Position numbers and translations under genes: made by a program
The notes under the pieces: model-generated
Told to the model about the DNA's origin: nothing
Databases searched by the model: none
Seen by the model: the letters and a program-made list of their open reading frames with translations, nothing else
Shown here: one piece after another, positions 1-64,000 of the stretch
Layout of the letters: every line of letters begins with the position of its first letter
How positions within the stretch are numbered: the stretch's first letter is position 1
Assembly (NCBI GenBank): GCA_050011565.1
Contig: JBEKIW010000001.1
Span: 384,001 to 448,000 of the forward strand
DNA: 64,000 nt
Direction: 5' to 3'
Source of the DNA: Dehalococcoidia bacterium
Lineage (GTDB): Bacteria > Chloroflexota > Dehalococcoidia > GIF9 > UBA5629

Positions 1-2
1 AT

Positions 3-1652
3 GGTCGATTTGGCAATTGGCTGGAGAATAATGTTGACTGGGCTTTTTCTCGAGAGCGGTACTGGGGAACACCGCTAAATGTCTGGAATTGCTCCCAATG
101 TGGCAACTACGAATGTGTCGGAAGCCTCGAGGAGTTGAAAGCGAAACCGAATATTCAAGGTCTGGTCGAGCCGCTGGACTTGCATCGTCCTTTTGTGGAT
201 GATATTACCTTTTCTTGTTCCAAGTGCGGCGGCAAAATGGTGCGGCAAACTGAAGTGATTGATTGCTGGTTCGACTCGGGCGCTATGCCCTTCGCACAGT
301 GGCATTATCCATTTGAAAATCAGGATACCTTTAAACAGAATTTCCCTGCTGACTATATATCCGAAGCGGTTGACCAGACACGCGGATGGTTTTACAGCTT
401 ACATGCCATATCGACGCTCCTCTTTGAGCGACCTTGCTTCAAGAATGTTATTTGTCTGGGACACATACTCGATGCCGAAGGCGAGAAGATGAGCAAAGCG
501 AAGGGAAATGTGGTTGACCCGTGGTCAGTGCTTGACAAGTACGGTGCTGATGCTCTGCGCTGGTATCTATTTACGGCTGCCCCGGCGGGCAATGTCCGCC
601 GCTTTTCCAGTGATGCTGTGGCCGAGGTGCTGCGCAATTTTCTGCTTACCTTGTGGAACGTCTATTCCTTTTTCGTCGTCTATGCCAATATTGACCACTT
701 TAATCCCAAGGCAGCAGGTAAACTGTCGCTTTCGGACCTGGACAGATGGATTCTTTCCAGGCTTAATCAGCTTATTGCTGACGTAGATGGGGCTTTGGAT
801 AATTATGACCCCACTTCGGCGGGACGGAAGCTTGAGGCCTTTATTGACGAACTTTCTAACTGGTATGTGAGGCGGAGCCGCCGCCGATTCTGGAAAAGTC
901 AGAGCGACGCGGACAAGCTGGCTGCTTATTCGACGTTATATCATTGTCTGGTTACCCTATCAAAACTTCTGGCTCCCTTTACGCCGTTTGTAGCTGACGA
1001 GATTTATAGGAATCTGGTTGGCTCAGTTGAGCCTGAAGCTGCGGAAAGCGTGCACCTGTCTAACTATCCTGTTGCTGACCTTTCTCAGATTGATGAGAAG
1101 CTTGTTGAAGCTACCAACCTGGTTATGACAGTTTGTAGTCTGGGGCGTGCCGCTAGGGCGAAAGCTGGCGTAAAGGTGCGCCAACCCCTGGCAAAGGCAT
1201 TGGTCAAAGTGAAATCAGCCGGAGAAAAGAAAGCTTTGCAGAAGCTAACCCATCAGATATTGGACGAACTCAATGTCAAAGAAGTGGATTTTCGTGAAGC
1301 AGAAGAGATTAGTGACAGACCTGGTTACGCTTCTGCCGCTGAGGGTGACTACTGTGTGGCAGTGGCAACTGAATTGTCGCCTGAATTAGAGGCTGAAGGG
1401 ATGGCCAGAGAGGTAGTACGGCGTTTGCAGACCATGCGCCGCTCAGCAGGTCTGGACATCGCCGACCATATCGTTACCTATTATGATGGTGGGGATTCAA
1501 TTCAGCTGGTTATGAACAAATTCGCCGACTATATCAAGCAGGAAACGTTGACCCGGGAGCTCGTTTCGGCAGTGCCTCCCGATGGAAGTTATATCGAAAA
1601 GTTTCGCATTTCCAGTTACGAAATCTCACTGTGCATCAAGAAGGCAGCCTGA
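3..1652 (+). CDS. ileS: Isoleucyl-tRNA synthetase, type 2 (5'-truncated by window edge)
   Basis: Frame open from base 3 (GRFGNWLENNVDWAFSRERYWGTPL); DCWFDSG, EAVDQTRGWFY and KMSKA motifs; LSNWYVRRSRRRFW anticodon-binding segment. Confidence 0.96.
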   Translation, partial: GRFGNWLENNVDWAFSRERYWGTPLNVWNCSQCGNYECVGSLEELKAKPNIQGLVEPLDLHRPFVDDITFSCSKCGGKMVRQTEVIDCWFDSGAMPFAQWHYPFENQDTFKQNFPADYISEAVDQTRGWFYSLHAISTLLFERPCFKNVICLGHILDAEGEKMSKAKGNVVDPWSVLDKYGADALRWYLFTAAPAGNVRRFSSDAVAEVLRNFLLTLWNVYSFFVVYANIDHFNPKAAGKLSLSDLDRWILSRLNQLIADVDGALDNYDPTSAGRKLEAFIDELSNWYVRRSRRRFWKSQSDADKLAAYSTLYHCLVTLSKLLAPFTPFVADEIYRNLVGSVEPEAAESVHLSNYPVADLSQIDEKLVEATNLVMTVCSLGRAARAKAGVKVRQPLAKALVKVKSAGEKKALQKLTHQILDELNVKEVDFREAEEISDRPGYASAAEGDYCVAVATELSPELEAEGMAREVVRRLQTMRRSAGLDIADHIVTYYDGGDSIQLVMNKFADYIKQETLTRELVSAVPPDGSYIEKFRISSYEISLCIKKAA

Positions 1653-1675
1653 AGGTTGTTACCAAGTTACCTGTC

Positions 1676-2803
1676 TTAGCCACCCGGGGAAGGACTTTGT
1701 ATCAAGCGGACACTTGTTGTCTTTGTCTCGTTGCCTCTAACGAAGGTTATGGTGACTTCATCTCCAATTTGCGATTCGTGTATGGTGTTTATTAGGTCCT
1801 CAGCCGTAGTTGCCTCTTTACCATTGAATCTAGTGATTACATCAAACTCCTGCAAGCCCGCTTCTGCCGCCGGGCTACCTGGCTTCACGTAGGCTACAAC
1901 CACACCCTGGTTAACCGGTAGGCGGTTAATCGTGGCGACGTATTGGTCGACAGTATACAGTGTGACCCCAAGCCAGGGACGGACTATATAGCCTTGTGTA
2001 ATTAACTGTTCGATGATCGGTATGGCGGTTTTGGCGCTTATAGCATAGCCTAAGCCTTCGACTCCAACCGCAGCCACTTTGGCGCTGGTGATACCGATGA
2101 CCTCAGCTTTCATATTGACCAAAGGGCCGCCGCTATTACCTGGATTAATAGCCGCCGAGGTTTCAATCAGGTCATCCAGAGTCTGCCCTTGCTCCACTTC
2201 TAAAGATACTCTCAGGCCACTTACAGTGCCTTCTTTAGCTCTTATTCCTTCACCTAAAGGATTGCCGATGGCTACTACCCAGTCTCCGACTCTAAGCTTT
2301 GTTGAGTCACCCACACTGGCTGCGGGCAAGTTATTGGCATCAATCTTTATAACGGCCAGGTCTGTCAACTGGTCTGTGTTTATGTTTTTGGGGTCTACCT
2401 CAAAGGTTCTGCCGTCGCTTAATTCTACGGTTACCTTTTTAGCTCCCTCGACGACATGGTTATTAGTCACAATTATGCCATCTTTGTCTATAATCCAGCC
2501 CGAGCCGGCGCCTTTTTGTGTAAGAGGTGTTCGAAACACGTCCATAGTCACAACTTCGGTATTTATTGCCACTACTGAGGGGTAGACCTTCTCAACTACG
2601 TCAGCAATGCTGGGTAGTGTTGGTGCCTCGGTTTGTGGTTGTGGCGGCGACCAACCTGTGTCGAGCGGTTGTTTGGGAGTGGACGTCGCTGGCGTTTGGT
2701 TTTGTGGGGGTGATGGCGCCGTAACATTGGGCACTGTGATTACACAGCCAGTCATGCTTACTACCAAACTCAACATTAATAAGACGATTAAGACTTGTTT
2801 CAT
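1676..2803 (-). CDS. htrA: HtrA/DegP-like trypsin serine protease with PDZ domain, probable lipoprotein
   Basis: TNNHVV, DLAVIKI, INPGNSGGPL catalytic motifs; C-terminal PDZ; signal peptide ending MTGC; start moved to MKQVLIV. Confidence 0.9.
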   Translation of the reverse strand: MKQVLIVLLMLSLVVSMTGCVITVPNVTAPSPPQNQTPATSTPKQPLDTGWSPPQPQTEAPTLPSIADVVEKVYPSVVAINTEVVTMDVFRTPLTQKGAGSGWIIDKDGIIVTNNHVVEGAKKVTVELSDGRTFEVDPKNINTDQLTDLAVIKIDANNLPAASVGDSTKLRVGDWVVAIGNPLGEGIRAKEGTVSGLRVSLEVEQGQTLDDLIETSAAINPGNSGGPLVNMKAEVIGITSAKVAAVGVEGLGYAISAKTAIPIIEQLITQGYIVRPWLGVTLYTVDQYVATINRLPVNQGVVVAYVKPGSPAAEAGLQEFDVITRFNGKEATTAEDLINTIHESQIGDEVTITFVRGNETKTTSVRLIQSPSPGG

Positions 2804-2979
2804 GATAACCTTCCTGTTATTCAAAGTGCGGGAATTTTAGCACAAGCTTCCTTTTGATACAAAACTGACTTGATTCCTACGATTGGCTGGTACATAATGA
2901 TTGACTGGCTAACAAGACAACAGGACAGCGATTCAGGTCTTGAAACTCACGGTCAATATTTAAATCGGAGACATGCAAG

Positions 2980-3753
2980 TTGAAAGTGCAAATTCTAGGT
3001 GCACACAGCGGGGAGGTTAAGGGTCTGCGGATGGTATCCCTTCTTATTGATGGCATTCTAGCTTTGGATGCCGGCGGTCTTACCTCGAGCCTGTCTCTGT
3101 CGGAGCAGCAAAGGGTGAGAGCAGTTTTGCTCACGCATCATCACTTCGACCATAGCCGAGATTTGGTTACGCTTGGAGCCAATGGCGCCACATTCCCATC
3201 ACCGGTTGATATATATGCCTTGAGCCAGACTTTGGACGTCCTGAACTTCTGCCTTCTAGACGGCAAGATGTATGCTGACTTCTCTAAATGGCCGTCCAGG
3301 GAGAAGCCTTGTCTGCAGCTAAAAGTAATAGAGCCGCTGCAGCCGCAAAATATTCTTGGCTATGACGTATTACCAGTGCCGGTACGGCATGCAGTGCCCT
3401 CTGTAGGATTTCAGATTACATCTAAGGATGGAAAGAGTCTGTTCTATACCGGTGATACAGGTCCCGGGCTGGAAGCTTGCTGGCAGCATATTTCGCCTCG
3501 GTTGCTCATAATTGAGGTCTCCGGCATAAACAAGTCTCAGGACTTTCTTAAAAGCGTCGGTCATTTATCACCCGAGCTTCTTAAAGAGGAGCTGATACAG
3601 TTCCGTCAAACTAAAGGATATTTGCCACGAATAGTTGTCATTCATATCCCTCCGCAGGCTGAGAGAGAGGTCAGGCAGGAGGTAAAAAGAGTAGCTCGGG
3701 AACTTAAAATACGTATAGATATTGGCTACGAAGGTATGAAAATTACCCTCTAG
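2980..3753 (+). CDS. Metallo-beta-lactamase-fold hydrolase (class II cNMP phosphodiesterase-like)
   Basis: THHHFDH, PVRHAVP, YTGDTG, GHLSP motifs. Confidence 0.8.
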   Translation: MKVQILGAHSGEVKGLRMVSLLIDGILALDAGGLTSSLSLSEQQRVRAVLLTHHHFDHSRDLVTLGANGATFPSPVDIYALSQTLDVLNFCLLDGKMYADFSKWPSREKPCLQLKVIEPLQPQNILGYDVLPVPVRHAVPSVGFQITSKDGKSLFYTGDTGPGLEACWQHISPRLLIIEVSGINKSQDFLKSVGHLSPELLKEELIQFRQTKGYLPRIVVIHIPPQAEREVRQEVKRVARELKIRIDIGYEGMKITL

Positions 3754-3798
3754 CCTCACCCTTATCAAGCTCCACCAAAGTCTAAATCTGGGCTACAA

Positions 3799-3830
3799 TT
3801 CCCCCTCCCCCGGTGTGGGAGCAGGGGGAA
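3799..3830. terminator. GC-rich hairpin between convergent genes
   Basis: TTCCCCCT...AGGGGGAA imperfect inverted repeat. Confidence 0.3.
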
Positions 3831-3862
3831 GGGGAACTGAAAATAGTTTTTTTACGCTTGAA

Positions 3863-5236
3863 CTATGCCTCTACGTACTCTACCTTGGGCAGATGCGTCA
3901 AGGCTTCTTTCACTTTCTCTGCGGGATAATCATAATCCTGAAGCTTTCCGCTGAGATACTCGTCGTAAGCCGCCAGGTCGAAATGTCCATGACCGCTGAG
4001 GGCGAGTAGTATGGTTTTGGACTCGCCAGACTTCTTACAAGCCAGCGCTTCGTCTATGACTACTCTTATGGCGTGGTTTGGCTCCGGCGCCGGGATGATG
4101 CCCTCGGTGCGAGCGAACTGAACGCCCGCCTGGAAGGTTGCCACCTGGGGCACTGCCTTAGCTTCGACAAATCCTAGCTTGTGAAGATGGCTGATTATCG
4201 GCGCCATGCCGTGGTAGCGAAGTCCGCCGGCGTGGATTCCAGGTGGAATGAAGGTATGGCCTAAGGTGAACATTTTAGCAATTGGCGCCATTCCGCAGAC
4301 ATCACCGTAATCCCAGGCATACATCCCTTTGGTTATGCTGGGGCAGGCTTGAGGTTCTACGTTGATGATGCGCAGGTCCGGCTTTTTGCCTTGGATTTTA
4401 TCCTTTACGAAGGGCAAGAACATGCCCGCGAAGTTGCTGCCGCCACCGATACAGCCCACGATGATATCAGGATAGAGGCCTGCCTTCTCCATCTGTTTCT
4501 TGGCCTCTTCACCGATTATTGTCTGGTGTAGCAGGACAGAGTTGATGACGCTGCCTATGGAATAATAAGTGTCCTCGCGGCCGAAGGCGTCCTCTATAGC
4601 CTCGCTTATGGCGATAGCCAAGCTTCCCGGTGAATTGGGGTCCTCAGCCAGAATTTTGCGCCCTATTTCGGTGTCCTGACTGGGGCTGGGCACACACTTG
4701 GCTCCCCAGGTCTCCATCAATATACGGCGGTAGGGCTTCTGGTTATAGCTCACCTTGACCATATATACCTTGCATTCGATGCCAAAGAAGGCACAGCCCA
4801 ATGCCAGAGCACTGCCCCACTGGCCGGCACCGGTCTCAGTAGCGAAGCGCTTTATGCCGTCTTTCTTGCCGTAGTAGGCTTGGGCCACAGCCGTGTTCAA
4901 CTTGTGGCTGCCAGCCGGGCTAACCCCCTCATATTTATAGAAGATTTTAGCCGGCGTATCGAGCGCCTTTTCCAGGCGGTAGGCGCGAATTACGGGCGTT
5001 GGCCGCCACAGCTTGTAAATATCCAGCACCTCGTCGGGGATTTCGATGTTTCTCTCTTTGCTGAATTCCTGCTCCTGCATACCTTTGGAGAAAAGTGGGG
5101 GAGGTAGTGGAGTAGGTTGCCCGGTCCCCGGGTGCAGCAGCGGTGGTAGCGGCTTGGGTAGGTCGGGCAAGATGTTGTACCACGTTGTGGGCATTTCCTT
5201 TTCGGTTAGTGTGATTTTGGTTTCTTGACCTTTCAT
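3863..5236 (-). CDS. trpB2: TrpB2-type tryptophan synthase beta (stand-alone)
   Basis: [13 protein letters not shown]-terminus, GSHKLN PLP lysine, [26 protein letters not shown]. Confidence 0.93.
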
Positions 5237-5280
5237 TTTTCTCCTTTAAATTTTTAATACATGATAGTTTTAGCCAGTTG

Positions 5281-5322
5281 TCATTGGCCCTCGGGGGGCC
5301 ACATCCATCTAATTATTGTCAT
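5281..5322 (-). CDS. Putative leader peptide MTIIRWMWPPEGQ (13 aa)
   Basis: AAGGAGG RBS at 5331-5337; two UGG codons; lies between T-box terminator and trpB2. Confidence 0.6.
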   Translation of the reverse strand: MTIIRWMWPPEGQ

Positions 5323-5339
5323 TTACATAACCTCCTTCA

Positions 5340-5620
5340 AAATACAAAGCCTCTCGCCTAAGGGGCGAGAGGCTTAATCTTCGCGGTGCCACCCTTATTG
5401 GTCTTTCGACCATCTCATTCAGGTACCGCTATAACATACTATACCGATACCCCAGGTTATAATAACGCTACCCTTTGCGTCAAAGCCTACTCGTGCTAGT
5501 TCAGCCTTTCGGTTTGCGGCTCCCAGGTCCATTCAGCTTTTGCGCTCGCGTCAGCTTCCACCTTGCCTGACTCTCTATAGCTTCGCTTAAAGGCCTACTA
5601 GTCCTGTTCCCAGCCTTTGC
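5340..5620 (-). promoter_or_regulatory. T-box riboswitch, Trp specifier, upstream of trpB2
   Basis: AAGGGTGGCACCGCG T-box (5382-5396); AGTA/AGAGAG/GGTGGAA stem-I motifs; GAA-TGG specifier (5529-5531); terminator AAGCCTCTCGCC/GGCGAGAGGCTT. Confidence 0.93.
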
Positions 5621-5638
5621 TTTATTAAATTGGCAGGT

Positions 5639-5667
5639 ATTGTAAGTGTTTGTTTGTGGTTTGTCAA
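5639..5667 (-). promoter_or_regulatory. sigma70-type promoter for T-box-trpB2
   Basis: TTGACA-17 nt-TACAAT. Confidence 0.7.
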
Positions 5668-5739
5668 GTTTTGTATTAGTTTCATTTTCATTTGAATCCG
5701 GTCTCGTCAAGTGGTTGGGTTAGTGAGAGGTGGCAAAAG

Positions 5740-5830
5740 CTGTAATGCTGAGGGAGCTAAGCTACTGAGGAATATCGCCTGAACTGAATTCTACAACCAC
5801 TGAGATTCTTCGCTGTGCTCAGAATAACAG
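5740..5830. repeat. Degenerate REP-like palindromic element
   Basis: CTGTAATGCTGAG..GAGGAATATC pairs imperfectly with GAGATTCTTCGCTGTGCTCAGAATAACAG. Confidence 0.45.
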
Positions 5831-6007
5831 AAGACAACGGCGGAAATTCAGATATCTGACATTTGGTCATTTGTGCTTAGTATTTGTTTTGAATTCGGAA
5901 TTTGGTACTTGGGATTTAATGTGTGGACTGTGTAACTTGACATATTGTGTGAAAGATAGTAGAAATATTGTACTCATATATTACAGCTTCGAAAGGGTAG
6001 GAGGCAG

Positions 6008-9000
6008 ATGAAAGATGCGGATAAGGACATAGGACAGCTAATCGATGAGCTGGCGCAATTGCGCCAGCGAATTGCCGAACTGGAAGCCTCAGAAGCCGAG
6101 CGTAAACGGGTCGAGGAGGTGCTGCGGATATCTGAGGCTAGATATCGGGCACTCATAGACAATGCCAATGAAATAATAGTCGTTGTCCAGGATAACATAT
6201 CCAAGTTCAGCAACCTCAAAGCCGTCGAGGTTACCGGCTATTCTCAAGAGGAATTAACATCAAGACCTTTCGTGGAGTTTATCCACCCGGATGACCGCCA
6301 GATAGCAATTGAGAATTATTCCAGAAGGTTGATAGGCGATGAGTCTACCCAGGTGGCACCTGTCAGGATTTTAGACAAACTTGGAAAGGTAAGGTGGATG
6401 GACTTCTCCTGGTCTACATTGACCTGGGAAGGGAGACCAGCTCTTCTGTATTTGATTAATGATATCACCGAGTGGAAGAAAGTTGAAGAAGCCCTGGCGG
6501 AAAGCGAGGCGAAATACAGAGAGCTTGCTGAAAGCATCACCGACATCTTCTTTGCTCTGGATGAAGATTTGAGGTATATCTATTGGAATAAAGCCAGTGA
6601 GGAACTAACTGGCGTCTTGGCTAAAGATGCGCTGGGGAAACATCTCTACGACCTTTTCCCGGATACGGAAGCTACTAGAAGAGCTCAGAGTGCCTACCGA
6701 AGAGCGCTGACAACTAAAAAACCTCAACATCTAATCAATAACTTTCCTATCGACGGTAGGGATTTAGTTTTTGAAATCAACGCCTACCCTACGACAAACG
6801 GTCTTTGCGTTTACGTTAGGGATATAACCGAGCGCAAAAAGTTAGAGGAAGCTTTGAGAGAGAGCGAGCAGTGGTATCGCCTTATCTTTGATAATGCGCC
6901 AATTGGAATTGGCTTTACCTCTCTCGAGGGGAAGGTGATAACTCTTAACAAGGCTATGGAGTCCATTACCGGATATTCGGCTGAGGAGTTCAATAGGATT
7001 AATGTGGCCGATATGTACGTAGATAAGGCAGATAGAGAGGTGTTGCTACAAGAACTCAGCCAACTTGGTACTGTTATTGATTATTCAATACGACTAAAGC
7101 GTAAAGATGGCACCCAATACTATGCACTTATAACCTGCAAACTGGCCCCTATTGGGGATAAGAAGTTTGTTCAGACGATATTGCATGATGTCACCGAGCG
7201 CAAGCGGGCAGAGGAGGCACTGCGCGAAAGCGAGGAGCGCTATCGCTCTCTGGTAGAGCTGTCTCCCGAAGCCATTTTTGTTGCCAGCGAAGGCAAACAT
7301 GTCTTTATAAATAGTGCCGGGCTGAAGTTATTTGGCGCTTCGAGCGCTGACCAAATCATTGGGAAACCTTTAATGGACTTCATCCACCCCAACTATCGCG
7401 AAATCGTCGCCCAGAGAATACATAACGCACTGGAAACGGGGATGGCATCTCCCACTGTTGAAGAAAAGTTCCTTCGGCTTGATGGCACAGAGATTGATGT
7501 TGAGGTGAGGGCGGCTCCTTTAATTTACCAGGGCAAGCCGGCAATGCAAGCTGTCGTCCGTGACATCTCTGAGCGCAAACAGGCTGAGGAATCGCTGCGC
7601 CTCTCGGAGCAAAACTTCCGCGATTCGATAGAAAACTCGCCTTTAGGCATACGCATTGTCAATGAAGATGGGAAGACTCTTTACGCCAATCGGGCTTTTC
7701 TGGGTATATATGGCTACAGTAGTTTTAAGCAACTGGAAGCTGTGCCTAGAAAACAGCGTTACACACCTGAGAGCTATGCTGAGCACAGGAAAAGGGTAGG
7801 GGACAGGAAAATGGGGAAACATGTCCCCACTAATTATGAAATCGGCATTGTGCGTAAAGATGGTCAAGTTCGACATCTAGCAGTGTCCCGCGGGGAAGTG
7901 CTGTGGAATGGCCAAAGGCAATTCCAGGTGATTTATCAGGATATCACCGAGCGCAAGCAGGCGGAGGAGACGCTGCGGCAGAGGGAAGAACATTTCCGGG
8001 CGCTTATTGAAAATTCATCAGATCTCATTACTATTGTTGATTCACTTGGAGCTGTGCAGTACCAGAGTCCCAACTACCAAACTATCTGGGGACATGATCC
8101 AGCTGAGGAAGTAGGCAGAGATATGTTCAAGGATGTTCATCCCGATGACATGGCTCTTGTCAGCGAAAAATTTAAGTATCTTTTGATGAACCCCGCTAGT
8201 TCAACCCACGTTGAGGTAAGAGCACAGCATGGAGATGGGTCATGGCGTACTATTGATGTGGTCGGGCGCAACCTTCTTGATCATCCCGCTGTACGTGGCG
8301 TTGTCGTGAATTTCCGCGATATAACCGAGCGTAAGCTGGCGGAGGAGGCGCTGCGGGAGAGTGAAGTACATTATCGGCTGCTGGCGGAAAACGTGAGAGA
8401 TGTCATATGGGCTACGGACATGGATTTGCGGTTTACCTATGTCAGCCCGTCCATTAAATATCTCGGAGACCGTACCGCCGAGGAGGTTATATCCCTGTCA
8501 ATAGGGCAACTTCTGACGCCCTCTTCGCAAGAGTTGGCCATTAAGATTCTTGCTGAGGAACTGGCCATAGCAAACACCACGCCGCAAGACCTGACCCGGT
8601 CGCGGACACTTGAAGTTGAGTTTCTTCGCCGTGATGGTTCCACCTTATGGGCAGAGCTGAAGATGAATTTCATACGTGGCCTGGATAATCGGCCTGTAGG
8701 TCTATTGGGAGTCATGCGGGACATCAGTGAACGGAAAAAGGCAGAAGAAGAGAGGAGAGAATTTGAGCAAAAGGCTCAGCTTGCCAGCCGCCTGGCTTCT
8801 GTTGGCGAGTTAGCCGCCGGCGTTGCCCACGAGATAAATAACCCGCTGACGGGTGTTATCGGTTATGCCGAATTGCTGATGCAGGAGGACGTTCCAGAGC
8901 ATATTAAAAGCGATTTAGAGGTTATTCATAGTGGGGCGAAGCGAGTGGCTGATATCGTGAAGGGGCTGCTCAAATTCGCCCGCCAGACCAAGCCGGAGCG

Positions 9001-9949
9001 AACTGTTGTTGATATTAACCAGGTTATAGAAGTTTGCTTACGTCTGCGGGCCTATGAAACGGAGACGAGCAACATAAAAGTTACTACCAAGCTTGCTCCT
9101 GACCTGCCTTTGACCATTGCCGACCCCGGCCAGCTTCAGCAGGTGTTCCTCAATTTGCTCATAAACGCTGAGACGGAGATGAAATTAGCTCACGGTAAGG
9201 GGAGACTGACAATCAAGACGCAACGTGCAGATAATAATATCCGGATATGCTTCAAAGATGATGGGCCGGGGATAGCTAAGGAGAACCTGGAAAAGATATT
9301 TGACCCCTTCTTTACCACCAGGGAGGTAGGTAAGGGGACCGGGCTTGGTTTAAGCATCTGCCATGGAATGATAACCGAGCACGAAGGCAGGATATGGGCT
9401 GAAAGCAAGCCGGGTAAGGGGGCTACCTTCATCGTAGAATTGCCAGTAGTTGCTGAGAAAAGACGCCCAACCAGGCGGCTAAAAGCAACACCTAAAACAA
9501 AAGCAGCGGCCAGAACCAAAATACTGGTAGTTGATGATGAGCCGGTGGTAAGGCGGTTGTTAAGCCAAATTTTGGAGGAAGAAGGCTATAAGGTAGAGAC
9601 CACGGACGATGGCAGGGATGCATTGAACAAAATTAAGAGCCACAGGTATAGCCTCATCATGCTGGATGTAAAATTGCCAGGCATGAGTGGCAGCCAGCTC
9701 TATGCCCATATTCGTGAGATTGGGTTGTCGTTAGCAAAGCGAGTGGTCTTCATCACCGGCGATGTCATGGGCGCAGACACCGAAGCTTTTCTGGCCAAGG
9801 CAGGAGCACCATTTATTACCAAGCCATTTGAGGTTGGGCAGTTGAAAGCAGAGATAAGAAGCCTGTTAGTTCCGTCCCGCCCGAAGGGCACCGCTAAATC
9901 AAACTTCAAGTCAAAAATCAGAAGCCAAAAGGCAAAAGCTAAAATTTAG
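6008..9949 (+). CDS. Hybrid sensor histidine kinase with about 7 PAS domains and C-terminal receiver
   Basis: Repeated DITERKxAEEAL linkers; AHEINNPL H-box; GKGTGLGL G2 box; LVVDDE/LDVKLP receiver. Confidence 0.93.
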   Translation: MKDADKDIGQLIDELAQLRQRIAELEASEAERKRVEEVLRISEARYRALIDNANEIIVVVQDNISKFSNLKAVEVTGYSQEELTSRPFVEFIHPDDRQIAIENYSRRLIGDESTQVAPVRILDKLGKVRWMDFSWSTLTWEGRPALLYLINDITEWKKVEEALAESEAKYRELAESITDIFFALDEDLRYIYWNKASEELTGVLAKDALGKHLYDLFPDTEATRRAQSAYRRALTTKKPQHLINNFPIDGRDLVFEINAYPTTNGLCVYVRDITERKKLEEALRESEQWYRLIFDNAPIGIGFTSLEGKVITLNKAMESITGYSAEEFNRINVADMYVDKADREVLLQELSQLGTVIDYSIRLKRKDGTQYYALITCKLAPIGDKKFVQTILHDVTERKRAEEALRESEERYRSLVELSPEAIFVASEGKHVFINSAGLKLFGASSADQIIGKPLMDFIHPNYREIVAQRIHNALETGMASPTVEEKFLRLDGTEIDVEVRAAPLIYQGKPAMQAVVRDISERKQAEESLRLSEQNFRDSIENSPLGIRIVNEDGKTLYANRAFLGIYGYSSFKQLEAVPRKQRYTPESYAEHRKRVGDRKMGKHVPTNYEIGIVRKDGQVRHLAVSRGEVLWNGQRQFQVIYQDITERKQAEETLRQREEHFRALIENSSDLITIVDSLGAVQYQSPNYQTIWGHDPAEEVGRDMFKDVHPDDMALVSEKFKYLLMNPASSTHVEVRAQHGDGSWRTIDVVGRNLLDHPAVRGVVVNFRDITERKLAEEALRESEVHYRLLAENVRDVIWATDMDLRFTYVSPSIKYLGDRTAEEVISLSIGQLLTPSSQELAIKILAEELAIANTTPQDLTRSRTLEVEFLRRDGSTLWAELKMNFIRGLDNRPVGLLGVMRDISERKKAEEERREFEQKAQLASRLASVGELAAGVAHEINNPLTGVIGYAELLMQEDVPEHIKSDLEVIHSGAKRVADIVKGLLKFARQTKPERTVVDINQVIEVCLRLRAYETETSNIKVTTKLAPDLPLTIADPGQLQQVFLNLLINAETEMKLAHGKGRLTIKTQRADNNIRICFKDDGPGIAKENLEKIFDPFFTTREVGKGTGLGLSICHGMITEHEGRIWAESKPGKGATFIVELPVVAEKRRPTRRLKATPKTKAAARTKILVVDDEPVVRRLLSQILEEEGYKVETTDDGRDALNKIKSHRYSLIMLDVKLPGMSGSQLYAHIREIGLSLAKRVVFITGDVMGADTEAFLAKAGAPFITKPFEVGQLKAEIRSLLVPSRPKGTAKSNFKSKIRSQKAKAKI

Positions 9950-11391
9950 ATTTGGGTACTTGTATTTGTTTGGAATTTGGTACTTTTTAAATAGGCGTCT
10001 ATAGAGGTAACCGCTCGTTTTCCGGCACCCATGGCGCTGATAACGGTGGCAGAACCGGTGACGACATCACCACCCGCCCAGACCCCGTCTTTTACCGTCT
10101 TTCCGGTTTCCTCATCAGCCACTACAGTACCGTTTTTTCCAGTTTCCAGCCCTTTTGTGGTTGACGGAATGAGAGGATTGGGGGTAGTCCCGAGTGCCAC
10201 GATGGCAACATCAGATTCTATAATGAACTCGCTGCCCTCTTTTATGATGGGGCGGCGTCTACCGCTGGCATCAGATTCCCCAAGTTCCATCTCGTAGCAC
10301 TCAACCGCTGAAATCCAGCCCTCATCATTACCTATAAACCGTTTCGGGTTTACGAGGAACTTGAAGATAATCCCTTCTTCCTCAGCGTTTTCCACTTCCT
10401 CACGTCGTGCCGGCATCTCGACTCTGGAGCGACGATACAGAATGTAAACCTCATCGGCTCCAAGTCTCAGAGCACAACGAGCGGCATCCATGGCTACATT
10501 GCCACCGCCTATTACAGCTACCTTCTTTCCTATCTTTATCGGTGTATCATATTCAGGGAAGAGATAGGCTTTCATCAGGTTCACGCGTGTCAGGAACTCG
10601 TTGGCTGTGAATACTCCATTGAGGTTCTCACCGGGTATATTGAGCAGCATGGGCAGACCTGCGCCGGTACCCAGGAAGACCGCTTCATAGCCGCTGTCTA
10701 ATAATTCATCCACGGTGGCTAGTTTGCCCATCACTGAATCGAGCTTGATCTCCACGCCCAGTGACTTGACATAATCGACCTCTTCGTTGACAATGGCCTT
10801 GGGCAACCTGAACTCGGGGATACCGTATGTCAACACACCGCCGGCGACGTGGCTTGATTCGAAAATAGTTACCTGGTGACCCAGCCTGGCTAAATCGGCG
10901 GCACAGGTGAGTCCGGCAGGGCCAGAACCGATGACAGCCACTTTTTTACCCGTTGGCGGTGGCGGGTTTGGGGACGAAGTCTTTTCGGCTTTGTGTTCCC
11001 GTTCCCAATCTGCCACATATCTTTCCAGGCGGCCGATAGCAATCGGCGCTTTCTTTTTAGCCAGAGTGCAGACCTCCTCGCATTGTGACTCCTGAGGGCA
11101 GACGCGACCGCAGACGCCGGGCAGCGCGTTTTTGCTTTTTAGTATCCGAACTGCCTCAGGCATATTATTATCCCGAATTGCCTTAATGAAATCGGGGATG
11201 TCTACATTTACCGGACAGCCGCTGATGCAGGGATGCTTAGGGCATTGAATACATCTGACCGCTTCCTGGAGCGCCATATCCCACGTATAACCTTGTGCCA
11301 CTTCGTTAAAGTTTCTAGCCCTTACCTTCGGCTCCTGGCGGGGCATAGCCACTCTATTCAAATCAAGCTTTGGTTTGACTTTTTCTTCCAC
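9946..11391 (-). CDS. nfnB: NfnB/GltD-like large subunit of NADH-dependent ferredoxin:NADP+ oxidoreductase
   Basis: RCIQC..CISGCP, CGRVCPQESQCE, GSGPAG, YGIPEFRLPK, GGGNVAMD, YRRS; adjacent to nfnA; GTG start at 11391. Confidence 0.85.
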   Translation of the reverse strand: MEEKVKPKLDLNRVAMPRQEPKVRARNFNEVAQGYTWDMALQEAVRCIQCPKHPCISGCPVNVDIPDFIKAIRDNNMPEAVRILKSKNALPGVCGRVCPQESQCEEVCTLAKKKAPIAIGRLERYVADWEREHKAEKTSSPNPPPPTGKKVAVIGSGPAGLTCAADLARLGHQVTIFESSHVAGGVLTYGIPEFRLPKAIVNEEVDYVKSLGVEIKLDSVMGKLATVDELLDSGYEAVFLGTGAGLPMLLNIPGENLNGVFTANEFLTRVNLMKAYLFPEYDTPIKIGKKVAVIGGGNVAMDAARCALRLGADEVYILYRRSRVEMPARREEVENAEEEGIIFKFLVNPKRFIGNDEGWISAVECYEMELGESDASGRRRPIIKEGSEFIIESDVAIVALGTTPNPLIPSTTKGLETGKNGTVVADEETGKTVKDGVWAGGDVVTGSATVISAMGAGKRAVTSIDAYLKSTKFQTNTSTQI

Positions 11392-11393
11392 GC

Positions 11394-12236
11394 TTATTCT
11401 CCGGTCTGACCGTGGCGGGCTTTCCACAATTCAAGCGAGCGTTTTTCTTCATCGCAAAATATTCGCTGGCGTTTAAACAACAGGTCCCAATCGACGTGGT
11501 GCCCGTCGAATTCGGGCCCGTTGACACAGACAAACTTGGTAACTCCGTCTATGGAGACGCGGCAGCAGCCGCACATGCCGGTGCCATCGACCATAATGGC
11601 GTTGAGACTAACGATGGTGGTGACACCAAAAGGCTTGGTGGTTAAAGAGCAGAATTTCATCATTACCGCCGGGCCAATGGCGATAACACGGCTGATTCGC
11701 TTGCCTCGTTCCAGCACTTCCTTCAGTGGGCCAGTCACCAAGCCCTTTCGAGCGTAGGAGCCATCATCAGTGGTAATTATCAGTTCGTCGCTAACGCTTT
11801 GTAGCCGGTCTTCCCAGAAGAGAAGGTCTTTGCTTCGGGCACCCATTATGGTGATAACCTCATTTCCCGCTTGTTTAAGGGCTCTGGCTACGGGAAATAC
11901 CGGGGCCACGCCCACGCCCCCGCCAACGCAGACTACGGTGCCGAAATTCTCTATCTCCGAGGGCAATCCTAAAGGACCGCTCAAGTCCAGTATATAGTCG
12001 CCAGCATTTAGAGCAGCGAATTTATAGGTAGTGGTTCCCACTCGCATTGCCACCAGGCTGAGGGTTCCTTCTTTCTCGTCCCAATCAGCTAAGGTAAGTG
12101 GAATGCGTTCGCCAACCTCATCAACACGGATAACTACGAATTGGCCTGCTTTAGCCTTTTTGGCTACGGCAGGCGCCTCGACTTTGACGAAGTCAATTAC
12201 AGGACATAGCTTTTCTTTAGCCACAATCTTAAACAT
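11394..12236 (-). CDS. nfnA: NfnA small subunit (FAD/[2Fe-2S])
   Basis: GERIPLT, GGGVGVAP, MVDGTGMCGCCRV..KFVCVNGPEFDG. Confidence 0.88.
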   Translation of the reverse strand: MFKIVAKEKLCPVIDFVKVEAPAVAKKAKAGQFVVIRVDEVGERIPLTLADWDEKEGTLSLVAMRVGTTTYKFAALNAGDYILDLSGPLGLPSEIENFGTVVCVGGGVGVAPVFPVARALKQAGNEVITIMGARSKDLLFWEDRLQSVSDELIITTDDGSYARKGLVTGPLKEVLERGKRISRVIAIGPAVMMKFCSLTTKPFGVTTIVSLNAIMVDGTGMCGCCRVSIDGVTKFVCVNGPEFDGHHVDWDLLFKRQRIFCDEEKRSLELWKARHGQTGE

Positions 12237-12270
12237 AAATGCCCCCAATGAGACTGATTTGTCTCTTTGT

Positions 12271-13995
12271 CTAAGAACGCACCAAGGTCTTGATAGCCTT
12301 GCCTTCCGGGCCGGCCATCATGCGGGCCACAGAAAATCTGAGGTCACAGCCCATGCACCGCTTTGCCTCTTCTTGTCCCAGGTCGTCGCTGAAACCGAGT
12401 TCCACCTGGTTAAAGTTACGAATCTGCTTAGCTGGCTTCGCTGCCGGCATCTCTTGCCGCCGCCGTTGAGCGAAGTTATCAATTCTACCCACACGCGGTA
12501 CGCCCTCGGTTATTGGCGCTAGAACCTCGCTTATATTTCCGCTGCTGCCTAAATACCGGTCGATAGAGACGGCTGCTTGTCTACCCGCTGCCACAGCTTC
12601 AATAAATGATACTTTTCCGGTAAACGCATTACCGCCGGTAAAGACGCCTTTTCTACCTTTTCCCCCAGCTACTTCTGTGGTTTCCTCCGTGACGCCGGTA
12701 GCCAGAAGAACAGCGTCGAAGCCTTTCTCAAATAACTTATCAATAGATACTACTTTCGATTGAGTCTTTATTTTAATACCCAGCTTTAACAAGCCTTCTA
12801 TCTCAGCATTCAGGATATCGCTAGGCAGAACATATTCAGGTATTTCTCGCATCATGCCACCAGGCTGACTAAGACTCTCAAACACAGTCACGTCATGTCC
12901 GCCCTTTTTGGCCAGGTAATAAGCTGCGGTAAGTCCTGCGGGCCCTGAGCCGACGATAGCTATCTTTTTGCCTGATGGCGCAACTCTTGAGCCATCTAAG
13001 GGTTCGTACTTACCGGAGCGTTCGACGGCGAAGCGCTCCAAGTCTCTAATGGCAACAGGCTGGTCGAGGTCGCCGCGGCGGCAGGCACCTTCACTTTCGC
13101 AAGGATGCTCACAAATCAGGCTGCAGACAGCCGCAAATGGGACACTCTCGCGAATAACAGCGACCGCCTCCGCATATTTTTTTCCTCTGATGAAGCGTAT
13201 GAAGCGGGGCACATCCATCCTGGCGGGACAGTTATATTTGCAACGAACAGAAAGAGCTTCACGCTCATCCCCTCGATTCCATTTATCGCCGCGGTCCATA
13301 AGTGCGCCTGTAGGACATACCTCTACACAGGAGCCGCAGAACGTACATCCTGACTCGATAAGAGGTTTACCGAAGGCGCCGCCGATATAGGTCCTGGCTC
13401 CCCGCAGATTGAAGGCAATAGCTTCAAAGCCCAATATCTCCTGGTCGACTCTAATACAGCGACCGCACAGAATACAAAGGTTGTTGTTGCGCACGATGAA
13501 AGGATTCTCCATTTCCACGGGCAGTCCTTTGGAAGTATAGGGGAAGGGCATTGTTTCGAGGCCAATGAAATCAGCCACTTTCTGGAGTTCACAGTGTCTA
13601 TTTTTGGGGCAGGTGACACAACGTTCGGTTACTGCTACATTACGCAGGCAAATATCGAACGGCTGGCAGCGCTCCTTTCGCCAGCAAGTGAGACATTCGT
13701 GTGGATGTCTGGCCAGCATTATTTCGAGAATTTCTCGGCGCAGGCAGTTGACTTCAGGCGTATTGCTATGAACCACCATACCATCGGCTGCCGGCTCACT
13801 GCATGCGGTAATAGTGCCCCGTCTGCCTTCTATTTGGACCTGGCAGAGCCGGCAAGCCCCGAAAGGCAGCTTAATGTCTCGTAATACGCAAAGGTTAGGT
13901 ATATAAATACCGGCATCCAGCGCCGCTTCCAGAATCCTTTTGCCTCTGGTAGTCTTAACCTGTATACCGTCTATAGTTAAATTTATCGTATCCAT
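12271..13995 (-). CDS. Fusion of NuoG/HydA-type N-terminal Fe-S domains with an internally shortened GltD-like flavoprotein
   Basis: IPNLC..GACRLC [2Fe-2S]; CILCGRC and CTFCGSCVEVCP; CKYNCPA..CSLICEHPCE; GSGPAG; C-terminal EAKRCMGCD. Confidence 0.85.
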   Translation of the reverse strand: MDTINLTIDGIQVKTTRGKRILEAALDAGIYIPNLCVLRDIKLPFGACRLCQVQIEGRRGTITACSEPAADGMVVHSNTPEVNCLRREILEIMLARHPHECLTCWRKERCQPFDICLRNVAVTERCVTCPKNRHCELQKVADFIGLETMPFPYTSKGLPVEMENPFIVRNNNLCILCGRCIRVDQEILGFEAIAFNLRGARTYIGGAFGKPLIESGCTFCGSCVEVCPTGALMDRGDKWNRGDEREALSVRCKYNCPARMDVPRFIRFIRGKKYAEAVAVIRESVPFAAVCSLICEHPCESEGACRRGDLDQPVAIRDLERFAVERSGKYEPLDGSRVAPSGKKIAIVGSGPAGLTAAYYLAKKGGHDVTVFESLSQPGGMMREIPEYVLPSDILNAEIEGLLKLGIKIKTQSKVVSIDKLFEKGFDAVLLATGVTEETTEVAGGKGRKGVFTGGNAFTGKVSFIEAVAAGRQAAVSIDRYLGSSGNISEVLAPITEGVPRVGRIDNFAQRRRQEMPAAKPAKQIRNFNQVELGFSDDLGQEEAKRCMGCDLRFSVARMMAGPEGKAIKTLVRS

Positions 13996-14013
13996 TGTTT
14001 ACCGTCACTTCTA

Positions 14014-15870
14014 CTATGTGCCGACCGGTACCGGCTCTTTAGGCACCGTAATATGTTCTCCAGTCACCTTAACTACGGCGCTGAAGCGGTCGGGGCACTT
14101 CTCGAGGCAAGTGGCGCATTTGATGCATTTTTCCTGGTCGATGACATGTATCATTCTCTTGCCGCCGCTGATCGCCTCGACGGGGCAAGCCCTGGCACAG
14201 ATACCACAGCCAGCACATTTATCGGGCAGTATATAAAAGTTTATAAGAGACCGGCATACCAGTGCCGGACATATTTTATCAATGACATGAGCCTTCCACT
14301 CGTCCTCAAAATAGCGAATACTCGATAGCACCGGGTTGGGTGCAGTGGTTCCCAGCCCGCAGAGGGAGCCGCTACGTATTGTCCCGCCCAAATTAATCAG
14401 GCGCTTGATATCATCCGGCTCTCCTTCACCTTGAGTTATTTTCTTCATGATGTCAATCATCAAGGGCAGCCCTTCACGGCATGGTACACACTTACCGCAG
14501 GATTCGTTGGAACAGAACTTGAGGAAGAATTGTGCCAGGTCTACCATGCAGGTGTCCGTGTCCATTACGACCATGCCACCGGACCCCATCATAGAGCCGG
14601 CTTGAGTTAACGATTCGAAGTCGATAGGTAGGTCTAATAAAGTCTCCGGTAAACAACCGCCTGAGGGGCCACCTGTTTGGACTGCTTTGAATTTTTTACC
14701 CTCCTGGACGCCGCCTCCGATATCGAAGACGACCTCGCGGAGAATGGTTCCCATTGGTACTTCGATCAAACCGCTATTAGCTATCTTCCCCGTAATGGCA
14801 AAAACGGCGGTTCCTTTGCTGCCCTCGGTGCCTATGCTTCTGAACCAGTCGGCCCCTCTATTTATAATAAGAGGCACAGTGGCGTATGTTTTGACATTAT
14901 TCAGAGAAGTGGGTTTGCTCCAGAGTCCTGAGGCTACCGACCGCGGAGGTCTTACCCGTGGCATTCCTCTTTTGCCTTCTATTGAGTACATAAGGGCACT
15001 ACCTTCGCCACAGACAAAGGCACCGGCACCCTGCATTATCTCGACATCGAAGCTGAACTCGCCGCCCATGATATTGCTTCCCATCAGCTTTTGCTCTTTG
15101 GCCTGCACTATAGCCATACGCAACCGTTTCACCGCCAGGGGATACTCTGCACGAACGTATATATAACCGTAGGGCGTGCCGATGGCATAGCCGGCGATAG
15201 CCATTCCTTCGAGAACAGAATGAGGGTCGGCTTCCAGGACTGAGCGGTCCATGAAGGCACCCGGGTCACCTTCATCGCCATTGCAAACCACATATTTTGG
15301 CTGCTCTTTTGCTTTATACGCCTCCTCCCATTTTTTTCCTGTTGGGAATCCGGCGCCACCTCTACCCCGCAGTCCCGAACGGGTAATCTCCTCGATAATT
15401 TGTGGGGGCTTCATTTCGAATATGGCTTTTTTAAGTGCCGCGTAGCCACCAGTAGCCAGATAGTCGTCAATTTTTTCCGGGTTGATATGCCCGCAGTTGC
15501 GCAATATGAGGCGTTGTTGTCGGCTGTAAAATGGAACATCCTTATACAGGGAAATAGCTTCGCCTGTGACAGGGTTATGATAAAACAATCGTTCTACGTA
15601 TTTTCCGTCTACAATGTGGGATTTCAGGATTTCCGGCACATCTTCTTCTTTAACCTGGGTATAAAAGACACCCTCAGGCTCTACGATTACAATGGGGCCT
15701 TGCTGACAAAAACCGTGACAGCCGGTAAATTTTACCTGGACATTTTTTGACAGCTCTAGCTGCTTAATCTGGGTCTCAAGCGCCTGAGTAATTTTGTCAG
15801 ATTTAGAAGATTCACAGCCTGTTGACTGGCAAACCAGGATTTTATACTCATTATTCAGTCGCGTTTCCAT
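14014..15870 (-). CDS. NuoF/HydB-like flavin Fe-S subunit (copy 2)
   Basis: GLRGRGGAGFP, NGDEGDPGAFMD, GGPSGG, ESCGKCVPCREG, C-terminal 2x[4Fe-4S]. Confidence 0.92.
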   Translation of the reverse strand: METRLNNEYKILVCQSTGCESSKSDKITQALETQIKQLELSKNVQVKFTGCHGFCQQGPIVIVEPEGVFYTQVKEEDVPEILKSHIVDGKYVERLFYHNPVTGEAISLYKDVPFYSRQQRLILRNCGHINPEKIDDYLATGGYAALKKAIFEMKPPQIIEEITRSGLRGRGGAGFPTGKKWEEAYKAKEQPKYVVCNGDEGDPGAFMDRSVLEADPHSVLEGMAIAGYAIGTPYGYIYVRAEYPLAVKRLRMAIVQAKEQKLMGSNIMGGEFSFDVEIMQGAGAFVCGEGSALMYSIEGKRGMPRVRPPRSVASGLWSKPTSLNNVKTYATVPLIINRGADWFRSIGTEGSKGTAVFAITGKIANSGLIEVPMGTILREVVFDIGGGVQEGKKFKAVQTGGPSGGCLPETLLDLPIDFESLTQAGSMMGSGGMVVMDTDTCMVDLAQFFLKFCSNESCGKCVPCREGLPLMIDIMKKITQGEGEPDDIKRLINLGGTIRSGSLCGLGTTAPNPVLSSIRYFEDEWKAHVIDKICPALVCRSLINFYILPDKCAGCGICARACPVEAISGGKRMIHVIDQEKCIKCATCLEKCPDRFSAVVKVTGEHITVPKEPVPVGT

Positions 15871-16355
15871 TACGAGTTAGAGATCTCCTCTTGTCTGGCT
15901 GTTTTTGGGAAAAGCTGTTCGACTTCATTGGTTGTTAATTTGCCATGCGTGTCTTCGTTTATTCTCAATGTCGGGGCGAGTGCACAGGCTCCTATGCAAG
16001 CCACGGTCTCAAGACTATATTGCAGGTCAGGTGTCGTTTCCCCCGCTTTAATACCGATGGCGCGTTCAATAGCTTCCAGGATTCTGGCGCCTCCGCGCAC
16101 ATGGCAGGCAGTACCCTGGCATACCGCAACATGTTTTTTGCCTATAGGGGTTGTCCTGAATTGTGCATAGAAGCTGGCTACGCCGTAGACTACATTTGCT
16201 GATAGACCTGCAATGCGTCCGATTTCCTCCATTGCCACTTCTGGTAAATAGCCAAATTTATCTTGCACAGCCTGTAGAGCTGGTATCAATATGACCTGAC
16301 GACCTTGAAAGGGGGCAAGTATCTCTCTCATCTGTTCTATTAAATCGGTTGTCAT
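15870..16355 (-). CDS. NuoE/HydC-like [2Fe-2S] subunit (copy 2)
   Basis: VCQGTACHVRG, VACIGACALAP. Confidence 0.92.
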   Translation of the reverse strand: MTTDLIEQMREILAPFQGRQVILIPALQAVQDKFGYLPEVAMEEIGRIAGLSANVVYGVASFYAQFRTTPIGKKHVAVCQGTACHVRGGARILEAIERAIGIKAGETTPDLQYSLETVACIGACALAPTLRINEDTHGKLTTNEVEQLFPKTARQEEISNS

Positions 16356-16376
16356 GGTATTGCTACCTTCCGGATG

Positions 16377-19091
16377 TCACCGGCGAGCCCGGCTGTTTTT
16401 TCGAACCCGCTCGATGCGAACAGCACAAACTTTAAACTCTGGGATTTTAGCTACCGGGTCTAATGCCGCGTTGGTTAATAGATTGGCAGCACTCTCAGCG
16501 AAATGGAAAGTCATGTAGACAACTTTCGGCGGTGATTCCTCAGTGACTTTTGCCTTAGTTATTACCTCGCCACGGCGCGAAACCACCTTGACTTTGTCGC
16601 CGTCTTTAATTTTCAGCGAAGATGCATCTGACGGATTTATCTCTATAACTCCCTCAGGTTCAATGGTATTGAGTCCGGCAACCTTACGCGTCATGGTGCC
16701 GGTGTGATAGTGATACAGATTTCGTCCTGTGGTAAGTACCAAAGGATATTCTTTGTCAGGTAATTCGGCAGGCGGCTTGTATTGCAGCGGTGCGAATTTT
16801 CCCAGACCGCAGACAAATCTACCCACGTGCAATATGGGCGTCCCCGGGTGGTCTTTAGTTGGACAAGGCCATTGCAGACCACATTCTTCCAGCCGCTCAT
16901 AGATGACGCCACCGTAGCTGGGCGTCAATCTTGCAATTTCTTCCATTATCTCAGACGGATTCTCGAAGTCGAAATCCTTGTCGGACATTTTCCTGGCTAG
17001 CTGACATATAATCCACCAGTCAGGCTTGGAGTTGCCCACGGGTTCTATTGCTTTCCTAACTCGTTGTATACGTCGTTCGGTATTGGTAAAGGTGCCATTT
17101 TTTTCGGCGAAGCTGACCGCCGGTAAAACAACGTCAGCCAGACGGGCAGTTTCGGTGAGAAAGAGGTCCTGAACTACCAGGAACTCGAGTTTTTTCAGTG
17201 CCTTCTCAGTGTGATTGGCATCGGCATCGCTCAATATCGGGTTTTCTCCCATTACATAGATAGCTTTAATTTTCCCATCGTAAGCGGCATCGAGCATTTC
17301 AGTTAAGGTTAGTCCCGGAGTTGGATTTAAGTCGCTTCTCCAGGCAATCTCAAACTTTTTTTGAATGTCCGGGTTGTCGACTCTTTGGTAACCGGTGTAA
17401 ACATTAGGCAAAGCGCCCATGTCACATGCACCTTGTACATTGTTCTGCCCTCGCAGAGGATTTACGCCGGTTGACGGCCTACCCATATTGCCGGTTAACA
17501 TGGCCAGGTTGGCGACTGCCATCACGTTGTCCGTGCCGTGACTATGCTGGGTAATGCCCATGGCATAGATTATGGTTGCCGGTTTACATGTAGCATATAA
17601 TCTAGCTCCCTCAGCGATGGTATCTCGCGGCACCCCTGTAGTCTTTTCCACGAAATCGAGGTCGAAATTCTGCAATGATTCCTTGAAGGCATCGAAGTTG
17701 TCGCAACATTCACTGATGAAGCTCAAATCAGCCAATCCCTCGTCCAATATAACCTTCATCATGCCCATAAGCAGAGCCACATCACTGCCCGGAACCTGTC
17801 GCAGCCATACGTCAGCATGTCGGCAAAGCTCAATCTCTCGAGGATTGGCAACAATAAGCCTGCCACCATTACGCACCGCCTTCTTTATCTCCAGTGCAAT
17901 TACCGGATGCCCGGCGGTAGTATTACTGCCTATGACTAAGATGCAGGCAGCATCTTTGATCTCACTTATAGAGTTTGTCATAGCACCGCTTCCGAAACTG
18001 GCGGCCAGACCGGCCACCGTTGGGGAATGTCAGAGACGGGCACAGTGGTCCACATTGTTGGTTTGCATCACCATTCTCGTGAACTTTTGTGCCACGTAAT
18101 TCTCTTCGTTCGTGCACTTAGCAGAAGCGATAAAAGCAAATTGATTTCCCTTATATTTATTCAGCTTATCGGCTACCATGTCAAAGGCCTCGTCCCAGTT
18201 TACCTCAACAAGTTCACCATTTCTTCGTACTAAAGGCGTAGTCAGGCGTTCAGAATGATGAACGAATTCGGCTATGCCAAAACGACCTTTGACGCAGGCC
18301 TGGCCCTGGTTGACTGAGTTTTCTAGGACAGGAACTGAGCGCGAGACCTTGCCTCCGTTTACTTCGAGGCTTAGCTGGCAGCCGACTCCGCAATAAGGGC
18401 ATGTGCTGACCACTGAGCGTTCGGGTATTCCCAGCCATTTGCTGGAACGGTCAATCAGGGCGCCCGTGGGACAAACATCAACACAAGCTCCACAGAATTG
18501 ACATCCCGAGTCCAGTAGCGTCTTATTAAAAGCGGTGCCAACTAGTGCCTGGCTGCCACGATAGGTAAAAGCTATTGCCCCATTCCCTCTTACTTCCTGG
18601 CAGACCCTGACGCAGCGCCCGCAGAGTACACACAGGTTATAGTCTCGCTCAAAGAATGGGCTGTCCTGGTAAACCGGTAAATCTTTGCGAATAGGTGGCA
18701 GGGTAAGCTCCTCTACTCCGATACGGGAGGCAAGCTCTTGCAGTTCACAACGTAGATTCTTAGGGCAGGTAAGGCATTGCTGTGGGTGTTCAGCCAGGAT
18801 GAGTTCAAAAATGTTGCGTCTCAGTTCGCGGAGCTGAAGCGTATTGGTTCGTACTGTCATGTCTTTAGTAATTGGCGTAGTGCAGGCGGTGGGAAATCCT
18901 CGCAAATTCTCAATCTCCACGATGCACAATCGGCAAGCTCCGTATGGAGTGAGACTGGGATGGTAACACAGGGTTGGAATATAAATACCCGCCTGGCGAG
19001 CTGCCTCAAGTACGGTGGCGCCTTCCTTCGCCTTGACCGCTTGCCCGTCTATAGTCAGGTTTATAACCTTTGTTTCTTCACCTACAACCAT
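16377..19091 (-). CDS. fdhA: Formate dehydrogenase alpha subunit, selenocysteine-containing (904 aa)
   Basis: Two track ORFs share one frame, joined by TGA at 18030-18032 giving VDHCARL-U-HSPTVAGL; CPYCGVGC, PLRGQNNVQG; N-terminal Fe-S domains. Confidence 0.93.
18000..18029 (-). promoter_or_regulatory. Bacterial SECIS element
   Basis: GGUGGCC-GGUCU-GGCCGCC hairpin starting 11 nt 3' of the UGA, like the fdhF SECIS. Confidence 0.8.
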
Positions 19092-19104
19092 AATTAGCTT
19101 CCTG

Positions 19105-21015
19105 TTAAGCGGATGACCCTATAGGTACCGGTTCCAGCGGGACTTCGATTTGCTCGCCGGACACCTTGGTTACGGCAGCAAAGCGCGGCGGGCAGACATC
19201 GATGCATGTCCCGCATTTAATGCATTTATTCTGGTCAATAACATGGACCAATCGCTTACCGCCGGCGATAGCTTGAGTCGGGCAATTGCGCATACAGAGC
19301 ATGCAGCCCTGACATTTTTCGGGCAGGATATAAAACGAAATCAAATTCTTGCAGGCCAGAGACGGGCAGCGTTTTTCATTGATATGGGCTTCATATTCAT
19401 TGCGGAAATAACGGATGGTAGTCAGCACCGGGTTAGGTGCTGTCTGGCCCAGACCACAGAGCGAGCCTTGCTTAACTGTGGTGGCTATTCTCTCAAGTTG
19501 CTCTATGTCTCCTGTCCTGCCTTCACCCTGAGTAATGCGGGTAAGGATGCCAAGCATTTGCCGTGTACCGACCCGGCAGGGCGGACATTTACCACAGGAT
19601 TCCTCCTGTGTAAAAGTAAGGAAGTATCTCGTCAGGTCTACCATACAGGTGTCTTCGTCAGCCACAATCATGCCGCCGGAGCCGATGATTGAGCCGGCAG
19701 CAGCCAGCGACTCATAGTCAACAGGTGAATCCAGCATTGACGGTGGCAGGCAACCGCCGGAGGGGCCACCGGTCTGCACTGCTTTAAACCCTTTGCCTTT
19801 AAGAATGCCGCCGCCTATGTCGTAGATAATTTGGCGCAGAGTAATGCCCAACGGCACTTCAATAAGCCCGGTGCGCTCAACCTTGCCTACAAGGGCAAAG
19901 GTCTTCGTCCCTTTGCTTTTTTCCGCGCCGTAACTGGCATACCATTCGCTGCCTTTTTGTAATATTCGTGCTGTGTTTGCCCAGGTCTCAACATTATTGA
20001 TGTTTGTCGGTTTGCCCCATAAGCCTGATATTGCCGGGAAAGGAGGTCGAGCACGGGGCATACCACGCTTACCTTCTATGGAAGCCATCAAGGCTGTTTC
20101 TTCGCCGCAAACGAAAGCTCCAGCCCCTTCTTTAATCTTTATATGAAAATCGAAGCCTGAGCCCAGGATGTTATCTCCGATAAAGCCGTACTCTTCCATT
20201 TGTCGGAGCGCCAGCCTGAGTCTTTCCAACGCCAGAGGATATTCGGCACGGCAGTAGATATAGCCATGGTTGGCACCTATGGTATATGCGCCTATAGCCA
20301 TACCCTCCAGTACCGAATGAGGGTCACCTTCCAGAAGAGAGCGATTCATGAAGGCGCCCGGGTCGCCTTCATCAGCATTGCAAATGATATATTTATCGTT
20401 ACCCGGCGCTTTACGGCAGAAATCCCATTTTTGCCCTGTTGGAAAACCGGCGCCACCTCTACCACGCAGTCCCGACTTCTTAATCTCTTCAATTATGGCT
20501 TCGGGTGACATGTTTAAAGCCTTGACCAGGCCGCTGTAACCGCCGTTGGCGATATAGTGGTTGATTTTTTCCGGGTCGATGAAACCGCAGTTGTGCAGTA
20601 CTAAGCGGATTTGGGGCTTCAACACCGGCAGGTCGAACAAATAAGGAATGCCGTCTACGGTACCTTCACCGACATAGCCCATGGCCAGGTCAGAGCGAGG
20701 GTTATCGTTTACCAGGTAGTCCTTAACAAGCTGGGTAGCCAGCTCTGGATTTAAATCTCCGTAGATGATTTGTGGGCGTCCCGGCTTAACAATGCCGATC
20801 ATCGGTTCGGCAAAACATAATCCCATGCAGCCGACCCGAATAATAATAGCCTCGACTTTTTGTCGGGCCAGTTCCTCTTCGATGGCTTGGAGCACGTTGA
20901 ATACCCCGGCAGCGCCGCCACAGGTTCCGGCGCCTACTAAGAGCAATGGCTTCTTGCTAGATTGCAGTGCCTTCCATTCCGAAACTGCTTGTTCTCGAAT
21001 CTTCTCGAAAGTCAC
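19105..21015 (-). CDS. NuoF/HydB-like flavin Fe-S subunit (copy 1)
   Basis: NADEGDPGAFMN, GAGAFVCGEETAL, PPFP, GGPSGG, C-terminal 2x[4Fe-4S]. Confidence 0.92.
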   Translation of the reverse strand: MTFEKIREQAVSEWKALQSSKKPLLLVGAGTCGGAAGVFNVLQAIEEELARQKVEAIIIRVGCMGLCFAEPMIGIVKPGRPQIIYGDLNPELATQLVKDYLVNDNPRSDLAMGYVGEGTVDGIPYLFDLPVLKPQIRLVLHNCGFIDPEKINHYIANGGYSGLVKALNMSPEAIIEEIKKSGLRGRGGAGFPTGQKWDFCRKAPGNDKYIICNADEGDPGAFMNRSLLEGDPHSVLEGMAIGAYTIGANHGYIYCRAEYPLALERLRLALRQMEEYGFIGDNILGSGFDFHIKIKEGAGAFVCGEETALMASIEGKRGMPRARPPFPAISGLWGKPTNINNVETWANTARILQKGSEWYASYGAEKSKGTKTFALVGKVERTGLIEVPLGITLRQIIYDIGGGILKGKGFKAVQTGGPSGGCLPPSMLDSPVDYESLAAAGSIIGSGGMIVADEDTCMVDLTRYFLTFTQEESCGKCPPCRVGTRQMLGILTRITQGEGRTGDIEQLERIATTVKQGSLCGLGQTAPNPVLTTIRYFRNEYEAHINEKRCPSLACKNLISFYILPEKCQGCMLCMRNCPTQAIAGGKRLVHVIDQNKCIKCGTCIDVCPPRFAAVTKVSGEQIEVPLEPVPIGSSA

Positions 21016-21027
21016 TGAGCCGTACCT

Positions 21028-21477
21028 TCATTCATACTTGGTTATGGTGTCCTTTGCCTTGGACACTGTCATTCGCCCGTAAACATCTTTGTCTACGACT
21101 AATACAGGAGCTAGGGCACAGGAGCCGAAGCAGGCTACTCTCTCCAGGCTGAATTTGTTATCTTTGGTTGTGCCTCCGGACTCAACGTCAAGTTCTCTCT
21201 TGACTTCATCCAGAATTCGCTCGCCGCCGCGGACGTGGCATGCTGTGCCCAGGCAAACTTTTACTGTGTGCTTACCGCGGGCGGTGAAGTAAAACTGGGC
21301 GTAGAAAGTCGCGACTCCAAAGACTTCGCTTTCGGACATCCCGCAGGACTTGGCGATTTCGGCGATTGTCTCCTCAGGTAAATAGCCGAAGTTCTCCTGC
21401 ACCTTCTGTAGAATTGGAATTAATGCTCCCCTCTCCCCCTTATATTCAGCCACTATTTTAGCTAATTCATCGGGCAA
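21028..21477 (-). CDS. NuoE/HydC-like [2Fe-2S] subunit (copy 1)
   Basis: VCLGTACHVRG, VACFGSCALAP; TTG start after GGGGAGG. Confidence 0.9.
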   Translation of the reverse strand: MPDELAKIVAEYKGERGALIPILQKVQENFGYLPEETIAEIAKSCGMSESEVFGVATFYAQFYFTARGKHTVKVCLGTACHVRGGERILDEVKRELDVESGGTTKDNKFSLERVACFGSCALAPVLVVDKDVYGRMTVSKAKDTITKYE

Positions 21478-21511
21478 ATAAGCCTCCCCGTAGGTGAGTA
21501 ACCAAATCTGA

Positions 21512-21540
21512 AGTTTAGCAAAAAAAGCCGTTTCGGTCAA
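21512..21540 (-). promoter_or_regulatory. sigma70-type promoter of the fdh/nfn operon
   Basis: TTGACC-17 nt-TAAACT. Confidence 0.55.
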
Positions 21541-21620
21541 TTGCCGCCCAAGCTGAATTGTGCTTTTTTCTTCAGGTGAACCGGCGATGCAGGTACTCCA
21601 GTGCCGGTTAATAATGATTC

Positions 21621-22454
21621 TTACGCCAGGATTATATTGTCAATGAGCCTCGTCTTGCTGAATCTAACTGCCAGCGAAGCCAGCGCCGGCCTCTCGATTT
21701 TAGACAGTTCTTCCAGAGTGTCGGCGTTGGCAATGCTGACGTATTCAATTTTCGCCAGTGGTTCCAGGCTGATGAGTGAGGCCATTTGTTGGCGCACGGT
21801 CTCGGCATTCCTCTCGCCTTTCTTCAAGAGGTTTTGAGCCAGTGTCAGAGCCTTGAACAGGACAGTAGCTGCCTGGCGCTCCTGAGGGTTGAGGTAAACG
21901 TTGCGGCTGCTCATAGCCAGCCCATCGCTCTCCCGGACGGTAGGCGCTACTATTACTTCGAGATTCATGTTGAGGTCGGCGACCATTTTCTTGATGACCA
22001 GTGCTTGCTGGGCATCTTTCTGCCCGAAATAGGCTCGGATAGGCTCGACGATGTTAAATAGTTTGGCGACCACGGTAGCCACTCCCTTGAAATGCCCCGG
22101 ACGGTGACACCCTTCAAGTCGGTCTGTAACCTTTTGCACATCCACCCAACTGCTGAACCTGTCAGGGTACATCTCTTCCACTGACGGCATGAAGACGACG
22201 TCCGTCTTTTCTTTTTGCAGCATGTCCAGATCACGCTCTGTATCGCGGGGATAAGTTTTGAAGTCCTCGGTGGGGCCGAATTGGGTGGGATTGACGAAGA
22301 TGCTGACTACAACTACAGAGTTCTCGGCTCGAGCTTGCCGGACTAAAGCCAGATGCCCCTGGTGAAGATAACCCATGGTAGGTACAAAGCCCACGGAGCC
22401 AGGGCTCTTTATCCTCGCGGCCTTCATTTCGGCAATGCTTTTGGCTATTTGCAT
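21621..22454 (-). CDS. panC: Pantoate--beta-alanine ligase
   Basis: PTMGYLHQGH, SIFVNPTQF, FGQKDAQQ, GLAMSSRN, RLIDN. Confidence 0.97.
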   Translation of the reverse strand: MQIAKSIAEMKAARIKSPGSVGFVPTMGYLHQGHLALVRQARAENSVVVVSIFVNPTQFGPTEDFKTYPRDTERDLDMLQKEKTDVVFMPSVEEMYPDRFSSWVDVQKVTDRLEGCHRPGHFKGVATVVAKLFNIVEPIRAYFGQKDAQQALVIKKMVADLNMNLEVIVAPTVRESDGLAMSSRNVYLNPQERQAATVLFKALTLAQNLLKKGERNAETVRQQMASLISLEPLAKIEYVSIANADTLEELSKIERPALASLAVRFSKTRLIDNIILA

Positions 22455-22460
22455 GGCTCT

Positions 22461-23294
22461 TCAGGCACGCGCTAGCTCTTCAAGCAGGCTCTCATCTATG
22501 GTAGAGCTATTTTGGGGGGTGGGAAACTTACCAGCTTTGACTTCGGCGATGTAATCGGCGAGGGCGGTTCTAATAGAACCCGCTAATTTGGCATACTGCT
22601 TGGCATGCTTGGGCACAAAATCTGAAAACAGGCCAAGAAGGTCGCTGATTACCTGCACCTGGCCGTCGCAGTCAGGTCCGGCGCCGATACCGATGGTGGG
22701 GATGCTTAGCTTCTGAGAGATTAGCTTCGAAAGAGGTGCCGGCACCAGTTCTAAAACAACAGCGAAAGCGCCGGCTTGTTCCAGAGCTTGAGCATCTTTG
22801 AGCAATCGCTCGGCAGCCTCAGGAGTTTTACCCTGTACCCGGTGGCCTCCGAGTTGATGAACGGATTGCGGAGTCAGCCCGATGTGTCCCATTACCGGTA
22901 TGCCACATTCCACAATCCGCTTTACTGTATCGGCGACGGTTACGCCGCCCTCCAATTTAATCGCCTGAGCACCGCCCTCCTGGATAAATCGTGCTGCGTT
23001 ACGCAGAGCATCGGCTATGCTGGTGTGATAAGTCATAAACGGCATATCGCCTATTACCATAGATTGTTTGGTGCCCCGAACTACAGCCCTGGTGTGATGT
23101 ATCATTTCATCCATAGTCACCGGAATGGTCGATTCATAGCCCAGTATTACCATCCCCAGGCTGTCACCGACTAAAATCAATGGTATGCCAGCCTCGTCCA
23201 CCAGTTTGGCCGTGGAATAGTCATAGGCGGTAAGCATGACTATTTTTTCTTTCTTGACTTTCATTTCCTTTACTTCGTTAATGCTAACTCTCAT
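22461..23294 (-). CDS. panB: 3-methyl-2-oxobutanoate hydroxymethyltransferase
   Basis: LTAYD, LVGDSLGM, DMPF, KLEGG, GHIGLTPQ. Confidence 0.97.
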   Translation of the reverse strand: MRVSINEVKEMKVKKEKIVMLTAYDYSTAKLVDEAGIPLILVGDSLGMVILGYESTIPVTMDEMIHHTRAVVRGTKQSMVIGDMPFMTYHTSIADALRNAARFIQEGGAQAIKLEGGVTVADTVKRIVECGIPVMGHIGLTPQSVHQLGGHRVQGKTPEAAERLLKDAQALEQAGAFAVVLELVPAPLSKLISQKLSIPTIGIGAGPDCDGQVQVISDLLGLFSDFVPKHAKQYAKLAGSIRTALADYIAEVKAGKFPTPQNSSTIDESLLEELARA

Positions 23295-23321
23295 TTTCAC
23301 ACCTCCTCTTAGTCATCGTCT

Positions 23322-23714
23322 TTAATGTGTCGATAACAAATCTTTAGTCCAGTCCCGTGTGCCTTTGGTATCAACGATTCGATTTTGTGAATCTACATAC
23401 ACCAGCCGGGGGCTAAATGTGGCAGATTCGTCTTCGGCAACCAAGTGATAAGACAGGACAATCACAATATCACTCTTAGCCACGAGTCTGGCGGCTGCGC
23501 CGTTGAGGCAAATTTCGCCTGAGCCTCTTTCTCCTTCAATCGCGTAGGTGTGAAACCTGGCGCTGTTGTTGATGTTCAACACTTCCACTTTTTCGAACTG
23601 GAGTATGTCGGCTGCTTCCATTAAATCCTTGTCGATGGTTATGCTGCCTTCATAGTCGACATTACACTGGGTAACTCGAGCGCGGTGGATTTTACTTTTA
23701 AGCATCGTTCTCAT
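23322..23714 (-). CDS. panD: Aspartate 1-decarboxylase
   Basis: [15 protein letters not shown] (G-S autocleavage), LNGAAAR. Confidence 0.97.
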
Positions 23715-23733
23715 TTTGTCACCTCGTTTTGTT

Positions 23734-24603
23734 TTATCTCAGTAAAGTATTTAGCTCTTCGGCTCTTTGCGAATCTATTTTTCCTTTAGCTAAGGCAATC
23801 GGCACTGTCTGCCGTCCTAACTCTTTGTAGATGCCGAGAAGGGATGGGGCCTGTTTTGACAAAGATTCCAGATGCCTGCTAATAGTTCCCAGGTCGCCCC
23901 GGGCAATCGGGCCGGTCAAGCAGTTCGGCAAACCGACGTTTTCGATATTGCTTAATGTGCCCCGAAGTAATGGCATCAGCGCTTTGGTGGCTTGTGCCGG
24001 GGGCACCTCGAATGTCTGCCATAGGTCTGTAGCCAGCTTGACCAGAGTCACCAGATAATTACAGGCGAAGACAGCCGCAGCATGGTACAGCACCTTATCA
24101 CCGGCTTTTAGAATTACCCAAGCGCCTTCCAAAGCAATAGCCATCTTGTTAAGCACGGATGCCAGCGGTTCTTCAGCTTCGATGGCAAAGGTGGAACCGG
24201 GGATGTTGTCTATCGCCTGGTCAACGCTGGCGAAAGTCTGTAACGGATGAAAACAGCCCGTGCTAGCTCCTCGTAGTTTTGCCGGCTCCAAAATATCGAC
24301 AGAATGGGCGCCGCTGCAGTGAACTACACTTTGTCCATCGTGCCACCTTACTTCGGCGGCCACCTTAGAAATGGTGTCATCTGGTGTGGTGATAAAAACA
24401 AGTTGAGCGACATCTGCTACCTCTTGTGCTCCGCTATAAACTTTGCAGCCGCTTATCCTTGAAGCCAGCTTTTCTGCTGAGGTTAAGCTCCGGCTGGATA
24501 CGGCAGTAACCGGGTATCCGTGCTGAGCCAGCCTTACCGCGAGAGCCGTACCCGTCGTTCCGGCACCTATGAAGCCAATCGTTCCTGCATTCTGCTTCTT
24601 CAT
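23734..24603 (-). CDS. Rossmann-like/DUF2520 protein, probable PanG-type ketopantoate reductase
   Basis: [34 protein letters not shown]; lies in pan operon that has no panE. Confidence 0.75.
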
Positions 24604-25565
24604 GGCATGTCCTTCATGGCCGGTATGCCGGCCAGTGTTTCCGCCTGTTGAACTGCCCTGACTATGGCATCGGCCACCACCTCAGCGGCTGCCGTCCCTA
24701 ACATCGTAATGTCGCCCATCTTGTCACCCAGAGATAACGCAAATATAATATCGCCATCATACATCGTATGGCTCGGGTTGATAGCCCGGGCTATACCGTC
24801 CTGCGCCATCTGCGCTAGTTTATTCACCTGTTCCTTGGTTAAGTTGGCGTTGGTAGCCACCACGCCCAGGGTGGTATTTGTGGCAAGTGGGTTTTTACTG
24901 TAGGTATACGCACCTCCAGTTAATAGCTCTACGGTACTAATAAAACCATTATTCTCCTCGTTACGAGGGCCGGCCACTATTTTCCCTGTTTGGTGGTCAA
25001 TAATGTCGCCGATGGCGTTGACCACGACAAGCGCCGCCACGATTACGTCATCACCTATTTTGCAGCTGGCCGTGCCCAGTCCGCTCTTAGTAGCTCGTTC
25101 TATGCCCAGGATTTTCCCCACCGTAGCGCCGGTACCGGCACCAACGCAGCCCCCCGAAACCTCCTTTTCCGTGGCAGCTAGGCAAGCCTTGTAGCCCTCT
25201 TCGGCGCCAGGTCTGATTTTAGAGCTGCCTACGTTCAGGTCGAAAAGAATGGCTGCGGGAACGATAGGCACTTTGGCTACCATCGTTTCGTGGCCGAAAC
25301 CTCGTTCCTCAAGGTAGCGCATGACACCGCCGGCGGCATCGAGGCCGAAAGCACTGCCACCGCTCAGGAGAACGGCTTGAACTTTTTCCACCAGATTCAT
25401 AGGTCGGAGAAGGTCAGTCTCTCTGGTTCCCGGTGCCGAGCCCCTGACGTCGACGCCGGCTACCGCACCGGTCTCACACAGAATCACGGTGCAGCCGGTA
25501 GCCGCCGCCCTGTCGGTGTAATGTCCGACTTTTATTCCAGTAACATCGGTTATAGCGTTGTACAT
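24600..25565 (-). CDS. P1/S58 (DmpA/ThnT-like) autoproteolytic hydrolase
   Basis: ITDVTGIKVGH, GSAPGTRETDLL, GGSAFGL, NTTLGVVATN, HTMYDGD. Confidence 0.88.
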   Translation of the reverse strand: MYNAITDVTGIKVGHYTDRAAATGCTVILCETGAVAGVDVRGSAPGTRETDLLRPMNLVEKVQAVLLSGGSAFGLDAAGGVMRYLEERGFGHETMVAKVPIVPAAILFDLNVGSSKIRPGAEEGYKACLAATEKEVSGGCVGAGTGATVGKILGIERATKSGLGTASCKIGDDVIVAALVVVNAIGDIIDHQTGKIVAGPRNEENNGFISTVELLTGGAYTYSKNPLATNTTLGVVATNANLTKEQVNKLAQMAQDGIARAINPSHTMYDGDIIFALSLGDKMGDITMLGTAAAEVVADAIVRAVQQAETLAGIPAMKDMP

Positions 25566-25575
25566 CGCCCCCCCC

Positions 25576-25711
25576 AAAAAGAAAGCCTTCTCAGCGTTGC
25601 CGAGAAGGCTCAATAAACACTACCCCTATTTCCCGTCTCGGTCATCGCTGATCCAAGCGGTCCTTATTTATTTCCTAAGTAAACCTGCTCACCGCCATTA
25701 AGGTCGATGGC
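25576..25711 (-). promoter_or_regulatory. pan operon leader with intrinsic terminator (candidate pan RNA motif/attenuator)
   Basis: Terminator AGCCTTCTCGG..CTGAGAAGGCT+TTCTTTTT directly before the first gene; upstream CGCTTGGATCAGCG..GACCGAGACGG element. Confidence 0.65.
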
Positions 25712-25718
25712 AATAGTA

Positions 25719-25747
25719 ATGATAAGGAATTTTGCCCATCGTGTCAA
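25719..25747 (-). promoter_or_regulatory. sigma70-type promoter of pan operon
   Basis: TTGACA-17 nt-TATCAT. Confidence 0.7.
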
Positions 25748-25784
25748 TAGGCAAAAGGTCATGTTTGACTGTGAGATTGGTGGT

Positions 25785-25859
25785 TGGAGCGGGAGACGGG
25801 ATTCGAACCCGCGACAGCCTGCTTGGAAGGCAGGAACTCTACCACTGAGTTACTCCCGC
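25785..25859 (-). tRNA. tRNA-Gly(TCC)
   Basis: Cloverleaf GCGGGAG...CTCCCGCTCCA; anticodon loop CT-TCC-AA. Confidence 0.96.
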
Positions 25860-25967
25860 TCGAATCACACTCATTTTAACTGTGGATAAAGCCGTTGTCA
25901 AAGGGGCATTTATGTTTTATTGAAACCAGGCAAAATTAAAGGATTATTGAGCTTTATTTGATGTGGA

Positions 25968-26594
25968 CTAGGTAACTCTGGCCTTTATGATGGCTACCAG
26001 GCCGCCCTTAAGGTAATCTCTTTTTTCCTCATGCAAATTGAATACTTTAAGTATATGCTCCAGACCACCGCTGATAATATAGTCTTTGAAGCCTTCATAG
26101 TGGTCGCCACCGGCAATGAATTCCACAGTACGGGACAGGAAACCCCAGATTCTGCTGACGTGCGGGACCGGATAATCTATGAATATAAGGGCACCATCCG
26201 GCTTTAGTACCCTTATCATCTCGGAAACAACTTTATATCGTGCTAATTTTGATTTGTCATGTAATGCTAGAGATACCGATACGTAGTCAAAGCAGTTATC
26301 GACAAAGGACAGCTCGGTAGCATCAGCCAAGTAAAAGGAGATATTCGCTAGATTGTTCTTGGCTCTGTTTCGTAAAGCGGCTTTCAACATACTCGGGTCT
26401 ATATCTAATCCCGTGGCGATTATGCCGCGGCGCCTGTATTCAATGACCTGCGCTCCGGTTCCGCAGCAGACATCCAGTACTCTATCGCCAGGACTCATGC
26501 CACAAAATTCCGGGGTGAACTTCCGGATTTCAGCCAGTAAGGGGTCTATTAAGGTTTCATAATTTAATAAAAACATCGGCTTAAATATTAGCAT
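25968..26594 (-). CDS. Class I SAM-dependent methyltransferase (UbiE-like)
   Basis: VLDVCCGTG motif I, FDYVSVSLALH, RVLKPDG. Confidence 0.85.
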   Translation of the reverse strand: MLIFKPMFLLNYETLIDPLLAEIRKFTPEFCGMSPGDRVLDVCCGTGAQVIEYRRRGIIATGLDIDPSMLKAALRNRAKNNLANISFYLADATELSFVDNCFDYVSVSLALHDKSKLARYKVVSEMIRVLKPDGALIFIDYPVPHVSRIWGFLSRTVEFIAGGDHYEGFKDYIISGGLEHILKVFNLHEEKRDYLKGGLVAIIKARVT

Positions 26595-26666
26595 ACTATT
26601 GACACGGCCAATACGCTGGCGTATTCTTAGTAATTAAATTTATGCAGAGAGGGGGTATACCGCGAT

Positions 26667-26990
26667 ATGGCAAAAACTTCAACTGGGCTGGATGAAAATG
26701 TTGCCGGATTGTTGTGTTATGTTCTAGGTTGGGTAAGCGGTCTTGTTTTCTTTTTGATAGAGAAGGAGAACAAGTTTGTCCGTTTCCATGCTTTACAGTC
26801 TATCATCGTGTTTGGTGTTCTATTTCTTGCTGGCTTTATCATCGGCTGGATACCTATCATTGGATTGGTGATTGGTTGGCTTATCTCGGTGCTGGCCTTT
26901 GTGTTGTGGATAATTTTGATGATTAAGGCTTACCAAGGTGAGAAATTTAAGCTCCCTTGGGCAGGCAATCTGGCCGAGAAGAACGCTTAA
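26667..26990 (+). CDS. DUF4870-like membrane protein
   Basis: GLDENVAGLLCY..VRFHALQS..KAYQGEKFKLP; 3 TM segments. Confidence 0.8.
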   Translation: MAKTSTGLDENVAGLLCYVLGWVSGLVFFLIEKENKFVRFHALQSIIVFGVLFLAGFIIGWIPIIGLVIGWLISVLAFVLWIILMIKAYQGEKFKLPWAGNLAEKNA

Positions 26991-27043
26991 CCTGCCAGAC
27001 AATAATTTTATATCCGCGGGCTTTATTTTTGCTCTGTATTTTC

Positions 27044-27910
27044 CTAGGGTAGTCGTTTGCCGTCCGGTGTGTAGTTGTAGAAGCCTTTGCCGACCTTCCG
27101 GCCCAGGCGGCCTTCTTTTACCATCTGCTCTATTATATTGGAGCGAGTCGTCAACTCACCCGCGCCTAAAGCTTTCCAGGATTGTTCTATAAGGAGGTAG
27201 GTGTCCAGCCCGGCATTGTCAGCGATTTCGAATGGTCCGGCGCCCCAACCGTAACCCAGTCGCATACCTTTATCCACGTCTTCGGGTGTTGTTATCCCTT
27301 CAGCAACCAGGTTCAGTGCTGCTCGCCAGGCCGCAGAGTAGACACGGTTCATGACGAAACCGGGGATATCCCGCTTAACCCGAATTGGTGTCTTACCCAG
27401 GGATTTAACAAAAGCCACGCCGTGTTCAAAGATATCGTCGGTAGTTTTGTCTCCTTTGATGACTTCTACCAGTCCCATGAGAGGAACTGGCCCGAAGAAA
27501 TGCAGCCCCAGCACTCTCTCCGGATGTTTGAGCGATGGGGTAAAGCGGCTCATAGGCATAGTAGAGGTGTTGGTTGCCAACGGGGTCGTTGGTGGAGCCA
27601 GGCGGTCGACTTCTTGGAAAATCTCCTTTTTGAGCTCTTCTATCTCCAACACGGACTCAATTACCCAGTCTGCTTTGGCTGCGCTGCTAAGGTCTTTTTC
27701 AGGTGTGATTCGGTCGAAAATATTTTGGGCCGAATCTTTGAGCAGTCCCTTACTACAAAGTTTTTCCAGCGACCATTTAATCTCGTCCATGGCTTTTTCC
27801 AGCGTTTTGGTCGTGTTGTACTTCAGATAGACCCGATAACCTGATTGGGCGCATACTTGAGCAATACCACGACCCATGAACCCGGTGCCAATAACTAAGA
27901 CATTTTCCAT
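27044..27910 (-). CDS. 3-hydroxyacyl-CoA dehydrogenase family protein
   Basis: GTGFMGRGIA, TNTST, GLHFF, PGFVMNR, GRLGRKVGKGFY. Confidence 0.9.
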   Translation of the reverse strand: MENVLVIGTGFMGRGIAQVCAQSGYRVYLKYNTTKTLEKAMDEIKWSLEKLCSKGLLKDSAQNIFDRITPEKDLSSAAKADWVIESVLEIEELKKEIFQEVDRLAPPTTPLATNTSTMPMSRFTPSLKHPERVLGLHFFGPVPLMGLVEVIKGDKTTDDIFEHGVAFVKSLGKTPIRVKRDIPGFVMNRVYSAAWRAALNLVAEGITTPEDVDKGMRLGYGWGAGPFEIADNAGLDTYLLIEQSWKALGAGELTTRSNIIEQMVKEGRLGRKVGKGFYNYTPDGKRLP

Positions 27911-28160
27911 TGTTTTTTCTCCCGGTAATATTTGTCGGTTAGTCTTCTCCGCCTGGCTGACAGTGGATATTCTTAAGCCGGCCGAGCTTGAATCTGGCCT
28001 GCTATTCTACTGCTATACCTTATAGAAATCAATATCTCGTAGATTGTGGTTCTGCATCATTGTTAGGATGCGCGAAGCGCAGTCATCATTTGACATAACT
28101 TGGTATTGATAGTATTATGCCTCAGAATAAGAGACTGGTGCCTTAAGGAGCGTTTTATAT

Positions 28161-29675
28161 ATGAGAGTACTTCTCGTCTATCCGCAGTATCCGGATACTT
28201 TCTGGAGTTTCAAGCACGCATTGAAGTTCGTTTCCAAAAAGGCAGCCTTTCCACCGTTGGGCCTGCTAACCATAGCGGCAATGCTGCCCTGGGAATGGGA
28301 TAAGAAGGTTATAGACCTGAACGTAACAAATCTAAGCGATAAAGATATTGAGTGGGCGGATTATGTCTTTATCAGTGCTATGGCGGTGCAAAAAGATTCG
28401 GTCAAGAATGTTATTAAAAGATGCCAGAAATTGGGGACTAAGATTGTCGCCGGCGGCCCTCTTTTTACTACCGGATACGAAGAGTTTGGCGAGGTGGACC
28501 ATTTTGTGCTTAATGAGGCCGAGATTACATTGCCGCTATTTCTGGAAGATTTACAAAATGGACAGGCAAAGCATATCTATACCTCTGACGAATGGGCCGA
28601 TGTAAAAGAAACCCCCATCCCGTCTTGGGAGCTTATCGATGTTAAAAAGTATTCGTCAATGAGCCTGCAGTATTCCAGGGGTTGTCCTTTCGATTGTGAA
28701 TTCTGCGATATCGTAGTCTTAAACGGCCATACGCCGCGTACCAAAGGCGCAGACCAGCTACTGAAAGAGCTGGACGAATTCTACAATCGGGGATGGCGAA
28801 GCAGCGTCTTCATCGTGGATGATAACTTTATCGGTAACAAAAGGAAGTTGAAGGCGGAAATTCTGCCGGCCATTATTGAATGGATGAAAAAGAGGAAAAA
28901 ACCGTTCTCGCTTTTTACCGAAGCGTCTATCAATCTGGCCGATGATGAAGAACTTGTGCAATTAATGGTCAAGGCGAACTTTAATATGGTATTTATCGGC
29001 ATTGAAACTACTAATGAAGAGAGCCTGGCCGAGTGCAGCAAGCTGCAGAATAGGAACCGTGATTTGGTAGCTGCTGTTAAAAAACTTCAGAACCACGGAT
29101 TACAGGTGCAGGGAGGATTTATATTAGGCTTCGACAATGACCCGGCCTCTATTTTTGAAAATATGATCAGTTTTATTCAAAAAAGCGGAATTGTCACAGC
29201 CATGGTCGGCTTGCTGAACGCTCCTCGCGGCACGAAGTTGTATCGACGCCTGAACAAAGAAAAACGTTTGTTGTCAGACTTTACCGGTGACAACACCGAT
29301 TGCACCATGAATTTTATTCCCAAAATGGAATATAAAAATCTTATCAACGGCTATAAGAAAGTCATCGATACCATCTATTCACCCAAACAATATTATGAGC
29401 GTGTAAAAACATTCCTGAAAGAATACAGACCTATAGGGGACAAAGTGGTCAGCCCTCAGTTCGAACATGTGAAGGCATTCGTTAAGTCCGTGTGGTTTTT
29501 GGGCATAATAGGAAAAGGGCGACAGTATTATTGGAGGCTTCTCGCCTGGACATTAGCCAGACGCCCGAGGTCCTTTTCCATGTCGGTAATTCTGGCTATT
29601 TACGGGTTCCACTTCCGTAAGGTTGTTGACAAATACATTATGACCCTAGCGAGAGATAATGGCTCAACGGCATAG
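28161..29675 (+). CDS. B12-binding radical SAM protein (DUF4070-type C-terminus)
   Basis: PPLGLLT, SRGCPFDCEFC, VDDNF, GFILGFDND. Confidence 0.88.
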   Translation: MRVLLVYPQYPDTFWSFKHALKFVSKKAAFPPLGLLTIAAMLPWEWDKKVIDLNVTNLSDKDIEWADYVFISAMAVQKDSVKNVIKRCQKLGTKIVAGGPLFTTGYEEFGEVDHFVLNEAEITLPLFLEDLQNGQAKHIYTSDEWADVKETPIPSWELIDVKKYSSMSLQYSRGCPFDCEFCDIVVLNGHTPRTKGADQLLKELDEFYNRGWRSSVFIVDDNFIGNKRKLKAEILPAIIEWMKKRKKPFSLFTEASINLADDEELVQLMVKANFNMVFIGIETTNEESLAECSKLQNRNRDLVAAVKKLQNHGLQVQGGFILGFDNDPASIFENMISFIQKSGIVTAMVGLLNAPRGTKLYRRLNKEKRLLSDFTGDNTDCTMNFIPKMEYKNLINGYKKVIDTIYSPKQYYERVKTFLKEYRPIGDKVVSPQFEHVKAFVKSVWFLGIIGKGRQYYWRLLAWTLARRPRSFSMSVILAIYGFHFRKVVDKYIMTLARDNGSTA

Positions 29676-29693
29676 ACCTGAATGTAACCACTA

Positions 29694-30473
29694 CTAGTCC
29701 GCTTTATCCAGGGCACGCCTTAATTTACTTACGAAATTGCCTACCGCTGCCAGGCCGTCGGTCTCCATGAGCTGAATTATCCTGCTGCCCACAATGACCC
29801 CATCGGCTATCTCGGCTACCTGCCTCGCTTGCTCGGGAGTCGATATACCGAATCCAACACACAGCGGCTGTTTGGCTGCTTTCCTGACCCGGCCTACAAA
29901 AGAATTCAGTTCTGAGGGAAGACTAGCCCGGGCGCCGGTAACGCCGGTCACCGAGACCAGGTATATAAATCCACGGGCTCTCTCTGCCACCAGCCTGATA
30001 CGCTCATCGGAACTGGTTGGAGCCAGTAAATAAATCAGGTCCAGGTTGTGTCTCCGGGTGACGTCTTCCAGTTCTGAGCCTTCGTCCGGAGGTAAGTCAG
30101 GGATAATTAGTCCATCGACGCCGGACCTGGCACAGGCGGCACAGAACTCTTCCAGGCCATAGCTAAGCACCGGATTGAAATAGGTCATAAACACCAGCGG
30201 TATATCAACTTTCCGGCTTAGTTTTTCTGCCACCTCGAGACACAGCTTCGGCGTAACGCCATTCTTCAAGGCGCAGAAGCTCGCCTTTTGTATGGTAGCG
30301 CCGTCAGCCAGCGGGTCGGAGAAGGGTATGCCCAGCTCCGCTATGTCGCAGCCGCTGCCAGCCAGAAGGGGGACCACCTTCAATGTATCTTCAACACTGG
30401 GGTAACCTACAGTAACGTAGGGTATCAGGGCTTTGTGACCTGTTCGGCTAAATACGGAAGCGATACGACTCAT
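29694..30473 (-). CDS. trpA: Tryptophan synthase alpha
   Basis: [25 protein letters not shown]. Confidence 0.97.
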
Positions 30474-31657
30474 GGCTTCAACCCCAGCGCTTCGACTACG
30501 ATATCCATGTCTTTATCACCGCGACCGGACAGATTGACCACGATAATTTGCTCCTTACTTAACGAACCTGCCAGTTTAGTGGCATAGAATATGGCGTGAG
30601 CCGGTTCCAGGGCCGGCGGAATGCCTTCGGTACGGCACAGAAGCTGAAAGGCATCGAGTGCTTCCTTATCGCTAACTGCCACGTAGCTGGCGCGCCCGCT
30701 GTCCTTGAGGTAGCTGTGCTCGGGGCCGACGCCGGGGTAGTCCAGCCCGGCGGAGATGCTGTGCGTTTCCATAATCTGCCCGTTGCCGTCTTGAAGTACG
30801 TATGACCTGGCTCCGTGTAAAACGCCTATACTTCCCGCTGCCAGTGAAGCGGCATGCTCACCGGTCTTTAGTCCCTTCCCGGCTGCCTCCACTCCTATAA
30901 GTTTGACTTCCTTATCATTCAAAAAAGGATGGAAGATGCCGATGGCATTGCTGCCGCCGCCGACGCAGGCAACTATATAGTCGGGCAGGCGATTACATCT
31001 CGCCAGCATCTGTTCCCTGGTTTCCTTGCCGATTACCAACTGAAAATCACGGACCATTGAAGGATAGGGATGAGGGCCGACTGCCGAGCCCAGAAGGTAA
31101 TAGCTGTTTCTGACGTTAGTTACCCAGTCTCGCATCGCCTCGTTGATGGCGTCTTTCAGAGTGCGACTGCCGGCGGAAACGGACCTCACTTCAGCGCCCA
31201 TTAATTTCATGCGGAAGACATTGAGTGACTGACGGCGCACATCTTCCTCGCCCATGTAGACAATACATTCCAAACCGAGCAGTGCGCAGACAGCAGCGGC
31301 AGCTACACCATGCTGCCCGGCACCGGTCTCGGCGATGATTCTATGTTTACCCATCCTCCGGGCAAGTAAACCCTGTCCCAGTGCATTGTTGATTTTGTGG
31401 GCGCCGGTATGAGCCAGGTCCTCCCTTTTTAGAAAAATCCGGGCGCCGCCGCAGTGACTGCTTAACCTCTCAGCCAGATAGAGTGGTGTCGGTCTCCCCG
31501 AATAATCACGAGACAGTGAGTCAAACTCGGCCCAGAAGGAAGCGTCGGCTTTGGCTTCCTCATAGGCCGCCGTCAGCTCATTCAGCGCCGGCACCAGTGT
31601 CTCCGGGACAAAGCGTCCACCATAATTTCCGAAGTATCCTCTGTTATCGGGTAACAC
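30470..31657 (-). CDS. trpB: Tryptophan synthase beta (TrpB1)
   Basis: [38 protein letters not shown]. Confidence 0.97.
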
Positions 31658-31798
31658 CTCAATCTCCTTTTTCTATGGTCATTATTCCTGTATCTTGGAT
31701 TAATTCCTCGACACTCATTCCCGGCTTGTCGGGTTTTGCGTACATGATAACTACATATCGTTTACTATTTGGTTACTCTTCTATTGTTCTCGCTCGTC

Positions 31799-32794
31799 TT
31801 ACTTGACCAAAGCCTTTATCTCTTTCACCAGTGCTGCAAATTGTTCTGGATAAAGCGATTGCATGCCATCAGATAAGGCATGCAAGGGGTCATTGTGTAC
31901 TTCAACCAGGATGCCATCGGCGCCTATTGCTATGGCTCCTTTTGACAGAGGAATAACATATTCTCTTCGGCCGGCAGCATGGCTGGGGTCAACCACAACT
32001 GGCAAGTGACTAACCTCTTTAATTGAAAGTATAGCGCTTAAATCCAGTGTGTTCCTGGTATTATCGGAGAAAGTCCTGATTCCACGTTCGCAGAGAATAA
32101 TCTGGGCATTCCCCTCAGCCATGATGTATTCGGCCGACATTAGTAATTCTTCAATCGTAGCCGCGAAACCTCGCTTCAGCAGGATTGGCTTGGTGGTGTG
32201 TCCAGCTTGGCGGAGCAAAGAATAATTTTGCATGTTCCTGGCTCCGATTTGAATAATGTCGGCGTATTGTTCAATGAGTTCGATGTTGGTGTGGTCAATA
32301 GCCTCGGTTATAATAAGTAAACCTGTTTCTTCACGCACTTTATTGAGTATTTTTAATCCTTCTTCTCCCAGCCCTTGAAAGCTGTAGGGTGAGGTCCTGG
32401 GTTTAAAGGCGCCACCACGAAAGACTTGAGCCCCATATTGTTTCACAAGATTAGCGATAGTAAGTGCCTGCTTCTCACTTTCTATGGCGCAGGGCCCGGC
32501 CATAATTACTGGTTTCTCCCCACCGATCATAACGTTACCAATGGTTATTACTGTAGGCTGTGGATGCGTTTCTCTGCTTACAAGCTTATAAGGTTTCGTT
32601 ACACGGATAGTTTCTTTCACGCCATCCAGAGCAAGTAGGCACGAGTCTTCAACCAGCCCTTGGTTTCCTACTATACAGACAGCGGTGCGCTGGGCGCCCG
32701 GTATAGAAATACCACGGTAGCCCAAGGTTTCAATTTCACGTATAACCGCTTTCACTTGCTCTTCTGTTGCATCGTTTTTCATGATAACAAGCAT
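31799..32794 (-). CDS. aroF: DAHP synthase type I-beta with N-terminal regulatory domain
   Basis: AGPCAIE, KPRTSPYSFQG, IGARNMQN, DPSH. Confidence 0.93.
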   Translation of the reverse strand: MLVIMKNDATEEQVKAVIREIETLGYRGISIPGAQRTAVCIVGNQGLVEDSCLLALDGVKETIRVTKPYKLVSRETHPQPTVITIGNVMIGGEKPVIMAGPCAIESEKQALTIANLVKQYGAQVFRGGAFKPRTSPYSFQGLGEEGLKILNKVREETGLLIITEAIDHTNIELIEQYADIIQIGARNMQNYSLLRQAGHTTKPILLKRGFAATIEELLMSAEYIMAEGNAQIILCERGIRTFSDNTRNTLDLSAILSIKEVSHLPVVVDPSHAAGRREYVIPLSKGAIAIGADGILVEVHNDPLHALSDGMQSLYPEQFAALVKEIKALVK

Positions 32795-32828
32795 AGGATT
32801 ATCTCCCCCTGTATGTAATCTCTACCAT

Positions 32829-33479
32829 TCATTTTGATGCTGTCCTCACTGCCTTAATGAATGCCTCGATTTTGGCTGTGTCTTTTTGGCCGCCGGTCTC
32901 CACGCCGCTGGAGACGTCAACCCCCCAGGGCTGAGTTTTCTTGACCAGTCGACCGACATTCGTTGCGGTCAGTCCTCCGGCGATAAGTAAGGGAAACCTG
33001 GCGGATATTTTCCTGGCTAATTTCCAGTCGAAAGCCTGACCAGTCCCGCCGTAAGTGTCTCCCACCTTTGAATCAAGAAGGCAGATAAGATTCTTTTGGG
33101 GCAACAGCCGATAACCGATAGCTATTTCAGAGATGATTTCATCCGCAGTACTGGTATTTGAAACATGGACAGCTTTGATAATCGGTCGCTCAATCTTTTG
33201 GCAGTAATCCCAATTTTCGTCGCCGCTGAGCTGTACCCGGTCCAGACGGCAATAGTCGGCGATGCGGTTTATTTCATCGGCTGTTGAATTGACGAAGATG
33301 CCAACCATGGCTGGACGGGTCTTTACATGGCAAACTGCTTCAACTAGTTGCAGTGCCTTTTTAATAGAGACCTGCCGCCGGCTGGGAGCAAAGACCAGCC
33401 CCAGGAAGTCAGCGCCGGCTTCGGCTGCTGCTAAAACATGCTGTATCTCGGACAGACCGCAAATCTTAATCCTGGTCAC
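32829..33479 (-). CDS. trpF: Phosphoribosylanthranilate isomerase
   Basis: IKICGL, GGTGQAFDW, AGGL, VDVSSGVE. Confidence 0.95.
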   Translation of the reverse strand: MTRIKICGLSEIQHVLAAAEAGADFLGLVFAPSRRQVSIKKALQLVEAVCHVKTRPAMVGIFVNSTADEINRIADYCRLDRVQLSGDENWDYCQKIERPIIKAVHVSNTSTADEIISEIAIGYRLLPQKNLICLLDSKVGDTYGGTGQAFDWKLARKISARFPLLIAGGLTATNVGRLVKKTQPWGVDVSSGVETGGQKDTAKIEAFIKAVRTASK

Positions 33480-34249
33480 AATAGCTCTCTCATCCTGGCG
33501 GCTATATCAGGTGCCGACATTAGAGATTCACCGATAAGAACCGCATCGATGCCTAACCGGCTCAACTTCTCTATATCGGTTCGCTCTTTTATGCCGCTTT
33601 CGCTGACCACTATCCGCTCCGGTGGAATAAGTGGCCGTAACCTCTCGGTGGTGGCCATATCCACGCTAAAGGTGTTCAAATCACGGTTATTGATGCCGAT
33701 AATCTTCGCCCCGCTGTTCAGTGCAATTTCGACCTCGGCTTTATTATGCACCTCTACCAGGCAGCTCATATTCAATTGATGGCTTATCCGGAGCAACTCC
33801 TGTAATTTCTCCGGCTCTAGTATAGCCACGATGAGAAGCAGGCTGTCGGCGCCATAAGCCCGCGACTCGTAAATCTGGTATGGGTCGAAGATGAAGTCCT
33901 TTCTCAGCAGAGGCAGCTTGTCGGGCAGTGCCTTCCTGATATTTTTAAGGTGGTCAAGGCTGCCTTGGAAGTGTTTAGCCTCGGTTAGTACCGATATCGC
34001 CGCGGCACCGTTGCCGGCATATATTTTAGCTATCTCTACCGGGTCGAAGTCTTGTCGAATAACGCCCCGGGATGGAGACGCTTTCTTGACCTCGGCAATA
34101 AGCCGAATACTATCGCCTCGTAAGGCCGAAGCCAAGTCTTGCGCTGGAGATTGCTCCGACGTCAGTCTCTGCAGCGCGGCCATAGGTAGTCGGCGCTTTT
34201 TGTCTTCCAGCCCTAGTAGATTGTGCGACACTATCCGGTCTAAAATCAT
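33476..34249 (-). CDS. trpC: Indole-3-glycerol phosphate synthase
   Basis: IAEVKKASPS, LRKDF, GINNRDL, SESGI. Confidence 0.97.
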   Translation of the reverse strand: MILDRIVSHNLLGLEDKKRRLPMAALQRLTSEQSPAQDLASALRGDSIRLIAEVKKASPSRGVIRQDFDPVEIAKIYAGNGAAAISVLTEAKHFQGSLDHLKNIRKALPDKLPLLRKDFIFDPYQIYESRAYGADSLLLIVAILEPEKLQELLRISHQLNMSCLVEVHNKAEVEIALNSGAKIIGINNRDLNTFSVDMATTERLRPLIPPERIVVSESGIKERTDIEKLSRLGIDAVLIGESLMSAPDIAARMRELL

Positions 34250-34254
34250 TATCC

Positions 34255-35268
34255 TTAACTCAAATTCTGGCTGAGCTCGATTAGCTGTTCTAATTTGTTC
34301 AAGGCATAGCCGCTGTCTATTGTCTTCTGTGCCAGTTCTACCCCTCGTCGAAGCGTTTCCACTTTATCCCCGGCTAAAAGAACTGCTGCTGTGTTCATCA
34401 GCACTGCGTCCATTTGCGGGCCTGTGACACCAGCCAGTATATTGCGGAGCATCTCGGCGTTCTCTTTAGCATTGCCGCCCTTCAAGCTATCTGAACCGGC
34501 ACAGGTCAAACCAATGTCCTCGGGAATGATAGTATAGTTTACGATATGACCGCCTTTTAGTTCGCAGACGTGAGTTTTCCCTGAGACGGTAATTTCATCT
34601 AAGCCATCCTCACCGTGTACTACCAGAGCATGATGACAGCCAAGGCGTTGAAGTGCCAGCGCCATTTTCTCTACCAGAGACTCATCGGCTACGCCCAGCA
34701 CCTGAACTTTGGCTCCAGCCGGGTTGGTAAGCGGCCCGAGTATATTAAAGACGGTGCGAATTCCGATTTCGCGCCGTGGAACCGCCGCGTATTTCATAGC
34801 CGGATGGAATGCCGGGGCGAACATGAAACCGATGCCTATTTCCTGCAGACATCTCTGCACTTGTTCAGCGTTGAGGTCAATCTTAACACCTAGAGTCTCC
34901 AGTACATCGGCACTGCCGCACTGGCTGCTCATGGCGCGATTGCCGTGTTTGGCCACCTTAAGCCCGGCTCCGGCAGCCACAAAGGCGGCGGTCGTGGAGA
35001 TATTGAAAGTATGCGAGCCGTCACCGCCGGTTCCGCAGGTATCCACAACCGGCTCGTCTATAATCACCGCAATCGCCCTGGCTCGCATCGTCCTGGCTAA
35101 GCCTACGATTTCGTCCACCGTTTCCCCTTTAAGTCTAAGCGCCGTGACAAAGGCGCCGAACTGGGCTGGCGTAGCCTCGCCCTGCATTATCTCCTCCATG
35201 ACCTTTGCTGCGTCATCCGCAGCCAGCGAGCGTCCGGACACTAAAGCTGCAATAGCTTCCTTAATCAT
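34255..35268 (-). CDS. trpD: Anthranilate phosphoribosyltransferase
   Basis: DTCGTGGDG, KHGNR, LGPLTNP, GLDE. Confidence 0.97.
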   Translation of the reverse strand: MIKEAIAALVSGRSLAADDAAKVMEEIMQGEATPAQFGAFVTALRLKGETVDEIVGLARTMRARAIAVIIDEPVVDTCGTGGDGSHTFNISTTAAFVAAGAGLKVAKHGNRAMSSQCGSADVLETLGVKIDLNAEQVQRCLQEIGIGFMFAPAFHPAMKYAAVPRREIGIRTVFNILGPLTNPAGAKVQVLGVADESLVEKMALALQRLGCHHALVVHGEDGLDEITVSGKTHVCELKGGHIVNYTIIPEDIGLTCAGSDSLKGGNAKENAEMLRNILAGVTGPQMDAVLMNTAAVLLAGDKVETLRRGVELAQKTIDSGYALNKLEQLIELSQNLS

Positions 35269-35275
35269 GTTATGC

Positions 35276-35842
35276 TCATCCTCCCTTTAAAAAATTCCTC
35301 AGTATATCCTTTCCACCCTGAGTCATAAATGATTCAGGGTGAAACTGGACTCCTTCTACCGGGTATTGACGGTGTCTAAGGCCCATTATGGTGCCGTCAT
35401 CTGTCCAGGCGGTTATTTCCAGACAATCGGGTAGTCCCTCACGATAGACCACCAGTGAGTGATAGCGAATGGCAGAGAATGGATTAGGTAAATCAGCCAG
35501 AACCCCCTGGCTGCTGTGGTGTATGAGCGAAGACTTACCGTGCATTATCTGGCTGGCTTGCCCCACGAAGGCGCCGTAGCTGTAGCCGATGCACTGGTGT
35601 CCCAGACAGACGCCGAGCACGGGTAACCTGGAACCGAAATGACGGATAACCTCGTTGGAGATTCCGGCCTGCAGCGGTGTAGACGGGCCGGGGGAGATAA
35701 CTATATAGCTGGGTTTCATGCTCTCAATCTCATCGAGAGTCGTCTTGTCGTTGCGTACCACTACCACAGTCTCACCCAGTTCACTCAGGTACTGAAAAAG
35801 GTTGTAAGTGAAGCTGTCGTAGTTATCAATCAACAACAGCAT
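35276..35842 (-). CDS. trpG: Anthranilate synthase glutamine amidotransferase subunit
   Basis: IDNYDSFT, SPGP, GVCLGHQ, QFHPES. Confidence 0.95.
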   Translation of the reverse strand: MLLLIDNYDSFTYNLFQYLSELGETVVVVRNDKTTLDEIESMKPSYIVISPGPSTPLQAGISNEVIRHFGSRLPVLGVCLGHQCIGYSYGAFVGQASQIMHGKSSLIHHSSQGVLADLPNPFSAIRYHSLVVYREGLPDCLEITAWTDDGTIMGLRHRQYPVEGVQFHPESFMTQGGKDILRNFLKGG

Positions 35843-37295
35843 GGTTCCCCCTGTTTGTCCCAGCCGTACTCTCCGCCTGGTCGATAGCTTTGAGCAGTGC
35901 CTGAGCCTTGTTCATAGTCTCCTGGTACTCATGTTCCGGTATGCTGTCGTAAACAACTCCACATCCTGCCTGGACATAGGCAACACCCTGGCTCACTATC
36001 ATAGTTCTGATGGCTATAGCCATATCCATGTTGCCCGAGAATGAGAAATAACCGGCAGCCCCGGCGTAAGGTCCTCTTTTTTCAGGTTCGAGCTCGGCGA
36101 TTATTTCCATGGCCCGGATTTTCGGAGCCCCGGAGACAGTACCTGCAGGGAAGCAAGCCTGCAGAGCATCGAAGATATTCAGGTCGTGCCTCAGTTTGCC
36201 CTGCACGTGCGTGACCAGGTGCATCACGTGGGAGTATCGTTCCACATCCATCAGGTCGCTGACCTCGACCGTGCCCGGCTCACTGACGCGGCCGATATCG
36301 TTGCGCCCCAGGTCGACCAGCATGATGTGCTCGGCACGCTCCTTTTCATCGCTGCGGAGTTCCTGCTCCAAAACAGTATCTTCAGCAAGGTCTTTCCCTC
36401 TCCGCCTGGTGCCGGCTAGAGGACGGGTCATCACCATGCCGTCCTCTACTCTCACCAGAATCTCAGGGGAGGCCCCGATAATGTGAAAGTCGTTGAAATC
36501 CAGGAAGAACATATATGGCGAAGGGTTCAGAGAGCGTAGCGCCCTGTAAATCTCGAATGGAGCAGCGTCTACAGGCTGTGCCAGGCGCTGGGATAGCACT
36601 ACTTGAATGGCTTCGCCGGCGGTGATATATCGCTTTATTTTCTCCACGCCGGCTTCAAATTCCCCTTTGGAAAAGTTTGAAGAAAGAGTGTTGTTTCCGT
36701 GAGGAGCAGGTGGCTTTACATAATGTCTTGGCTTAAGTGGCTGGCTTAGTCTGTCTGCCAGGTTCTCAATTCTGTCTACTGCCTTTTGGTATTCCTCCTC
36801 TATGTCTCCATCGAGATGGACGTGGCTCAGGACCTTAATCTTATGGGTAACGTGGTCAAAGACAAGCATGGTATCCACGAACATAAACAGCGCTTCCGGC
36901 AATCCCAGTGGGTCAGTGGCAGGGGAAGGCAACTCCTCGAACCGGCTGGCCACCTCATAGCCAAGATAGCCCACGGCGCCGCCGCAAAATCTGGGGAGGT
37001 CGGTAACCGGCACCATTTTGTATTTCTTTAGCTCTTCAGCGATAAGCGGCAGGGGATTGGTTTTATCCTCAGCTTTGGTAGCCAGCACTCGGTACGGCTC
37101 GGTACCTATGAAGCTATAGCGAGCCAGCCGCTCACCGCCTTCGACGCTTTCCAGCAGGAAAGAATAACCGCCGCGACTAATCTTCAGGAATGCGGAGACA
37201 GGCGTTTCCAGGTCGGCCACGATTTCACGGTAAACCGGTATTAACGTGCCTTCGCCCTGGCGCTTTTTAACTTCTTCCAACGTAGGATAATACAT
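35826..37295 (-). CDS. trpE: Anthranilate synthase component I
   Basis: LLESV, NPSPYM, AEHIMLVDLGRND, GTVSGAPK. Confidence 0.96.
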   Translation of the reverse strand: MYYPTLEEVKKRQGEGTLIPVYREIVADLETPVSAFLKISRGGYSFLLESVEGGERLARYSFIGTEPYRVLATKAEDKTNPLPLIAEELKKYKMVPVTDLPRFCGGAVGYLGYEVASRFEELPSPATDPLGLPEALFMFVDTMLVFDHVTHKIKVLSHVHLDGDIEEEYQKAVDRIENLADRLSQPLKPRHYVKPPAPHGNNTLSSNFSKGEFEAGVEKIKRYITAGEAIQVVLSQRLAQPVDAAPFEIYRALRSLNPSPYMFFLDFNDFHIIGASPEILVRVEDGMVMTRPLAGTRRRGKDLAEDTVLEQELRSDEKERAEHIMLVDLGRNDIGRVSEPGTVEVSDLMDVERYSHVMHLVTHVQGKLRHDLNIFDALQACFPAGTVSGAPKIRAMEIIAELEPEKRGPYAGAAGYFSFSGNMDMAIAIRTMIVSQGVAYVQAGCGVVYDSIPEHEYQETMNKAQALLKAIDQAESTAGTNRGNHAVVD

Positions 37296-37320
37296 ATTAG
37301 CCTCCGGGTATTCCCGAAAT

Positions 37321-37605
37321 AAAAAAACCTCTCGCCATAGGGGCGAGAGGTTTTGCTTCGCGGTACCACCCTAATTGATTGCCGTTACTTTGAGGCAATC
37401 ATCTCATTCAGGTACGGCTTCAATATTTTTGAAACGATACCCTGGGCTCTGATAACGGTGCCCGTTCCGTCAACGCCTACTCGGGCAAGTCCCTTTCGGT
37501 TCGCGGCTCCCGAGTCCATTCAGTCTCTGCGCTAGCACCGGCTCACACCTTACCCGGCTCTCTGAGCCCCGCTGGAGACCTACTAGTCTCGCTCTCAGCC
37601 TTTAC
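37321..37605 (-). promoter_or_regulatory. T-box riboswitch, Trp specifier, upstream of trpE
   Basis: AGGGTGGTACCGCG (37359-37372); GAA-TGG specifier (37516-37518); terminator AACCTCTCGCC/GGCGAGAGGTT+T-run. Confidence 0.94.
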
Positions 37606-37623
37606 AGTATTCAGTTATTTTCT

Positions 37624-37652
37624 AATATAACAGCCTGCCTTTTCTTTGTCAA
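37624..37652 (-). promoter_or_regulatory. sigma70-type promoter of trp operon
   Basis: TTGACA-17 nt-TATATT. Confidence 0.7.
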
Positions 37653-37724
37653 GCTGCAAAGCTTAATTGGGCCTGCTGTTAACAAAAGGCGAATAATGCT
37701 GCTTACCCGGACTGCCACTTTTAC

Positions 37725-37868
37725 TTAACGAAGAGCCAAAAGAGCCAAAATACCGATCACAATTAGGTAAATACCAACGATCCACGGCAACAAGCTGGGT
37801 ATAAAGATGATCAAGATACCTGCTATTATGGATAGTATCCCCATTACCAAACCACTTACTTTAGGCAT
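37725..37868 (-). CDS. 47-aa membrane protein, DUF3096-like (not in ORF track)
   Basis: GGAGGAG RBS; MPKVSGLVMGILSIIAGILIIFIPSLLPWIVGIYLIVIGILALLALR. Confidence 0.75.
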   Translation of the reverse strand: MPKVSGLVMGILSIIAGILIIFIPSLLPWIVGIYLIVIGILALLALR

Positions 37869-38039
37869 GATAAAACTCCTCCTTTCAAATAGATTAGACA
37901 TATGTTAAATGGCTAAGAATGTAATAGTCATATAATTCAGTAAAAAGATATTAAAAAGTTATGACAATTTTGGATTGTTTCTAACCGTGATTGAGGATAC
38001 TATTGAAGACTTGGTGGACAGGGGTTTTCTTGAAAATAT

Positions 38040-38756
38040 TCAGGGCTGGGATTTTTTTAAAATATAGCCCATTTTAGTGACGGTAAGAATGATTTGGGGA
38101 TCATCGGGTTTCTCTTCGATTTTACGTCTCAGACGGCTAATCCATGTCCTGAGGAATTGAACGTCATCACGATATTCAGTCCCCCAGACGCGGACTAAAA
38201 GCTCCTCATAGGTCAGGAGATGGTCGGCATTTAATGCTAATTCGCTGAGCAAGAGCCATTCGATCCGAGTTAAGTATATTATGTTGCCTCTAACCATTAC
38301 CTTATGTGCCTTGAAATCGATGGTTATATCGCCCAAAGAAAGCTCATCTGGAATTTTAGGTTCGTTGGGTCTAAACCTACGCATCACTGCTTCAATTCTG
38401 GATACCAGTTCATCAGGACTAAAAGGCTTTGGTATATAGTCATCGGCCCCCATATCAAGCCCTGTTATTTTGTCACGTTCATTTCCCTTGGCGCTGAGAA
38501 ATATGACAGGTACCATTGAAAAACCACGTATCTCTTTAAGTACATCAAGCCCATTCATTCCAGGCATGAGTATGTCAAGCAAGATCAGGTCGGGATGGCT
38601 GGCATGAAACTGCTCTAAAGCCTCGAGGCCGTTGCTCGCAGTTACCACTTCATATCCCTGTGCTCTCAGGTTTGACTTGAGAAATTTTAAAATCCGTATC
38701 TCGTCGTCAACCACCAGTAATCGGCACTTTTTCAAAATCTGTTTTCGACTGACCAT
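38040..38756 (-). CDS. OmpR/KdpE-family response regulator
   Basis: LVVDDE, LDILMP, GADDYIPKPF, winged-helix ISRLRRKIE. Confidence 0.92.
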   Translation of the reverse strand: MVSRKQILKKCRLLVVDDEIRILKFLKSNLRAQGYEVVTASNGLEALEQFHASHPDLILLDILMPGMNGLDVLKEIRGFSMVPVIFLSAKGNERDKITGLDMGADDYIPKPFSPDELVSRIEAVMRRFRPNEPKIPDELSLGDITIDFKAHKVMVRGNIIYLTRIEWLLLSELALNADHLLTYEELLVRVWGTEYRDDVQFLRTWISRLRRKIEEKPDDPQIILTVTKMGYILKKSQP

Positions 38757-38904
38757 CGTACCTGCTATAATAATATTCAGATTGAACAAATGTCAAGATA
38801 CGTGCTGTTGACAAATATTGAGCTATATCATATAAATTAGTTATGCGCGGAAATGTCAGGCAGGTTCGAGCCATCACAACTGGCATTATGGTGGGAGTCA
38901 TGAT

Positions 38905-40443
38905 ATGAAAGATAGCCAAAAAACAAAAGCTCAACTTATTAACGAACTGGAAGTAATGCGCCAGAAGATTAAAAAAAAGGACATAGCAAAAACCAGGAGT
39001 GATAGTGCAAAGCAACGTTTGAAGTATTCTGAAATTCGCTATAGACGCCTTTTTGAAACAGCACAGGATGGGATATTGATTCTCGATGCAGAAACTGGTC
39101 AAATAACAGATGTCAATCCGTTTCTGATGGACATGCTGGGATATCCCCACAAGGAATTTATGGGAAAGAGGCTTTGGGAGATAGGACCATTCAAAGACGT
39201 TGCGGCAAGTAAAACCGCCTATCGAGAATTGCAGGAGAAAGAATACGTTCGTTATGAGAATTTACCACTTGAAACCAGGGACAAACGTCAAATCCAGGTT
39301 GAATTTGTATCCAATATATATAAAGTCAATCATTCCCGCGTTATCCAGTGCAACATCCGCGATATAACAGCACGCAAACAGATTGAAAGGCAGCTGAGAT
39401 TTCATGCAGAGGTCCTCGACCAGATTAGTGATGCGGTAGTTGTCATTGATAATAAGCGCATAGTAAATTACTGGAATAAAGGTGCAGAACGACTGTATGG
39501 CTTAAGTGAGGAGGAGGCGTCTGGACAGCCTGTAGGGGAACTTTATCAAGATCTCTGGTTGAAACCCGAAGATGAGCAGGCTTCAGTACAAGCATTGGAA
39601 ACAAGAGGGTTTTGGTCAGGAGACAATATACATATAAAGCGAGATGGAGTGCGGTTATATGTTCAGTCATCAGTAAGCACGATAAAAGACAAGAACGGCA
39701 AGGTAATAGGGATGCTGGCCGTTATCCGTGACGTCACCGGGCGCACAGAATTAGACCTTTTGAAAGACGAGTTCATCGGCCTGGTATCACACGAAATGCG
39801 CACACCGCTGACGGTTATTATAGGATGCCTCAATACAGCCCTGGGCAAGGGTGAACTCCTTCCTAAGGATGAGATAAACGAACTTCTTAACGATGCCTAT
39901 TGCGAGGCTGTCTCGTTGTCTCACATTCTAGAGAATCTGCTTGAACTTTCCCGCACGCAGGCCAAACGGTTATTGCTTTACCCCGAGCCAATGAGAATTG
40001 AGAAGCTGGCAGAGGATGTGGTTAAGGAATTCAAGGGACAATCTGCGCACCAGTTTATACTGGATTTTCCCAGCGAGATACCGCCGCTAGAAGCCGATAC
40101 GTTACGAGTCAGGCGGATATTATACAATTTGGTACAAAATGCGGTTAAGTATTCACCCGCTGGAAGCAAGATAAAGGTCTTCGCCAGGCAGGAGCCGGAT
40201 AGTCTGGTTATCGGTGTCAGAGATCAGGGTAGCGGTATATCTGCTACGGATCAGACCAGGCTTTTTCATTCTTTTCAGCGGTTGGGGATAGAGCCATCCG
40301 GTGAGATTAAAGGAATCGGATTAGGACTCATGGTGTGCCTGCGCCTGGTGGAAGCTCATGGTGGAAAAATCTGGGTTGAATCAGCGCCTGAGAAAGGCTC
40401 TACCTTCTACTTTAGCTTGCCTTTAATACATCGTGAGGGATAA
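38905..40443 (+). CDS. Two-PAS sensor histidine kinase
   Basis: SHEMRTPL, NLVQNAVKYS, GIGLGL; divergent from the response regulator. Confidence 0.92.
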   Translation: MKDSQKTKAQLINELEVMRQKIKKKDIAKTRSDSAKQRLKYSEIRYRRLFETAQDGILILDAETGQITDVNPFLMDMLGYPHKEFMGKRLWEIGPFKDVAASKTAYRELQEKEYVRYENLPLETRDKRQIQVEFVSNIYKVNHSRVIQCNIRDITARKQIERQLRFHAEVLDQISDAVVVIDNKRIVNYWNKGAERLYGLSEEEASGQPVGELYQDLWLKPEDEQASVQALETRGFWSGDNIHIKRDGVRLYVQSSVSTIKDKNGKVIGMLAVIRDVTGRTELDLLKDEFIGLVSHEMRTPLTVIIGCLNTALGKGELLPKDEINELLNDAYCEAVSLSHILENLLELSRTQAKRLLLYPEPMRIEKLAEDVVKEFKGQSAHQFILDFPSEIPPLEADTLRVRRILYNLVQNAVKYSPAGSKIKVFARQEPDSLVIGVRDQGSGISATDQTRLFHSFQRLGIEPSGEIKGIGLGLMVCLRLVEAHGGKIWVESAPEKGSTFYFSLPLIHREG

Positions 40444-40502
40444 GAGCATCTAACAAATTTCGCGTGTAACGTTCTATCTGCATCAGTACTTCTATCAGGT
40501 TA

Positions 40503-40677
40503 ATTATCCCTGACGAGTATATTTCCACAAAAGACTTAGACCAGAGCCTGCTCCTGCGTTAAAAATATCATAACTATTTAATTTTTTACCTTCTTATTAT
40601 ATTACTAATCCATATCTTGCATGATAAGATTTTTATAATTGCTATTAGCGACTGACACGTCTCAATAACAGGCAGCA
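40503..40677 (+). repeat. ~175-bp non-coding repeat R, copy 1
   Basis: Near-identical to 42090-42262 and 47442-47616. Confidence 0.9.
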
Positions 40678-40815
40678 GTAAGAAAAGGTTTAAGAGGAGG
40701 TTAGAGTATTTAACGTAACGTATAAGAAGTTTTAGACAACTGTTAACAATACAAACAATACGAAGATTAAGGGCGTGTCGATGTCGCAGGCAGTATATTT
40801 TTGGAGGTGACTACA

Positions 40816-41775
40816 TTGAAAAGGTTTGTTTTTCTTTCTCTATCACTATTATTATTACTATTTCTCATCCCGGGTTGTTTAACAGTTCCATCAGTAGGAA
40901 CGCCACCGGTTATCATAGAATTTAGCAATAATCCATCTACCATTAATGCCGGTGACACGTCAATCTTGTTTTGGGCTGTTACCGGGGCTACATCGGTGAG
41001 TATAGACCAGGGTATAGGTCAGGTTAATGTTGCGGGGACCAGGGTAGTATCACCGACTGCATCCACTGTGTATACTATAAGTGCTACCAACTCTGCTGGT
41101 ACCATCACCAGATCAGCGGTGACTACTGTCAACTCAGCACCACTCCCCTTGCCTATGCCATTCGCGGTAACCAGTGTTATAGCCAATACTTCGCCATCAA
41201 GCTTCACCGGTGCTTGTCCCAAAACCTTCACCTTTTACGCTACTATCACTGCCAACGGTCCTGGCACAGTTACTTACAGGTGGGAAAGAAGCGATGGCGG
41301 ATATAGTGATATCCAAAGCATCACCTTTTACGCAGCCGGTACAAAAATAACAACATTGCAGTGGGAATTGAGTGGATCGGCTTCCGGTTGGCATCGTATC
41401 CACGTTTTGACTCCCTATGATGCAGCATCGAATCCGGTATATTACACACTCAACTGTAGTGCTGGCTCATTGGTGACAGGTATCATTGTGGGTGTTGATC
41501 AGTACCCATTCACCGGTCCTTGTCCCAAGACCATTCACTTTTGGGGAATTATCGCCGCCAATGGTCCTGGTACAGTTACTTACAGGTGGGAGAGAAGCGA
41601 TGGTGCTACTGATCCGGAGACCATCACCTTCACTGCCGCTGGCTCGCAGGCCGTCAGTAACCTATTGACACGTGGCGAAGGTACTGGATGGCAACGCCTC
41701 CATGTTCTCACGCCCAATGATGCGGTATCGAGTCAAATCGACTTTGTAGTGACGTGCTACGACCTGTCTCAATAG
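40816..41775 (+). CDS. Lipoprotein paralog L1: shared Ig-like domain plus two tandem beta-rich repeats
   Basis: IPGC lipobox; ANGPGTVTYRWERSDG twice; TTG start after GGAGG. Confidence 0.85.
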   Translation: MKRFVFLSLSLLLLLFLIPGCLTVPSVGTPPVIIEFSNNPSTINAGDTSILFWAVTGATSVSIDQGIGQVNVAGTRVVSPTASTVYTISATNSAGTITRSAVTTVNSAPLPLPMPFAVTSVIANTSPSSFTGACPKTFTFYATITANGPGTVTYRWERSDGGYSDIQSITFYAAGTKITTLQWELSGSASGWHRIHVLTPYDAASNPVYYTLNCSAGSLVTGIIVGVDQYPFTGPCPKTIHFWGIIAANGPGTVTYRWERSDGATDPETITFTAAGSQAVSNLLTRGEGTGWQRLHVLTPNDAVSSQIDFVVTCYDLSQ

Positions 41776-41786
41776 AGGTAAAACAA

Positions 41787-41906
41787 ATGAAGTCATTTTT
41801 AGCTCCGATGAAAGGCGATTGGAAGACTAATTTTCTCTTCTGGTCGATGGTGGTCTGCAGCGGCCTTATCATATTTATGATGGTAACGCTCGTGAAGATA
41901 ATTTAA
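41787..41906 (+). CDS. 39-aa single-TM protein (not in ORF track)
   Basis: GAGGT RBS; MKSFLAPMKGDWKTNFLFWSMVVCSGLIIFMMVTLVKII. Confidence 0.5.
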   Translation: MKSFLAPMKGDWKTNFLFWSMVVCSGLIIFMMVTLVKII

Positions 41907-41926
41907 TCATTGGTCAATTCTACTCT

Positions 41927-41968
41927 CAACAGGACAGGGCGCTGCGCACTCGGCGCCCTGTCCTGTTG
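41927..41968. terminator. Perfect 16-bp stem-loop
   Basis: CAACAGGACAGGGCGC / GCGCCCTGTCCTGTTG. Confidence 0.6.
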
Positions 41969-42089
41969 TGGAGAGGATGGCGGCCACAAAGTCGTCTCCA
42001 ATGGCAGCAGCACAAATCTAATCAGCATTAAGGTGTTCAACTCCGCCATCAGTGAGCATAATTTGTCCTCGGTGTCGATCGTCCCTTTC

Positions 42090-42262
42090 ATTATTCCTGA
42101 CGAGTATTTTTCCACAAAAGACTTAGACCAGAGCCTGCTCCTTCGTCAAATATCATAACTATTTAACTTTCTGCCTTCTTATTATATTACTAATCCATAT
42201 CTCGCATGATAAGATTTTTGTAATTGCTATTAGTGACTGACACGTCTCAATAACAGGCGGCA
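42090..42262 (+). repeat. Non-coding repeat R, copy 2
   Basis: Direct comparison with copies 1 and 3. Confidence 0.9.
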
Positions 42263-42291
42263 ATCAATAATAAAGAAAGGAGAATTCACAA

Positions 42292-42498
42292 ATGTCAATC
42301 GCACGTGTCACTGAAATCAAAGCGTCTTCCACAAAGAGTTTCGACGATGCCATCAAGTTAGGCATTGCTCGCGCCCAAAAAACTCTTACGCATGTACAAT
42401 CTGCATGGATCGAGAATCAGGAAATTCTACTTAATGGCAAAGGACTAATCGCTGAGTACCGGGTCCAGATGAAAGTAACGTTTATTCTGGAAGAGTAA
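42292..42498 (+). CDS. Dodecin family protein (copy 1)
   Basis: SSTKSFDDAIKLGIARAQKTL..EYRVQMKVTF. Confidence 0.9.
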   Translation: MSIARVTEIKASSTKSFDDAIKLGIARAQKTLTHVQSAWIENQEILLNGKGLIAEYRVQMKVTFILEE

Positions 42499-42584
42499 AT
42501 TAAGAAGTTTTAGACAACTGTTAACAATACACAGATTAAGGACGTGTCGATTTCGCAGGCAACACATTTTAGGAGGTACATACA

Positions 42585-43511
42585 TTGAAAAGGTTTATTT
42601 TTCTTTCTCTATCACTACTACTACTAATTCTCATACCGGGTTGTATTACAGTTCCAGCCCCGGCACCAAATCCTACCCCACCAGTAGGAACGCCACCGTT
42701 TATCATAGAATTTAGCAGTAATCCATATACCATTAATGCCGGTGATACGTCAATCTTGTTTTGGAATGTTACCGGGGCTACATCGGTGAGCATAGATCAG
42801 AGTATAGGTCGGGTAGATTTTACGGGAATCAAGGTAGTGTCACCGGCTATATCCACTGTTTATACTATAAGTGCCACCAACTCTGCTGGGACCATCACCA
42901 GATCAGCGGTGACTATTGTCAACTCAGCACCACCCCCTGCGCCTATACCGTTGACTGGTATCACCGTGGGTGTTATGCCAGGTGAAAGTGGGTCAATGGT
43001 CAAGAGCGGTAGGACCTATACCAGGTTGCCTGCTATCTGTGTTGGGGACAATGGAGGCGACCTTGCCAGCCGCGCTTTCTTAAGCTTCGACATTTCGTGG
43101 CTCCCCAGCAATGCATTGATAGACGAGGTGGTCCTGTCCCTAGGCGGGTATACGTCAACCGGTTTACCGACATATACGGATCCAGTCTACGGCCCCCGGT
43201 ACGGCAACCTTGGAGCGCTGGAGATTTACAGGTACCAGTATGGTACATATGAAGGTCTCGATACATTAGCCTATAACGGACAGGGGGAGCTGGTGGCCTC
43301 GGGTAAAATAACCAACTATCCGCTCGCGGTCTGGAACTTAGAAATCAAGGATCCTGCTAGCGGAAAGTCCAGTGTCCAGGGGTTAGTCATAGCCGGGCAG
43401 CCCAGGTTCCAGTTGAGGATTCAATTTTTCACGTCCACTAACTGGAATGGTGTGGCAGACACGCTGTGCTTTGACAAAGCCACGTTGACGGTTAGATACC
43501 ATTTGCCCTGA
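42585..43511 (+). CDS. Lipoprotein paralog L2: shared Ig-like domain plus DNRLRE-like C-terminal domain
   Basis: IPGC lipobox; VGDNGGDLASRAFLSFDISWLPSNALIDEVVLSL. Confidence 0.85.
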   Translation: MKRFIFLSLSLLLLILIPGCITVPAPAPNPTPPVGTPPFIIEFSSNPYTINAGDTSILFWNVTGATSVSIDQSIGRVDFTGIKVVSPAISTVYTISATNSAGTITRSAVTIVNSAPPPAPIPLTGITVGVMPGESGSMVKSGRTYTRLPAICVGDNGGDLASRAFLSFDISWLPSNALIDEVVLSLGGYTSTGLPTYTDPVYGPRYGNLGALEIYRYQYGTYEGLDTLAYNGQGELVASGKITNYPLAVWNLEIKDPASGKSSVQGLVIAGQPRFQLRIQFFTSTNWNGVADTLCFDKATLTVRYHLP

Positions 43512-43688
43512 AGACCTATCCTGCGTTCAGCCAGTATGCAGGATTTAAGTTCTTCTTTTTGTAACGCCAATGTATAGAAGTAAACCAGGGTTTCAGGACG
43601 CCGGGTTTGCCCGACGTCCTGAAACTATTGTCTTTAAGAGTAAGTACGTGTCGATGTCGCAGACAACATATTTTAGGAGGTACATACA

Positions 43689-44330
43689 TTGAAAAGATTA
43701 GTTTTTCTTTCTCTATCACTACTACTAATGATTCTCATCCCGGGTTGTATTACAGTTCCAGCGGCAGGAACGCCACCGGTTATCATAGAATTTAGCAATA
43801 ATCCATCTACCATTAATGACGGTGGCACGTCAACTCTGTTGTGGAATGTTACTGGAGCTAACTCGGTGAGTATAGACCAGGGTATAGGTCAGGTTAATGT
43901 TGCGGGGACCAGGGTAGTATCACCGACTACATCCACTGTTTATACTATAAGTGCTACCAACTCTTCTGGTACCGTTACAAGATCAGCGGTGACTATTGTC
44001 AACTCAGCATCACCGCCACCCCCTGCTTCGACCTCATTTGCGGTGACGGGCATCATAGCCAATACTGAGCCATCAAACTCCACCGGTTGTTTCACCCTTT
44101 ACGCTAATATCACTGCCAATGGACCCGGCACAGCTAGTTACATCTGGGAATCAACCGATGGCGGCGGATATAGTTATACCTGGAATATCACATTTCCCAC
44201 GGCCGGTATACAAAAAATAACATTACCGGTGGAAATGAGTGCATTGCCTTCCGGTCTGTATAGAGTCCACGTTTTGACTCCCAATGATGTTGTATCGAAT
44301 TCGACATATTACACAACCTGTGCGCCCTAA
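43689..44330 (+). CDS. Lipoprotein paralog L3: shared Ig-like domain plus one beta-rich repeat
   Basis: IPGC lipobox; ITANGPGTASYIWESTDGG..RVHVLTPND. Confidence 0.85.
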   Translation: MKRLVFLSLSLLLMILIPGCITVPAAGTPPVIIEFSNNPSTINDGGTSTLLWNVTGANSVSIDQGIGQVNVAGTRVVSPTTSTVYTISATNSSGTVTRSAVTIVNSASPPPPASTSFAVTGIIANTEPSNSTGCFTLYANITANGPGTASYIWESTDGGGYSYTWNITFPTAGIQKITLPVEMSALPSGLYRVHVLTPNDVVSNSTYYTTCAP

Positions 44331-44411
44331 TATCGTAACTGGTGGCAGGCCATAAAATAGTATCTAGCTTAATCGCAATCAATAATAAAGAATAGAAAGG
44401 AGAATTCACAA

Positions 44412-44618
44412 ATGTCAATCGCACGTGTCACTGAAATCAAAGCGTCTTCCACAAAGAGTTTCGACGATGCCATCAAGTTAGGCATTGCTCGCGCCCAAAA
44501 AACTCTTACGCATGTACAATCTGCATGGATCGAGAATCAGGAAGTTCTACTTAATGGCAAAGGACTAATCGCTGAGTACCGGGTCCAGATGAAAGTAACG
44601 TTTATTCTGGAAGAGTAA
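44412..44618 (+). CDS. Dodecin family protein (copy 2)
   Basis: Same protein as copy 1 except one I/V change. Confidence 0.9.
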   Translation: MSIARVTEIKASSTKSFDDAIKLGIARAQKTLTHVQSAWIENQEVLLNGKGLIAEYRVQMKVTFILEE

Positions 44619-44715
44619 ATAACGTAAAAATAATTAGAGTGCTCTATAGTTGCTCTTCTTGCCACTACTAAAATAGCTGTGGTTTTAAATGTAAGCGATA
44701 AAAAGGGGGGTAGTT

Positions 44716-44874
44716 ATGGATATCTTATTAATTATTGGTATTATTCTCTTAGTCTTGTGGTTGTTGGGTTTATTCACTCTCCCCTCTTTGGGCGGGCTGA
44801 TCTATATAGCACTTGTTATTGGAGTTATTTTCATTATTATCTGGCTGCTACGAAGAGTATTCAGACTTTTTTAA
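44716..44874 (+). CDS. 52-aa membrane protein, lmo0937/DUF5670-like (copy 1, not in ORF track)
   Basis: MDILLIIGIILLVLWLLGLFTLPSLGGLIYIALVIGVIFIIIWLLRRVFRLF. Confidence 0.75.
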   Translation: MDILLIIGIILLVLWLLGLFTLPSLGGLIYIALVIGVIFIIIWLLRRVFRLF

Positions 44875-44962
44875 CCCAGTCCAGCCTTTGTGTAGGTTAC
44901 CTTAAACAAACAGCCTTAGATTGGTGATTGAAAAATTGAAAGGCAAGGGTCATAATTAACCC

Positions 44963-46435
44963 ATGTCAACTCCTCCTAGTGGAAGTGGAAAAGGTATCCT
45001 GGAGCGGATAGCCCGTCGGGTTATGCAAGAACGTGGTTTTCTGCCCGATTTTTCAAGGGCTGCCCTCAATGAACTTGAAAAGATTCAGCAGATTGATTGG
45101 GGGGTGGAAGCTCATAGGAAGGACTTGCGCCACCTGCCCTGGGCATCGATCGATAACGACGATTCCCTTGACCTGGACCAGCTAACGGTGGCAGATGCCC
45201 TGCCGGATAATGCGGTGAGGATCCGCGTGACAGTCGCTGACGTAGACATACTGGTAAAAAGGGACACGGCCATCGATGAGCACGCCCACCAGAACACGAC
45301 TTCGATCTATACGGCCGGTAAGACTTTCCCCATGCTCCCGGAGAGGCTGTCTAGCGGTCTCACCTCCCTCAATTTTCAGGAAGACCGCCCGGCCATCGTG
45401 ATCGACATGGTGATCGACGACGCTGGTGAGTTTCAAAACCCGGATATATACCTTGCCACGGTGCATAACTATGCCAAGCTGGCCTACAGAAGCGTGGGGG
45501 CCTGGCTGGACGGCACAGGGCCTATTCCGGACGCTATTACAGCTGTCCCCGCTCTTGCCGATAATCTCCTAATGCAGGACCGGGTGGCCCAGAAGTTGAA
45601 GGCCAAGAGGCATGAACATGGCGCCCTGAACTTGCAGACACTGGAAGCCCGCCCGGTCTTTGCGGGAGACGTGATCAATGACCTGCAGGTGGAGGTAAAG
45701 AACAGAGCCACGGAGCTGATCGAGGATTTCATGATAGCGGCAAACGACGTGACAGCGCGTTTTCTTCGCGATAAGCAGGTACCCTCATTGAGACGTGTAG
45801 TCCGCACGCCCAAGCGGTGGGACAGGATCGTGGAGATCGCCGCCCAATATAATTACCAGCTTCCCGCAGAACCCGATTCAAAGGCGCTTTCGATCTTTCT
45901 GAGCGCACAGAAAGCAGCCAACCCGGTGGCTTTTCCTGACCTTTCCCTCTCCGTTATCAAGCTGCTCGGCTCGGGTGAATACGTCGTCGAGCTCCCAAAC
46001 GAGACTGCGCCAGGCCACTTCGGCCTCGCCGTCCAGGACTACACACACTCTACGGCCCCCAACCGCCGGTTCCCTGACCTGATCACCCAGCGCATCCTTA
46101 AGGCTACCCTGGCAGGGTCACCCATACCATACAAACAGGACGAGTTGGTGGAGCTGGCTACACATTGTACGCAGAAAGAAGATGATGCCAACAAGGTGGA
46201 ACGGCTGGTTGCCAAATCGGCTGCGGCCATGCTCCTCTCTTCAAGAATAGGAGACCAGTTTGATGCAATCTGCACCGGTGCTGCAGACAAAGGGACATGG
46301 GTGAGAATCTTCAACCCACCCGTTGAAGGACGGCTGCTCAGAGGCTTTCAGGGCATCGACGTCGGCACCCGGTTGAAAGTGCAGTTGATCCACACCGATG
46401 TGGAGAAAGGTTTTATCGATTTTAAGAAGGCCTGA
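44963..46435 (+). CDS. RNB-domain (RNase II family) ribonuclease, short form
   Basis: SIDNDDSLDLDQ, LIEDFMIAAN, HFGLA..YTHSTAPNRRFPDL. Confidence 0.9.
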   Translation: MSTPPSGSGKGILERIARRVMQERGFLPDFSRAALNELEKIQQIDWGVEAHRKDLRHLPWASIDNDDSLDLDQLTVADALPDNAVRIRVTVADVDILVKRDTAIDEHAHQNTTSIYTAGKTFPMLPERLSSGLTSLNFQEDRPAIVIDMVIDDAGEFQNPDIYLATVHNYAKLAYRSVGAWLDGTGPIPDAITAVPALADNLLMQDRVAQKLKAKRHEHGALNLQTLEARPVFAGDVINDLQVEVKNRATELIEDFMIAANDVTARFLRDKQVPSLRRVVRTPKRWDRIVEIAAQYNYQLPAEPDSKALSIFLSAQKAANPVAFPDLSLSVIKLLGSGEYVVELPNETAPGHFGLAVQDYTHSTAPNRRFPDLITQRILKATLAGSPIPYKQDELVELATHCTQKEDDANKVERLVAKSAAAMLLSSRIGDQFDAICTGAADKGTWVRIFNPPVEGRLLRGFQGIDVGTRLKVQLIHTDVEKGFIDFKKA

Positions 46436-46452
46436 CACGCGGCATTGGTAAA

Positions 46453-47418
46453 ATGAAAATCAAATCGTATTTGATCACTTCTGGGAGGCTGCAGGAACGA
46501 CCCGCCACTGATGGTCTGCCGAAGATAGACCCCGGGCAAACGGCGGAGACCTGGTATGATATCGAAGATGCAGAACCGGATGAATTGAGGCGGTTTCTTT
46601 CAACTCTCGAGCTTCACCCTCTCATGCTAAACCGCTGTCTGGACAAGGCCAATACACCGGGTGTCATATCTTTCGGTGAAGCTGTTCTGCTGGAATACCC
46701 GGTTGCTTTGGATCTGGCTGCTGCAGACCCATCCTACTTGGCCATCGTCCTTCGACACCCGGTGCTGATAACGCTGCGGCCCGGCACGATGCCCGCTCTT
46801 AATGACCTGATACGAAACTTCATATTGGAACAAGTGTCGGGTTTGGACAACCTTGTGCAGCTTGTTTACTTGATCCTCGATGAACTTACGGATCTGACAG
46901 TGCAGGCGGAGACAGATATCCGTGATAAGATCATGCTCACGCACAGGACCATTGCCGATAACCCGGGCAGCGTGAAAGAAAGGGACCTTACCACGCTTCG
47001 CTGGGATGTGGAAAAATTGGTCTCTCTGATCGAAAACCAGCTCTACTGCGTCACCGGCCTGAATGCCTCCGACAATGCCGCTCTCCAGGAGCCGCACCGC
47101 AGAGCTTATATTCAAGACCTTGTGTCTGAGGTGGAGATTGCCCAACGTGGCATTTACCGTCTTGAAACCCGGGTGAAAGACCTCTTCGATTCCTACCAGA
47201 TAGCGGGCAGCACCCGCATGGAAAAGCGGTTGCGCACACTGACGATTGTCTCTACGATCACATTGCCCTTTGGGCTCATTGCCGGCCTGCTGGGGATGAA
47301 CGTCGGCGGATTGCCTGGAACGCAGGATCACTACGGATTCATAATCGTGATAATCCTGATGGTTGCTATTGCTGCTGCGGAGCTATGGTATTTCAAGCGT
47401 AAAGGCTGGTTTGATTGA
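46453..47418 (+). CDS. CorA-family divalent cation transporter
   Basis: GMN signature and two C-terminal TM helices, KRKGWF end. Confidence 0.88.
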   Translation: MKIKSYLITSGRLQERPATDGLPKIDPGQTAETWYDIEDAEPDELRRFLSTLELHPLMLNRCLDKANTPGVISFGEAVLLEYPVALDLAAADPSYLAIVLRHPVLITLRPGTMPALNDLIRNFILEQVSGLDNLVQLVYLILDELTDLTVQAETDIRDKIMLTHRTIADNPGSVKERDLTTLRWDVEKLVSLIENQLYCVTGLNASDNAALQEPHRRAYIQDLVSEVEIAQRGIYRLETRVKDLFDSYQIAGSTRMEKRLRTLTIVSTITLPFGLIAGLLGMNVGGLPGTQDHYGFIIVIILMVAIAAAELWYFKRKGWFD

Positions 47419-47441
47419 TAGATATATGCCGCCTGTAAGAA

Positions 47442-47616
47442 ATTATTCCTAACGAGTGTATTTCCCCAAAAGACTTAGACCAGAGCCTGCTCCTTCGTTA
47501 AAAATATCATAACTATTTAACTTTATGCCTTCTTATTATATTACTAATCCATATCTCGAATGATAAGATTTTCGTAATTGCTATTAGCGACTGACACGTC
47601 TCAATAACAGGCAGCA
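47442..47616 (+). repeat. Non-coding repeat R, copy 3
   Basis: Direct comparison with copies 1 and 2. Confidence 0.9.
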
Positions 47617-47718
47617 ATCAATAAGAAAATGTTATAAGAAGTTTATGGCAACTGTTAGCAATACGAAGATTAAGGACGTGTCGATGTCGCAGGCAACATA
47701 TTTTTGGAGGTGACTACA

Positions 47719-48330
47719 TTGAAAAGGTTTGTTTTTCTTTCTCTATCACTACTACTACTACTGATTCTTATCCCAAGTTGTATTACAGTTCCAGCCCCGT
47801 CACCAAATCCTATCCCACCGGTAGGAACGCCACCGGTTATCATGGAATTTAGCAGTAATCCATCTACCATTAATGCCGGTGGCACGTCAACTCTGTTGTG
47901 GAATGTTACCGGGGCTACATCGGTGAGTATAGACCAGGGTATAGGTCAGGTTAATGTTGCGGGGACCAGGGTGCTATCACCGACTAAATCCACTGCGTAT
48001 ACTATAAGTGCCACCAACTCTGCTGGTACCGTTATCAGATCATCGGCGATTATTATCGTCTCAGCGCCAGCGCCAGCGCCACCGCCACAAACTACACCTA
48101 GTAATCCTGTTATCAATTTCACCGCCAGCTATGGCGGAGGTACTTCGTGGCAACTTAACTGGAATGTATCAAACGCCACACAGATAGTCATCCAGCCTGA
48201 TATAGGTCCTGTTAACCCAACAGGTAGCACAGTGGTCACAGTACCCTCAGGACAAACTAAATTGTACAGGTTGGAGGCAGTAAACGACTGGGGATGGGCC
48301 TATTGGGAAGTCGTTATGGCATCCCCTTAA
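47719..48330 (+). CDS. Lipoprotein paralog L4: shared Ig-like domain plus a second diverged Ig-like domain
   Basis: IPSC lipobox; LNWNVSNATQIVIQPDIGPV resembles LLWNVTGATSVSIDQGIGQV. Confidence 0.85.
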   Translation: MKRFVFLSLSLLLLLILIPSCITVPAPSPNPIPPVGTPPVIMEFSSNPSTINAGGTSTLLWNVTGATSVSIDQGIGQVNVAGTRVLSPTKSTAYTISATNSAGTVIRSSAIIIVSAPAPAPPPQTTPSNPVINFTASYGGGTSWQLNWNVSNATQIVIQPDIGPVNPTGSTVVTVPSGQTKLYRLEAVNDWGWAYWEVVMASP

Positions 48331-48419
48331 ATTCCAGTCATATATATTTCGTAGTCTGAACGGCAGCTCAAGCTACGGTCCGCGCAGCTACAGCACAAGA
48401 TAAGTAATGCAGTAGATGA

Positions 48420-48476
48420 CTTGACCCCGAGGACATATGCAGGCCCGAACGGGGCTTACGTATGTCCCCGGTCAAG
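48420..48476. terminator. Long imperfect hairpin between convergent genes
   Basis: CTTGACC..GGACATATGCAGGCCC / GGGCTTACGTATGTCC..GGTCAAG. Confidence 0.5.
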
Positions 48477-48487
48477 CTTAATTTCTC

Positions 48488-48922
48488 TTAATCACTTCCA
48501 AAGGGGGTCTTCTTTATGGTCAAAAGCACCCGGTATTCTTCGCTTGATATCTTCTTGCCTAACTCCGGGTATGGCTGTACGTGTGAGGTGAACTCATATT
48601 TCTTGTAAATGATCTTGCCGTACTGGTCACTCAAACCCGGTTCGGTCAGCACTATTTTCGCTGAATCACTGCTATCGCTAACCTGCAAGACACAGCTCAC
48701 TCTACCTTGCCAGATACAGGTCGCACCCCTGGGACACCGGCTGTCCTCTTGGATTCCCTCAAACTTTATAGTAAGTTGTTCCTCTTGTAACTCGGCGGTT
48801 TGGCCTATGGCCAGGGAGAACTCATCATTGAGAGAGACTTTGATCGTACCTTCACTACTCTGACAACCGGATAAAATGGTCAATATAACCACTGAGATGA
48901 GAAACAGAGTATGTTTAAACAT
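48488..48922 (-). CDS. Hypothetical lipoprotein
   Basis: LSGC lipobox; EDSRCPRGATCIWQG. Confidence 0.8.
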   Translation of the reverse strand: MFKHTLFLISVVILTILSGCQSSEGTIKVSLNDEFSLAIGQTAELQEEQLTIKFEGIQEDSRCPRGATCIWQGRVSCVLQVSDSSDSAKIVLTEPGLSDQYGKIIYKKYEFTSHVQPYPELGKKISSEEYRVLLTIKKTPFGSD

Positions 48923-48948
48923 TCATTTGACCCAACCCTTTTGAATTC

Positions 48949-49869
48949 TCATTTGACAGCCAGCGTGCTTCTCAATAAGATCCCATTGGCCCAATACAGG
49001 CCTGTCAGGCCATCAGGCAGAAAATCGTATGTCGCATCGCCATGGTAGGTCACATACTCCGCCGTGATCACCAAAGCGCCATCCAGGATGGCGCCCGTCT
49101 GGTAATCGCCCAGCGCCCGTCCCTGAGCTGATGGGTGGCCCGGCGAAGCGGACACGGTGCGCCCGTCGCTCAGACTGATCCTTAACATCTGGAAGGATGG
49201 CGGAACAGGGGTCACTACGGTTTCCAGCACCGCGGTCGGAACACGTTCTCCGGAATTGTCCACTGTCCATACAGTTGTCCCCTTGTGCAGCCGTTCTACC
49301 GGCAGCGGCCCACCCGGTGTATCTATGAGAGTACCCACTGCCAGGCAAATCGGACGCGTGTTGAAGCTTGGTTCCCGTTTCAGTACGGTAATCTTACCGG
49401 ACGGCGTGATGGTCCCCTCGATGCGCTCCCCCTGGGTTTCTCCCACTCGCATAACGAAGTGGTAAACATCTCCTGAAGCGGCGATCTCTACCGCGAGGGT
49501 GAGTTTCTTGTGCTCCCGGTAGATGAGCAGTTTCTCCTCGTTGGTGTACTCGGCTTGATTCGGCAAGCCGAGGTGTTTCAGGATCGCAGAGAACTCGGTG
49601 CCATTTGATTTGATGATGGGGAATTGTTGCAGGGCGTTCTTTTCTTCTTGTCCCTCTCGCGCAACCGGATAGAAATCCGGGTCGACGTAAAAAACGTCAT
49701 CGAAATTAGCGATCAGAAGGTATTTTAGCTCGGGCAGCGAGTAGGTGACTGTCGGCGTTGGAGCCGGCGCGGATTGTTGCGCGCAGGCGCCGGAGAACAT
49801 GGTCAATATGCTTAAGAGTGCGATACCAATGAATAATCCCGATTTAACCATAACCCATTTCCCAAACAT
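48949..49869 (-). CDS. Secreted/lipoprotein with C-terminal Hint domain
   Basis: Signal peptide ending SGAC; CLAVGTLIDTPGG, SASPGHP, TYDF..YWANGIL. Confidence 0.82.
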   Translation of the reverse strand: MFGKWVMVKSGLFIGIALLSILTMFSGACAQQSAPAPTPTVTYSLPELKYLLIANFDDVFYVDPDFYPVAREGQEEKNALQQFPIIKSNGTEFSAILKHLGLPNQAEYTNEEKLLIYREHKKLTLAVEIAASGDVYHFVMRVGETQGERIEGTITPSGKITVLKREPSFNTRPICLAVGTLIDTPGGPLPVERLHKGTTVWTVDNSGERVPTAVLETVVTPVPPSFQMLRISLSDGRTVSASPGHPSAQGRALGDYQTGAILDGALVITAEYVTYHGDATYDFLPDGLTGLYWANGILLRSTLAVK

Positions 49870-50115
49870 AATACCCTGTGCTGCTCAAGCATAGTGCCGG
49901 TTAGGAAATATGTCAATGGTTTCTTCCATGCTGAAAAGCTACGCAACGTGAGTTACCCATTATTCGAAAACGTACTATAATCTAATCGTGATCCGCCGTG
50001 GGGGGTAGGTGCAAGAACTGATAGCGATTTATTGTATCCCCACACGGTTTACTGCAGCATGATTGGTTAATTCACTTTGAAGATGCTAATTTTAAATAGT
50101 GAATTGTTGATTGGA

Positions 50116-50664
50116 CTAGGCTTTTTTTGTTAAGGCATCCAGAGCTGCCCGTGCCACTAGAGGGACTTGTAACGATTGCCCCGTGTCCTCAAGTGCTAGT
50201 AAGACCGGCCTCAGTACAGTGCCAAGATTCCCCCTGTTCATATCGTGTAGTACATGATGGATACCCTCACATAGCCAGGATGAATTCGAATTCTTGACTA
50301 ATGCCTCTAGTAGCGGGACTATCGCCTTGCGTCCTATCCGAATTAATCCCTCAGCAGCCAACCAACGAACATCAAACATCTTATCTTCTAAGGCTTTTAG
50401 CAGCGCTTGGATTGAGGAAGGACTGCCGATCTGGCTCAGGGATTTAGCTGCTTCCCACCGTACCCAGCAGTTCTCATTCGACAGTGCTTTTATCAACGGA
50501 GCTATGGAACTCCCCCGGTAATCAACAAGCCGCTGACGTGCCTTCACACGTACTATCCCATCTTCACTCGCAAGATCGGCGATTAATGATGAGATAGTTG
50601 CTTTGGAGGCCTTGCTATTCGTGACTAAATTGGTCTTTGATGGATTATTATGTTTCTTGGTCAT
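50116..50664 (-). CDS. HEAT/PBS-lyase repeat protein
   Basis: Repeats VRWEAAKSLSQIG, VRWLAAEGLIRIG. Confidence 0.85.
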   Translation of the reverse strand: MTKKHNNPSKTNLVTNSKASKATISSLIADLASEDGIVRVKARQRLVDYRGSSIAPLIKALSNENCWVRWEAAKSLSQIGSPSSIQALLKALEDKMFDVRWLAAEGLIRIGRKAIVPLLEALVKNSNSSWLCEGIHHVLHDMNRGNLGTVLRPVLLALEDTGQSLQVPLVARAALDALTKKA

Positions 50665-51022
50665 AATTTTAGCTTACCTACTTGACATTATACATACTTG
50701 AAATAAATGCCACAATTAGAATGATTCCGATCATAGTTTCAAGGTGTTCCATTTTGTGGTTGATACCAAAAAGGCCTGAAGAGTAGCATTATTGGATGGC
50801 ATTATACATGTCAACCGCATCATAAAATCACTGCAGCTTAACAATAACTATTTATACCTTTCATCTCCAATCAAACACTTCAAAATAGTCTATTTCATCA
50901 ATCGACCACTGGGGAAACCGCCAAATATCATAAGTATTTAATATATCCCACCCCGATTATATAACTATTATATGTTTATGCTGCTATTATTTATCCTATA
51001 GTAATTATAGGAGGTAAATAGC

Positions 51023-51199
51023 ATGGGAGTAAGAGTTCAACTCGAATTATCAGACGAAGAGGACAGGATTGTGGAGGTTTACAGAATCGAACACAAGAAG
51101 AAAAACAACGAGGATGCTATCAAAGAAATTATAAGGCATTACAAGGGCCTAGAGGAGCACAAGGAAAAAAATAAAACGAGTTGGCTGAAAAATTTATAG
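51023..51199 (+). CDS. 58-aa ribbon-helix-helix-like protein (not in ORF track)
   Basis: AGGAGGT RBS; MGVRVQLELSDEEDRIVEVYRIEHKKKNNEDAIKEIIRHY. Confidence 0.65.
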   Translation: MGVRVQLELSDEEDRIVEVYRIEHKKKNNEDAIKEIIRHYKGLEEHKEKNKTSWLKNL

Positions 51200-51281
51200 T
51201 GAAATAAAAGCCATAAATGAAGACCAGGCCATCTAACAACGATTTCAACTTAAAAGTTTATTTATTAGAAAGGAGGACACC

Positions 51282-51440
51282 GTGAATATCTTATTAATTA
51301 TCGGCATTATTCTCTTAGTTTTGTGGTTGCTAGGTTTGTTGGCTCTCCCCTCTTTGGGCGGGCTGATCTATATAGCACTTGTTATTGGAATTATTCTCAT
51401 CATTATCTGGCTGCTACGAAGGGTATTTAGGCTTTTTTAA
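51282..51440 (+). CDS. 52-aa membrane protein, lmo0937/DUF5670-like (copy 2, not in ORF track)
   Basis: AGGAGG RBS, GTG start; near-identical to 44716-44874. Confidence 0.75.
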   Translation: MNILLIIGIILLVLWLLGLLALPSLGGLIYIALVIGIILIIIWLLRRVFRLF

Positions 51441-51709
51441 ACATATGTTATTTATATTAATCTATGCCTAAAACTAAGGTATGAGTTTCAAATATCTGAT
51501 GCAAAGATGAAATCAAGGTGTTTGTTATTAAACACAAGTTCGGTATCCTTCCAATGGCGGTTGCCGGATTGGATTTGAACCAAAGTCTTTTTTATCGATG
51601 CTATACCCAGTAGAGCCTAAGTTCATCGCTTAGAGTGTGAGAGAATTAGCTGTTGTAAGTCCGGGATAAGTGGTTTCTTATGAAATAACAGTTCTGAATG
51701 TGTAAAGAC

Positions 51710-51783
51710 TGGCTGCCGAGCCAGGATTCGAACCTGGGCTAGAGGATCCAAAGTCCCCTGTGCTACCACTACACAACTCGGCA
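51710..51783 (-). tRNA. tRNA-Gln(TTG)
   Basis: TGCCGAG...CTCGGCAGCCA; anticodon loop CT-TTG-GA. Confidence 0.95.
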
Positions 51784-51793
51784 GTTTTTAGTA

Positions 51794-51881
51794 TGGTGCC
51801 GAAGGTCGGATTCGAACCGACACGAGAGTTGCCCCTCAACAGTTTTTGAGACTGCCGCGTCTACCATTCCGCCACTTCGGC
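51794..51881 (-). tRNA. tRNA-Leu(CAA)
   Basis: GCCGAAG...CTTCGGCACCA; anticodon CAA; long variable arm. Confidence 0.95.
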
Positions 51882-51999
51882 TGGTAATGCACACTAGCTG
51901 CGCCGAAATTCTACCATTGTTATTTGGGCTACGCAATAAAGGCTGCAGGTATGTTGCCGTATAGGAGAGACGTTTAGGTAGGCTGAATCGTCCAGGCTG

Positions 52000-52269
52000 C
52001 TATTCGAAGTAGGTGGGTTTTACCTTAGGTTGCCCTTTGCCCCTCTTCCAGGTTTCTGTGTAGACTTTCTGCCGGTCGGCGGTAAGGTCTTTTACTGAGG
52101 CGGAGACGTCAGCCGCCTTATCCTTTACCATGTCCCTTGTTTCTTTTCCGGAGCGAGGCGCAAAAAGAAACCCGAGAGCTGCACCAACGGCTATCCCCAG
52201 GATAAGCCCGATACCGAATCCAGGCCCTGAATTTTTGTCACTCATTTTCCCGTCTGTTTCTTTAGCCAA
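52000..52269 (-). CDS. YtxH-domain protein
   Basis: GLILGIAVGAALGFLFAPRSGKETR. Confidence 0.85.
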   Translation of the reverse strand: MAKETDGKMSDKNSGPGFGIGLILGIAVGAALGFLFAPRSGKETRDMVKDKAADVSASVKDLTADRQKVYTETWKRGKGQPKVKPTYFE

Positions 52270-52425
52270 CAGTCTGCTCCCAAATGCTTAGATATCAACC
52301 CTAATTATATTATATCAGATAATAAAAGACACGTATGCAAAAGGGCTGGATTGCTCTGGAGATTTTTGGTTCGCATATGGTAGAATGAATTAACCTAGTG
52401 TAGCGAGGTATTTTCCCACTCAGAC

Positions 52426-53052
52426 ATGAACGCGGCATTAAGCGTACTTAGCATAATAATTGCCTATCTTCTGGGCTCTATTCCTTTTGCCTACATTATT
52501 GGTAAGCTGAGCGGTCTTGACGTTCGCCAGGTCGGCGACAAAAATGTAGGAACCTTCAATGTGTTCCGTCATGCCGGGATGGGCGCCGGTATAGCTACGC
52601 TGGTAGCTGAAGTGGGGAAAGGGGCGCTGGCTATCGTCGCGGCGAAGCTGTTTTCCGTCAATGAACTGGTGGTGTTCGGTGCCGGTGTGGCGGCTGTTAT
52701 CGGCCATAACTGGCCCGTGTTTTTGCATTTCCGGGGTGGTCGAGGCCTGGCGGTAGTAATAGGTGCTCTACTGGCTTTGTTGCCTATCGAGATGCTAATC
52801 GCTGCCGCCATAAGTCTTTTGGTGCTTTATGCCACGCGAAACACCATCTGGTTCGGGGTAGCCATGTTTATCCCCCTGGTATTGCTTTGCGTGCTTTTCA
52901 AAGAGCGCATATCCTTGATAATCTACTCAGTGGTTCTGCCCTGTTTGGCCGGTCTTGCCCACGTGTGGACAACGCATCGCCTGTCACCTGAAGAGCAAAA
53001 GGAAGCGGTTTCGTTCTGGGTAGCGCGCAAGGCAAGCCACGGGAAAAAGTGA
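52426..53052 (+). CDS. plsY: Glycerol-3-phosphate acyltransferase PlsY family
   Basis: YLLGSIP, NVGTFNVFR, GHNWPVFLHFRGGRG. Confidence 0.85.
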   Translation: MNAALSVLSIIIAYLLGSIPFAYIIGKLSGLDVRQVGDKNVGTFNVFRHAGMGAGIATLVAEVGKGALAIVAAKLFSVNELVVFGAGVAAVIGHNWPVFLHFRGGRGLAVVIGALLALLPIEMLIAAAISLLVLYATRNTIWFGVAMFIPLVLLCVLFKERISLIIYSVVLPCLAGLAHVWTTHRLSPEEQKEAVSFWVARKASHGKK

Positions 53053-53079
53053 GCTCTGACTTATTTATTCGGGATTGAA

Positions 53080-53153
<74 letters not shown>

Positions 53154-53214
53154 GCGCCGACATTTTAGATTTTTCCCCTGTAGGTGTCAAGATAATGGCT
53201 ATCAGGTTTTATAT

Positions 53215-53775
53215 CTAGCCGCCGAGTCTGACCAGAGGTATGCCGGCGGCGCATAGAGGGCATTCGTTTGGGCGATAAGTCACCGTTTGTGAACGGAGAC
53301 AACTGAAAAGAGGCACTCCGAAGTCCTTCGTTTGCTCGGAACGGTCGACAAGCACGCCGATACCGACGATATCTCCCTTCAGCTTTTTGACGGCTTCGAT
53401 GACTTCGATGATAGAGCCGCCGGTAGTTAAAATATCGTCCACGATTAAGACGCGTTCACCCGGATTGATGGTGAAGCCGCGTCGAAAAATCCGCGCCTCA
53501 CCTTCTTTCTCGGCAAAGATGCCCTTTATGCCTAACTGCCTGGCGACTTCGAAAGCCACGATGATGCCGCCTGTGGTCGGTCCGGCAACCACCTGGACTT
53601 TGTCTTTCTTGAAGTGTTTGGCAATAAGCCGGCATAGCCTTTCAGTGTAATGCGGGTATTGTAAAACCTGGAACTTTTCCCAGTATACCGGTGAGTGTAG
53701 TCCTGAAGTCAGCAGAAAATGCCCTTCCAATATGGCGCCGGCATCTCTGAAGATTTGTATTATCTCGTCGGACAT
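53215..53775 (-). CDS. pyrE: Orotate phosphoribosyltransferase
   Basis: GHFLLTSGLHS, VDDILTTGGS, CPLC tail; start moved to MSDEII. Confidence 0.93.
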   Translation of the reverse strand: MSDEIIQIFRDAGAILEGHFLLTSGLHSPVYWEKFQVLQYPHYTERLCRLIAKHFKKDKVQVVAGPTTGGIIVAFEVARQLGIKGIFAEKEGEARIFRRGFTINPGERVLIVDDILTTGGSIIEVIEAVKKLKGDIVGIGVLVDRSEQTKDFGVPLFSCLRSQTVTYRPNECPLCAAGIPLVRLGG

Positions 53776-54341
53776 AGCGTTTTCAGCGCCAGAGTGAGTA
53801 TGTTGAGGTCGGCTGTTTGCGTACCTACATTGACTGCATAGCTCGGTATTCGCCTCCATTTATATGGTGGCCAATAGGTAATCCAGGCTTTACCAACTAT
53901 GTTTTGGCGAGGTACGGTCCAGCCCCGGTGTGAATCGGAGCTGTTGTTGCGGTTGTCACCGAGTACAAAATAGTGACCTGCGGGGATTTCCTCAGGCATC
54001 ATGAGGTAGTGAGGCGGCTCGAGAGTATAAGGTTCGGCCAAAGTAGTGCCGTTTACGGTAACTTTATCGTCCCTGATTTCAACGGTATCGCCTGGTAAAC
54101 CGATGATTCGCTTGATGAGGTCTGACCTGGGGTCCTGCGGAGAGTCGAAGACAATTATGTCACCGCGGTGCGGCTCGCCGAAGAAATAGGCAGCTTTGCT
54201 GACCATGATATATTCGCCCTCTTCGATAGTGGGCAACATCGATGAGCCATATACTTTGAAGCTTCCGACGGTGACATGAAACAGGGCGAAGACAGCGATC
54301 CCAAGTAGTACCGGGGCAATGATATCACGGAAAATTTTCAT
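53760..54341 (-). CDS. lepB: Signal peptidase I
   Basis: GSSMLPT, LIKRIIGLPGD, GDNRNNSSDS. Confidence 0.95.
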   Translation of the reverse strand: MKIFRDIIAPVLLGIAVFALFHVTVGSFKVYGSSMLPTIEEGEYIMVSKAAYFFGEPHRGDIIVFDSPQDPRSDLIKRIIGLPGDTVEIRDDKVTVNGTTLAEPYTLEPPHYLMMPEEIPAGHYFVLGDNRNNSSDSHRGWTVPRQNIVGKAWITYWPPYKWRRIPSYAVNVGTQTADLNILTLALKTLCPTR

Positions 54342-54507
54342 AGATTCTTGCGGTTAAACTGGTGGTATTATAATCTATTCGTAGCTTTTCTGCCATTTTA
54401 GCTAAACCTGAAATCAGGTTTAGCGTTATATGTAGTGGTAACCAACACTACATGCTATTATAATAGAAGAGGCGGAAAACACAGCTAAGGAATTTCAGGA
54501 GGTTTTA

Positions 54508-55293
54508 ATGAAGAAGCGTTGGTTAATTTTATCAGTTGTCATGTTGGCGGTGATTTTGATTGGTGCGGGAGGCTGCGTATACGGCGAAGGCGCCCAGGTT
54601 TCACCACCCTCAATCGCGGGCTATGTAGGCGCACCGGTAATAGCTTCCAGCCAGCAGCAAGTTGGCTTGTGGGTAAGCGGTGAAGGTAAGTCGAAGGCAG
54701 CGCCCGATTTAGTGCTGCTCAGCCTTGGTATTGAAGCTGAATCCAAAACCGTGGCACGGGCACAGCAGGACGCAGCCCAGGCTATGGATGCGATTATGAA
54801 GGCACTTAAGGCTAGCGGGGTGGCTGACAAGGACATTCAAACGCAGAGATTTAGCATCTATCCGGTGCGGCAATGGATTGAGGACCAGCAGAGGGAGATA
54901 ACCACCGGCTATCGAGTGACCAATGTGGTAATTGCTAAAATAAGGCAAGTAGATAAAGCCGGACCTGTTATCGATGCTGTTGCTGAAGCCGGCGGTAATT
55001 TGACACGGATTGATAATATCGGTTTCACTATCGATGACCCGACGCCTAACTACAATGAGGCGCGAGCCAAGGCGGTAGAGGATGCTATGGACAAGGCGAA
55101 ACAGATGGCCGGCTCAGCCGGTATTAAGCTGGGAAAGCTGATATATATGTCTGAAAGCACTCCGTATGTACCGCAGGTGGCAATCAGAGACTATGCCATG
55201 AAGGCTGAAGCCGCCGCTCCAGCGCCCACTCCAATCAGTCCCGGCGAGCTGGAGATTCAAGTCAGCGTGCAGATGGTTTATGAGATTCAGTAG
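54508..55293 (+). CDS. SIMPL/DUF541 domain protein
   Basis: VSGEGKSKAAPD, DIQTQ, GYRVTN, PISPGE. Confidence 0.9.
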   Translation: MKKRWLILSVVMLAVILIGAGGCVYGEGAQVSPPSIAGYVGAPVIASSQQQVGLWVSGEGKSKAAPDLVLLSLGIEAESKTVARAQQDAAQAMDAIMKALKASGVADKDIQTQRFSIYPVRQWIEDQQREITTGYRVTNVVIAKIRQVDKAGPVIDAVAEAGGNLTRIDNIGFTIDDPTPNYNEARAKAVEDAMDKAKQMAGSAGIKLGKLIYMSESTPYVPQVAIRDYAMKAEAAAPAPTPISPGELEIQVSVQMVYEIQ

Positions 55294-55443
55294 CAGGTTA
55301 ATAAGCAGTTAGCATTGATTGGCGCGGAGAGTGCTTTATAAATTGAGATCGTTTGCAGTTCGAATGGACTTGACACAGCAGTTTAGGGGGCATATTATAG
55401 CGATAATAGGGTTCATAATAAACAATGAGCCGGAGGTTGTGTT

Positions 55444-55767
55444 ATGAAAGATGAGACTTGGGCACCGAGGCCTTATGCTAACGAGGAATTCCTCTCTTTC
55501 GATCGCCTGAAGCGGGCAGTTACCAGCCGCGTTCTAGATCGAGCTGAGCGTGTGATGGGTGAAGAATTCCCATTGAGTCCGGAGCGCATAGGTGAACTGA
55601 CCAGTGAGGAATGGCAGCGAGCTAAGGAAGCACTACAAAGTTCTCCCGGCGCTCGTGAAGCGTTCCGCAAATATCTAGAGGGCACGGTTGGCGGCAAGGT
55701 AGACAACCTGATAAAGGCTGATAAGGACTATCTGTCCGCTATGGGAGTGGCTGAGAAGAGCTTGTGA
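55444..55767 (+). CDS. Hypothetical protein
   Basis: GGAGG RBS, upstream TTGACA promoter, 107-aa ORF. Confidence 0.7.
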   Translation: MKDETWAPRPYANEEFLSFDRLKRAVTSRVLDRAERVMGEEFPLSPERIGELTSEEWQRAKEALQSSPGAREAFRKYLEGTVGGKVDNLIKADKDYLSAMGVAEKSL

Positions 55768-55851
55768 GGGGCATGGCAAGCAAGCTGACTTTATATCGAG
55801 GAGAGGATTTCCAAGAACCTCTCCTCTTTTGTTTTCATATTGGAGGATAGG

Positions 55852-56076
55852 ATGCCTGAAAAGACTGAAAAGAAAAGCACAGCTGTGGACCTGGAGCATA
55901 CAAAAAAACGCCTGGAGATGTTAGATAAGCGGCTGGATAACATCGATTCCGTGGTTACAGCTTTGGTGGAGAGGGTAATGAGGCAGCCGGTTACTATTGA
56001 GGTCACCTGTCCTAAGTGCGGTAGTGTTGTCCAGATTATGCTCACCAGCAACACAAAGACCACCGGCAAGGGTTAA
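55852..56076 (+). CDS. Small coiled-coil protein with CxxC knuckle
   Basis: GGAGG RBS; LEMLDKRLDNID..TCPKCG. Confidence 0.7.
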   Translation: MPEKTEKKSTAVDLEHTKKRLEMLDKRLDNIDSVVTALVERVMRQPVTIEVTCPKCGSVVQIMLTSNTKTTGKG

Positions 56077-56138
56077 TCTATTTTACATTCGGAATCGTGC
56101 CGGGTAGACTTCGTATCGGTTCTTCCGTTAAAAGTTAG

Positions 56139-57476
56139 CTACAGAATCGGCAGGTAATTCTTCAGTTCGTAATCAGTTACGTATGTCCGGTATCTATCCC
56201 ATTCCACCTTTTTATTCTGGATGAAGCTATTTAAGGCGTGTTCACCTAGAGCTTTCCTGACCAGTTGGCTCTTTTCGGTGAGCTGTATAGCTTCGTATAA
56301 ACTGCCGGGCAACGTTTTTATCTTCTTTTTGTCGCGGTCTTCCTCGCTGAGTTCAAAGACGTTCTCCTCGGTAGGCGGCCCCAGCTTGTATCCCTTCTCA
56401 ACTCCTTCCAGCCCGGCAGCCAGCATGGCGCTGAAGGCAAGATATGGATTACATGCCGGGTCCGGAGACCTGAGTTCTATCCTGGTGGCGGTTTCTCTTC
56501 CCGGCTTATATTCAGGAATCCTGATTAAATCGGCCCGGTTTCTTTTAGCCCAGGTGATGTAACAGGGGGCTTCATAGCCGGGGACGATTCGCTTGTAGGA
56601 GTTTATCCACTGGTTGCAGATTGAGGTGATTTCCGGGATATGTTTCAGCAAGCCGGCGGTGAAACCCCTGCCTGTTTCCGACAGGTAGTAGGGAGCATCC
56701 TTGTCAAAAAAGGCATTACGGTTGCCTTTGAACAAGGACATGTGAACGTGCATGCCGCTGCCATTACAGCCGATTACCGGTTTAGGCATAAAGGTAGCAT
56801 AAACACCTTGTCGTTGGGCTACCTGTTTTACTACTAAGCGATAGGTCATCACATTGTCGGCCATAGTCAAGGCGTCGGTGTATCGGAGGTCTATTTCATG
56901 CTGGCTGGGCGCAACTTCATGGTGGCTGTACTCGACATCGATGCCCATTTCTTCGAGGAAGAGAATCGTTTCTCTACGTATGTCTGAGGCTATCTCCGGG
57001 GGTGTCAGGTCAAAATAGCCGCCCAGGTCCAAAAATTCTGTACTCTCGGAATTCTTGAAGTAGAAATATTCCAGCTCCGGCCCAACATAGAAGGTGTAGC
57101 CCAGGTCAGCAGCCCGTTTCAGGTTTTTCTTCAATATATAGCGGGGGTCGCCTTCAAAAGGTTGTCCGCCGGGCCAGTATATATCGCAGAACATCCTGAC
57201 CACACCCTGCTCTTTGGGTCGCCAGGGTATCACCTGGTAAGTATTGGGGTCGGGCAGCGCAATCATATCGCTTTCGTCAATGCGGGCAAAGCCCTGAATC
57301 GAAGAGCCGTCGAAGCCCATACCGTCTGTTAATGCCTCTTCGAGTTGCTCGGCGGTGATGGAAAAACTTTTCAGAAAGCCCAGAATATCGGTGAACCATA
57401 GACGGATAAACTTAATTTTTTGCTCTTTAGTCCTTTTAAGGACATATTCCTTGGCCTCGTCTTCCTTTTTACCCAT
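56139..57476 (-). CDS. glnA: Glutamine synthetase type I
   Basis: FDGSSI, HHEVAPSQHE, FMPKP, NGSGMH, RIELRSPDP. Confidence 0.96.
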   Translation of the reverse strand: MGKKEDEAKEYVLKRTKEQKIKFIRLWFTDILGFLKSFSITAEQLEEALTDGMGFDGSSIQGFARIDESDMIALPDPNTYQVIPWRPKEQGVVRMFCDIYWPGGQPFEGDPRYILKKNLKRAADLGYTFYVGPELEYFYFKNSESTEFLDLGGYFDLTPPEIASDIRRETILFLEEMGIDVEYSHHEVAPSQHEIDLRYTDALTMADNVMTYRLVVKQVAQRQGVYATFMPKPVIGCNGSGMHVHMSLFKGNRNAFFDKDAPYYLSETGRGFTAGLLKHIPEITSICNQWINSYKRIVPGYEAPCYITWAKRNRADLIRIPEYKPGRETATRIELRSPDPACNPYLAFSAMLAAGLEGVEKGYKLGPPTEENVFELSEEDRDKKKIKTLPGSLYEAIQLTEKSQLVRKALGEHALNSFIQNKKVEWDRYRTYVTDYELKNYLPIL

Positions 57477-57616
57477 TTATATTTCCCTCCAATCAAATAG
57501 TTCCAGATTATCTTTATTATTTCTGCTTTGTGAAAGTATAGATGAGACCAGCTCTTTATTCAAGATGGATGAGGCTTGACTGCATATAAAAGCGTTGATA
57601 AAATGCGAGCAGTGGA

Positions 57617-57692
57617 GGGCGGTTAGCTCAGTGGTTAGAGCGCTGCGTTGACATCGCAGAGGTCACCGGTTCAAGTCCAGTACCGCCCACCA
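57617..57692 (+). tRNA. tRNA-Val(GAC)
   Basis: GGGCGGT...ACCGCCCACCA; anticodon loop TT-GAC-AT; TTGACT-17-TAAAAT upstream. Confidence 0.96.
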
Positions 57693-57774
57693 TGTACGCA
57701 GTTTACATAAAGTTGATCCGCACCTCATCGAGCTGGTAGAATTACTTTTAGGCCCTGAAGGGCGGAGGCGGCTG

Positions 57775-59046
57775 ATGCTGAAACAGATGGGTAACGACGA
57801 GCTCTTCCAGCTCTACGACAAAGATCTCATTCTACGGCTGCGCAATGCCAAGAATCTCAGCGATACCAAGAAAATTCTGGTATTGTTCAAAGACCATCTC
57901 GGCGACTACCCGCCATCGGCAGAGCTGGCAAAGTCATTTATTTACCGGTACCTCGATAGGAAGCCACGGACGCTGTACCGTTATGCGCAGATGGTACGGA
58001 TGTTTATGAAATGGTATGGGGAACCGATAACTGATTTCAAAGTGAGGGTACCCAAGTCGCTGCCGCCCTATACCGACAACAGCGACATCGACAGGCTGTT
58101 CCAGGCCATCGAAAGCAAGGTGACGCACAAGAAGCTCATCACCAGAGACAGGCTCCTGGTTGAACTGGCGCTAAAAAGCGGCATGCGTCGCGGTGAGCTG
58201 GCCAGTCTGGAGGTCAGGGATATCCACGGTGACTTTCTGGTGGTGCGAAGGGGCAAATATGAGAAGGACAGGGCTATCCCGTTACCACCTGACCTGACGG
58301 CGCGATTGGGTAGCTACATTAAGGGCAAGGAGCCTGCCGAGAAAGTATTTAATCTTAAAGGCCCTTCTATCACCATGAAAATAAAGAAATTTGCCAGGAA
58401 AGCCGGACTCGCTGATCTGCATGCCCATGCCTTGCGGCACAAATTTGCCACCGATCTGCTGGAACACGGCGCTGATATCAGGTCTGTGCAAGAGCTGCTG
58501 GGCCATGAGAATCTATCCACGACGCAGGTGTATTTGGCGGTTACAGACAAGCGGTTAAGGGAGGCGGTAAACCTGCTGGAAGGGGGCAGGAGCCCGAAGA
58601 AGGTCGAGTTGCCGGAGGAACCTGTAGACAGGCCAATAGTCACCGTTAAGGCAGTTTACAAATCAGCTGAGACGGTCTCCACGGTATTGCCGGCGCCAAC
58701 TTACCTCTCGCATTTTGTGGTATCAAACGAGGGTAAGACTCCGGCCATCGAACTTGAGGTAGGGCTGCTCGACAGTCACAGGAATTCGCTAGAGGGTCGC
58801 CGCGAGACCGTCCTGATGGTTGGTGAGAAGATAGAGTGGACGCCGACCTGGGATAAGCCAGACGGTCAGTACTACGTCGTCTGCCAGTACAGAACGGCCA
58901 CCGCAAATAAGCAATCTGAACAATGGAACCAGACATGGTTGCCGTTTGAATTGATACAGGCTGGCACGCCCGGTGACGTCTTCGTGGTGCAAGGACATCT
59001 GAATTTCCAGGCCAATATCGAACAAAATGAGAAAATTATTGTTTAG
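57775..59046 (+). CDS. Tyrosine recombinase/integrase with ~150-aa C-terminal extension
   Basis: SGMRRGE, GK, HALRH, LLGHENLSTTQVY catalytic residues. Confidence 0.92.
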   Translation: MLKQMGNDELFQLYDKDLILRLRNAKNLSDTKKILVLFKDHLGDYPPSAELAKSFIYRYLDRKPRTLYRYAQMVRMFMKWYGEPITDFKVRVPKSLPPYTDNSDIDRLFQAIESKVTHKKLITRDRLLVELALKSGMRRGELASLEVRDIHGDFLVVRRGKYEKDRAIPLPPDLTARLGSYIKGKEPAEKVFNLKGPSITMKIKKFARKAGLADLHAHALRHKFATDLLEHGADIRSVQELLGHENLSTTQVYLAVTDKRLREAVNLLEGGRSPKKVELPEEPVDRPIVTVKAVYKSAETVSTVLPAPTYLSHFVVSNEGKTPAIELEVGLLDSHRNSLEGRRETVLMVGEKIEWTPTWDKPDGQYYVVCQYRTATANKQSEQWNQTWLPFELIQAGTPGDVFVVQGHLNFQANIEQNEKIIV

Positions 59047-59410
59047 GGGGACATAGGTATTTGTCGCCCCATGCTAAGTCATGCCTAACCTCATGGTTGC
59101 TCATTAATTTGCCGCATTTAGGGCAATAATTGCCGCTGGCTACGGGCTTAATCATCCTCTTTTCATTTTCCAGCTCGAACTCTGTAATAGCTAGCGTACG
59201 TTCCAATGCAGGTATGCGAGTTCGGCATTGACTTAGTTCCTTTTCAAGCCCCACAATTTTTGCTTCTAACCCTACAATTCTTGCTTCTAACTCATGGCGC
59301 AAGCCTATGCGCTTATGATGTTTCAGCCAAACGTGTCCGGCTAGCGCCTTGCCCGCATTGGAGCCCTGATATACCTTGCCACAAATATCACAAGTTTTCG
59401 TTCTTTCCAT
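59036..59410 (-). CDS. Zinc-finger/coiled-coil protein
   Basis: CDIC..HVWLKH, heptad coiled coil, CPKC..H..C. Confidence 0.65.
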   Translation of the reverse strand: MERTKTCDICGKVYQGSNAGKALAGHVWLKHHKRIGLRHELEARIVGLEAKIVGLEKELSQCRTRIPALERTLAITEFELENEKRMIKPVASGNYCPKCGKLMSNHEVRHDLAWGDKYLCPPKQ

Positions 59411-59667
59411 CCTACATAATCTAACATAGTTGCAATATCAATGCAAGTTTATGCTTACATCCAGAATACAAAGCTCTGAGTTCCTGTCGTAGGCATCAGT
59501 TGGCCCACAGTTGGACCTGGGGTATCAATAGGTAGAACTTTCAGCTTAAACTTCAGAATTACTAACTAGATAAATTGAACAAACCAGGCTAATGTTCAAA
59601 GCACAATGATTGACACTTAGCTTGAATGTATTATATCCTACACTCAAATACAAAAGGGAGGTGTTTA

Positions 59668-59808
59668 ATGCAAGCATACTGTATGAAATGTAAGACAAAG
59701 AGGGAAATGAATAATCCCAAAGCCGTTAAGATGAAGAATGGTAAGCCGGCAACACAAGGTACCTGCCCAAAATGCGGAACTAAGATGTTCAGGATTGGCA
59801 AGAGTTAA
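59668..59808 (+). CDS. DUF5679-like small basic zinc-ribbon protein
   Basis: GGGAGG RBS; AYCMKCK..GTCPKCGTKMFRI. Confidence 0.85.
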   Translation: MQAYCMKCKTKREMNNPKAVKMKNGKPATQGTCPKCGTKMFRIGKS

Positions 59809-59833
59809 GTCAGTTCATTCTGAGATCAGACAG

Positions 59834-59869
59834 AGCTGGGTGTTTGGCTTACAAATGCCCAGCTTTTTT
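59834..59869 (+). terminator. Intrinsic terminator
   Basis: AGCTGGGTGTTTG/CAAATGCCCAGCT + T run. Confidence 0.75.
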
Positions 59870-59890
59870 GTTAAAACTGTCCAATCTGGA

Positions 59891-60649
59891 CTAATGTTCA
59901 ACCACACTTATTCTTTTCTTAACCTTGGCCCATGAATCGGTAATGAGAAAACTCTCTCTCATATTCTCAATCATCCTAATAAACTTATTCATCGGTACCG
60001 AAAACGTTAGTACGTTCTTCGGAACAAAAGGACGTGCTGAGATATCGAACATGCCGATGATGCCTTTGGGACGCATGGACTCAATTTGAAGATAAGGGTA
60101 ATAGACAATTGTAGAACAGCCAGAGCCAAATGGAGCCATTACACCGCTTGGATCGGCTTCATCAAAACTTGCAAGCGTAAAAAGGCCAGCAAGGACGTCG
60201 GGTTCCGCGAAAGAGATGACCACCTGCGGGTCGTCCGACGTTTCGAGCATATCCCATCGCTTGAAAACGATATAACGGGCGGTCGCTTTGGAAGCGGGTG
60301 AATACTGCATCGACTCTTTAACCAGCTCCGGCGATTTCTTATAGCGTTCCCCTTCCATCTTGCCGGGGATTCCGCAGGAAAGAAAATACTCAAAGTCGGG
60401 CCTGATATTTTCTTCGAACCCCAGGTACCTTTTCCCTCCGAAACAGCCCACTGAATCCGCGCCGAAGCACAGAGAGGTCCCCTTCCTGACTTTCAATAAT
60501 GCCGCAATTACGCACCTATGCACCGAACCGGGCTTAACCAGGTCGGCATGGCCTTCCTCGTCGGTGTAATAGAAGGTGATGGGTAGCTCCGCACCGTTGA
60601 AGTACTTTTTCCAGAGCATTGTGAATTTTTCTTTATAACTTGTTTCCAT
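59891..60649 (-). CDS. DUF169 family protein
   Basis: ELPITFYY, CFGGKRYLGF, FLSCGIPG..EGERYKKSPE, PFGSGC. Confidence 0.8.
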   Translation of the reverse strand: METSYKEKFTMLWKKYFNGAELPITFYYTDEEGHADLVKPGSVHRCVIAALLKVRKGTSLCFGADSVGCFGGKRYLGFEENIRPDFEYFLSCGIPGKMEGERYKKSPELVKESMQYSPASKATARYIVFKRWDMLETSDDPQVVISFAEPDVLAGLFTLASFDEADPSGVMAPFGSGCSTIVYYPYLQIESMRPKGIIGMFDISARPFVPKNVLTFSVPMNKFIRMIENMRESFLITDSWAKVKKRISVVEH

Positions 60650-60734
60650 GTAGATTCTCCTTCGATGATTACAGACTACATACCAACACAATATACATTA
60701 TATGGGCAGTCGCTGCACCATGCGTCCTATCGTT

Positions 60735-61034
60735 TTATTTCCCTTGGGTATTGCGAGTGCCCTTTGGGACATAGTCGAAGAACCTCTCAGTGGCATCACC
60801 CGAGGTCCATTCTGCTCGAATCCTCGTTCGCTTCTCCGCTCTGCGCAACTCGGACAGAATCATACGGTTGAGAACTCTCGCACTTTCTCCTTCAAGGTCT
60901 GCCTCGACTTCGAATCCTTGATCTGTTTGTCTTATGGTTCCCTTATTAGCGATGATTCGTTCAAGGGCTGCTTTGATAACAGCCAAGTTATCGCTGCTCA
61001 CATTTGCTCGCAATCTGAACTTCCTCTGCGCCAT
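60735..61034 (-). CDS. Hypothetical protein
   Basis: 99-aa ORF with purine-rich RBS. Confidence 0.65.
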   Translation of the reverse strand: MAQRKFRLRANVSSDNLAVIKAALERIIANKGTIRQTDQGFEVEADLEGESARVLNRMILSELRRAEKRTRIRAEWTSGDATERFFDYVPKGTRNTQGK

Positions 61035-61283
61035 TTTGCCCCCTGTGAAACCTACGCCTAATCCTGACTACTTCGCCCAGGTTCCGAACTTTCTCCCACA
61101 TTTTGCATTCTACACCCAGGACTATTTACCGACAAGAGGAAACCAAGGAGGTGCACGATTGAACTTTTCGCCCTTTTGTTGGGCCTTCATAGGAGGTCAG
61201 GCGGGTAGGCGGATTAACTGCCAAAAAACCCTTCTATTGCTCTGGTTTCCGTTGCCAGGTGTCTCTTGCTGAGTTTATCATTG

Positions 61284-61661
61284 CTATAACCAGCCGTCAT
61301 GCTCGTCAAGCAACTCAGTAATGATCCATTTACCTCTATCTGTGCTACCCCAGAAAGATTGGGTGGTACGCGGGGCATAGTATTTCTTTATCAATGCCCG
61401 CACCGCGTTCCGGAATGCTCCTTCATCTTTGGCGGACACCGTAACCACCGTCTGGGTGATCTCCTCGAGGGTGCTCTCCATGGTTTCCTCTCTCATCACA
61501 TCTCCTTCCACCTTCAGATTCTTGCTTACCACTTCTTCCAGTGAGATATTCACCCCATGCTTTCTGGATATGTTGTCCAGGTCATTTTTTTTGATGGGCA
61601 CTGCAGGACCGCAAGTGGGACCGAGAGGTAACCATCTGAGCTTAGCCATGATTTCTTCCAT
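61284..61661 (-). CDS. Hypothetical protein co-transcribed with flavoprotein
   Basis: GAGGAG RBS overlapping end of the upstream gene. Confidence 0.65.
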   Translation of the reverse strand: MEEIMAKLRWLPLGPTCGPAVPIKKNDLDNISRKHGVNISLEEVVSKNLKVEGDVMREETMESTLEEITQTVVTVSAKDEGAFRNAVRALIKKYYAPRTTQSFWGSTDRGKWIITELLDEHDGWL

Positions 61662-61665
61662 GTTA

Positions 61666-62559
61666 CTATCTCCTCTCATCTGGCATTACCTGCTCCCGTT
61701 CGATTTTAAGATAGTCTTTATACCTCCTCCGTTTTTCCTTAAGAATCGGCCACGTTCTTACAAAGAAGTCTTTCGAGGGTTTTATTTCATATGTTATGTG
61801 GCGATATGCGGTCTGTTCCGCAAAACGACTCCATTTAGTCTCCTCTTCGGGGAAATGAATCATGATCTTGCCATTCTCAATTCTGAGCTGGCCACGGATA
61901 CCACAGGTGGGGCACTCCACCGACTCATTATCTTTAAAAATACGGATGATACGGTCATGGCAGACGGGGCATACCCCAGGATCTCCCAGATATTTATTGT
62001 TCCCGGTTTTAATCGCTGTGGCTACTTCAACACCGATTTTATGTGCTTTGTCCAGAGCTCTCTGGTCATTTGCTGCCTCGGCCATAGCCTGCATATGGAT
62101 CAGAACCTGGTCGATAATTTCCATTCCCAACTGTTTGAGCAGTATGGTTGGCTGAAGAAAAGAGTAGGATGTCCAACCCCGCGTGGCGTAAGGAATTATG
62201 ATACCAGCCGGCTTTCCCCTCATTTGACTAGGTTGACTTGATAGCACAAACAGACGATCTATGAACTGCTTTACTATTGCTGCAACCTCCAGGATATAGC
62301 ACGGAGCGCCGAAAATAACACCATCAAACTGATACATCTTCTTCAGTAAGTAGTCGTGGTCGTCCTTATCTTTATTTTTGCACTCTCTCCCCATGAACAT
62401 ACAGGTTGCATCCCCTTCGCAAGGGAGTATTTTGTAGTCTGTCCACCTTATGATATCCACTTCAGCCCCTTGTTCCTGAGCGCCCATCAATGCTTCCTTG
62501 ACCAATATCTCCGTATTACCTAGCCGCCTATGGCTCGCCACAATGCCTAAAACCTTCAT
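61666..62559 (-). CDS. Flavodoxin-fold iron-sulfur flavoprotein/FMN reductase with C-terminal Cys cluster
   Basis: SHRRLGNT, FGAPCY, KQFIDR, CPVC..CPTC. Confidence 0.85.
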   Translation of the reverse strand: MKVLGIVASHRRLGNTEILVKEALMGAQEQGAEVDIIRWTDYKILPCEGDATCMFMGRECKNKDKDDHDYLLKKMYQFDGVIFGAPCYILEVAAIVKQFIDRLFVLSSQPSQMRGKPAGIIIPYATRGWTSYSFLQPTILLKQLGMEIIDQVLIHMQAMAEAANDQRALDKAHKIGVEVATAIKTGNNKYLGDPGVCPVCHDRIIRIFKDNESVECPTCGIRGQLRIENGKIMIHFPEEETKWSRFAEQTAYRHITYEIKPSKDFFVRTWPILKEKRRRYKDYLKIEREQVMPDERR

Positions 62560-62873
62560 GAATGTTTCACTCCTTTCCAGTTAGTCACTCAATCTCGATA
62601 TCTATAACGCGAAGCTCGGTTCCACCTACAGTTTGAATATCTTCCCCATGGCACTTGGACTCTCATGGTGTACGAAGTCCGCCGAGTAGAATTCGAATTC
62701 CTTCCTGTAATTCTCATTCTACCTTGAGAATTGTTTGACAGCAAGTGGGAAGAAAGAGAAATAATCTACAGTTGCACTTTCCGCTAGATTGTGCAATTAG
62801 ACATAGAGAAATTCGTGGTCAAATCATCACCTACACGTTTCTTACATCGAGCGCCGAGACTCGCCACTACGAT

Positions 62874-63260
62874 TTACGGTTTAAAGTAGCGACGCGGAAA
62901 GGCTCCATTTCCCGGCGGAAGTTCCCAATGCTGTCTTTCATAGTCTATGAGCCTTTCTGCTTCCATCCGTTGAGCAGTCTCGCCGTTGCTCACCGTTGCA
63001 AAGCGGAATTGGAGGTTACACTCATGCTGCCAAAGCCGCTTCTCAGCTAGGGAAGCATTCGAAATGCGCCCTAAGAGCCTTCTCCTTAGGCTTGGAGTAT
63101 TCCTTGCCGCTGAGCCGATGTATATTATTTTGGAAGCACCTTTCAGTCTCCCGAATTCGCGGTCTATCCCAATCTGGTATATTCCGGGAAGGTCTGGAAC
63201 AAGTTCATTGACAATCGGCGGCGTCAGCCGATACCATTCTGACCAACTGAGTTCATCCAT
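62874..63260 (-). CDS. Stand-alone GIY-YIG-like nuclease
   Basis: PGIYQI..IIYIGSA..LRRRL..E..N; GGAGG RBS before MDELSW. Confidence 0.7.
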   Translation of the reverse strand: MDELSWSEWYRLTPPIVNELVPDLPGIYQIGIDREFGRLKGASKIIYIGSAARNTPSLRRRLLGRISNASLAEKRLWQHECNLQFRFATVSNGETAQRMEAERLIDYERQHWELPPGNGAFPRRYFKP

Positions 63261-63554
63261 ACTCAGACCTCCTTCATGTACTGTGATTTGCCTCGACAAG
63301 GCGTATTTGTAGCATAATTTTAGCATTGCTAGAGAGTAAGTGGGTCCTTTCATTATACTGAGTTGCAGATGGCATCGCTACACAATCTGAGTCTTTGTGA
63401 CCTTCAGGTCACCTAATATCTTATAATGTCACCGTAGCTAAATTACAGACTGCAGAGGTATTCAAGGTCCCCTGCGAAACTTAGAGGTTCCCCAGACGCT
63501 TTACCAAATATAACAATTATCATTCACAAATATTATGCGGGACTTTTAACAAGT

Positions 63555-63998
63555 TCAGGAGAGAATGGAAAGCTTTTTTTCGAACTCCTCTAGGCCGATC
63601 AATCGCAAAAGGATATGGCGTACAGTGTAGCTATCGATTTTTGTCTGGTTTGTCACCCTTGTCTGCGTGATCACAAACTCGTCAAGGGTGACTTTCCTGA
63701 CCCAACGGGTCGCCAAGTCAATGTAGATGTCTCCCTTGTATTCGGAACCGCCTTCCGTCACGATCTCTTGATCCGTGGCAAACGGCATAATCATCTTCAG
63801 CGTGCTTTCGCCGGAATCATACGCGACGAGTGCACAGGGGACCCCATCGACAACGCTGACCCCTTTCAGTTCTAATGTGACCTCGCCATTGCGGAAAACC
63901 GAACCCGGCTTAACCCCGGCACCCAGATTGACCGGTGCCTCGATGAAGGCCGCGGCGTGGACAATTCTTTGACCGATAGCTTTGAGGTCCTGGACTCC
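63555..63998 (-). CDS. Hypothetical protein, C-terminal part (start beyond window)
   Basis: Frame open to the window edge (GVQDLKAIGQRIVHAAAF..YDSGESTLKMIMPF). Confidence 0.7.
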   Translation of the reverse strand, partial: GVQDLKAIGQRIVHAAAFIEAPVNLGAGVKPGSVFRNGEVTLELKGVSVVDGVPCALVAYDSGESTLKMIMPFATDQEIVTEGGSEYKGDIYIDLATRWVRKVTLDEFVITQTRVTNQTKIDSYTVRHILLRLIGLEEFEKKLSILS

Positions 63999-64000
63999 CC

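Follow-up and report, generated by a model that had tools for sequence, protein, structure and literature searches.

In Bacillus subtilis, the rtpA (anti-TRAP) operon is preceded by a Trp T-box and by a leader peptide, rtpLP, which contains three tandem Trp codons and terminates next to the Shine-Dalgarno (SD) sequence of its target, and to our knowledge tandem control by a T-box and a Trp leader is known only from this operon. A T-box on anti-TRAP was listed in PMC2494555, as were T-boxes on trpE, a trpB-like gene and ileS of Dehalococcoides. The window, by which we mean the whole 64,000-nt stretch of Dehalococcoidia DNA analyzed, likewise carries T-boxes on trpE and trpB2. Between the latter T-box and trpB2 lies a short upstream ORF (uORF) with a Trp codon at which a GC hairpin begins. 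The term 'leader peptide' does not occur in PMC2494555 and no such uORF and hairpin were seen in the sections consulted, and a literature search, made mostly among open-access papers, returned no description of the uORF. The element is a conserved, apparently undescribed variant of Trp-leader control in anaerobic Chloroflexota.

On the minus strand of the window (Table 1), a sequence-only reading had placed an AAGGAGG SD, a 13-codon ORF and 44 nt between the T-box terminator and trpB2, and this layout was confirmed by coordinates and translation, with 44 nt from the uORF stop to the trpB2 start (5236). The T-box combined an RF00230 match above the gathering threshold with a UGG specifier, in a GAA-UGG context common to most orthologous T-boxes, an antiterminator motif and an intrinsic terminator; this terminator, upstream of the uORF, was the only one found between 5100 and 6100. 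Codons 8–13 of the uORF coincide with the hairpin at 5301-5285. This hairpin at the UGG had been overlooked in the sequence-only reading, as had an ATG-TAA pair at 5328-5323, 2 nt past the uORF SD, which has no counterpart in the closest listed relative (L001) and is probably incidental. As that reading had also stated, the trpE T-box has no such ORF: the terminator of this second window T-box (37605-37336) leads straight into the trpE ribosome-binding site (RBS).

Table 1. Features of the trpB2 leader region in the window.
Feature	Position	Strand	Remark
Sigma-70-type promoter, TTGACA-17-TACAAT	5639..5667	-	11/12 consensus match; consensus match only
T-box riboswitch, Trp-specific	5358..5620	-	Rfam RF00230, 96.6 bits vs gathering 93
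Specifier codon UGG, in specifier loop	5529..5531	-	Rfam alignment position
T-box antiterminator motif, UGGCA bulge	5382..5395	-	
Intrinsic T-box terminator, 12-bp stem 5375-5347 and T-rich tail	5339..5375	-	
uORF SD, AAGGAGG	5331..5337	-	-12.4 kcal/mol vs anti-SD; 8 nt before ATG 5322
13-codon uORF, MTIIRWMWPPEGQ and stop	5281..5322	-	Translation; 13 further loci with homologous ORFs
Accessory Trp codon (codon 6), outside hairpin	5305..5307	-	TGG in 7/14 homologs
Anchor Trp codon (codon 8), hairpin bases 1-3	5299..5301	-	TGG, in frame with start, 14/14
GC hairpin UGGCCC-loop-GGGCCA from anchor Trp codon	5285..5301	-	-11.0 kcal/mol; in centroid fold
A-rich, weakly structured spacer	5247..5280	-	40-56% A, 4-20% C over 14 leaders
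trpB2 SD, AAGGAG	5241..5246	-	
trpB2, TrpB-like PLP enzyme, 457 aa	3863..5236	-	TIGR01415 630 bits (cut-off 519); PRK12391 708 bits (cut-off 366)

A genome scan with TrpB2 gave at least 578 confirmed stretches; the best 80 of these were used, and no record titled Dehalococcoides is among them. In a quick IQ-TREE search of TrpB2 rooted at the midpoint, the window grouped with 35 Dehalococcoidia-type loci (SH-aLRT 96), forming a 36-member clade among the best 80 of at least 578 matches, and most of this clade shares the downstream htrA/ileS neighbourhood. The leaders were classified from an automatic list that covered, in the 36 members, all SD-led starts up to 200 nt from trpB2 (L031 had no called start) at an SD threshold of -7, with L018 (SD -6.3) added by eye. 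A Trp-Pro ORF was present in 14 of the 36 (the window, L001, L004, L005, L006, L016, L017, L018, L021, L023, L037, L041, L049 and L058), a start-stop or Met-Ser-stop in 8 (L002, L003, L007, L009, L013, L015, L019 and L025), and a strong SD with a Trp-free ORF or no canonical start in 4 (L008, L011, L014 and L030), while the leaders of 10 contained no extra SD or ORF at all. Outside the clade, none of the 45 other loci among the best 80 of at least 578 matches had a Trp-Pro ORF; many of these 45 carry a T-box motif directly before trpB2. Because the carriers span 64–94% TrpB2 identity and include the earliest-branching pair (L041), the Trp-Pro element looks ancestral, with repeated loss, on this midpoint-rooted tree. 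Exact look-up of two uORF products in a protein collection, those of L021 and L006, whose length sufficed for this search, found neither.

An Rfam search covering 32 of the 80 loci matched a T-box upstream in 10 of 13 carrier loci; in L017 and L058 an antiterminator and terminator were recognized by pattern only. The remaining locus, L018, retains a Trp-Pro uORF with its hairpin ahead of trpB2 (L018:572-725) and has no T-box upstream, so that the element may work alone there, or the locus may reflect a rearrangement or an assembly artefact; in place of the T-box, a small membrane-protein-like ORF is located upstream. On the tree, the start-stop and Met-Ser-stop forms arise on four separate branches, on which the Trp codon and hairpin were lost and the SD and start retained. 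In four of the start-stop loci (L007, L009, L015 and L019) the trp operon now stands directly upstream of trpB2. This arrangement was observed in seven loci overall (those four with L008, L010 and L030), where the Trp ORF is present in 0/7 and an extra strong SD is kept in the trpA-trpB2 gap of 6/7. At L008:4927-4960, ACG-TGG comes after an SD and lies within an extended hairpin, in which a GTG is buried as well; this may be what is left of the Trp hairpin. The trp operon of the window itself contains, between trpF and trpB1, an ORF (31799-32794, minus strand) that we take to be DAHP-synthase-like; tblastn found no such gene at that operon place in L007-L009, L015, L019 or L030.

In all 14 carriers, the uORF SD core lies 7–10 nt before an ATG or GTG, and an anchor TGG follows in frame, at codon 8 in 12 leaders and at codons 6 and 9 in one leader each. 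Codons 2–7 average 44% nucleotide identity, and no in-frame stop precedes the anchor Trp (shuffle P 0.00065 for all 14 leaders and 0.019 for 8 dissimilar representatives), the frame being tested by only two length changes among the 14 uORFs. A frame +1 stop count (14) was discarded, inflated by the TG of the start codon itself. A second TGG two codons before the anchor was found in 7/14 leaders, on separate branches, and the codon between the two takes 7 values; extra Trp codons number 11/174 compared with 2.9 expected, a statistic that overstates the case because 7 of the 11 lie in one shared column. The uORFs are 9 to 25 codons long and their stop position varies freely, falling 26–71 nt from the trpB2 start, in all three frames and never overlapping it. 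The dipeptide W-P occurs in 14/14, and no residue is conserved after it: the next position shows 7 amino-acid values and stop, with W-P-P in 3 leaders and W-P-stop in 2. The Pro codon is CCC in 12/14, doubling as the hairpin 5′ arm, so that selection on Pro is inseparable from selection on the RNA; judging from the codons, the stem may have brought Pro along as a by-product.

The leader alignment proposed in the sequence-only reading thus upheld the SD, start, frame and codon-8 anchor Trp as conserved features and not the second Trp or WPP. Its pair of Trp codons reduces to the anchor, codon 6 being Arg in the closest listed relative (94% TrpB2 identity), and W-P-P as a stalling motif was not borne out, since it is restricted to 3/14 leaders and replaced by a stop in 2.

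As controls we took 114 further genes of these loci whose non-coding upstream sequence measured at least 50 nt; they include mutual orthologs and are not fully independent. Among them, an SD-led short ORF occurred in 1/114, one with Trp in 0/114 and a start-stop in 1/114, so an SD-led short ORF with a conserved cognate codon, the general mark of an amino-acid leader peptide, was present in 14/36 trpB2 leaders versus 0/114 controls. Start-stop or Met-Ser-stop forms (8/36 versus 1/114) and an extra SD at least as strong as -10 kcal/mol (25/36 versus 15/114; the L028 case sits in a terminator stem) were likewise enriched. The pattern of SD, start and TGGCC-loop-GGCC matched 13 times in all 788 kb, and 11 of these matches were trpB2 leaders. 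The uORF was found in none of 9 ileS T-box leaders. The earlier claim of a second, ribosome-based Trp-codon element specific to trpB2 is supported, at the level of sequence, by the SD, start, frame and Trp kept in 14/36 leaders and absent from the trpE leader and from 9/9 ileS T-box leaders. We consider it very probable, from this pattern of conservation, that the uORF is a selected and translated Trp-codon element.

The GC hairpin begins exactly at the anchor TGG in every carrier and spans 14–18 nt. Across the 14 leaders, 68/70 core cells of the first five pairs are paired, the first pair being U-A in 10 leaders and U-G in the other 4. All three reading frames are represented among the 3′ arms, and GNRA loops occur in two leaders. 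Tail shuffles gave P < 0.05 in 12/14 leaders, the exceptions being L006 (0.11), with a hairpin of 4 pairs only, and L041 (0.08). By comparison, such a hairpin begins at 2/46 Trp-Pro pairs located within long ORFs. No two-sided compensatory change was found in the hairpin core among the 14 leaders, and RNAalifold predicted 0 pairs when given the 14 rows aligned without gaps, since the 3′ arm is displaced by differing loop lengths, so that support for the hairpin comes from the per-sequence folds and the register table. No hairpin at the stop codon in start-stop variants beat shuffles in any of 10 leaders (P 0.15–1.0; including L008 and the out-of-clade L054).

Termination and RBS occlusion, the known outputs of such leaders, are excluded by the geometry of the uORF, which must therefore work by another mechanism. 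Placed in tandem with the T-box, the element would probably serve as another Trp sensor, acting post-transcriptionally. For its output we tentatively favour, at somewhat less than even chances, a ribosome roadblock, in which a Trp-starved ribosome stalled on UGG would stabilize the trpB2 mRNA from its 5′ side. Uncharged tRNA-Trp would allow RNA polymerase to read through the T-box, and ribosomes would load at the strong SD and translate 5–8 variable codons. When Trp-tRNA is scarce, the ribosome would halt with UGG in the A site atop the hairpin 5′ arm, forming a roadblock 58–101 nt upstream of the trpB2 start that would shield the mRNA from 5′-dependent decay and possibly mask a hairpin-plus-AU-rich cleavage signal. 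Once Trp returned, the ribosome would run off, the hairpin would reform and decay would accelerate, the uORF peptide being a by-product; orthologs with an SD and start-stop, or an SD alone, would be constitutive versions of the roadblock.

The start-stops on four branches, given their frequency relative to controls, point to ribosome binding being retained where the Trp codon was lost, and the extra strong SD upstream of the functional RBS in 25/36 leaders is what a roadblock predicts. In Bacillus, a stall in the ermC leader and an SD without translation both stabilize long downstream regions (PMC7509114, PMC3997798), and T-box leaders are processed upstream of the terminator (PMC3997798). It is the degenerate series of leaders together with these Bacillus precedents that commits us to a Trp-starvation-dependent roadblock. 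Several observations count against this choice: 10/36 orthologs have no extra SD, the frame argument rests on two length changes only, start-stops are equally compatible with ribosome hand-over, and distant protection is weak outside Bacilli, for example in E. coli (PMC3997798). Motifs of RNase J, RNase Y, Rho, TRAP and EF-P were matched 0 times in the window and the 80 loci, which represent a small part of each genome, and a literature search on RNase J and RNase Y in Dehalococcoidia, made mostly among open-access papers, found nothing. The 5′-3′ exonuclease RNase J, or RNase Y, on which the roadblock would depend, is presumably present in Dehalococcoidia.

The start-stop forms lie 48–60 nt upstream of trpB2 in 6 loci, and the spacer is A-rich and unstructured, as would suit ribosomes that leave the uORF or start-stop, move along the spacer by scanning or sliding and start anew at trpB2; uORFs do work by translational coupling in other bacteria (PMC13285730). 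In this hand-over, the Trp codon would gate the flow, giving less TrpB2 in severe starvation (a band-pass), or a queue would feed initiation. However, the stop-to-start distance is variable and in any frame, which excludes overlap coupling and, in most leaders, steric occlusion, trpB2 has its own SD, a stall would run counter to the direction of the T-box, and the hairpin would hinder scanning where the stop lies in the loop or before the 3′ arm, leaving hand-over rather unlikely. The hairpin could also act on transcription, by pausing RNA polymerase while the UGG-stalled ribosome blocks Rho loading in the spacer, the inverse of a tnaC- or mgtL-like switch. The Trp codon in the 5′ arm does resemble segment 1:2 of the classical trpL leader, which is a pause hairpin, and since no intrinsic terminator follows, any termination would be factor-dependent; but rut sites are not known to be C-poor, a spacer with 4–20% C would be a poor Rho site, and no Rho motif was matched in the small part of each genome covered by the window and the 80 loci. 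We regard such polarity as distinctly unlikely. Alternatively, the inverted repeat alone might be functional, as an RNA- or DNA-binding site or a nuclease barrier, with the ORF incidental or a decaying relic: the 5′ arm is invariant, WP is simply TGGCCC read out, and 22/36 orthologs have no Trp ORF. The fixed in-frame distance from an SD-led start in 14/14 leaders, the absence of stops and the accessory TGG beyond the stem make this quite improbable, and the departures at the first pair, all 4 from U-A to U-G, together with arm spacing from 14 to 18 nt, fit an RNA rather than a DNA operator.

Two further readings descend from the sequence-only reading. A WPP or WP-stop arrest peptide that responds to free Trp, indole or EF-P status would account for W-P in every carrier and for the W-P-P and W-P-stop forms, yet peptide conservation of the kind expected for TnaC-like or polyproline arrest did not extend beyond W-P, the CCC codon is explained by the hairpin, and the position after Pro is nearly free; we hold it very improbable. 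Attenuation of the rtpLP type, in which the trpB2 RBS would be opened or occluded by a ribosome that has stalled or is terminating, matches the gross order of T-box, Trp-codon leader and gene in B. subtilis rtpA. The analogy fails on geometry: the stop is in most leaders too far upstream for steric occlusion, and the mean opening energy of the trpB2 initiation region over the 14 leaders was 5.35 kcal/mol with the leader free, 5.26 with an initiating ribosome, 5.26 with a ribosome at Trp and 5.75 at the stop, amounting to no RBS-opening switch. Folding of the 14 leaders, which showed no ribosome-dependent RBS switch, agrees with the earlier remark that no RBS-sequestering helix is visible, and we give this type of attenuation scarcely any credence. 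A classical trpL attenuator was rejected, with no alternative antiterminator or intrinsic terminator downstream of the uORF, as was an interplay between ribosome and terminator, the terminator-to-SD distance varying by tens of nt and L018 having the ORF without a T-box. Gene-60-like bypass into trpB2 was discarded as well; a landing codon matched in 7/14 leaders, and in 6 of these it was the trpB2 AUG.

How a single Trp codon might hold a ribosome long enough for the roadblock is a separate matter. The first base of the stem is always the U of the hungry codon, which suggests A-site geometry and could explain why one Trp codon suffices: the hairpin might refold in the empty A site when Trp-tRNA is late, compete with it, and turn one Trp codon into a long, switch-like stall, a reading by analogy that we consider doubtful. 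At the take-off site of T4 gene 60, the A site accommodates a folded 12-nt hairpin, which keeps out RF1 and near-cognate tRNA (PMC5462505), and further cases of short hairpins folding in the decoding site are described in PMC7282821. An alternative geometry from the latter paper, with the stem 11–12 nt beyond the P-site codon, would put the pause at codon 3–4 rather than at Trp. If A-site refolding were true, the leader would constitute a cellular amino-acid sensor made of a hungry sense codon and a self-occluding hairpin, one that could dispense with both tandem codons and an arrest peptide, that sits on top of a T-box and that evolution could reduce to a start-stop roadblock.

Several features elsewhere in the window were recorded. 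On the minus strand, an in-frame TGA at 18030-18032, in DHCARL*HSPT, joins ORFs 19091-18030 and 18017-16377, which are presumably formate-dehydrogenase-like; on this sequence context, the TGA is probably a selenocysteine codon. Four paralogous minus-strand ORFs (40801-41775, 42585-43511, 43689-44330 and 47704-48330) have in common a lipoprotein-like signal and a domain of the PPVIIEFSNNPSTIN type and differ in their C-terminal parts. An Rfam pan motif (25629-25712, minus strand, 52 bits) precedes what we assume to be a peptidase-like gene and genes resembling panD, panB and panC. A tRNA (57617-57689) is directly followed by ORF 57775-59046, which we take to be tyrosine-recombinase-like, and 57617-59046 is likely the edge of an integrated element.

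The leader places the logic of a T-box plus a Trp leader in another phylum and on another gene. At less than 70 nt the element is portable into B. subtilis or a cell-free system, and the natural series from Trp-hairpin ORF through start-stop and SD only to none makes the role of leader start-stop ORFs testable; it also bears on whether short sense-codon hairpins regulate decoding inside the A site. As in trpL, a short leader carries its Trp codon or codons in the 5′ arm of the first hairpin; unlike trpL, the uORF has no 2:3 or 3:4 helices and no downstream terminator. With rtpA and rtpLP it shares two tandem sensors of uncharged tRNA-Trp, a T-box and then a Trp-codon uORF, from which it departs in having one invariant Trp codon (no adjacent Trp codons in 14/14, W-x-W in 8/14), a conserved hairpin that starts at this codon, a stop 26–71 nt from the target in place of one beside it, no RBS helix, and TrpB2 in Chloroflexota as its target. 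Like the ermC/ermA stall and STAB-SD systems, it supplements the true ribosome-binding site with another one farther upstream in the 5′ UTR and has SD-only or start-stop derivatives (PMC7509114, PMC3997798); the proposed trigger is a hungry Trp codon, whereas theirs is an antibiotic or none, and stabilization is putative here. Regulatory bacterial start-stops have been described inside E. coli genes (bioRxiv 10.1101/520783). Finally, the leader resembles gene 60 in its short GC hairpin containing the A-site codon (PMC5462505, PMC7282821), with the difference that this codon is a sense Trp codon in a 14–18-nt hairpin, compared with a stop codon in the 12-nt hairpin of gene 60.
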